A stretch of 32,000 nt of DNA from a virus: IMG/VR virus record IMGVR_UViG_3300045988_160163, positions 9,666 to 41,665 of that record; one strand, 5' to 3'. Shown piece by piece: positions 1-32,000 of this stretch. The position numbers were made by a program, and so were the translations under genes. Below the pieces are notes generated by a model. It did no database searches. It was not told the DNA's origin and was given only the letters and a program-made list of their open reading frames with translations. Numbering within the stretch: position 1 is the stretch's first letter; the number at the start of each line of letters is the position of its first letter.

Positions 1-4
1 TGTA

Positions 5-2749
5 ATGGTTTCGCAGTCTAAAAAGACGAACACATATTATTCTCGTTTGGGTTCTACAATTGTAGATTTGGGAAATAAATTCTCTACAACCGAAGCAGAT
101 ATTATGAATATGGCTACTAGATTAGGTGTTGCAGGTAAGATGGTAGGCTTTAATTCTAACCAAGTATTAGGATTATCAACTGCATTATCTTCATTAGGTA
201 TTGAAGCCGCTGCTGGTGGTAGCTCTGTCTCTAAAATGTTGAAGACAATTGATCTATCTGTTTCTACGGGAGATAAGAAACTACAAAAGTTTGCAGAAGT
301 ATCTGGTATGACTTCTCAACAATTCCAAAAGGCTTGGGGAGAAGATGCAGCGGGAACATTCTTAAAGTTTGTAGAAGGTATTGGAAAATCGTCAGATGTT
401 ACAAAAACATTGGATGAATTAGGAATTAAGGAAGTACGACAAGCACAGTCAATGGGTGCTTTGGCACAAAGTTCGGATGTATTGGCTAATGCATTAAATG
501 TTTCTAAAAATGCATGGAATGACAATACGGCAATGGCAAACGAAGCAGAAAAGCGTTATGCGACATTGAAATCTCAATTATCTCAAACATGGGAAGCTAT
601 TAAACAAGCTGGTAATGAACTAGGACAGGCATTTACACCTACCTTAACAGATCTATTAAAGATAGTAAAAAAGGCAGCTAACGCATTCTCTAATTTAGAT
701 GAAGGAACGCAACAGACAATCGCAAAGATGTTATTGTTGACGGCAGCCGCTTATCCAACCGCAAAAGGTGTAAGTAAAGTATCTGGTGCAACGCAAAGTG
801 CTGTTAAATTCTTTACTAAAGCACATCCAAGCTTACAAAAGGTAGCTGATGGATTTGGGGATGCTGCAAAAGCAGGAGATTTAGCAAATACTTCTATCAT
901 TTCGTTAGGAAAAGGTTTTGTCTTAACACATCCAGCAATTACTGCGGTTACAGTTGCACTTGGTGCGTTTGCAGGTGCTGTTGTCTGGGCGGATAAAAAA
1001 CGCAAGGAAGCGATGGAAACCGCAAATAAAGAGCTTGCATATAAAGATACTGATTATGCAGTAACATTAAAGGTTATTGATGGTTATGAGAAGTATGCAA
1101 AATCAATGTCTAAAACTAAAACAAGCATGGGTGAAATTGTAACTCAGTATATGCAAAACAACAAAACTGCAAGTCATTTGATGAAAACAATTGAAGATCT
1201 TAACGCAAAAGAATCTTTAAATGCTACACAAAAGACTATGCTTGCAGAAGCGGTTAGGGAGTTAAATCAACTTTATCCTGATTTAGGAGTAGAGATTGAT
1301 GAAAATACTGGCAAGCTAAATCTTAATGAGGATGCGAACTATAAAAGTATTGATGCAATTAAAGAAAGAATTACTCAGATTCAAGAAGAAGCAAAACAAG
1401 AAGCGTTGGCAAGTATCGCAAAGAAAAATGCTGCTGCTCAATTAAAAGCGGAATTAAAGAATGCAGAGCTTACGGAAAGTATAAATACTACAACAGATTC
1501 ATTAAGAAAATTAAGTTTACAATTTGCAGCAGGCCATATTTCAATGCAAGATTATATGAATCAATCGAGTGCATTGAAGGAATCAATTAATACATTATGT
1601 ACTGATTTAGCAGATTCTTATACGAAATTGCACGAAACGCAGACACAATCCATTCTTCAATCAAGCTACTTAGAAACACAGTCGTTTGAACAAATGGGAA
1701 CAACCATGAAAGCTCAATTGACTGATATTGCAGCACAGGCAGCGCAATCAGGTATTCAAATTCCACTTGGTATTCAAGAAGGAATTACAAATGGAACTGC
1801 AAATGCGGTAGAAGCAGCTAATTACATGGCTACTTTAATGAATATGAATCAGCTTGTGGATCAAGCTGGTATGATTGGTGGCTCTATCCCTGTAAGTGTA
1901 GCAAATAGTATTTTAGCAAATTGTGGAAGCATCACAGAAGCTACAAATGCGATGAATAGTTTGATCACATTGGCACAAGCTGTTAAATCTGCCGGAATGG
2001 AAGGTCAAGCGATTCCACCTGACATTGCTCAAAAATTTATAAGCGGTCAATCAACTGTAGGTGAAGCAGTACAAGAGATGATGGCAAGAACTGACCCTAA
2101 AATAAAAGAAGCCGGAGAGCAGATGTTAAAAGAATCTCAGAATTCGATTACCGGTATTGCGGATGCATTTGCGAATGATGGTACTACATCATCAGCCGTT
2201 GGAAAAATGGGTGGAAAGATGGAAAAAGCATTACAACCATCTTTAGATAACATGGTTACAAGTTCTGCTAAAGCTTATTCAGATATTAAATCAAATATTG
2301 ATAAAGCTCAAAGTTATGCTGATAGTCATCCTATCACGGTAACACAAACAACTTTAAAAAAGACAAAAGTTGTTGATGGTGATAACAATAAAAATTATTT
2401 CCCACAATCTTTGTTCAATACGGATAGGCCTGTAGTTGACACAGATATTATGCCAATGAGTGCAGATGCAATTGCTACATATTCTGATATCAGTCCATAT
2501 GCATCTGTTGCGAATGCTACAACAGCTATTATGAGTGGAACTACATCACGAAGCTATGGAAGCGTTGGTAATATAAATTTGAGTGCAATCACAAAAAGAT
2601 TGGATCAAATGATTAATGCGATTGGAAATTGTGATTTAACAATTAATTTACAACCTATGCAATTGGATGGAAATGTTGTTACAGATACTGTACAAGAAAT
2701 TGTATCAATTCGAGATATGTTGAAATCATGGGGGAATGGAGGTTCATAG
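5..2749 (+). CDS. Phage tail tape measure protein (probably 5'-truncated by the window edge)
   Basis: 914-aa ORF whose frame stays open to base 2. NMATRLGVAGKMVGF..GLSTALSSLGIEAAAGGSSVSKML matches my memory of the TP901-family TMP core. A hydrophobic segment (ITAVTVALGAFAGAVVW) is followed by a long coiled-coil A/Q-rich region. Lies directly 5' of the Dit/Tal genes. Confidence 0.85.
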   Translation: MVSQSKKTNTYYSRLGSTIVDLGNKFSTTEADIMNMATRLGVAGKMVGFNSNQVLGLSTALSSLGIEAAAGGSSVSKMLKTIDLSVSTGDKKLQKFAEVSGMTSQQFQKAWGEDAAGTFLKFVEGIGKSSDVTKTLDELGIKEVRQAQSMGALAQSSDVLANALNVSKNAWNDNTAMANEAEKRYATLKSQLSQTWEAIKQAGNELGQAFTPTLTDLLKIVKKAANAFSNLDEGTQQTIAKMLLLTAAAYPTAKGVSKVSGATQSAVKFFTKAHPSLQKVADGFGDAAKAGDLANTSIISLGKGFVLTHPAITAVTVALGAFAGAVVWADKKRKEAMETANKELAYKDTDYAVTLKVIDGYEKYAKSMSKTKTSMGEIVTQYMQNNKTASHLMKTIEDLNAKESLNATQKTMLAEAVRELNQLYPDLGVEIDENTGKLNLNEDANYKSIDAIKERITQIQEEAKQEALASIAKKNAAAQLKAELKNAELTESINTTTDSLRKLSLQFAAGHISMQDYMNQSSALKESINTLCTDLADSYTKLHETQTQSILQSSYLETQSFEQMGTTMKAQLTDIAAQAAQSGIQIPLGIQEGITNGTANAVEAANYMATLMNMNQLVDQAGMIGGSIPVSVANSILANCGSITEATNAMNSLITLAQAVKSAGMEGQAIPPDIAQKFISGQSTVGEAVQEMMARTDPKIKEAGEQMLKESQNSITGIADAFANDGTTSSAVGKMGGKMEKALQPSLDNMVTSSAKAYSDIKSNIDKAQSYADSHPITVTQTTLKKTKVVDGDNNKNYFPQSLFNTDRPVVDTDIMPMSADAIATYSDISPYASVANATTAIMSGTTSRSYGSVGNINLSAITKRLDQMINAIGNCDLTINLQPMQLDGNVVTDTVQEIVSIRDMLKSWGNGGS

Positions 2750-2750
2750 A

Positions 2751-3533
2751 ATGTATCATTTTAGATTTACACCTGAAAATAAACTTCGTTATACACAAAA
2801 TATTATGTATTTATTAAAGGTAAGTGAGCGTCCTATTATTCCTATGGCAGAGGAAATTGTAGAAACATCTACACTTGGTGACGGTACAACATCGTATCGT
2901 CATACAGGTGTATATCAAGATCGCAAAATTCCTATCAAATGCAATTTTGTTTTAAATAGCAAGAAAGAATATCTAGATCGTATCTATAAAATCCAACAAT
3001 ATTTTAATGGAAATAAAGGGATATTGGAGTTAACTAGTGATGATAGAGAACATTATTGGAAGGTAAAAAATGTAACGTTCGATATGGATTCTAGAGATTT
3101 TGGACGAGGAAGCGAATTTACAATCACGTTTATTTGTGAACCTTACAGATACGTAAATAAGTATTCTAGGCCATACGATATTGTAAGTGGAAAAAAGGTA
3201 GAACTTGCGAATTATTATGAAACAGCATATCCAATCTATCGTTTATATAACACTTCCATGAATGCGAAAAACATTACGATCAATTGTAATGGAAATGATT
3301 TTACGATCACAAATCCTTTCAATGGTACATCGGATATTTCGTATGTTGAAATCAATACAGAGAATTCTTATATGAAAACATTCTATAAAAATGGAACGTA
3401 TAAATATGACACATTGAAAACAAGTGGGTCGTTTGATGGGCTTAAGTTTAATTATGGTTCAAATAATGTATTGATCACAACAGATATTGGTGCTATTCGT
3501 GCAGAAATTATACGTAATTATAGGGAGAAATAA
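2751..3533 (+). CDS. Distal tail protein (Dit)-like tail component
   Basis: ATG 2751 is preceded by GGAGG (2738-2742) and starts 2 nt after the TMP stop. 260 aa in the canonical siphovirus position between TMP and Tal. The call is mainly positional. Confidence 0.55.
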   Translation: MYHFRFTPENKLRYTQNIMYLLKVSERPIIPMAEEIVETSTLGDGTTSYRHTGVYQDRKIPIKCNFVLNSKKEYLDRIYKIQQYFNGNKGILELTSDDREHYWKVKNVTFDMDSRDFGRGSEFTITFICEPYRYVNKYSRPYDIVSGKKVELANYYETAYPIYRLYNTSMNAKNITINCNGNDFTITNPFNGTSDISYVEINTENSYMKTFYKNGTYKYDTLKTSGSFDGLKFNYGSNNVLITTDIGAIRAEIIRNYREK

Positions 3534-3535
3534 AG

Positions 3536-5125
3536 ATGATTCAGTTATTCTTTTCTAGAAAAAAAACAACATATGCACAAATGAAAGAACGTAATGGAGA
3601 TGTGATTTTAAAACATTGTGTTAGTGCAAAAGCAGTGTTTGAAAGAAATTCTATTTGGTACGTAGAAATAGAATTTCCAAAAAGTGATTTGATGGGTATG
3701 GAAATCAGTGATGAATCCGTGTTTAAAGTGGATATAAATTTTGAAGAACCACAGTTATATAGAATTGTGTATCCAAAATACAACAAACAAAGCGATACAT
3801 ATACATGCTATGCAACACATGTGTTCTTTGATTCTCAAAAAGAAGTGTTTGTGTTTGATGATCGTACTATGAGTGGTACGTGGCAAGATGCGATAAACAG
3901 TGCGAATGATATTATCACAAATTCACGGCCCAATTATCCTTATAAAATTTATGGACATGGAAAATATGCAAACTATACCAACGTTAATGCAGAGAATGAA
4001 AAAATCGTTTATTTCCGAAATGTTCAGAATAGTGGATATTGTTTAGATGTTCCAAGCGCAAGTGAAGATGCATCTATACAACTACAGATGTATCAAAGAA
4101 ACAGAACGTCTGCACAGACTTTTATGTTGAAAAAAGTAGGCTCAGATAGATATGGAGATATATATGGAATTTTATCTTTATGTTCATGTAGATGGCTTAA
4201 ATTGGATTCAGGAAAGGTTGTGCTAGGTAGTCTATCTGAAAGTCCATCAGATAATTCTGAAAAATGGTGGTTCATTAATAGTGGATCTAATTATGAAATT
4301 GCACCGTATGAAAACATATATTATGGCATCTACCCTAGTTCAACGAGTATTGGCAACGGAAACAAAGTTATTGTTTCTGATAGAGGTGCTGCCGAAGTTG
4401 GAAATGCGTGTAAATGGATGATTGAAGATCTTGATTCTACACAAACGGCATATTGGGTTCGATATAATCTGATTCAATGCTTGTTTGGTACAGAAGAAAA
4501 TTCTATGATGAACCGATGGCCTGAATGTGAAAATAACAGATATGTTGCGATGTTTAACAATTATGACTGCTACTTTGGGAATCCAGATTACTATGCTTTT
4601 AATTTGAAGCCCAATGGTTTCTTTATAAGTAATAAAGAAATGTCTGAATACACTAAGAAAAAATCAATGGAAAATGTAGTTACAGGAATCATACCTAAAG
4701 CGTACAATGGACGCATTTTACCAAATCACGAGATTGTCAAGGCTAGTAATTGGGATACAGATGAAATTCACAGAATTGATGTAAAAGAATATTCCAATAT
4801 CAAATTGATTGCGGATGATTCACAAGCAAAGAAAACAACATTGGGTGTATTTACAAATGAAGTGAACCTAAGAAACTATCTTAGAATACAAGCTAAAAAA
4901 TCTTTGGAGAAAGAACTGCAAGAACCAAAAACAGAAACTTCTGTTAAATTTGAAGAATTATTTCCATACAATGTGCCGAATGCACAGGCGTTAAAAATAA
5001 ATGATTCAATTTTTGTAGAGACTGATTTTGGAAAACGAGAAAGGTTTTATTTAAACAAATTGACCTATAACTTGATCACAGAACGGCCTGAAGATTTAGA
5101 TCTTGTATTAGAAAGTGAGGTATAA
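3536..5125 (+). CDS. Tail-associated lysin/endopeptidase-type tail protein (Tal) with inserted ricin-type lectin-like domain
   Basis: 529 aa following Dit. The N-terminus (..PQLYRIV..YATHVFFDS) resembles prophage tail endopeptidase N-domains. Residues ~165-300 carry three CLDV/QxW-like repeats (YCLDVPS..AQTFML, EKWWFIN, CKWMIED) typical of beta-trefoil lectins. Confidence 0.55.
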   Translation: MIQLFFSRKKTTYAQMKERNGDVILKHCVSAKAVFERNSIWYVEIEFPKSDLMGMEISDESVFKVDINFEEPQLYRIVYPKYNKQSDTYTCYATHVFFDSQKEVFVFDDRTMSGTWQDAINSANDIITNSRPNYPYKIYGHGKYANYTNVNAENEKIVYFRNVQNSGYCLDVPSASEDASIQLQMYQRNRTSAQTFMLKKVGSDRYGDIYGILSLCSCRWLKLDSGKVVLGSLSESPSDNSEKWWFINSGSNYEIAPYENIYYGIYPSSTSIGNGNKVIVSDRGAAEVGNACKWMIEDLDSTQTAYWVRYNLIQCLFGTEENSMMNRWPECENNRYVAMFNNYDCYFGNPDYYAFNLKPNGFFISNKEMSEYTKKKSMENVVTGIIPKAYNGRILPNHEIVKASNWDTDEIHRIDVKEYSNIKLIADDSQAKKTTLGVFTNEVNLRNYLRIQAKKSLEKELQEPKTETSVKFEELFPYNVPNAQALKINDSIFVETDFGKRERFYLNKLTYNLITERPEDLDLVLESEV

Positions 5126-5126
5126 C

Positions 5127-5723
5127 ATGGCAATTGTATATAATGATTTAACTGTTAGTTTAACGAAGCCAAACGACAACTTGATTGTTGAAATGGTAAG
5201 AGCTGATTCGGGACGAGGATTAAGAATATTTGTCAGTGATGATGTGATTACTAGTAATAGCTCAAATGTTGATGAATCTTTGCATGCGATTTTATGGACT
5301 AAAAAGCCGAGTGGATTAATGGTTAGTATTGGTTCTACATCTGTATCAAGGTTTGAAAACTCAAATGCATACGAAATTGAATTTTCAGATACAGAAGCTT
5401 TTCAAAATATCTTAGCAGAATTAGGGATTTGTGAATGCCAGGTGACATTAGAATCTAGTGGAACATTTGTCACAACTTTTAATTTTAAGATTAAGGTTGT
5501 TGATAATCTTGCAGCCCAGGAATCGTTAGAATCGACTGAAGAATACAAATCTATGATGGAATTGGTTGCGAAAGTAAATGCATATAAAAATGAATTAGAA
5601 AATTATGTGGCTCAATTTAAAAATCAACTGAAATTAACAGTTAATGTTAGATATGGTACTTCAGATCCTGTTGTACAAGATGGTGATAAAGCCGGAGATA
5701 TCTATATCAAATATGAGGAATAG
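5127..5723 (+). CDS. Baseplate/tail structural protein (BppU-N-like, weak)
   Basis: ATG 5127 follows a GTGAGG SD. 198 aa: a beta-rich N-terminal part, then a coiled coil (YKNELENYVAQFKNQL). Located in the tail module. Confidence 0.4.
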   Translation: MAIVYNDLTVSLTKPNDNLIVEMVRADSGRGLRIFVSDDVITSNSSNVDESLHAILWTKKPSGLMVSIGSTSVSRFENSNAYEIEFSDTEAFQNILAELGICECQVTLESSGTFVTTFNFKIKVVDNLAAQESLESTEEYKSMMELVAKVNAYKNELENYVAQFKNQLKLTVNVRYGTSDPVVQDGDKAGDIYIKYEE

Positions 5724-5726
5724 CGT

Positions 5727-6773
5727 ATGACTGTTTTAGCAACATTACCATATAATCAGTATTTAATACTTACGTTTGAATCTTACAATGAGCGATATGA
5801 AGGTTCATATCCGAATTTAAAATTTAAAGCGGATGTAAGGTTTAAATATACCGGAAACTTCAAAATCCAAGCAACCAATGTTGTTACGCTTGGAGGACTT
5901 TCTAAAACTATTTCAAGATGGGATTTAAATTATATCCAGGATTCAGGATGGTATTATCTAGGACAAATTAATGAACCTATGTATTGCAATAGACAACGTT
6001 CTTTTGAATGGGGTGCAAGTTGTCAGGGATGGCCTAATTTATCAGGAATAGCAAGATTGACTACGCCTAAGATTGAATTGCCTACATATGAAGCAGAGGT
6101 AACAGATATTAATAGTACTTCAATTTCTATTTATGGAAGGTTAAAAACAAATCCTTACAATTTGTATACTTTGCGTATTTATTCAATGGCAACAAAAGAA
6201 TTTATTGTGGATAGATTAAACGGAACACATATTGTAAGTGAATTGAAAGGCTCGACAAGTTATGAATTTCATATCGAGCCGTTTATGGCGGATTGCTCTG
6301 GATCATACTTGCTTCAGACAGTATTAGAAGCAACAACGTTAGAAGACTATAAAAAGATATCTGTAACGAGTGTAGATGTAACTATATCTCATATTGATGA
6401 TAAGTATGATAAAGCAGTGTGCGTTGCACATACAACAGATGATGCACATGTTACAAAGAGTCATTGGGATTATGATGGTATGGGAAGTGATTTAACTTCA
6501 GATAATCTTACAAAGGAATTTAAAGTGCCGAATGGTAATGAGCGTAGAATGCTTGTTTATGTAACAGATACTTTAGGAAGAACAAGCAATTATTATTACT
6601 TTTATATCATTGCATCTGCATCTTATAGAGAAGTATGGGTGTTTGATGGAAATAATTGGAAAAAGGGAAAATCACTTGTTTTGAGTAGTGATGGAAAAAC
6701 ATTTGAGAAATGTAGACTTTATTGTGATACAGGATTGAAATGGAAGGGTGCAAAAAGATATGGAGAGGATTAA
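5727..6773 (+). CDS. Tail/baseplate structural protein, function unknown
   Basis: 348-aa ORF with a GAGGA SD, translationally coupled to its neighbours, beta-rich. No motif recognised. Confidence 0.4.
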   Translation: MTVLATLPYNQYLILTFESYNERYEGSYPNLKFKADVRFKYTGNFKIQATNVVTLGGLSKTISRWDLNYIQDSGWYYLGQINEPMYCNRQRSFEWGASCQGWPNLSGIARLTTPKIELPTYEAEVTDINSTSISIYGRLKTNPYNLYTLRIYSMATKEFIVDRLNGTHIVSELKGSTSYEFHIEPFMADCSGSYLLQTVLEATTLEDYKKISVTSVDVTISHIDDKYDKAVCVAHTTDDAHVTKSHWDYDGMGSDLTSDNLTKEFKVPNGNERRMLVYVTDTLGRTSNYYYFYIIASASYREVWVFDGNNWKKGKSLVLSSDGKTFEKCRLYCDTGLKWKGAKRYGED

Positions 6774-6775
6774 AA

Positions 6776-7069
6776 ATGGAAATTAAAAGAGATCATATTT
6801 TCATAAATCAAGGAGATACAATTTATACAGATATTTTAATAAAGTATAAGAATGGACAAGTATTTATTCCTGGTAAGGCTGATTCTTTAGAGTTCATTAT
6901 CTATAAAGATGGCAAAGAACTTATTAAAATTCCTATTGATGAATCTTTGAAGGTAATTTGCCAAACAGATGAACTTTCTGTTGGTGTTTATAATTGGATG
7001 GTTCGTATTGATGTGAATGGAATTAAAGAAACACCATTAAAAGGAATTCTTAAAGTGAAAGGAGACTAG
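6776..7069 (+). CDS. Small tail-module protein, function unknown
   Basis: ATG 6776 follows GGAGAGGA. 97 aa, beta-rich, lying between baseplate genes. The annotated upstream ATG at 6740 overlaps the previous gene and lacks an SD. Confidence 0.4.
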   Translation: MEIKRDHIFINQGDTIYTDILIKYKNGQVFIPGKADSLEFIIYKDGKELIKIPIDESLKVICQTDELSVGVYNWMVRIDVNGIKETPLKGILKVKGD

Positions 7070-7071
7070 AA

Positions 7072-9519
7072 ATGGATGGATTGAAAGCAAGACTAAGTTT
7101 TGATGCGGTTGCTTATGATTATGATGATGAATATCTTACGATTGATACAGATACACATACTATTAATATTAATAATGTATCTAGATTGTTCGGAGTGCAA
7201 TATGATGGAAATTCTAAACTGATTAAATTTAGAATCAGAAACAAGTTATCTGAAATTCAAAAAATGCAAGATTCAATTGTTTATATAAATTGGATTGATT
7301 CTAAGGGAGTTAAGGGTCAGTCAATTGCGATTAACAAAACAATTAGTAATGATATTTGTGAATTTGCATGGAAAGTACCATTTGATGCTTTGAAAAACTC
7401 AGGGGTTTTGCATTTTGCGATGAGCGCTGTAATTACAGAAGATAATTCAAGTGTGATTAATCAAAAATGGTCTACACAAATTGCATCTGTTACTACACCT
7501 GATGGAATTTATATTAAATCTTATACTCCTAGTAGCGAAGAAGAAGATAGAATTGCACAAATCTATAACGAGTTATCAAATATGATAAATACACAAAGTG
7601 AAAATTTGCAATCACAAGTTAATTCACTAAAGGAAGAGTGTGATTATTTAGAACGTAGCGCTATTAGCGAATTACAAGAGAATTTATTAAATGGCGTAAC
7701 TATTTATAAAGGAAAAAATATAGATGGAAGCGGAAGAGAACCTTTAGTTGGTGATCCTAATTTTTGCTATACAGATTATATAGTAGTAACCCCTAGGGAA
7801 ATGTATTATTTTGTTGGTAGAGGTTATATATTCTATGAATTTTATGATATCAACAAAAAATATATTAGGGGTACATATAAAGATATGGGTGCTGATATTG
7901 ATACGTTAAGTGCCATTTCACCAGATGAAGCAAGATTTTTAAGATTATCGTTTGGTTTCAATTATGAGTACAGACCACGAGTTATAAATTATAAAATACG
8001 AAATTTAGTCGAAACTGTAGAAAAATTAAACACAGAAAAAATGCAAGATTTTTATTCGTTTAATTTTAGAAAAGAAGATTTGCTTGATACGTTTGCGATA
8101 AATCCAAATACAGGTCGTAATGAATATGATATTTCATATTATTGTACACCGTTTATGCGAATCCCAAGCAATGCAGTGAAATTATCAGTGACAGGCTATA
8201 ATATTGGCGATAATGGGCTATATAAACAAATTGTTTTCTATGATAATGATTATAACTATATATCGGGGACTTTCAACAAAGACGAAGTATCAGTTCCAAA
8301 AAATGCAATATATGTTAGTTGTAGTTTCGGAAAGATGTATTTTGAAAACGTAAAAATTGTAGCAAAAAAAGAAAATGTTGAAAATTTCTATAATAAAAAA
8401 GAAATTGATTCTAAAATCGACAGTATTACATTAAAAGTTACCAATTCAGAAACTGAAATATCTTTAATTGATTCTAAAATCAGTTCAGCAGAAGATAAAT
8501 TAGACGTAGAACGTAAAAGAATTGATAATTTCACGTCTTTACCAAATGGGTCAACGTCCGGTGATGCAGAATTACAGGATATGAGAGTTGGTGCCGATGG
8601 CGTTATTTATTCTAATGCAGGAGAAGCTTTAAGAAAACAAATTGAAGCAACGCAAAATCTGATTTCTGAACCAATCAAAACAATGTATAGATACTTAATG
8701 GTTAGTTTTGGGTATGACGAACAACACTTATCATTACTTGGCAGTGACGATTTGGAAACATTTTACTTGATAAACAAAAATGCTTATAACATGACAAAAG
8801 GAAGAACTAACGCTTTAAGAGACCCAGCTATAACTCAAATAGGAAAGTACTATTATATTGTATATTCAGATGGATATACAGATTCTACAAAATTATATAT
8901 GTGCAGAACTATAAATTTTGTAGATTATGAAGAACTTGAGCCTATAGACATTACAAATGCAGACGGTTCTGAGCCTGTAGTGATTTGGGCACCTTGTTGG
9001 TTCAAACATGACGGAAAATTGTATGTAATTCTGAATAGTGACAGTGGGTTGCAAGGCACTCGATATGGAGAATATGATTATATTACGCACACTGTTTCTC
9101 CAACAAGTAAATTTAATTTTAAAGATTACCCTCAGACCATAGATGTGCATATTTATTATGAAAACAATTATTTTTACGCAATCATAAAAGATGAATCTAA
9201 ACGTTATGATTCACTCCATATTTTAAAATCCGATTCATTATCAGGTGAGTTTGTTTCAGTTGGTAATAATTTACAGACATTTGGCTATGCTGAGGGTCAA
9301 TTTGCAATTCGATTAGACAACGGAAAAATCAGAATTTTTGCAGTTGAGTTAGGTGTTGAAAATATTCCTATCAAATATGCAGATTTAGACACATTTGAAT
9401 CAGAACCTAGTGAAATAAAAGCCATTAGATATGTTGGAATTGGTGAAAGCTACAAACTAAGTCATGCAACATATTGGGATTTTAACAAATTCGGTAGCGG
9501 ATATGGTCTGCTAGGTTAA
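7072..9519 (+). CDS. Receptor-binding tail fibre/baseplate protein with C-terminal GH43-like beta-propeller
   Basis: 815 aa. The N-terminus resembles a BppU_N-type domain (GVQYDGNSKLIKFRI...FAWKVP..GVLHFAMS). Two similar ~100-aa CBM-like modules follow (..TDYIVV..FYEFYD..ARFLRLSF and ..TPFMRI..VFYDNDYNYI..AIYVSCSF), then a coiled coil. The C-terminal ~270 aa carry LRDPAI..GKYYYIVYS, IWAPCWF..GKLYVIL, IDVHIYYENNYFYAI and AEGQFAIRL, which is the blade-motif pattern of GH43/GH32-type five-bladed propellers. Confidence 0.6.
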   Translation: MDGLKARLSFDAVAYDYDDEYLTIDTDTHTININNVSRLFGVQYDGNSKLIKFRIRNKLSEIQKMQDSIVYINWIDSKGVKGQSIAINKTISNDICEFAWKVPFDALKNSGVLHFAMSAVITEDNSSVINQKWSTQIASVTTPDGIYIKSYTPSSEEEDRIAQIYNELSNMINTQSENLQSQVNSLKEECDYLERSAISELQENLLNGVTIYKGKNIDGSGREPLVGDPNFCYTDYIVVTPREMYYFVGRGYIFYEFYDINKKYIRGTYKDMGADIDTLSAISPDEARFLRLSFGFNYEYRPRVINYKIRNLVETVEKLNTEKMQDFYSFNFRKEDLLDTFAINPNTGRNEYDISYYCTPFMRIPSNAVKLSVTGYNIGDNGLYKQIVFYDNDYNYISGTFNKDEVSVPKNAIYVSCSFGKMYFENVKIVAKKENVENFYNKKEIDSKIDSITLKVTNSETEISLIDSKISSAEDKLDVERKRIDNFTSLPNGSTSGDAELQDMRVGADGVIYSNAGEALRKQIEATQNLISEPIKTMYRYLMVSFGYDEQHLSLLGSDDLETFYLINKNAYNMTKGRTNALRDPAITQIGKYYYIVYSDGYTDSTKLYMCRTINFVDYEELEPIDITNADGSEPVVIWAPCWFKHDGKLYVILNSDSGLQGTRYGEYDYITHTVSPTSKFNFKDYPQTIDVHIYYENNYFYAIIKDESKRYDSLHILKSDSLSGEFVSVGNNLQTFGYAEGQFAIRLDNGKIRIFAVELGVENIPIKYADLDTFESEPSEIKAIRYVGIGESYKLSHATYWDFNKFGSGYGLLG

Positions 9520-9586
9520 TTAACTAAATAAGAAATTAGTAAATTATTGCATTTAAATAGAATGAAAGGTTGAAAGGAAAATTAAT

Positions 9587-9880
9587 ATGAGTGGAGAATA
9601 TCTTAGTGTTATTATTTCTGCATGCATGCTTGTAATTGCATTTATTACGTATAATCGTGGCACACGAAAGATGGATGGAGAGCAAATATCCAATATGGCA
9701 TTTTTGAAGAATGAATTGGAACATATTAAATCGGATTTAGGTGATATAAAGGATTCAATTTCAGAAATAAAAAAAGGAAGCAATTCAATGGAAGTGGAGC
9801 TTTCAGAACTAAAACAACAAATAAAAACTTTGTTTAATCGTGTAGAAGCGTTGGAGGAACGTAATAAAAATGGATATTAA
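9587..9880 (+). CDS. Membrane-anchored coiled-coil protein (lysis-accessory position)
   Basis: 97 aa with an N-terminal TM segment (LSVIISACMLVIAFITY) and a C-terminal coiled coil. Lies between the tail-fibre and lysis genes. Confidence 0.35.
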   Translation: MSGEYLSVIISACMLVIAFITYNRGTRKMDGEQISNMAFLKNELEHIKSDLGDIKDSISEIKKGSNSMEVELSELKQQIKTLFNRVEALEERNKNGY

Positions 9881-10103
9881 AGATACAAACAAGAAACTTC
9901 AAAATGTAGAAGAAAAAGTAGATAACATTTATGGTTTTTGTTCAAAATTAATTGATCGAAACTATAAAACAAGTAGAACGATTATTACAGTATTGGTTTT
10001 AGTGATTATTGTTCTTTATTCTACCATTGTTTGTCGTGGTTATTGGAAAGATGATCATGTGAATAATTGTTCTTGCGAAGCTAATTCAAACCAACGAATT
10101 TAA
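9870..10103 (+). CDS. XhlA-like small membrane protein
   Basis: 77 aa with an N-terminal coiled coil and a C-terminal TM segment (IITVLVLVIIVLYSTIV), the topology of XhlA-family proteins. Overlaps the previous ORF by 11 nt. Confidence 0.35.
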   Translation: MDIKDTNKKLQNVEEKVDNIYGFCSKLIDRNYKTSRTIITVLVLVIIVLYSTIVCRGYWKDDHVNNCSCEANSNQRI

Positions 10104-10108
10104 TTAAG

Positions 10109-10345
10109 GTGGTGGTTTATATTAACAAAGCTAACAGATTAAAAGAGATACGTCCTAATGATGCATTAATACTTATCAAGTCTGTTGGATTAAGAAAGAA
10201 ATATGAACAGGTTTTGATTATGAGATACGTATATGACATGTCATGTACCGAAATTGCAGATGCATTACATATGGAAGTACAAACCATAAGGAACAGAGTA
10301 TGCAAAGCAAGAAAAATGTTTGATAAATATGTGAGCAATCTATAA
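10109..10345 (+). CDS. Sigma-70 region-4-only HTH DNA-binding protein
   Basis: 78 aa from a GTG start. LRKKYEQVLIMRYVYDMSCTEIADALHMEVQTIRNRVCKARKMF fits the sigma-70 region 4 / ECF HTH pattern (L.....R.v..lry..g.s..EIA..l......V..r...Ar). Followed by an intrinsic terminator. Confidence 0.55.
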   Translation: MVVYINKANRLKEIRPNDALILIKSVGLRKKYEQVLIMRYVYDMSCTEIADALHMEVQTIRNRVCKARKMFDKYVSNL

Positions 10346-10364
10346 TGGTTGCTCATTTTATTTT
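10332..10364 (+). terminator. Intrinsic terminator
   Basis: TGAGCAA (10332-10338) pairs with TTGCTCA (10349-10355), followed by TTTTATTTT. Confidence 0.6.
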
Positions 10365-10375
10365 GGGTATTTTAT

Positions 10376-10420
10376 GAGTATTATTCGAGTATTAAATTAT
10401 TTGTTGCGTAACCATATAAT
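10376..10420 (+). promoter_or_regulatory. Candidate activator-dependent promoter: direct repeats GAGTATTA x2 plus TATAAT
   Basis: GAGTATTA occurs at 10376-10383 and 10387-10394, with an 11-bp (one helical turn) register. The second copy overlaps a poor -35 (TTAAAT), 17 nt upstream of TATAAT (10415-10420). Confidence 0.35.
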
Positions 10421-10446
10421 TAAAGCGTAATAAAGAGGTGGTTGAA

Positions 10447-10887
10447 ATGTATAACAATTATAATCCAGCACAAGCACGAATTGACAGTTTGATGCAGCAA
10501 AGACAAATGATAGATCAACAAATTCAGCAAGTACAACAGTATGCAAATATTCCACCTATCAACATTAATAATCAGATTACACCACAACAACAAGGTAATT
10601 TTGATTTTAATGGAAAATGGGTGAACGATGAGCAGGAAGCTAGAAACTTTGCGAATGCAAATTTACCAACGATTTTATTTGATAACAATAAATCTATTTT
10701 TTATATGAAATCTTTAGATGGAACATTTAAAAAATTTAAATTTGAAGAAATCACGGAAGATACTTCTAACAGTATTGAAAATCGTGTAAATGGAATCGAA
10801 AAGAAATTAGATGATTTGATATGTGCATTAAGCAAACCACCAAAACAAGCTAATGAGCAACCAAAGAAAGGAGCACAAACAAAATGA
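10447..10887 (+). CDS. Q-rich hypothetical protein
   Basis: ATG 10447 lies 7 nt after AGAGGTGG. The N-terminal third is Q-rich (LMQQRQMIDQQIQQVQQY..TPQQQ) and the C-terminal part looks globular. No family recognised. Confidence 0.5.
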   Translation: MYNNYNPAQARIDSLMQQRQMIDQQIQQVQQYANIPPININNQITPQQQGNFDFNGKWVNDEQEARNFANANLPTILFDNNKSIFYMKSLDGTFKKFKFEEITEDTSNSIENRVNGIEKKLDDLICALSKPPKQANEQPKKGAQTK

Positions 10888-11126
10888 ATCCTTTAAAAAG
10901 TATTATGGGTAATATGAATCCAATGAATATGATGAATATGGGAAATCCCCAACAAATGTTAATGAATATGCTATCACAGAAAAATCCACAAGCATTTCAA
11001 CAATTTCAAATGCTTATGAACAGTGGCCAAAATCCACAAATGATTTTAAATCAGATGATGGGTAATTTAAATCCACAACAAAAGCAACAACTTCAACAAA
11101 TGGCAAAACAGTTTGGAATCAGGTAA
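10884..11126 (+). CDS. Q/N/M/P low-complexity protein (NPQ repeats)
   Basis: 80 aa made almost entirely of M, N, Q and P, with recurring NPQ(Q)M motifs. ATGA start/stop overlap with the upstream gene. Confidence 0.5.
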   Translation: MNPLKSIMGNMNPMNMMNMGNPQQMLMNMLSQKNPQAFQQFQMLMNSGQNPQMILNQMMGNLNPQQKQQLQQMAKQFGIR

Positions 11127-11167
11127 CAACGGATAAACCGTTATTATAGAAAGAAAGGAGAACATAT

Positions 11168-11791
11168 ATGATGGAAAACGGAATGGGAATTCAACCAACT
11201 TACAACTTAGCCGAAAGAAATGACGGCTTTGGAGACGGAGGAGGTTGGTGGATTTGGATCTTGCTAATCTTCGTATTATTTGGATATGGAGGATATGGCA
11301 ACGGAAACCTAACAAATGATTCTTTATTAAATGAAGAATTCATTAAACGAGATATTTTTAACACAAACACAAATGTATCTCAAACAGGTTGTCAAACTCA
11401 ACGTGATGTATTAGAAAGTCGCTATACTAATCAGTTAGGACTTCAAAACTTGCAAGCTCAGCAACAAGAATGCTGCTGCAACACTCAACGAGCAATTGAC
11501 AATGTAAATGCTCAAAGTTTCAAAAATACTTGTGACATTACAACAGCAATTCATTCAGAAGGTGAAGCAACACGTGCGTTGATCAATGCAAACACTATGC
11601 AAGAATTACGTGATCGTTTAGCTGATCGTGATCGTGAATTATTGACGGCTAATTTCCAATTAAGTCAACAGGCACAATCAGCAAACATCATTAATACTTT
11701 GCAACCAACACCAAAACCAGCTTACATTACATGTTCACCATATTACGCTTATAACAACGGATGTGGATGTAATGGCTACAACAACTTATAA
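11168..11791 (+). CDS. Membrane-anchored coiled-coil protein with Cys clusters
   Basis: GGAG SD. Gly-flanked TM segment (GFGDGGGWWIWILLIFVLFGYGGYGNG), then a Q-rich coiled coil containing a CCC motif, then a C-terminal CSPYY..NGCGCNGY. The N-terminus weakly recalls YjcZ-type tiny TM sporulation proteins. Confidence 0.5.
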   Translation: MMENGMGIQPTYNLAERNDGFGDGGGWWIWILLIFVLFGYGGYGNGNLTNDSLLNEEFIKRDIFNTNTNVSQTGCQTQRDVLESRYTNQLGLQNLQAQQQECCCNTQRAIDNVNAQSFKNTCDITTAIHSEGEATRALINANTMQELRDRLADRDRELLTANFQLSQQAQSANIINTLQPTPKPAYITCSPYYAYNNGCGCNGYNNL

Positions 11792-11832
11792 TCTAGCACA
11801 TATGTGATTAGGCAATTGCCTTTGGATTTAAC

Positions 11833-11860
11833 GGGATAGTCAAAAGGCTATCCCTATTTT
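11833..11860 (+). terminator. Intrinsic terminator
   Basis: GGGATAGTC (11833-11841) pairs with GGCTATCCC (11846-11854) around an AAAA loop, followed by TATTTT. Confidence 0.65.
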
Positions 11861-11878
11861 AATAGGAGGATAAAAGAA

Positions 11879-12298
11879 ATGATTAATAGTATTGCTACGG
11901 CTGTTCAGACAGTCGATAATTCAAATAATGTTTTGTTTCCTACAGATCGTGTAAGATCAAAATCATGCCAGTGTCCATGTAAAGGATGGTTGGCACACGA
12001 TCTAGGAAGTGGATTGTTTACACTAACAAAGCCAGGTATCTATGAAGTAACTTATACTGCGGATATTACGAGTGCAGCGGCAGGACAAGCTTCTTTAGTA
12101 CTTGAACTAAACGGAGAAGCAATTGGTGGAACACAATCTATTTATACTGTTGCAACTGCAAATGCATACGGAAATGTAAGTGGAGACACTCTAATTCAAG
12201 TTCCATGTGGCGCATCTTATACAATTGCATTAGCAAATGACAGTGGTTTAGATCTATCTATTCAAAATGCAAACATTATCATTAAAAAGATTGCGTAG
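11879..12298 (+). CDS. C1q/TNF-like (BclA C-terminal-domain-like) jelly-roll protein
   Basis: 139 aa with an AGGAGGA SD. The pattern V.F......G.F.L..PGIYEVTY......AG.ASL.LELNGEAIGG.......A.....SGD.LI.V..G....L.N.SG......NANIII.KI matches my memory of the BclA-C/C1q-like fold. Confidence 0.45.
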   Translation: MINSIATAVQTVDNSNNVLFPTDRVRSKSCQCPCKGWLAHDLGSGLFTLTKPGIYEVTYTADITSAAAGQASLVLELNGEAIGGTQSIYTVATANAYGNVSGDTLIQVPCGASYTIALANDSGLDLSIQNANIIIKKIA

Positions 12299-12307
12299 GT
12301 GAAAAAT

Positions 12308-12781
12308 ATGCATAAAGCAATGGAAGTTAATGAAAAGATAATGCATGAGTCAGTAAACATGTTAGAGAAATATGGATATGCAGAATCTTATTTCCATGCA
12401 TTATCTCAAGCTTTGGATAATATCAAAGATATTGAAACTATAGAAGCAATGAGAAATAAATATCAAATTGAGATAGGGAAAGATGGAGTTTCAACTGTAG
12501 CCCGATTAAAAGAAGATAATGATGGATATAATATTCATGATCCAGAAACAGAAGATATTGTTTATAAGCTTGCGGAACATTTGAAAAAATATAAAGCGTT
12601 CAAAGAAGAATATAAGCGTACAAAAGGCGAGATGGATTTGGAAAAGTCTCATCGTGAATTAGATAAGACTATGAAATGTATGCAACAAATCGTAACTATG
12701 ATTCATGGATGCGTTGATTCAGATGAAGAAAAAACAATGATTAAGACACATATACGAGACATGTTTAATATGTATCAATAA
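12308..12781 (+). CDS. Helical hypothetical protein
   Basis: ATG 12308 lies 7 nt after AGGTGA (a GTG at 12299 is also in frame). 157 aa, charged and helical. No family recognised. Confidence 0.5.
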   Translation: MHKAMEVNEKIMHESVNMLEKYGYAESYFHALSQALDNIKDIETIEAMRNKYQIEIGKDGVSTVARLKEDNDGYNIHDPETEDIVYKLAEHLKKYKAFKEEYKRTKGEMDLEKSHRELDKTMKCMQQIVTMIHGCVDSDEEKTMIKTHIRDMFNMYQ

Positions 12782-12807
12782 GGCCGTTAAATACGGTCTT
12801 TTATTTT
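12781..12807 (+). terminator. Intrinsic terminator
   Basis: AGGCCGT (12781-12787) pairs with ACGGTCT (12793-12799, one G-U pair), followed by TTTATTTT. Confidence 0.55.
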
Positions 12808-12821
12808 GTACAGTGTACAAA
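12805..12821. promoter_or_regulatory. 17-bp perfect inverted repeat upstream of holin
   Basis: TTTGTACA-G-TGTACAAA, located between the terminator and the holin SD. Confidence 0.3.
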
Positions 12822-12860
12822 CGATTTAAATACTATTATTAGGATAGGAGGTATTTGTAA

Positions 12861-13082
12861 ATGAAAAAATATAGTAAAGAATGGTGGGTTCAATATGGCT
12901 ATTATGCAAGTATCAGAGCATTAAAGACAATTGCTCAAACTGCTGTTGGTGTTATTGGAGCATCTGCATTATTGGAAGCCGTTGATTGGCGAGTTGTAAT
13001 TTCGTCAGCGGTTTTGTCAGGCATCGTCTCGTTGCTGACTAGTATTGGCGGATTACCTGAAATTAGTGTACCGGAGGAATAA
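12861..13082 (+). CDS. Holin
   Basis: 73 aa with two hydrophobic segments (TIAQTAVGVIGASALL; VVISSAVLSGIVSLLTSIGGL) and an acidic C-terminus. GGAGG SD. Lies immediately upstream of the amidase. Resembles phiLC3/LL-H-type holins from memory. Confidence 0.65.
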   Translation: MKKYSKEWWVQYGYYASIRALKTIAQTAVGVIGASALLEAVDWRVVISSAVLSGIVSLLTSIGGLPEISVPEE

Positions 13083-13084
13083 TA

Positions 13085-13198
13085 ATGAATGATGAAGAAA
13101 AAGTAGTAGATTATGAGAATCTATCAGAAGAAGCAAAAGAAGAATTAAGCAATGGCAAGGAAGAAGGTGTAGATGAAGAATGTCGTATTCCGGATTAG
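13085..13198 (+). CDS. Possible 37-aa acidic peptide between holin and endolysin
   Basis: ATG lies 2 nt after the holin stop. Product MNDEEKVVDYENLSEEAKEELSNGKEEGVDEECRIPD. Overlaps the endolysin start by 19 nt. No independent support. Confidence 0.25.
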   Translation: MNDEEKVVDYENLSEEAKEELSNGKEEGVDEECRIPD

Positions 13199-14256
13199 CA
13201 ACATATTGTAACAGAACATCACAACATTATGATGGTCGTTTTGGATATAAGGTTTGTAAAATCACTCCACACTACATGGCTGCGGCATGGAGTGGTAAAC
13301 AATGTGCAGATTATTTTGCACGAAATACTCGTCAAGCATCTTCCAATTATTGTATTGGAATTAATGGAGACATTGCATGCAGTGTTGATGAAGAAAATGC
13401 TGCATGGACAAGTTCAAATTGGTTGAATGATTCTCAATCAATTACAATTGAATGTGGAAACATTAATAACGCAACTGGAGAAATGACGCAAGCTACTTGG
13501 GATAGCTTGGTGAACCTATGTGTTGATATTTGTAAACGATATGGATTTAGATTGAACTATACAGGAAATTCTAGCGGATCATTGACTATGCACAAAATGT
13601 TTTCGGCTACATCATGTCCTGGAGCATGGTTGGAAGCACGTATGCCACAATTGGCTAATGAAGTAAATGCAAAGTTAGATGGAAAGGTTGAAACACCAAA
13701 ACCTACAACTCCAAGTGGAGAAAAATATTCAGTTAATTTACCTATCTGTACAAACACATTGAGTGTGAATTGCTACGGAACTTCTACAGTTAAAAAAGGT
13801 GATTGGTCAGGTGTCATTGGTAGAGTAATTAAAGGAACAAAATATCCATATCGTGTTGATCGTAATGGAGTAGCGATTGGATGGACTAATGATGCTGGTA
13901 TTGATACAGATCCCCATACACCAGTAGGCGCTACACAGTCTAGCGCAGAAACTATCGACCAAATCTTGCATGAAGGAAGCTATGTTACATCTGTACATAT
14001 GAAAATTGGCAACCAAGGCTTGAAGAAAATTGGCGATGATTTATGCTGCTACTTGTCTAAATTAGGAGGTTGGTTTCCTATTCGTATGGTAGATAAAGTA
14101 CCAAATTCAGATGGATATAATGACAATGTACTGCATACCACAAATGCAGTAGTCTACGTATCTAGAATCAGAGTCGATGCAGTGAATGTTCAAAAAAATA
14201 TTGTCAAGATTGGTGGCGTTTGGGTTGATCCAACACCGTTAACAGAAATTGAATAA
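13180..14256 (+). CDS. Endolysin: N-acetylmuramoyl-L-alanine amidase (Amidase_2/PGRP type) with C-terminal wall-binding region
   Basis: ITPHYMAA..SSNYCIG..GDIACSVDEENAAWTS..SQSITIECGN..MHKMFSATSCPG fits the Amidase_2 zinc-amidase pattern. The C-terminal ~180 aa are beta-rich and could be SH3-like repeats. Located after the holin. Confidence 0.8.
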   Translation: MSYSGLATYCNRTSQHYDGRFGYKVCKITPHYMAAAWSGKQCADYFARNTRQASSNYCIGINGDIACSVDEENAAWTSSNWLNDSQSITIECGNINNATGEMTQATWDSLVNLCVDICKRYGFRLNYTGNSSGSLTMHKMFSATSCPGAWLEARMPQLANEVNAKLDGKVETPKPTTPSGEKYSVNLPICTNTLSVNCYGTSTVKKGDWSGVIGRVIKGTKYPYRVDRNGVAIGWTNDAGIDTDPHTPVGATQSSAETIDQILHEGSYVTSVHMKIGNQGLKKIGDDLCCYLSKLGGWFPIRMVDKVPNSDGYNDNVLHTTNAVVYVSRIRVDAVNVQKNIVKIGGVWVDPTPLTEIE

Positions 14257-14275
14257 AAAAAATATAAAAAATTGT

Positions 14276-14304
14276 TTGACATAATATAGTTTATACTGTA
14301 TTAT
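14276..14304 (+). promoter_or_regulatory. Sigma-A-type promoter reading into the att-like region
   Basis: TTGACA (14276-14281), a 17-nt spacer, then TATTAT (14299-14304). No ORF downstream before the terminator at 14450. Confidence 0.5.
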
Positions 14305-14421
14305 CTTTCTTGCGTGAAGCAGTGAGGTACATTTTGGGGTACAAAACAACAAAGTGCTATCAAAACACGTAGATAATGATGTAAATAACATCAAAAATCA
14401 ATTGATATGAGGTATTTATAT

Positions 14422-14440
14422 AATCCCCTCATCTGCTCCA
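14422..14440 (+). other. tRNA 3'-end-like segment (candidate att core); not a complete tRNA
   Basis: AAT-CCCCT-CATCTGC-T-CCA reads as T-loop end, T-stem 3' strand, 7-nt acceptor strand, discriminator U and CCA. No matching 5' acceptor strand, D arm or anticodon arm lies upstream. Confidence 0.5.
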
Positions 14441-14449
14441 TTGAAATTT

Positions 14450-14476
14450 AAGCCTTTATTTAAAGGCTTTTTTATT
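14450..14476 (+). terminator. Intrinsic terminator directly after the tRNA-like end
   Basis: AAGCCTTTA (14450-14458) pairs with TAAAGGCTT (14461-14469), followed by TTTTATTT. Confidence 0.65.
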
Positions 14477-14480
14477 TGCC

Positions 14481-14530
14481 TTGGGGTATATTGGGGTATA
14501 ATTTGATATTAAAATATTGAATTATACCCC
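14481..14530. repeat. Candidate integrase arm-type binding sites
   Basis: Tandem TTGGGGTATA x2 (14481-14500) and an inverted TATACCCC (14523-14530). A further TTGGGGTA copy lies at 14334-14341, on the other side of the core. Confidence 0.5.
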
Positions 14531-14567
14531 TTTTTTGCATATTATGGACATATAAGAGGGCACAAAA

Positions 14568-15665
14568 ATGGCAGTGGAATTAGATAGGAAAACAGGAAAA
14601 TATATGTTTGCCGGGAAAATATATAAAGATGGTAAATGTATAAAGAGATATCGTAAGCGTGGTTTTGATTCTAAATGGGAAGCACAAAAAGCTGAGATTG
14701 AATTTAGGAAAGATTTCTTTATGCTTCCATCAGATATGAATTTTGATAGACTATATAAAGCTTTTAAAGAATATAATAAAAAATATGTAAAAGAATCAAC
14801 ACTAAAATCAGATGAATATTTGTACAATGTTCTTTCTAAGGAAATGAAAGATATTGATTTTCTAGATAAAAGGCAAATGCAAAACTTGATCAACAAATTT
14901 GATGAGAAATATTCAAAAGCATACGTATCAAGAATATATTTCTTTTTAAATAAGCTATATAAATTTGGTGTTACTTCTGAATACATTCCAACCAATCCAA
15001 TGACATATGTAAAACGTGATCTTAGATTGAATGAAAGAAAAGAAGAAATGACAATATGGCAGCAATATGATTTTGATTTATTCATTGAAGAAGTGGATGA
15101 ACAAATGATGAAATGCTTTTATTCTGTTTTATTCTATATGGGATTACGAAAAGGTGAAGCCATGGCCCTACAATGGAAGGACATTGATTTTAGAAAACAA
15201 ACTATAGACATCAACAAAACATATAGATACAAAGAGAAAGACCCTAATAAATGGCTTACACCGCCAAAAACAAACAATAGCTATAGAACTATCACAATGC
15301 CTAATACATTGTCTAAAATGCTTCGAGAATGGTTTTTAGAATGTTCTAAATGGGATGATTTCACAAAAGATAAATTTGTATTTGGATACTATAAACCAAT
15401 ATCACCTCAAACGGTACAAAGAAGATTTGATGATGCATATAATAAGGCAAAAGAAAAAGATGATGGATTGCCTAAAATAAGAATTCATGATTTTAGACAT
15501 TCACACGCATCATTTCTAATTAATAACATGGCTGGAGCTGGATTCTCAGATTTTGACATAGCCAAACGCTTAGGAGATACAGTTGAAACATTGCACAATA
15601 CATATGCACACTGGTTTGATACAAAAGATAAGAGCATTGTTGATATGATGAATAAGTTGTTATAA
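14568..15665 (+). CDS. int: Tyrosine-type site-specific integrase with AP2-like arm-binding N-terminus
   Basis: 365 aa with an AAGAGGG SD. The N-terminus (GKYMFAGKIYKDGKCIKRYRKRGFDSKWEAQKAE) resembles the AP2-like arm-binding domain. Catalytic motifs GLRKGE, HDFRHSHAS and LHNTYAHW (R..H-x-x-R..Y) are present. Confidence 0.9.
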   Translation: MAVELDRKTGKYMFAGKIYKDGKCIKRYRKRGFDSKWEAQKAEIEFRKDFFMLPSDMNFDRLYKAFKEYNKKYVKESTLKSDEYLYNVLSKEMKDIDFLDKRQMQNLINKFDEKYSKAYVSRIYFFLNKLYKFGVTSEYIPTNPMTYVKRDLRLNERKEEMTIWQQYDFDLFIEEVDEQMMKCFYSVLFYMGLRKGEAMALQWKDIDFRKQTIDINKTYRYKEKDPNKWLTPPKTNNSYRTITMPNTLSKMLREWFLECSKWDDFTKDKFVFGYYKPISPQTVQRRFDDAYNKAKEKDDGLPKIRIHDFRHSHASFLINNMAGAGFSDFDIAKRLGDTVETLHNTYAHWFDTKDKSIVDMMNKLL

Positions 15666-15721
15666 AAAGTGATATTAGATTACACAATGTTACAAAAAAG
15701 TACAAAATAGGAGAAATTTGA

Positions 15722-15750
15722 TTGAAATTCACTAGCAAATAATGTAATAT
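15722..15750 (+). promoter_or_regulatory. Near-consensus sigma-A promoter
   Basis: TTGAAA (15722-15727), a 17-nt spacer, then TAATAT (15745-15750). Confidence 0.55.
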
Positions 15751-15756
15751 ACGGAT

Positions 15757-16060
15757 GAAGATAAGCTTGCTGCTCTATCTTGTTTGTCACAGATTAGGTT
15801 CTGTTAAGCTATGATTAAGTATTGTGTTCCAGCATGCATAGTGCTTATAGCTTCTGTAGGGTTGTTTGTGTTCACCTCGAACTGGATAGGTCTATTGGCT
15901 GAAAGAAAACATTCTGATTGTGTATGTGAGGATAGAAAGATGGCTATCGCGCACGAAAGTGTCAAGGGTAGGAATGTAAATTCTGATGAGATGTGGGAAC
16001 TATCGCCCCACCATATACACAAATTGTAGGCCTTGTTAATGCAACAAGGCCTTTACTTTA
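15757..16060 (+). ncRNA. Candidate ~300-nt structured RNA of unknown class (alternative: 72-aa membrane protein ORF 15811-16029)
   Basis: G+C is about 40% by hand count against ~30% in the flanks. 72-aa ORFs are open on both strands. The + ORF has only a weak SD and G/C-rich third positions. Structural elements: GNRA hairpins cac-GAAA-gtg (15952-15961) and gaat-GTAA-attc (15972-15983), helices 15806-15812/15847-15853 and 15919-15928/16012-16021, and a terminal terminator. Confidence 0.45.
16028..16060 (+). terminator. Intrinsic terminator
   Basis: AGGCCTTGTT (16028-16037) pairs with AACAAGGCCT (16043-16052), a 10-bp stem with a 5-nt loop, followed by TTACTTTA. Confidence 0.65.
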
Positions 16061-16078
16061 TATTTGGGAGATATAATC

Positions 16079-16447
16079 ATGAATAAATCGAAAAAGATGT
16101 TATATAAAATAACAGATGAATACATAGAAATGTTTGGATTGGATGAATCATATAAAGATAAAACTATTGCTTTGTATGATGATAGAATAAATCATATAGA
16201 AAGACACAGAGAAGATTTTAATGATCCTTTGTTTTTAGATATTGTTTTCAGAGATTTATCATTGATTGTTTCTAATCCAGATTTTATATCGGAGGACAAA
16301 AAGAATAACAGCTTACAAATTGTCAAGAAAATGGAAGACAATGTACTAGTTGCAGTTAGAATAAGTTCAGGGCCAATATTAAAAATTAAAACGATTTATC
16401 CAATAAATGAAACTAAATACAATAAATTAAAAACAAATAAATTATAA
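16079..16447 (+). CDS. PBECR-like (phage-barnase-EndoU-colicinE5/D-RelE fold) putative nuclease/toxin
   Basis: ATG 16079 lies 7 nt after GGGAGA. 122 aa. IALYDDRINHIERHREDF..LIVSNPDFISEDKKNNSLQIVKK..VLVAVRIS..IKTIYPI matches my recollection of small PBECR-family proteins on Firmicute mobile elements (I.L...RI.HI..RH...PD.I...T.Y). Confidence 0.45.
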   Translation: MNKSKKMLYKITDEYIEMFGLDESYKDKTIALYDDRINHIERHREDFNDPLFLDIVFRDLSLIVSNPDFISEDKKNNSLQIVKKMEDNVLVAVRISSGPILKIKTIYPINETKYNKLKTNKL

Positions 16448-16462
16448 TAGTTAGAGGTGTAT

Positions 16463-16636
16463 ATGAAGATAATAGATTATGTAATAAAAGGACTTAAAAA
16501 TATAAACTTGTTTCCAAAGGTTGAGATTAAAATAGGATCGTTTTATGACGACTATATATCATTATCTAATGATTGGAATATAGTTGGTGAAGATATTAAA
16601 CAAGTTATGAAAGAATACAAAAAGAAAAACAGATAG
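16463..16636 (+). CDS. 57-aa hypothetical protein (candidate partner/immunity of the upstream nuclease)
   Basis: Below the ORF-track cutoff. ATG 16463 follows an AGAGGTG SD. Product MKIIDYVIKGLKNINLFPKVEIKIGSFYDDYISLSNDWNIVGEDIKQVMKEYKKKNR. Starts 15 nt after the upstream stop and is followed by a terminator. Confidence 0.4.
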   Translation: MKIIDYVIKGLKNINLFPKVEIKIGSFYDDYISLSNDWNIVGEDIKQVMKEYKKKNR

Positions 16637-16667
16637 TGTATGCTGCTCAACACCACTATCTGTTTTT
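16629..16667 (+). terminator. Intrinsic terminator
   Basis: ACAGATAGTG (16629-16638) pairs with CACTATCTGT (16654-16663), followed by TTTT. Confidence 0.55.
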
Positions 16668-16841
16668 CATTCTCTGCTAATCTTTTCTTGAGGAAATAGA
16701 AAAAAGCCTAAAATATTTATCATGTACACATGAATAATAACATCACATTTTAAAAAGAGTAATGAAAAATGCAAAATATTAATAAATATTTACAAAACAA
16801 AATTAGTTAATAATATAACCAAAAGTTCATTAAAAATTCTA

Positions 16842-16851
16842 CCCCCCCCCC
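16842..16851. repeat. C10 homopolymer tract (followed by G then A7)
   Basis: Ten consecutive C in a non-coding stretch that is otherwise about 20% G+C, flanked by AAAAATTC on both sides. Confidence 0.9.
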
Positions 16852-17010
16852 GAAAAAAATTCAATACTGGCAATGTGATATATAACCATTTGCACTTTTT
16901 AGTATTATATTTGCACAATTTAATACAAAACAGGCATTGACATATAAAATTTAAGACTTATTATATATTATAATAAGGAAAACGTTTTTCTTTTTATTCA
17001 TAGAAAATGA

Positions 17011-17148
17011 ATGGAAAGGGATGATCTTATGGAAAGGGATTTATGGATAAAAAAATTAATTATCCTGGCAGAAAAGCTTAACGTGGATGATCTGCAAATT
17101 CTGTATAATCATGCACAAAGACTTCTGTTATCATCTAAAAATGAATAA
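17011..17148 (+). CDS. Possible 45-aa helical peptide with duplicated start (MERDDL-MERDLW)
   Basis: In-frame ATGs at 17011 and 17029 sit inside a 12-nt direct repeat, ATGGAAAGGGAT. TTGACA lies at 16937-16942 upstream. No family recognised. Confidence 0.25.
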   Translation: MERDDLMERDLWIKKLIILAEKLNVDDLQILYNHAQRLLLSSKNE

Positions 17149-17152
17149 CACT

Positions 17153-17168
17153 AATACCTATAGGTATT
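17153..17168. promoter_or_regulatory. Perfect 16-bp palindrome AATACCTATAGGTATT
   Basis: Self-complementary. Lies 30 nt upstream of the antitoxin-remnant ORF, so it is operator-like. Confidence 0.35.
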
Positions 17169-17197
17169 TACGCGCAAATTTAAAAGAAGGATACTAA

Positions 17198-17308
17198 ATG
17201 GAAGAAAAAAAGAGAATCTCAATTGCAGAACGATTTGAAGGCTATGAAGGCGAAACCAAGCAAGAAGAAATATGGTCTGATGAAGTAGTTGGCAAAGAAG
17301 AAATATAA
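17198..17308 (+). pseudogene. Remnant of a MazE/AbrB-type antitoxin (C-terminal tail only)
   Basis: 36-aa ORF MEEKKRISIAERFEGYEGETKQEEIWSDEVVGKEEI. The ..F.GY.GE.K.EEI.W...VGKE pattern is the typical C-terminal tail of MazE/PemI-like antitoxins. The SpoVT/AbrB domain is absent and there is no toxin gene downstream. Confidence 0.4.
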
Positions 17309-17338
17309 GCTAGGGAATTTACCCTAGCTTATATTTTT
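17306..17338. terminator. Bidirectional terminator between convergent genes
   Basis: TAAGCTAGGG (17306-17315) pairs with CCCTAGCTTA (17322-17331), followed by TATTTTT. An A/T run on the other side serves the - strand. Confidence 0.6.
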
Positions 17339-18350
17339 AATATCCGTTTTGTGTTACACCATATTCTGCTTGTTCTTGTGTATAACCTTCATAAATCAAT
17401 TGATCTATTAATCCTTGTCGAGAGAAGGACGATATGTCTAAATATTCTTTTGCTGATTTAGCGGCCTGCTCGTTCCAGTTTGCGTTGCAGTTATCAGCTG
17501 CATAAGTGGCTTCCTCTGTTGAGTAACCTTCATATTCTAGTTGATGAATTAATCCTGAATAAGAGAATGCAGAAATATTTAAATATTCTCTTGCAGTTCT
17601 TAGTGCATTTTTTTCTCCTGTTGTTGGAGATGGAGTTGATGCATTTGAATTTGTACTTGGAGTAGTTGTAGTTGGTGAAGAAGATGAATTGTTTGAAGAA
17701 GAATTTGAAGTGGTTGAATTTGTATTGCTTTGTTCTTCTTCCTCTTTTTTATCGTTAACAACTACATTATCAACAATGTTATCAAATTCATTTTCGTAAT
17801 CGTATTTCAATCCTTCGTTAGGCTGAATTAATATCATACTGATAAATGATGTTTTATTGTTATTTGATAAAAGATATATAAAGCATTTTGACGGTGTGCT
17901 TGTATCGTTGTCACTGTCATCATCATTTAACGTCAAATTTCCTGTTGTTTCTGAATAATATACAGTACGACCAGCTCTTTTTAATGTTCTTATTCCATAA
18001 CTTGTATCGGTATCTTCCATGAAATCATCTCTGTCTTTTAAAGCATCCATAAAGGCATCCGCTGCTTCACTATTCAATTCCATATCCATTAAAGTGATGG
18101 TTAAAATAGGATATCCTTCATCCGCCCTGAATGATAGCCCTTCTTTTGTACTTACGACATTTTGAAAATACTCAGGTAAGTATATAGTAAAATCACCAAT
18201 TTCAAAAGAATTTGCTTTTAAATCATCTGATTCTCTGTCAGTTATTTCTTCTGTTTGATTGTTGGCTTTAACTCTTTCTTTGTAGCTTGTACATCCTGTG
18301 CACATGGATAGTGCAAGCGTAGCAATCCCAATAGTTTTGAATAATTTCAT
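17337..18350 (-). CDS. ltp: Ltp-family surface lipoprotein (superinfection-exclusion type) with extra N-terminal domain
   Basis: Signal peptide with Cys (MKLFKTIGIATLALSMCTGC). A ~180-aa domain of unknown family, then an S/T/N/P linker, then two C-terminal repeats: GEKNALRTAREYLNISAFSYSGLIHQLEYEGYSTEEATYAADN and NEQAAKSAKEYLDISSFSRQGLIDQLIYEGYTQEQAEYGV. These are the Ltp (host cell surface-exposed lipoprotein) repeat signature. Confidence 0.8.
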   Translation of the reverse strand: MKLFKTIGIATLALSMCTGCTSYKERVKANNQTEEITDRESDDLKANSFEIGDFTIYLPEYFQNVVSTKEGLSFRADEGYPILTITLMDMELNSEAADAFMDALKDRDDFMEDTDTSYGIRTLKRAGRTVYYSETTGNLTLNDDDSDNDTSTPSKCFIYLLSNNNKTSFISMILIQPNEGLKYDYENEFDNIVDNVVVNDKKEEEEQSNTNSTTSNSSSNNSSSSPTTTTPSTNSNASTPSPTTGEKNALRTAREYLNISAFSYSGLIHQLEYEGYSTEEATYAADNCNANWNEQAAKSAKEYLDISSFSRQGLIDQLIYEGYTQEQAEYGVTQNGY

Positions 18351-18436
18351 TTTTTAACCCTCGTTCGTTTACGCCTAGTAAACGCTTTCTATTTCTTACG
18401 ATAATCATACAATAAATCTAACCAAAAAAGAACAAC

Positions 18437-18838
18437 CTATTTGTTGTTCTTTTCTTTTTCTCTTCTTGCTATTTCTCTTTCAACAATTGAATTTAAATAA
18501 TCGGCAACTTGTTGTCTGACTTCTTCGGGCGCTTCCAAATATCCTCGAACAAGTGGCCGTTCTTTTTCAGTTAAGCCATAATCTTCCATGATTTGATCTA
18601 TCTTTGACTCAGGAATGGAAATAAATTTATTTTCACCAATACCTTCTGTTAACCAAGCATAGTCAATATTATATTCACGACATATGGATCTAATAACGAT
18701 TTCTGATGGATGATGAAGTCCTTTTTCGATGTTATTAATAGAACTTCTTGAAACTCCGATAGGAGCACCAAATTTTTCCATGCTTAAATTCAATTCTTGT
18801 CGAATCTCTTTGACTCTTGAACCGATATTATCATCCAT
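18437..18838 (-). CDS. XRE-family HTH repressor (CI-like)
   Basis: N-terminal IGSRVKEIRQELNLSMEKFGAPIGVSRSSINNIEKG HTH_3 pattern. Divergent from the early operon. A - strand terminator hairpin overlaps its stop (18428-18450). Confidence 0.85.
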   Translation of the reverse strand: MDDNIGSRVKEIRQELNLSMEKFGAPIGVSRSSINNIEKGLHHPSEIVIRSICREYNIDYAWLTEGIGENKFISIPESKIDQIMEDYGLTEKERPLVRGYLEAPEEVRQQVADYLNSIVEREIARREKEKNNK

Positions 18839-18857
18839 TATTACATCACCTCAATCT

Positions 18858-18990
18858 AAATGTATTATAGCGTTTTAGCTTTCAAATGTATATAAATAAT
18901 ACAAAAAAATATTATTTGTCCATTGAAATGTATTATGATAATGCTATAATGTTTACAGATAATACATTTAATACATAAAATGTATTATGA
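18858..18990. promoter_or_regulatory. Genetic-switch region with repeated operator motif AAATGTATTAT
   Basis: AATGTATTAT occurs at 18859-18868, 18927-18936 and 18979-18988. A variant AAATGTATAT lies at 18884-18893. An inverted copy ATAATACATTT at 18959-18969 forms a palindrome with the 18979 copy. The copies overlap both divergent promoters. Confidence 0.6.
18923..18950 (+). promoter_or_regulatory. Early rightward promoter (extended -10)
   Basis: TTGAAA (18923-18928), a 16-nt spacer, then TGcTATAAT (18942-18950). Confidence 0.65.
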
Positions 18991-19003
18991 AAGGAGGGAT
19001 GTG

Positions 19004-19180
19004 ATGTCAGCTGATGAAAATGTCAAAGAAGCCTTGGAGAAGCTTGAGAAGATGGGTTATGACATCGAAGAGTATGACCAAGGATATATCGCGTGTATTT
19101 TGACTCAGAGCAAAAGAAAAGACTCAGAAACGGACTCAGATAAACATCCCGAGTCCGATAGTTCTTTGAAAACTGAATAG
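19004..19180 (+). CDS. Acidic 58-aa early protein, function unknown
   Basis: ATG 19004 follows an AAGGAGGG SD. First gene of the rightward operon. No HTH recognisable. Confidence 0.5.
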   Translation: MSADENVKEALEKLEKMGYDIEEYDQGYIACILTQSKRKDSETDSDKHPESDSSLKTE

Positions 19181-19287
19181 TGGAAATTTTCGCCATAATC
19201 CGTTTGACATAACTACGTACATATGTCATTATATATGTGCGACAAATCAACGTACAAAAGTATGTTGTTCATTGGGAAAGGAGCGGT

Positions 19288-19461
19288 ATGAATGAAGTCG
19301 CAAAGTCTAAGATGGGAAGACCTGTAATAGGAGAACCAAAAAATGTTAGAACAGAGATTCGGTTTGATAAATCAACTTTAAATAAACTTGATGAACTCTG
19401 TAAAAAAGAAAAAATGAGCCGTTCTGAATATGTCAGAATGCTCATTAACAAAGTAAAATAA
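19288..19461 (+). CDS. Ribbon-helix-helix (CopG/MetJ-type) DNA-binding protein
   Basis: ATG 19288 follows AAAGGAG. MGRPVIGEPKNVRTEIRFDKSTLNKLDELCKKEKMSRSEYVRMLI is the classic RHH pattern (GRP..g..k....ir......L......g.srSe.iR..I). Confidence 0.6.
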   Translation: MNEVAKSKMGRPVIGEPKNVRTEIRFDKSTLNKLDELCKKEKMSRSEYVRMLINKVK

Positions 19462-19618
19462 AAATAGGGAACGTGATTTAGTTTGGCGACCGAACACGAA
19501 CCCTAGAAAATCGGATGTTGATGTGTTTCATTGTTTGCGACAAATTCACATCATCATCAAGGCACAAGGCCACTAGTAGTATACCATGTTTTATACGTAC
19601 AAAACAAATGTAAATTTA

Positions 19619-19668
19619 GGCCTTGTGTAAAATTCCACTATTTAGGTTTACACAGGGCTTTTTATATT
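19619..19668 (+). terminator. Intrinsic terminator with competing upstream helix
   Basis: GGCCTTGTGTA (19619-19629) pairs with TACACAGGGCT (19649-19659), followed by TTTTATATTTT. The same 5' strand can instead pair perfectly with CACAAGGCC (19563-19571). Confidence 0.5.
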
Positions 19669-19701
19669 TTATGGAGAATGTTATGGAAAAAGGAAATGTA
19701 A

Positions 19702-20151
19702 TTACCTCCGCTTATTATGCAGATAATAAGATTTACGAGGTAGGAATTGATTTATCACTAACTCCTTACGATTTATTTGAAATTTCAAAGAGAGAAGATT
19801 ATCAATCTCTAAAGACCTTCCTTCATAATTACGGAATATTAAATAAACGTAATTTGACGTCCTTGGATTCATTTGAAAAGGAAGTGCAGGAGAATATTGA
19901 GCTTTACCGCCTTCAACTTTAATGAGGGTCGGTTCTAAGAGAACAGGATATTCTTTATCGTTATCGGCAATGGAAATGTTTCTTATTTCTATATCACAGT
20001 TTGAATCGTTTATAAGGTGAATATAGAGCAAAGTAGTTTTATTTTGTAACTCATAATCAATTACTTTTGAGTTAAAACGTATGATTCTAAAACTAGGAAT
20101 AATTTTATTGACGATATCGAGTAGTGATTTAAAAGTATTTAGTAATTTCAT
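19702..20151 (-). CDS. Counter-oriented hypothetical protein (accessory gene candidate)
   Basis: 149 aa with a GGAGGT SD 8 nt upstream of the ATG on the - strand. Beta-rich, no family recognised. Its 3' 220 nt overlap an open + strand ORF (19683-19922). Confidence 0.5.
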   Translation of the reverse strand: MKLLNTFKSLLDIVNKIIPSFRIIRFNSKVIDYELQNKTTLLYIHLINDSNCDIEIRNISIADNDKEYPVLLEPTLIKVEGGKAQYSPALPFQMNPRTSNYVYLIFRNYEGRSLEIDNLLSLKFQINRKELVINQFLPRKSYYLHNKRR

Positions 20152-20210
20152 GTGTTATACCTCCGTATCAATTATACACATGAACATAACGGAAAGGAGA
20201 GCAAAAAGAA

Positions 20211-20471
20211 ATGAAAGCGTACGTAACTGTGAAGGATGTACTTCTGGTTTTACCTGTAAAGGATACACAAGCCAGGAAGATTTTACATAATCTACGCAGA
20301 CAAAAAGATAAAAAGGGTGAAATATTTGAAGGATCATATCGAGACACTATGCTTGGAAAGACTCTTGCAGTTCCTACTCCGTTGTTTGTTGAATACTTCC
20401 CTGAAACCCGAAGTGCTCTTAATGACATTTGGAAGGAACAAATAAAAAGCACTCTTGGACAAGAGTGCTAG
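20211..20471 (+). CDS. Excisionase/MerR-type HTH DNA-binding protein (Xis-like)
   Basis: AAAGGAG SD. MKAYVTVKDVLLVLPVKDTQARKILHNLRRQKDKKGEIFEG..VPTPLFVEYF resembles the HTH_17/excisionase proteins of Firmicute phages and ICEs. Confidence 0.4.
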   Translation: MKAYVTVKDVLLVLPVKDTQARKILHNLRRQKDKKGEIFEGSYRDTMLGKTLAVPTPLFVEYFPETRSALNDIWKEQIKSTLGQEC

Positions 20472-20538
20472 GGCAGCAGCCCTGTATAAATTAGCCACAT
20501 GTTTATTATATCACAGTTTCTAAAAGGAGAAATAAAAA

Positions 20539-20829
20539 ATGAATATTGTTAAAGCCACTAAGCTGGCAAAGAAAAGAAAAATGGGAATGGTACGTAAGAA
20601 TTCATTCCTCACAACTGTAAATGGCTATTTAGTGCCGTTTGATAATGCTATTTATGGCTATGGCGCTTATATTCCTTTTAAAGGATATATTGTTCGCATG
20701 GCAGGTATTACAACAAAAGATATTTTGGCTAAGGATTGGATTTTGGTGAAAAGAATAGATCATCAAGATAGAGCATATTCGATTCATGAAAGGGTAAGAC
20801 AAAAAGAAAAGCACTCAAAAGAGTGCTAA
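20539..20829 (+). CDS. DUF2829-like protein (family of the anti-Thoeris sponge Tad2)
   Basis: AAGGAG SD. The N-terminal KATKLAKKRKMGMVRKNS and the later TTKDILAKDWILV match the remembered DUF2829 pattern (EA.kAlk.GkkV.Rk.W ... DllAeDWeiv). Confidence 0.4.
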   Translation: MNIVKATKLAKKRKMGMVRKNSFLTTVNGYLVPFDNAIYGYGAYIPFKGYIVRMAGITTKDILAKDWILVKRIDHQDRAYSIHERVRQKEKHSKEC

Positions 20830-20832
20830 TAC

Positions 20833-21048
20833 TTATTCTATCACACTGAATACGTAATAAATGAAGTTGTCAGCGTTCATAAATGAACGGATGTAACCGT
20901 CATCACCTAATTCGTGAAGTGCTTTTTTGACTTGATCTTCAGAATGAGTAGGGAACGCATCGATGACATCTTCTAAACTGCATAGTTTTTCTTCTCCACG
21001 TTTGTTTTCTAGGACAAATTTGTGGATTTGAATTGCTAAATCAGACAT
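20833..21048 (-). CDS. Counter-oriented 71-aa hypothetical protein
   Basis: Strong GGAGGTG SD on the - strand. A - strand terminator (hairpin 20810-20827 plus a U tract) follows its stop. Confidence 0.55.
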   Translation of the reverse strand: MSDLAIQIHKFVLENKRGEEKLCSLEDVIDAFPTHSEDQVKKALHELGDDGYIRSFMNADNFIYYVFSVIE

Positions 21049-21089
21049 TTCTTTTCACCTCCAATCACTATTATATAAGGAGATATAAA

Positions 21090-21308
21090 ATGGCAAAAGA
21101 AAAAGAAAAAGAAACTTGGGAGATTCCAAGTTTCGACAAGTATGAATTCTATAAGTTAGATGACAAGATTGTCATGAATGAAAAACCTAAACCAAAAAAT
21201 TATGTAGTTGCGTGTACATTCATTAATATCGCTTTACTTGCATTGAATGTATGTGTGTTCTTATCTACTAAGATCTTGGTTACAACACTTGTCCAGGTAG
21301 TTAAGTAA
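21090..21308 (+). CDS. Small membrane protein
   Basis: ATG 21090 follows AAGGAG. 72 aa with a C-terminal TM segment (YVVACTFINIALLALNVCVFL). Confidence 0.45.
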   Translation: MAKEKEKETWEIPSFDKYEFYKLDDKIVMNEKPKPKNYVVACTFINIALLALNVCVFLSTKILVTTLVQVVK

Positions 21309-21309
21309 T

Positions 21310-22209
21310 ATGACTAAGGATGAGTTACAAACAAAAATTGACGGGTTTATTGAAGAAGAAACAGCGGATGAGAAAAGTAAGAATACCATTCGTAAATACA
21401 AGTATGTTGCTACTTTGTTTGTTAACTCATTGCCTGATGGTGAAATACAAAAGAGCGATATAGTTGGTGTGAAAGATAAACTGCTGCATGATTATAAAAT
21501 CAGTACAGTAAACAACTATATTGTGATCATAAACAAATTTATTAAATATAGCGAAATCATTGATTCAGATGATGATTTTAATTTTCTTAAGCTAAAGAAA
21601 TATTATTCAAAGAATTTATTGAAGAACGTGAGAGTCCAGAAAGATGATTCTTTGGATGATATTTTAGAGCCTAATGAATTTCAAAGGCTATTGAAAAAAG
21701 CTCGTGAAATCAATCGTATGGACTTATACGAGATTATGAAGGTGTTTGGGTATACGGGCATTCGTTTGAGCGAACTACAGTTCTTTACTGTAGAAGCAGT
21801 AACGGATGACAATGTGTATGTTATGAACAAAGGAAAAGGTCGAGGAATCATTCTACGTTCAGACTTGCGGCGAGAGCTTCTAAAATATTGCAAGGACAAC
21901 AAAATTGAAGAAGGGTGTATATTTACATCTTCTGATAAGAAAAGTCCTGTAAACGCTCGTGTGTTGTCTAGAGACTTAAAGATGGTTGCTGGTAAATGCA
22001 GAGGAATTAAGCTTGGTAAAGTACATCCTCATGCATTCAGACATTTGTTTGCGATTCAGTATTTGATGCAGAATGGTGAAAATGCGATTGCAGAACTAGC
22101 TGACATTTTGGGCCATTCTAGTTTAGAAACTACAAGAATCTATGTTCGCACAACACGGAAAATGAAAAAGCAGAATCTTGAATCATTGAGCTATGCGAAA
22201 AGAAAGTAG
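21310..22209 (+). CDS. Xer-like tyrosine recombinase (second recombinase in the window)
   Basis: 299 aa. SAM-like N-terminal core-binding domain and no arm-binding domain. Motifs GIRLSEL, HPHAFRHLFA and GHSSLETTRIYV (R..H-x-x-R..Y) are present. Confidence 0.85.
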   Translation: MTKDELQTKIDGFIEEETADEKSKNTIRKYKYVATLFVNSLPDGEIQKSDIVGVKDKLLHDYKISTVNNYIVIINKFIKYSEIIDSDDDFNFLKLKKYYSKNLLKNVRVQKDDSLDDILEPNEFQRLLKKAREINRMDLYEIMKVFGYTGIRLSELQFFTVEAVTDDNVYVMNKGKGRGIILRSDLRRELLKYCKDNKIEEGCIFTSSDKKSPVNARVLSRDLKMVAGKCRGIKLGKVHPHAFRHLFAIQYLMQNGENAIAELADILGHSSLETTRIYVRTTRKMKKQNLESLSYAKRK

Positions 22210-22217
22210 GGAATGGA

Positions 22218-22409
22218 ATGGATGTTAAATTTGCAGTGGATGTTGGATGGATGGTAACAATCACGATTGCTTTTATTTTAGAATTTATTGAAACTAAATT
22301 CTATGACTATAAAGACGATATTAAAAGACATGCAATTCAGTATTTTAAATTTTGGTTCTATGGACATGCATGTGCATTTGGACTATGTCATGCGTTTCTT
22401 TCAATTTGA
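22218..22409 (+). CDS. Small membrane protein
   Basis: 63 aa with hydrophobic segments at both ends. Weak SD. Confidence 0.35.
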   Translation: MDVKFAVDVGWMVTITIAFILEFIETKFYDYKDDIKRHAIQYFKFWFYGHACAFGLCHAFLSI

Positions 22410-22843
22410 TCTAGAAAGAGACTGAAAGAGTCAGATATATCAGCCAACATGTTAGTGAATTCCAATTCAGATTTAATATTAGATTTTTTTTGATCTAACA
22501 AATACGTATTAACTTCATCCATTTTATCATGTAGTTCTTTGTCAGGGATTAGCATTCGAGATTTTAAATAGGCAGCACGATATTCTTTTAATAAAGTGTT
22601 CCCATCTGATCTATTGTATCTAGCGGCTTTGTCTAAATAATCAGAGAAAACACTTAATAATTGATTGTAATGCTCTTGAGTAATTGGTGCACGAGCTTGG
22701 ATTATAGAAACAAGTTCCTTATTAGCAGCTATAATTTTCTCTACTTTAATCGACTTATGAAGGCCTACACAAGATGGAATTATCGCGACTATATAAGGCC
22801 ACGATTTAAAAGCAAAATTTAAAAAATCATTATCAAATTTCAT
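22388..22843 (-). CDS. Counter-oriented membrane-anchored hypothetical protein (accessory gene candidate)
   Basis: The start is probably the ATG at 22843 (MKFDNDF..), with an AGAGGT SD and a TGTATAAT -10 upstream on the - strand. N-terminal TM segment (WPYIVAIIPSCVGL) followed by a helical domain. Confidence 0.5.
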   Translation of the reverse strand: MKFDNDFLNFAFKSWPYIVAIIPSCVGLHKSIKVEKIIAANKELVSIIQARAPITQEHYNQLLSVFSDYLDKAARYNRSDGNTLLKEYRAAYLKSRMLIPDKELHDKMDEVNTYLLDQKKSNIKSELEFTNMLADISDSFSLFLDQIERNA

Positions 22844-22890
22844 ATAAATATACCTCTTTTCGAGGTAATTATACAAGACGGGAGAAATAA

Positions 22891-23154
22891 ATGAAAGAAG
22901 CTACTAATGCTAATACAGGTGATGTTATCCAGGTTCAAAATGCATCATATGAGGTTCTACAGGTAGTTCCTGATGCAGTTTATATGTTTGAAGAATATGG
23001 AATAACAGCTGCTCTTGTACAAAGAAAAAATGTTTCTTGTATGGGTGCAGCATATCGTTTTTATCAGGTGGATGGAAGGCTTTATGAGCTTGTGATTCTA
23101 CCTAAAAGTAATACAAGGAATAGAAAGAAAATAGAGACGATGTCTTTATTTTGA
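22891..23154 (+). CDS. Hypothetical protein
   Basis: 87 aa with a GGGAGA SD. No family recognised. Confidence 0.5.
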   Translation: MKEATNANTGDVIQVQNASYEVLQVVPDAVYMFEEYGITAALVQRKNVSCMGAAYRFYQVDGRLYELVILPKSNTRNRKKIETMSLF

Positions 23155-23163
23155 GGATAAGAA

Positions 23164-23967
23164 ATGAAACACAGTTTTGAAATTGCAATTGCCGACAAAT
23201 ACGGCATTGAAGTTGCTGTTGTATTTGATATGTTTTGTTTTTGGATCAACAAAAATGAAGCAAATAATTACAACTATCATGATGGAAAATATTGGACGTT
23301 TAATTCTGCAAAAGGATTTAAAAAATTATTTCCATACTGGAGTGAAAAAAAGATACAAAGAATACTTCAAAAAATGGTTGATGAAGATTTGATTATCAAA
23401 GGAAATTACAATGAAAATCCTTGGAATCAAACAAGCTGGTATGCATTTGGAAATATGGGTGAAAAGTTAAAAAATGCTTTATCTATCGATTGGTCAAATT
23501 TGTCCAATGCATTTACCGAATCTGTCCAATGTACAAAAGACAAATCTGTCCAATGTACAAAAGACAAATCTGTCCAATGTAAGACAGTTAATAAAACATT
23601 TATATACACAGTTAATAATAAAAGAAATATAAAAGAAAGTTCCGACGACACTGATTTATCAGCATCAGAAACAATCCCTTATGTTGAAATTATTGACTAC
23701 TTGAATTCTAAATGTTCAAAGAATTACAAACACAGTAATCGTATTGCTAGAGATAAGATTCATGCTAGATGGAATGAAGGATTCAGATTAGAAGACTTTA
23801 AGCTTGTGATTGATGTTAAAGCTTCTGAATGGGTAAACGATACAGAGATGAACAAGTATCTAAGACCTGACACGTTGTTTGGATCTAAGTTTGAAATTTA
23901 TCTGAACAGTGTAGCACCTAAACAAAAAACAAATAATTTTGTGATCACGAAAGGAATGAAGATGTAA
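23164..23967 (+). CDS. Phage replisome organizer (DnaD-like N-terminus, Phg_2220_C-type C-terminal domain)
   Basis: The C-terminus IIDYLNSKCSKNYKHSNRIARDKIHARWNEGFRLEDFKLVIDVKASEWVNDTEMNKYLRPDTLFGSKFEIYLN matches the conserved phage C-terminal domain (..YLRP.TLFg.kFe.YLn). An internal tandem SVQCTKDK repeat is present. Confidence 0.75.
   Translation: MKHSFEIAIADKYGIEVAVVFDMFCFWINKNEANNYNYHDGKYWTFNSAKGFKKLFPYWSEKKIQRILQKMVDEDLIIKGNYNENPWNQTSWYAFGNMGEKLKNALSIDWSNLSNAFTESVQCTKDKSVQCTKDKSVQCKTVNKTFIYTVNNKRNIKESSDDTDLSASETIPYVEIIDYLNSKCSKNYKHSNRIARDKIHARWNEGFRLEDFKLVIDVKASEWVNDTEMNKYLRPDTLFGSKFEIYLNSVAPKQKTNNFVITKGMKM
23501..23583 (+). repeat. Iteron-like direct repeats inside the replisome-organizer gene (candidate ori)
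   Basis: TGTCCAATG occurs at 23501, 23523, 23547 and 23571. The last three lie in exact 24-bp tandem units, TCTGTCCAATGTACAAAAGACAAA (23521-23544 and 23545-23568, with a partial unit from 23569). Confidence 0.6.
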
Positions 23968-24761
23968 TGCAGTCAGTTAGTGAAATAATCCAAAAACAAA
24001 ATGATGCAAACAATGAGAAATATCTTAAAAGCAAACATTGCCAAAGCAATTGTGATAAATGCATGGCGGCAGGTGCATGTGGTATTTGGGAAAAGCCAGC
24101 GTATTACGACGGGAAATACTTGGTAGCTGCAACAAAGGTATTTTGTTCAAAAAGAAATGACTGTGAGAAACTATCAAGCTATCGCAGTGAGTGGATTGAG
24201 AAAAACAAAAAGAACAGTGGGCTAGGTGATTTGTTGAATAAACGAATCAATAGCTTCAATGCATCAGATCCTTGGCAGGAAGCAATCAAAAAAATGGCAG
24301 TGAATTACATCCAGGATTGCAAAAACAATTTTGCAGAACATATGCCTTGCAATTGGTTGATGTTTTTAGGACAGAGTGGATGTGGGAAAACACATCTATG
24401 TTCTGGAATCAGTAATTGGTTGTTAGAACAAAATAAACGTGTTCTGTACGTCAGATACATTGAGTTGAGCAATTCTATTAGCAACTTTGATTATTCGCTT
24501 CTAGAACGTGCTAAACACGCTCAAATCTTGTATCTAGATGATTTGTTCAAATCTAGTGCAAATCGATTGGATGATAAAGCAATCTTTGATTTGATTGATT
24601 ATCGCTATAACAACAACATGCAGACGATCATATCATGCGAAAGAACTAGCCAGGAAATGATTGATATCAATGAAGCAGTTGTTGGAAGAATTGTTGAAAA
24701 GTGCAATGGTTTCTTCTTTGAAATTGAGAAAGAGCCTGGAAAGAATTATAGGTTGAACTGA
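23967..24761 (+). CDS. DnaC/IstB-like AAA+ ATPase (helicase loader) with Cys-rich N-terminus
   Basis: Walker A FLGQSGCGKTHL and Walker B ILYLDDLF. ATGA overlaps at both ends. Adjacent to the replisome organizer. Confidence 0.75.
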   Translation: MQSVSEIIQKQNDANNEKYLKSKHCQSNCDKCMAAGACGIWEKPAYYDGKYLVAATKVFCSKRNDCEKLSSYRSEWIEKNKKNSGLGDLLNKRINSFNASDPWQEAIKKMAVNYIQDCKNNFAEHMPCNWLMFLGQSGCGKTHLCSGISNWLLEQNKRVLYVRYIELSNSISNFDYSLLERAKHAQILYLDDLFKSSANRLDDKAIFDLIDYRYNNNMQTIISCERTSQEMIDINEAVVGRIVEKCNGFFFEIEKEPGKNYRLN

Positions 24762-25471
24762 TGGCAAAGAAAAAACATAAAGTTCTTAGAAGAGTAAGAA
24801 CGAAGGGTGTTGTTTATTTGATGCAAAATCCGGATGATCCATTAGATATCAAGGGTGAGGTAACAGATTTAGAAGTTATGGCAACCCTAAAAATTAAACA
24901 ATCTAGATTTGATCATTATGTTTCGGTGTTTGCACCGTTTTATAGAGGTTGTGTTTTGATTGAAAAAGAAACAAAAGACAAGAGATATCTAACAAATGAT
25001 CCGGTTTTGATTCTTACCACAGAAAGTGGCAGAAAATACTATGCATATCCAGATTGTACAGTAAGATACACAAAAAAAAGCGGTGGTATGAAAACACTGT
25101 CGAATTATAAGCATAAAACAAAATGGAAGGTAAAGATAAATAAAAAAGAAGTGAATGCAGCCAGGATATTCGCAAAAGCTTTTATAAAGAGAGATTTAAA
25201 TTCAGATGATTGCGTTCTTGTTTATGGAAATGAACTCAAGTTAGATGCGATTGATGTTGTTGATAGAAGCAAATGTGCAAGCATAACAGGTTCTTTAGCA
25301 AGTTCAAGATATGAAAGAAAAAAAATCGGACTATATAAACATGGTGTATTGGTTAGATCTTGGCCATCGAGCAGGAAAGCGGCTAAAGATTTATTTTGCA
25401 GCTATCAAACTGTTTTAGATACATGTCATGGAAAAGTGAAAAAGCCATCGTTTGATGTTCGATTTTTATAA
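24761..25471 (+). CDS. Degenerate homing-endonuclease-like DNA-binding protein (NUMOD-type), weak
   Basis: 236 aa. The middle resembles NUMOD4/HNH_3 scaffolds, but the catalytic H..N region reads VLVYGNE. The C-terminal SSRKAAKDLFCSYQTVLDTCHGKVKK resembles a NUMOD1/IENR1 HTH. Confidence 0.3.
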   Translation: MAKKKHKVLRRVRTKGVVYLMQNPDDPLDIKGEVTDLEVMATLKIKQSRFDHYVSVFAPFYRGCVLIEKETKDKRYLTNDPVLILTTESGRKYYAYPDCTVRYTKKSGGMKTLSNYKHKTKWKVKINKKEVNAARIFAKAFIKRDLNSDDCVLVYGNELKLDAIDVVDRSKCASITGSLASSRYERKKIGLYKHGVLVRSWPSSRKAAKDLFCSYQTVLDTCHGKVKKPSFDVRFL

Positions 25472-25478
25472 GGTAAAT

Positions 25479-25685
25479 ATGGCACGAAAAATATATGGAA
25501 TATACAAGGATGATCTTCCTGCTTGTATCGGAACAGAAGATGAATGTGCGGCATTTCTAGAAACAACGATCAATGGATTTAGATCAATGCTTTCTAAGCA
25601 GAAAAAAGGAATACAAAAGCGTTCAAGAGAAGGATTTATAATCGTAAAAATATGTGAAGAATTGGAATTGGAGGAAATAGAATGA
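25479..25685 (+). CDS. Hypothetical protein
   Basis: ATG 25479 follows AAGGT. 68 aa. Confidence 0.4.
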   Translation: MARKIYGIYKDDLPACIGTEDECAAFLETTINGFRSMLSKQKKGIQKRSREGFIIVKICEELELEEIE

Positions 25686-26113
25686 TGGAATCAAAAGTGA
25701 TTGAAAAATTCATGGAAGAAAATGGTTTAGAACCATATGATGCATTTGATGCGGATGGTGAGCTAAAAAAATACAATCCATGTTATTTTACTGAAGAATT
25801 AGAATTACGATCAATGTATCTTGATTTTAAAGGTGTTGATAGTCCACTTTGTGCAATTTGGTTACATAGACTATTAACCGGGAAAGATCATGTAAAGCAT
25901 AAAAGAACAAAAGAAAATAATTCGGAAGTTGTTGCTGAAGAAAAGAGAAATGTTGTTTGTAAGGTATCTGTTAAAGGATATGTTATGTCGGATGAAGAAT
26001 TAGATTATTTAAGAAAAGCGTGTCATTTAGCAAGCAATGTTGCGTTTGAAAACGACGAAAAAAACATTTATAGAAAATTAAATGAATATTTAATAACAGG
26101 TGAAAGATCCTAA
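25682..26113 (+). CDS. Hypothetical protein
   Basis: GGAGGA SD 6 nt upstream. 143 aa. ATGA overlap with the upstream gene. Confidence 0.5.
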   Translation: MMESKVIEKFMEENGLEPYDAFDADGELKKYNPCYFTEELELRSMYLDFKGVDSPLCAIWLHRLLTGKDHVKHKRTKENNSEVVAEEKRNVVCKVSVKGYVMSDEELDYLRKACHLASNVAFENDEKNIYRKLNEYLITGERS

Positions 26114-26167
26114 TGTTAGAAGGAGTAAGCACCAATTTGTTAGGCGTTAGATACGCAGAGGTATAGC

Positions 26168-26626
26168 ATGATAAAGAAATGCAAAGTGTGTGGCAAAGAG
26201 TTTGAAACTAAAAGCAACAGAGCGATTTATTGTAGTGATAAATGCAAACGTGCAGCTATTAGAGAAAAAGAAAAGCCTACGCTAATTAAAAGAGCAAAGG
26301 ATATGTCTAGAGATAAAAATAAAGTTTACTCATTGTATCAATGCAAATGTGCGATATGTGGATGGCAGATAAGCGAAAATTTGGTCATTCGCAAAGGGAA
26401 AGCATTGCCTTCATATGGTTGTGAAATACACCACATTGTACCTGTTTCAGAAGGTGGTAGTGGAGAACTAGATAATCTGATTATGTTGTGTCCTAATTGC
26501 CATAAAAAAGCAGATTACGGAGTTATTACACGTGAACAACTTAGAAAAGCTCAAAAAAAAGAATGTGATAATGAAGATTTTAGCAATAGACCTGAGTATA
26601 TGATTGCTAAATTACTAGAATTATAG
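26168..26626 (+). CDS. HNH endonuclease with N-terminal zinc-ribbon
   Basis: CEIHHIVPVSEGGSGELDNLIMLCPNCHKKAD is the HNH motif. N-terminal CKVCG..YCSDKCK. Confidence 0.85.
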   Translation: MIKKCKVCGKEFETKSNRAIYCSDKCKRAAIREKEKPTLIKRAKDMSRDKNKVYSLYQCKCAICGWQISENLVIRKGKALPSYGCEIHHIVPVSEGGSGELDNLIMLCPNCHKKADYGVITREQLRKAQKKECDNEDFSNRPEYMIAKLLEL

Positions 26627-26637
26627 AAGGAGCTAAG

Positions 26638-26946
26638 ATGGAAAAATATTTATTTAAATCGAATATATTCGCTCAATTAAAGGAAAGAAAAAAGCAAAGA
26701 GAAGATGCTATAAAAATAAATACTTTTATCAGATTAGATAAAAGCAGTGCTTCTGAAATTGATAAACAAATTGAGCAGACTTATTTATCTTTACAAAAGA
26801 ATATTAAATTTGTCTGTACGAATAAAGACTTGATGAACAGTATGCTAGATGAATTAGACTATATTGTTTACGCATCAAAGCTATACGGTGGAAAGCACGT
26901 TATGGAAGAATTAGATAATCGTTACAGAAATAAATTAATGAGTTAA
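26638..26946 (+). CDS. Hypothetical protein
   Basis: AAGGAG SD. 102 aa, helical. Confidence 0.5.
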   Translation: MEKYLFKSNIFAQLKERKKQREDAIKINTFIRLDKSSASEIDKQIEQTYLSLQKNIKFVCTNKDLMNSMLDELDYIVYASKLYGGKHVMEELDNRYRNKLMS

Positions 26947-26959
26947 AAGGAGAATGAAA

Positions 26960-27403
26960 ATGAACGATATTAAAATACCTTCAATTGAATTTGTTCGATT
27001 GAAAAAAGGAATGACAGATAGTGAATTAAATGATTACATAGCAGAAAATGATGATTATAGTTTTTTAGTTTATCTTAGATACAAATATGATTTTGAAGAA
27101 GAATGGACGTATTCGACGGAATGTGCAGCGTGGAATGCTTGCGAAGATTGTGTAAGTTGGTTAAATGATTGGTATGAAGGACAACAAAATGTCGAGTATT
27201 TGGCTATAAGCAGATTAGAAGAAGAAACTTGTACCAACGAATCAGAATATAATTTAGTAGATGGATTTGAATGTTCAAATTGTGGAATTATTATCGAAAA
27301 TTATAACGAAATCGAAATTGATGAAGATTATCCAGAAGATAGATGTATGAAAGAATACGCACCGAGATATTGTCCAAATTGTGGCAGAAAGATTGTAGAT
27401 TGA
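26960..27403 (+). CDS. Hypothetical protein with C-terminal zinc ribbon
   Basis: ATG 26960 lies 7 nt after GGAG (the ATG at 26954 is too close to the SD). CSNCG..(26 aa)..CPNCG. Confidence 0.5.
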   Translation: MNDIKIPSIEFVRLKKGMTDSELNDYIAENDDYSFLVYLRYKYDFEEEWTYSTECAAWNACEDCVSWLNDWYEGQQNVEYLAISRLEEETCTNESEYNLVDGFECSNCGIIIENYNEIEIDEDYPEDRCMKEYAPRYCPNCGRKIVD

Positions 27404-27414
27404 GGTGGATTTAA

Positions 27415-27909
27415 ATGACAAAAGAAAATTATCAAGATGCAATAATGAGAATGTACGACTTTTGTATATCATCAAACCATCCTGCGCAAATAAGAGAACA
27501 ATTTACTCAAGATTTGGATTTTTTAGCTAAATTAGCAGAGGAGCATTTTGAAGAAAAAGCAGAAACTAATTACGAACACTTCAAAGATGAAATTGTGCAA
27601 AATGTTAAATATAATTTAGCGGTAGTAAATGGCGAGCCTAAACCATGTGAAGATACAAATTGTGACGAATGCGATTTCAATTGTGACTGTTGTGGAGAAA
27701 AAAGATTTGAATGGTTGGCAAGTCCATACAAAAAGCCAACATACAAATTAACTCAATTTGAATATGATTTATTACAGCATTTCTCGGTTGATTTTAAGTT
27801 CAAGGAAATGGGTTTACTAAAAGAAATGAAAGAAAAAGGACATTTCAAGAATATTAATGGTGACGAATTGATTAAAGATATTCTAGAAAGTTGTGAGGTA
27901 ATCAAATAA
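27415..27909 (+). CDS. Hypothetical Cys-cluster protein
   Basis: GAGGTGG SD. 164 aa with CEDTNCDECDFNCDCCGEK. Confidence 0.5.
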   Translation: MTKENYQDAIMRMYDFCISSNHPAQIREQFTQDLDFLAKLAEEHFEEKAETNYEHFKDEIVQNVKYNLAVVNGEPKPCEDTNCDECDFNCDCCGEKRFEWLASPYKKPTYKLTQFEYDLLQHFSVDFKFKEMGLLKEMKEKGHFKNINGDELIKDILESCEVIK

Positions 27910-28139
27910 TGCAGAAAGCTATATTACTGAGTTTAGATGATACGTATGAAGAAGAATTGATTAGTAGTACTGGTAAACACAAAGAAGATTACATCGGTCA
28001 AGTTGGTAATATTGTTCATCAGCAAAACATTTGTGTACTAGTTGGCACGACTAGATATTTGTATGACATCGAATTTAATGATGGTGCTAGATTTTGCGTA
28101 GACAGAGAACAGATTGAATTTGTCGGAGAGAATGAGTGA
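27909..28139 (+). CDS. Hypothetical protein
   Basis: 76 aa, GAGGT SD, coupled to the upstream gene. Confidence 0.45.
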   Translation: MQKAILLSLDDTYEEELISSTGKHKEDYIGQVGNIVHQQNICVLVGTTRYLYDIEFNDGARFCVDREQIEFVGENE

Positions 28140-28339
28140 TGATTTATTTTATTGCAGGACTCTTTTTCGGTAGCATTGCAGCAATGATGTTGTATTCGGT
28201 TGTTGTATCTGGAAGAATCAACAATTTAGAAGATCAGAATGAAGTGTTAATGCACGAATTGGAACAAAAGAAAAAGGACTTGCGAGCATACAAATGTATG
28301 TATCGCAGTTCTTATGAAGGATTTGAGGAGACAAAATGA
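28136..28339 (+). CDS. Small membrane/coiled-coil protein
   Basis: GTG 28136 or ATG 28139. N-terminal TM segment (IYFIAGLFFGSIAAMMLYSVVV). Confidence 0.45.
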   Translation: MMIYFIAGLFFGSIAAMMLYSVVVSGRINNLEDQNEVLMHELEQKKKDLRAYKCMYRSSYEGFEETK

Positions 28340-28548
28340 AATTCATACCAAGAGAAGAATTAGTTTTTATTGTAGATCACTTAAGCGAAGAAGATATTTG
28401 CAAGGAAACCATAGAAAAGGTATTTAATGTCTATGGAGATGATTGGTTTGTAGAAGGATGCACATGGATTAAATATACAGAAAATGAAGAAAGAAAAAAA
28501 GAATTAGAAAGGTTAGGATATAAAGGTGTTAAAGAAATACAGGATTAA
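28336..28548 (+). CDS. Hypothetical protein
   Basis: 70 aa with a GAGGAG SD and an ATGA overlap. Confidence 0.45.
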   Translation: MKFIPREELVFIVDHLSEEDICKETIEKVFNVYGDDWFVEGCTWIKYTENEERKKELERLGYKGVKEIQD

Positions 28549-28680
28549 ATATATCAAAGACAATAATATTTGTGTGATGGAAGTTCAGGAGGAATCAAAA
28601 AGTATGGCAATGTACAAATTTTATATGAAATTTCCATCATGCAGCATTGAGGAAATTGAAGAGATTGCATAGGAGAGAAA

Positions 28681-29148
28681 ATGAGTAAAACGGATTATGA
28701 AGAATATGTAGATGTTCAGGTGGATACACTGATTAAAAAACTTGAAATGTTCAAGATCTATGAAAGAAAGTTTAAATCGTTGGATGGAATTTTAAAGGAT
28801 TTGGAGGTTCGCAAAAAAGAATTTTCAGATCCAAAATCTCCATCGTTTGAACAAAGGTTGGATTCAAAGAAAAATATGGATATTACAAATGATGTTCTTG
28901 TAAAGTTTATTTCAAAAGAAAAAGTGCTTGAAGACGACAAGAATCTAATCTTAGGAAAGATGAGAGAAGCTGAAACAATTATTGATCTTATTCCAAATGA
29001 TGATATTCGTTTATATATGAAACGTCATTATATCAACGGAGAATCATTTGAAAAGCTTTCAGGAGAAAAGTACTGTAGCAGAATGAAAATGTATTACGCA
29101 ATGAAGAAAGAGCTTAAAAAGCTCGTTATGGGAGATTTAAGCAAATGA
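28681..29148 (+). CDS. Phage late-gene transcriptional regulator (sigma-70 region-4-like; DUF1492/ArpU-type)
   Basis: The C-terminus IIDLIPNDDIRLYMKRHYINGESFEKLSGEKYCSRMKMYYAMKKELKKL fits the pattern i..l.d...r.il..rYi.g.s.e.i.......s.r.....h..Al.kl. Position is at the end of the early region. Confidence 0.5.
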   Translation: MSKTDYEEYVDVQVDTLIKKLEMFKIYERKFKSLDGILKDLEVRKKEFSDPKSPSFEQRLDSKKNMDITNDVLVKFISKEKVLEDDKNLILGKMREAETIIDLIPNDDIRLYMKRHYINGESFEKLSGEKYCSRMKMYYAMKKELKKLVMGDLSK

Positions 29149-29375
29149 TTGATATGCTAAAAAGAATAGGTGAATGGATTGGAGATTATATCTGTGAAAT
29201 AATATTATTTGGTACGCTTATTATTACAATTGTTTTAATTGTGTTGTGTGCAGTTGTTGTTTCTGATGACTCAAATGATACATCGTCTAATACATCATCA
29301 CATTGCAGCACTACGTTGATACCTGTATACAATGGAAGAATAACTACTTTAATTCCGATAACCAGGTGTTATTAA
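29145..29375 (+). CDS. Small membrane protein
   Basis: 76 aa with TM segment ICEIILFGTLIITIVLIVLCAVVV and a Ser/Thr-rich tail. Confidence 0.45.
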   Translation: MIDMLKRIGEWIGDYICEIILFGTLIITIVLIVLCAVVVSDDSNDTSSNTSSHCSTTLIPVYNGRITTLIPITRCY

Positions 29376-29412
29376 TTATATGGAGATTTGAATAAATAAG
29401 TGAGGACAAACA

Positions 29413-29700
29413 ATGCAGAAAGTAATCAGATCATACATTTTTGATGGGAAAAGTTTTGAAGAATTACAAAAAGCATTAGATGAAGGCTATGTTGTTGTTA
29501 TGGCAAATAAGGTTGGAAAATGTGATGATGCTATTGAATACATTCTTGAAAAGAAAAACAAAGAAGTCTCGATTGATGCTATTGTCAAAGGTTTAAGAGA
29601 GAACGCAAAAAGAGTTTTTGATAATGATGATCAATCTAAGTGGGTTAAGACAGGAATTTTACAAGCGGCAAAGATGATTGAAACAGGTGAAGTAAGATGA
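29413..29700 (+). CDS. Hypothetical protein
   Basis: 95 aa with a GTGAGGA SD. Confidence 0.5.
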   Translation: MQKVIRSYIFDGKSFEELQKALDEGYVVVMANKVGKCDDAIEYILEKKNKEVSIDAIVKGLRENAKRVFDNDDQSKWVKTGILQAAKMIETGEVR

Positions 29701-29767
29701 GATTAATTGCATAAATACGTGGTTGAAAATTTCATAAAGTTTTTATTTTAGAAAAGTGTTACAAAGT

Positions 29768-29787
29768 AGCCTATTCACTAGGCTTTT
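29768..29787 (+). terminator. Weak terminator-like hairpin
   Basis: AGCCTA (29768-29773) pairs with TAGGCT (29779-29784), followed by only TTT. Confidence 0.3.
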
Positions 29788-29846
29788 AAAAGGTTTGTAG
29801 TTAGTCTGATAATATATAGTTATCGGACATAGAAAAGAGGAATGAA

Positions 29847-30122
29847 ATGAATAAAATATACAAATTATTAATGGTTGGAATGATTGGCATTTCCTTGTTT
29901 GGATGTGCTTCTATGGATCGTTTTGGCACTGATGTTAAATCAGATTTGAATGGCGGATTGAATAGAATAATTAATGTGTATACAGCAGATGGAAAAATTA
30001 TAGCAAGCTATGAAGGTAGAATTGATATTGAAACAAATGATGGTGGATATGTAAAATTTGATTATGATGGAAAAAGATATGTTTATTATAATTGTTTTGT
30101 AGAAACGATTGCAGATAAATAG
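29847..30122 (+). CDS. Small secreted lipoprotein
   Basis: Signal peptide with lipobox MNKIYKLLMVGMIGISLFGC. 91 aa. AGAGGA SD. Has its own upstream intergenic region of 146 nt. Confidence 0.65.
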   Translation: MNKIYKLLMVGMIGISLFGCASMDRFGTDVKSDLNGGLNRIINVYTADGKIIASYEGRIDIETNDGGYVKFDYDGKRYVYYNCFVETIADK

Positions 30123-30132
30123 GAGTGATAAT

Positions 30133-30705
30133 GTGGAAGATTTCATAAAAGAAGTTTTACTAGCGTTTGTTGCAGCAGGTGGATGTGGATATTTAAATTA
30201 TTACGTTTTAACATGCACAAATGTGATTGAAGAACAAGACCGAGCAGATAAAGAAAGATTGTATTTGATGATCTTATCCTTGTTTAATATTCTTGTTTGC
30301 TTCTTCTTTAGTGATTATTTGAAATGGAATATTTATAAAAGTGTTTTGATTACATTTTTATTAACATTAATAAGTTCGTTTACTGTACATGCTCATGTTA
30401 TTAAGCTTTTTAGAACATTAGTTAATTTGATTAGAAAAGGCAAAGGATTGTCTGAAATGACTTTTGGAACTATTCAGGAAGATGTTTTTGAAAGTGATAA
30501 CATGACAATTGGATATTTCTATACTAGAGAAGGAAGTTTTATTGCGTGTGGATATATTGAAATGCATTCAGAAAGAACTGGTGAATTTACTATAGCACCA
30601 AGAAAAAGTGTATCTGAGAAAAGTTTTTCAGAAGCTTGTGCATTGCCAGGAGCAAAAGTTTTTATTAATGATGAAATGAAAATAGTCACCATCGAACAAC
30701 GATAG
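30133..30705 (+). CDS. Polytopic membrane protein with C-terminal soluble domain
   Basis: GTG 30133 lies 7 nt after AGGAG (the ATG at 30109 is also in frame). About 3 TM segments, then a ~90-aa soluble domain. No family recognised. Confidence 0.5.
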   Translation: MEDFIKEVLLAFVAAGGCGYLNYYVLTCTNVIEEQDRADKERLYLMILSLFNILVCFFFSDYLKWNIYKSVLITFLLTLISSFTVHAHVIKLFRTLVNLIRKGKGLSEMTFGTIQEDVFESDNMTIGYFYTREGSFIACGYIEMHSERTGEFTIAPRKSVSEKSFSEACALPGAKVFINDEMKIVTIEQR

Positions 30706-30717
30706 TGACTATGGAGG

Positions 30718-30807
30718 TTATTTTCCGCCTTCTGATGGTATTTCTTTCTTGACTGTGCCTTTAGTTCTAGATTGAACACCATCATTACTTTTTTCATTTT
30801 CTGTCAT
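30718..30807 (-). CDS. Possible 29-aa basic peptide, convergent
   Basis: Below the ORF-track cutoff. On the - strand: GGAGGA, 7 nt, then ATG. Product MTENEKSNDGVQSRTKGTVKKEIPSEGGK. A hairpin at 30682-30712 separates it from the + gene. Confidence 0.3.
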   Translation of the reverse strand: MTENEKSNDGVQSRTKGTVKKEIPSEGGK

Positions 30808-30872
30808 TTTGTTATCCTCCACGATAATTATACAGAAATAAGTTTATTAGAAAAGTTTAAGGAGTAAAGAAA

Positions 30873-31226
30873 ATGAAACACAAATTACCAAAGTTTTTAA
30901 CAGAAAAACATATAAATATAGGTGATGAGCTTAATAAGCTGTTTATGATCAATAATACACAAAGTTTATTTGTACAATACGGAGATCGTGTTGTATGTGT
31001 TTATATGGCAGATGAAAAGTTTTATAGGTGTAATTATGATAAGAATGGTATACTCGTTATTAAGCATTATATTTGTGAACCGCAATTCAAAAGTTTATAT
31101 AGAAAGTTTTTAGATAATGAAATTGATTGCTTAAACTATGAAGACGTAATGAATGGCTGCAATAAGATTTATCTAAAGTCAGATGAAGATTATAAAAAAT
31201 TTATGATAACATTAGCTGATGTGTAG
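30873..31226 (+). CDS. Hypothetical protein, divergent member of a 3-gene paralogous family
   Basis: AAGGAG SD. 117 aa. Shares ..V.Y.D..V.V......F......FKSLYRKFL.. features with the next two genes. Confidence 0.5.
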   Translation: MKHKLPKFLTEKHINIGDELNKLFMINNTQSLFVQYGDRVVCVYMADEKFYRCNYDKNGILVIKHYICEPQFKSLYRKFLDNEIDCLNYEDVMNGCNKIYLKSDEDYKKFMITLADV

Positions 31227-31248
31227 AAAGTTTTTTAGGAGTGATGAA

Positions 31249-31536
31249 ATGGATGAAAATAAGTTTTCTTATAAAGAAGTTTTTGTGAGATATGATAATG
31301 TACAAATTAGTGTTGTTTGTTCTAAGATGGTTGAAAAAGTTTTTGAATACAATGCGCATGATGATGAAGATATGCCTGTGAATTATGTTTATTATGTGAA
31401 GAAAGAAAAGTTTTCTCAGCTGCTGGAAAAGTTTTTTGACGGTTCGATTCTATGCAAGCATGAAAAAGAATCTCAAAAGTTTTTTCCAACGTCTCAAGAA
31501 CAATTAGAAAAAGTTTTTCTAATCCTGGATAAATAA
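31249..31536 (+). CDS. Hypothetical protein, paralog 2
   Basis: ATG 31249 lies 7 nt after AGGAG. MDENKFSYKEVFVRYDNVQISVVCS aligns with MFENKFLYTDIHISYKDTTIVVVCS of the next gene. Confidence 0.55.
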   Translation: MDENKFSYKEVFVRYDNVQISVVCSKMVEKVFEYNAHDDEDMPVNYVYYVKKEKFSQLLEKFFDGSILCKHEKESQKFFPTSQEQLEKVFLILDK

Positions 31537-31554
31537 GCTTCTGGAGGTGTTGGA

Positions 31555-31854
31555 ATGTTTGAAAACAAGTTTTTATATACTGATATTCATATAAGTTATA
31601 AAGATACAACAATAGTTGTTGTATGTTCGGATGATGCAGAAATTATTTCTTTAGAAACAGATGGTTCTAAAGAAGTATGGTATTTCGAAGTCAATAAAGA
31701 AAAGTTTGATAGTTTGGTTGTAAAGTTATTGAATAAAGAAATTGGAAATGGTCTCAAAAAGGATTCAAAATATTTTTATATTAATTCAAGATCAAACTTA
31801 ATGAAAGTGTTTAGTATTCTAGATCCTAGACAAATGAGGAACTTCTTAAATTGA
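31555..31854 (+). CDS. Hypothetical protein, paralog 3
   Basis: GGAGGTG SD. 99 aa. The N-terminus and the ..KEKF..L..K.. / ..KVF.ILD motifs are shared with paralog 2. Confidence 0.55.
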   Translation: MFENKFLYTDIHISYKDTTIVVVCSDDAEIISLETDGSKEVWYFEVNKEKFDSLVVKLLNKEIGNGLKKDSKYFYINSRSNLMKVFSILDPRQMRNFLN

Positions 31855-32000
31855 AAAAGTGAAAAACACGGTTTATAATATAGATGGTTAATTAATTAGG
31901 GTTTTAATTGCTTTCAGTAAGCTTTTAAGGCCTTTTTTATATTCAAACAAAAGAAGCAAGAAAAACTTTTTGCAGTTGATTCAATTGGATATAAAAAAAG

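What the first reader, a model, noticed from the sequence alone, without database searches (positions are those of the whole stretch)
15722..16667. Promoter - ~300-nt structured RNA - terminator - PBECR-like nuclease - 57-aa ORF: a possible RNA-plus-nuclease module next to the integrase
Seen directly, transcription signals: a TTGAAA-17-TAATAT promoter (15722-15750) and a 10-bp-stem terminator (16028-16060). Between them is a segment of about 40% G+C (hand count) against ~30% flanks. It carries 72-aa ORFs open on both strands. The + ORF has only a weak SD and G/C-rich third positions, unlike every neighbouring gene. Seen directly, structure: two GNRA-tetraloop hairpins (15952-15961, 15972-15983), a 7-bp helix 15806-15812/15847-15853, and a 10-bp long-range helix 15919-15928/16012-16021. 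Nineteen nt after the terminator a gene starts whose product has the I.L..RI.HI.RH / NPDFI / T.Y pattern I associate with PBECR nuclease folds. A tightly linked 57-aa ORF and a second terminator follow. Interpretation: promoter-RNA-terminator-toxin is the layout of type III toxin-antitoxin loci (ToxIN-like). However, this RNA has no tandem repeats and the nuclease is not ToxN-like. If the RNA and nuclease are functionally linked, the pair does not match any family I know. Comparative genomics has reported integrase-associated prophage RNA motifs (I recall the name Lacto-int). I cannot test membership here.
Basis: partly seen in the sequence, partly recalled or inferred. Interest (0 to 1): 0.7.

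Follow-up and report, generated by a model that had tools for sequence, protein, structure and literature searches.

The report
Skipping-rope/drum RNAs paired with PBECR3 RNase
The "structured RNA" is two already catalogued but functionally unexplained phage RNAs (drum and skipping-rope), and one of them, skipping-rope, sat next to every relative of the adjacent small PBECR3 RNase gene that I could evaluate, which makes an RNA-antidote/RNase-toxin pair the most likely and now testable explanation.

Summary
Window 15806-15917 is a full-length drum RNA (Rfam RF02958, 74.8 bits). Window 15921-16019 is a full-length skipping-rope RNA (SR; RF02924, 57.9 bits). A 10-bp intrinsic terminator follows, then a PBECR3-family (BECR-fold) RNase gene (16079-16447), a 57-aa ORF and a second terminator. 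The cassette lies between the integrase and the Ltp/repressor genes of a temperate phage.

The RNA is not new and is not Lacto-int. The RNA-nuclease link is real. In loci found through the protein alone, SR lies beside the PBECR3-like gene on the same strand in 26 of 27 viral loci (the one miss is cut by a contig end), 5 of 5 MAG loci and two metagenome lineages. SR lies upstream with a terminator in the window's clade and downstream with its own promoter elsewhere.

The converse fails: most phage SR copies are solo, and some sit inside tRNA arrays. Drum and the 57-aa ORF are optional additions.

Best reading (inferred, about 0.5): a type III-like toxin-antitoxin or abortive-infection pair in which SR neutralises the RNase. 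The abiF-motif/AbiF system is a precedent. The instance is a new member of known families whose function is still open.

The parts
15722..15750 (+). Candidate sigma-70 promoter TTGAAA-17-TAATAT for the RNA transcript (unverified)
   Evidence: Matches the consensus at 9 of 12 positions, which is not above the shuffle expectation. The same upstream sequence is seen only in L086 among the aligned related cassettes; the others have different upstream sequence.
15783..15799 (+). Small 5' hairpin (ACAGA/UCUGU stem) just upstream of drum, conserved in this phage family with variable loop
   Evidence: Alignment of related cassettes; present in the minimum-free-energy fold.
15806..15917 (+). drum RNA (Rfam RF02958), full length
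   Evidence: cmscan 74.8 bits against a gathering score of 43, model positions 1-112 of 112. Absent from all more distant PBECR3 loci, so it is not the nuclease's obligate partner.
15921..16019 (+). skipping-rope RNA (Rfam RF02924), full length, with a lineage-specific extra GUAA hairpin (15971-15984)
   Evidence: cmscan 57.9 bits against a gathering score of 36.7, model positions 1-80 of 80. Across 33 distinct phage copies, 98% of cells are paired and 16 of 23 pairs show compensatory changes. A pseudoknot between the P2 and P4 loops is supported. The sequence is 69-92% identical to copies next to proteins that are only 41-65% identical.
16028..16060 (+). Intrinsic terminator 1 between the RNA and the RNase gene
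   Evidence: Terminator scan and fold. A terminator with a different, compensating stem sequence occupies the same place in L003 and L014-L018 and in L001.
16079..16447 (+). Solo PBECR3-family (BECR-fold) predicted RNase, 122 aa; RBS GGGAG at 16066-16070; no room for its own promoter
   Evidence: Pfam PF18812, 51.9 bits. AlphaFold2 pLDDT 97. Fold matches to the PBECR-type domains of polyvalent and MuF-C phage proteins (E 8e-6 to 1e-3, TM 0.6-0.7). Weak fold matches to RelE/HigB/BrnT toxins. H43 is invariant and T/S105 is present in 49 of 50 sequences.
16463..16636 (+). 57-aa ORF of unknown function (weak match to phrog_27385); not an obligate partner
   Evidence: No Pfam match; phrog_27385 E 9e-5. 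Relatives occur without PBECR3 (L087) and elsewhere in the cassette (L077). No counterpart was seen next to the distant PBECR3 genes.
16624..16668 (+). Terminator 2 (15-bp stem, U5 tail)
   Evidence: Fold -19.8 kcal/mol, z = -4.8. In cassettes without PBECR3 this same hairpin directly follows skipping-rope, so about 16022-16616 behaves as an insertion/deletion.
14568..15665 (+). Context: tyrosine integrase; the cassette sits between it and the Ltp (17337-18350, -) and XRE repressor (18437-18838, -) genes
   Evidence: Pfam and PHROGs matches. In integrated relatives the integrase abuts host tRNA genes.

Best explanation
SHOWN.
- The segment is a variable accessory ('moron') cassette in the lysogeny region of a temperate phage of a low-G+C Bacillota host.
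- It encodes one transcript carrying two known structured RNAs in tandem: drum (15806-15917) and skipping-rope (SR; 15921-16019). The transcript ends at an intrinsic terminator.
- A promoterless gene for a solo PBECR3-family BECR-fold RNase follows immediately.
- SR and PBECR3-like genes form a near-universal same-strand gene pair across phages, prophages and chromosomes.
- Drum and the 57-aa ORF are optional additions.

INFERRED MECHANISM. SR and PBECR3 work as a type III-like toxin-antitoxin or abortive-infection pair.
- The RNase is toxic (probable targets: tRNA or other cellular RNA).
- It is held inactive by direct binding of the folded SR RNA.
- SR is made in excess. In this clade the RNase mRNA arises only by read-through of the terminator. 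In other clades SR has its own strong promoter just downstream of the gene.
- When transcription is shut off (phage attack, loss of the element), the RNA would decay faster than the protein and the RNase would be freed.
- Solo SR copies carried by many phages would then act as antidotes or decoys against such RNases.
For: Identity:
- Rfam hits for drum and SR are full-length and above threshold.
- The gene product matches Pfam PBECR3.
- The structure model and fold matches agree with that assignment.
- Catalytic-type residues are conserved: His43 in 50 of 50 sequences, Thr/Ser105 in 49 of 50.

Linkage, from loci ascertained by protein only:
- P0009 and P0010 loci: SR directly upstream.
- Five of 5 Erysipelotrichaceae MAG loci (41-48% identity): SR directly upstream.
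- Twenty-six of 27 viral loci of two more distant subfamilies: SR starts within about 130 nt downstream of the gene match, on the same strand. The only miss ends at a contig end.
- S. suis prophage 'spbA' genes: SR lies 19 nt downstream.

No other conserved partner: neighbouring genes differ between loci.

RNA-level selection:
- SR is 69-92% identical where the proteins are 41-65% identical.
- Covariation is strong.

Asymmetry expected of a toxin and its antidote:
- SR is often solo: 48 of 59 loci and at least 38 of 63 evaluable loci lack the gene.
- Within the window's own phage family the RNA is constant while PBECR3 is present in only 8 of 19 loci.
- One locus has a frameshifted PBECR3 next to an intact SR.

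Layout:
- A terminator is kept between SR and the gene, with compensating stem changes, and in most loci there is no room for a promoter.
- Consensus promoters precede SR in the loci where the gene comes first.

Context:
- The cassette lies between int and cI beside an Ltp superinfection-exclusion gene.
- In other phages PBECR3 is placed directly after the XRE/cI repressor gene.

Precedent: another orphan motif from Weinberg 2017, abiF, was shown experimentally to be a type III-like RNA antitoxin of a prophage AbiF toxin with the same promoter-RNA-terminator-gene layout (PMC12373285).
Against: - No experiment bears on toxicity, binding or neutralisation.
- SR has no tandem repeats and the protein is not ToxN/AbiQ-like, so two defining type III features fail.
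- In most of the family the order is gene then RNA, with separate promoters. No characterised type III system is arranged that way.
- Most phage SR copies are solo and lie in very varied contexts. This could equally mean that SR has a function of its own and PBECR3 merely acts on it.
- PADLOC has no match.
- PDB fold matches to RelE-type toxins are weak (E 0.02-0.3).
- Drum's role in the same transcript is unexplained.
Confidence: 0.5

Rival explanations
1. Ribonucleoprotein or processing model. SR is a functional phage small RNA in its own right. PBECR3 is a non-toxic accessory that binds, matures or uses SR as cofactor or substrate, for example by trimming it out of precursors or as an RNA-dependent RNase. 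There is no toxin-antitoxin relation.
For: - SR is widespread without PBECR3, including inside phage tRNA arrays where it must be processed by host enzymes.
- A protein that exists only to act on SR would also always sit next to SR.
- Iyer et al. 2017 note that some PBECR domains, such as Mu gp30, are inactive RNA binders.
Against: - Catalytic His and Thr/Ser residues are conserved across the family.
- Characterised BECR-fold RNases in conflict systems are described as toxins or effectors (Iyer et al. 2017).
- The promoterless gene placed behind a terminator suggests deliberate under-expression of the protein relative to the RNA.
- PBECR3 is repeatedly lost or pseudogenised while SR stays. That pattern is typical of a costly toxin.
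Confidence: 0.25
2. Purely cis-acting leader. Drum and skipping-rope form a riboswitch-like or attenuator-like 5' leader that senses a ligand or protein and controls read-through of terminator 1 into the PBECR3 gene.
For: - The aptamer-like RNA, terminator, then RBS and gene layout is seen in the window, L001, L003 and L014-L018.
- The abiF RNA acts partly in cis.
Against: - In at least 14 other lineages SR lies downstream of the gene behind its own promoter.
- SR often has no downstream gene to regulate.
- Weinberg et al. 2017 also judged these motifs improbable riboswitches because they are rarely in 5' UTRs.
Confidence: 0.07
3. The 15811-16029 ORF encodes a real 72-aa (membrane) protein, and the apparent RNA structure is incidental.
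For: The ORF is open and begins with a hydrophobic stretch.
Against: - The ORF spans two independent Rfam RNAs.
- Relatives lack drum and therefore lack its N-terminal half.
- SR lengths range from 70 to 141 nt, with many values that are not multiples of three apart.
- Variation is compensatory in stems.
- There is no Pfam, PHROGs or PADLOC match.
- The 'protein' similarity seen in P0010 and P0013 is a gene-caller artefact of reading through SR.
Confidence: 0.01

Closest known systems
skipping-rope RNA (Rfam RF02924) and drum RNA (RF02958), Weinberg et al. 2017 NAR (PMC5737381)
   Same: Both RNAs give full-length matches above the gathering score. Both share the published traits of a 3' Rho-independent terminator and association with a nearby protein gene on either side.
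   Different: - Here the two RNAs are fused 3 nt apart in one transcript. Among about 245 loci examined with a drum sequence pattern, this arrangement was seen only in this phage family.
- SR carries an extra variable hairpin.
- The partner protein is identified here as Pfam PBECR3. The paper's supplement could not be read, so I cannot say whether it names the same protein.
Pfam PF18812 PBECR3 / PBECR domains of phage polyvalent proteins (Iyer, Burroughs, Anand, de Souza, Aravind 2017, PMC5512222)
   Same: The HMM match, the conserved His plus Thr/Ser configuration and the fold similarity to MuF-C and polyvalent-protein domains all agree. That paper explicitly mentions solo phage versions.
   Different: I found no mention of an RNA partner in the passages of that paper I searched. 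It proposes host or CRISPR RNA targets for injected polyvalent proteins. Here the domain is a solo 122-aa protein in the lysogeny module.
Type III toxin-antitoxin systems (ToxIN, AbiQ, CptIN, TenpIN)
   Same: The order is promoter, non-coding RNA, intrinsic terminator, then a promoterless endoRNase gene. The elements are phage- or plasmid-borne and there is a defence context (established knowledge, summarised in PMC12373285).
   Different: - The RNA has no tandem repeats.
- The toxin fold is BECR rather than ToxN.
- Most family members place the RNA after the gene.
- Processing and neutralisation are untested.
abiF RNA motif (RF03085) / RCd22-AbiF of C. difficile prophage (PLoS Genet 2025, PMC12373285)
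   Same: A structured RNA motif first found by comparative genomics lies next to a prophage-borne toxic RNA-targeting protein, with a terminator between the RNA and the gene. That RNA was shown to neutralise the toxin by direct binding.
   Different: The RNA family and the protein family (HEPN/Abi_2) are both different, and RCd22 contains two repeated motifs. Nothing has been tested for SR and PBECR3.
DUF3800 RNA motifs I-XI with DUF3800 (RNase H2-like) genes
   Same: The logic of one structured RNA family tied to one nuclease-like gene is the same. In a sister phage (L039/L248) a DUF3800 gene sits upstream of drum+SR in the same cassette position. In L117 and L125 drum is fused to DUF3800-XI RNA.
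   Different: There is no DUF3800 gene in the cassette of this window, so drum is an orphan here.

Membership tests
Rfam skipping-rope (RF02924) | Covariance-model score at or above the gathering threshold over the full model | tested here: met
   57.9 bits against 36.7, model positions 1-80 of 80, window 15921-16019.
Rfam skipping-rope (RF02924) | Multi-stem junction (P1 closing P2, P3 and P4) supported by covariation | tested here: met
   98% of cells paired and 16 of 23 pairs with compensatory changes, against 30-45% paired when the partners are slid. The alignment was fitted to the model. The minimum-free-energy fold of the window copy gives the same helices.
Rfam skipping-rope (RF02924) | 3' Rho-independent terminator and association with a specific nearby protein gene (Weinberg 2017) | tested here: met
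   Terminator at 16028-16060. A PBECR3-like gene is adjacent in every evaluable protein-ascertained locus.
Rfam drum (RF02958) | Covariance-model score at or above the gathering threshold over the full model | tested here: met
   74.8 bits against 43, model positions 1-112 of 112, window 15806-15917.
Rfam drum (RF02958) | Association with a particular nearby protein (Weinberg 2017; identity not available to me) | tested here: inconclusive
   No conserved neighbour in 11 drum-ascertained phage loci. A DUF3800 gene is adjacent only in L039/L248. None is present in this cassette.
Pfam PBECR3 (PF18812) | HMM score above the curated cut-off | tested here: met
   51.9 bits against 30, covering residues 9-115.
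Pfam PBECR3 (PF18812) | Active-site His in the N-terminal helix region plus C-terminal Thr/Ser (Iyer et al. 2017) | tested here: met
   H43 in 50 of 50 sequences, H39 in 41 of 50, T/S105 in 49 of 50. Definition taken.
Pfam PBECR3 (PF18812) | [quoted passage not shown] | tested here: inconclusive
   The model has pLDDT 97, with an alpha-helical N-terminal part followed by a 4-stranded sheet. The best PDB matches are RelE/HigB/BrnT toxins, but only at E 0.02-0.3 and TM 0.3-0.56. Matches to viral polyvalent and MuF-C domains are stronger (E 8e-6, TM 0.6-0.7).
Type III toxin-antitoxin (ToxIN-like) | RNA gene upstream of the toxin gene, separated by a terminator and co-transcribed | tested here: met
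   Met for the window clade. Not met for most other PBECR3-SR loci, where the gene comes first and SR has its own promoter.
Type III toxin-antitoxin (ToxIN-like) | Antitoxin RNA made of tandem direct repeats | tested here: not met
   No tandem or direct repeats in 15757-16060.
Type III toxin-antitoxin (ToxIN-like) | Toxin of the ToxN/AbiQ family | tested here: not met
   Pfam gives only PBECR3 and PBECR2. PADLOC gives nothing.
Type III toxin-antitoxin (ToxIN-like) | The RNA binds and neutralises the toxic protein | not testable with these tools
   Requires toxicity-rescue and binding experiments.
   cmscan of the whole window at gathering thresholds, and of 15600-16800 at E<=1, reports only drum and skipping-rope plus chance miRNA/snoRNA-level hits.
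tRNA / tRNA-like structure | Match to the tRNA model or ARAGORN detection | tested here: not met
   No tRNA hit at E<=1 in 15600-16800. ARAGORN finds none in the window. Only the junction topology resembles tRNA: linkers of 2, 1, 4 and 0 nt, and a contact between the loops of the first and third hairpins.

The most novel reading that the evidence does not exclude
Skipping-rope is a tRNA-shaped pseudo-substrate.
- Its architecture is an 8-bp closing stem, junction linkers of 2, 1, about 4 and 0 nt, three 5-bp arms, and a pairing between the loops of the first and third arms like the tRNA D-loop/T-loop contact. The 'anticodon' arm is capped by a tetraloop.
- On this reading it plugs the active site of tRNA-targeting PBECR3 RNases. 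That would define a new, repeat-free, BECR-based class of RNA-antitoxin systems.
- Phages that carry solo copies, sometimes inside tRNA arrays where RNase P and RNase Z could release them, would use SR as an anti-defence decoy.
- Drum and the DUF3800 RNAs might be analogous antidotes for other nucleases.
Probability: 0.3. Interest if true: 0.85.

Novelty: new member of a known kind. Interest (0 to 1): 0.6.

Why it matters
Drum and skipping-rope were published in 2017 as conserved RNAs with 'sophisticated' structure. The paper library I could search holds no later functional work on them.

This analysis ties skipping-rope specifically to solo PBECR3 RNases with almost no exceptions. The relation is asymmetric: the protein was never found without the RNA, but the RNA is often found without the protein.

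That turns an open question into a simple experiment: toxicity of the RNase with and without the RNA. If the pair is an RNA-antitoxin system, it would:
- extend type III-like toxin-antitoxin biology to a second non-ToxN toxin fold, after AbiF;
- give a function to a widespread phage RNA;
- suggest that phages stockpile RNA antidotes next to their tRNA genes.

The instance in this window is itself an ordinary member of that class.

Tried and rejected
- **Lacto-int or another named RNA class:** rejected by cmscan.
- **The 72-aa ORF as a gene:** rejected.
- **ToxI-like repeats:** none found.
- **The 57-aa ORF as a protein antitoxin:** rejected as an obligate partner. No counterpart was seen next to the distant PBECR3 genes, and relatives occur without PBECR3.
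- **XRE/ImmA neighbours as partners:** present only in a subset of phage loci, where they look like the phage repressor module.
- **Another conserved protein next to solo SR copies:** none; the neighbours are heterogeneous.
- **Drum as PBECR3's partner:** rejected. Drum is absent from all loci outside this phage family, and no PBECR3 gene lies near solo drums.
- **PDB sequence search:** no meaningful hit.
- **PADLOC:** no hit.
- **First genome-contig scan:** found nothing, and two broader alignments were too diverse to scan with.
- **blastn against cultured phages:** matched only a short integrase stretch.
- **Literature access:** the Weinberg 2017 supplement and the 2026 BECR-classification preprint could not be read. 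A search for 'spbA' was uninformative.
- **Stop-codon test on SR copies:** uninformative for elements this short.
Full report
**1. What is there**

The window is part of a temperate phage genome.
- Tail and lysis genes run up to 14256.
- A tyrosine integrase lies at 14568-15665.
- An Ltp-type superinfection-exclusion lipoprotein lies at 17337-18350 (-).
- An XRE repressor lies at 18437-18838 (-), followed by early genes.

Related contigs show the same integrase abutting host tRNA genes, so those copies are integrated prophages. The finding lies in the int-to-repressor interval, the usual home of lysogen-expressed accessory genes.

**2. Checking the observation**

Rfam cmscan of the whole window gives exactly two hits above threshold:
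- drum RNA (RF02958) at 15806-15917, 74.8 bits against 43;
- skipping-rope RNA (SR; RF02924) at 15921-16019, 57.9 bits against 36.7.

Both are full length and they lie 3 nt apart.

The 10-bp long-range helix is SR P1. The first GNRA hairpin is SR P3. The second is a lineage-specific variable hairpin. The 7-bp helix contains drum's outer stem.

Other confirmed features:
- Terminator 1 (16028-16060) and terminator 2 (about 16624-16668) are strong hairpins with U tails.
- G+C rises to 0.37-0.41 over the RNA.
- The 16079-16447 product matches Pfam PBECR3 (51.9 bits).

The promoter at 15722-15750 is only a 9-of-12 consensus match. Such matches are no more frequent than chance, and among the aligned related cassettes the same upstream sequence is seen only in L086. 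No tandem repeats exist in the RNA.

**3. RNA, not protein**

The 72-aa ORF (15811-16029) spans both RNAs.
- Relatives that lack drum lack its N-terminal half.
- SR copies range from 70 to 141 nt, with many lengths that are not multiples of three apart.
- Across 33 distinct phage SR sequences, 98% of cells pair and 16 of 23 pairs show compensatory changes. Only 30-45% pair when the partners are slid.
- SR is 69-92% identical at the nucleotide level next to proteins that are only 41-65% identical.
- Gene callers elsewhere have translated SR as spurious N-terminal extensions, in P0010 and P0013.

**4. Is the RNA linked to the nuclease?**

I collected loci through the protein only.

| Source of loci | Result |
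|---|---|
| Close relatives (98% identity), same phage family | Same cassette |
| Two metagenome lineages (61-65% identity), chromosomal contexts | SR directly upstream; no drum |
| Five Erysipelotrichaceae MAG loci (41-48% identity) | All have SR upstream on the same strand, followed by a terminator whose stem sequence differs but compensates |
| Two more distant subfamilies, 27 viral loci | 26 have SR on the same strand starting within about 130 nt downstream of the gene match; the one miss ends at a contig end 30 nt after the gene match |
| Deposited S. suis prophages, gene annotated 'spbA protein' (between lysin and att) | An unannotated SR lies 19 nt downstream |

The exhaustive profile search that supplied the distant subfamilies found 155 representatives.

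Where the gene comes first, the spacer carries near-consensus -35/-10 or extended -10 boxes and SR is usually followed by its own terminator. SR is therefore an independent small-RNA gene in those loci.

No other neighbour is conserved. The 57-aa ORF has no counterpart next to the distant PBECR3 genes, and its relatives occur without PBECR3.

**5. The converse does not hold**

I also ascertained loci through the RNA.
- In the first sample, only 11 of 59 phage loci have a PBECR3-like ORF anywhere in the stored stretch.
- In the second sample, 25 of 80 have one and it is always directly upstream on the same strand. Another 38 lack one despite at least 700 nt of room on both sides. The other 17 cannot be judged.

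Solo copies sit in heterogeneous contexts: next to integrases, lysins, tail-fibre genes, HU or PIN-PhoH genes, and a toxSAS/Panacea TA pair. Eleven of 142 copies lie within 300 nt of a same-strand tRNA gene, mostly inside tRNA arrays.

Within the window's own phage family (same integrase, 19 loci) SR is constant while the rest varies:
- int, drum, SR, PBECR3, 59-aa ORF (the window's type);
- int, drum, SR, 59-aa ORF;
- int, drum, SR;
- int, DUF3800, drum, SR;
- int, DUF2335, SR;
- int, DUF6978, DUF1828/1829, SR.

Alignment shows that window positions of about 16022-16616 (terminator 1, PBECR3 and the 57-aa ORF) are an insertion/deletion between SR and terminator 2. One locus has a frameshifted PBECR3 beside an intact SR.

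**6. The protein**

- AlphaFold2 with a 50-sequence alignment gives pLDDT 97.
- The best PDB fold matches are RelE, HigB and BrnT RNase toxins, but they are weak (E 0.02-0.3).
- Viral matches are domains of MuF-C, 'PolyVal' and nuclease polyproteins (E down to 8e-6, TM 0.6-0.7). These are the PBECR contexts described by Iyer et al. 2017.
- H43 is invariant. T/S105, K/R104, R94 and K83 are near-invariant. This fits the His plus Thr/Ser site of that paper, so an active RNase is likely.
- PADLOC and the PDB sequence search give nothing.

**7. Mechanism**

Shown:
- The SR-PBECR3 gene pair is obligate from the protein's side and facultative from the RNA's side.
- Selection acts at the RNA level.
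- In this clade a terminator precedes a promoterless RNase gene. In other clades a dedicated SR promoter follows the gene.
- The cassette sits in lysogeny-module or repressor-operon positions.

Inferred: SR binds and neutralises a toxic RNase in a type III-like TA or abortive-infection pair, with the RNA in stoichiometric excess. I found no conserved protein inhibitor, and characterised BECR RNases in conflict systems are described as toxins or effectors.

The abiF motif (RCd22)/AbiF system of a C. difficile prophage supports this by analogy. It also began as a Weinberg 2017 motif. It has the same RNA, terminator, gene layout and was shown to be a type III-like RNA antitoxin (PMC12373285).

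I put this reading at about 0.5. The main rival (about 0.25) is that SR has its own function and PBECR3 is a dedicated binder or processor. A purely cis leader is unlikely because of the gene-first loci and the solo copies.

**8. A structural lead (inference only)**

SR's junction has linkers of 2, 1, 4 and 0 nt. P1 is 8 bp and there are three 5-bp arms. The loops of the first and third arms form a covarying 3-4-bp pairing: 83% of cells pair, against 21-52% when slid. This is the topology of tRNA, with the anticodon loop replaced by a tetraloop.

Combined with the copies inside tRNA arrays, this suggests a tRNA-like pseudo-substrate. However, the tRNA covariance model and ARAGORN do not detect it.

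**9. Drum**

Drum is not PBECR3's partner.
- Solo drums with terminators occur in other phages. Two lie in tRNA arrays and two are fused to DUF3800-XI RNA.
- In a sister phage a DUF3800 gene precedes drum+SR.
- Homologues of that DUF3800 gene elsewhere carry DUF3800-I RNA instead.

Drum may therefore belong to the class of RNAs that partner DUF3800 genes. In this window it is an orphan and its role is unexplained.

**10. Novelty**

The RNA families, the protein family and the existence of an RNA-protein association are published. The searchable literature holds no functional study. This instance is a new member of known kinds. What I add is the identity of the partner, the near-universality and asymmetry of the link, and a testable mechanism.

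Noticed in passing
window 16842-16858: A C10 A7 homopolymer tract in a 24% G+C intergenic region between the cassette and the 45-aa ORF. It could be a slippage-prone tract.
   Followed up: no
window 16937-16964 and 17011-17148: A near-consensus promoter (TTGACA-16-TATTAT, 11 of 12) lies upstream of a 45-aa ORF that is conserved in the related phages.
   Followed up: no
L064 3012-3096 and 3127-3196; L085 1700-1784 and 1815-1884: Two skipping-rope copies in tandem, 31 nt apart, with no PBECR3 gene in the stored stretch. This is the only repeat-like arrangement seen.
   Followed up: no
L035 2266-2847: An intact skipping-rope is followed by a PBECR3 gene split into two frames, a probable pseudogene.
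   Followed up: partly
L121 3759-8424; L124 2101-3030; L029 883-3484; L036 224-2640: Large phages carry skipping-rope and/or drum inside same-strand tRNA gene arrays, 1-35 nt from a tRNA gene.
   Followed up: partly
L117 11384-11537; L125 3610-3763: Drum RNA is fused head-to-tail with DUF3800-XI RNA, analogous to the drum and skipping-rope tandem in the window.
   Followed up: no
L248 (same contig as L039) 1356-2630; L249-L255 about 1501-2363: A DUF3800 gene sits upstream of drum+SR in a sister phage. Its 76-82% identical homologues elsewhere instead carry DUF3800-I RNA, convergent at the gene's 3' end.
   Followed up: partly
L246 (KX077895.1) 2450-2959; L247 (MK448989.1) 2612-2959: Deposited S. 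suis prophages annotate the PBECR3-like gene as 'spbA protein' or hypothetical. It lies between the lysin gene and the att site, and the skipping-rope RNA 19 nt downstream is not annotated.
   Followed up: yes
L088, L093, L109-L111, L113 (0.1-0.9 kb upstream of PBECR3): In several phages the PBECR3 gene directly follows an XRE/cI-like repressor gene, sometimes with an ImmA-like metallopeptidase gene. This suggests co-expression with the lysogeny repressor.
   Followed up: partly
L050 526-1913: A SocA/Panacea antitoxin plus RelA-SpoT (toxSAS) toxin pair lies next to a solo skipping-rope on the opposite strand.
   Followed up: no
L114 187-366; L049 12216-12285; L089 3193-3424; L124 3360-3610: Other structured RNAs occur in the same phage stretches: FuFi-1, a Pistol ribozyme and group I introns.
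   Followed up: no
window 19702-20151 (-): A 149-aa ORF with no Pfam match. In L086 a near-identical ORF lies immediately downstream of skipping-rope, showing how the int-to-repressor interval is reshuffled.
   Followed up: no
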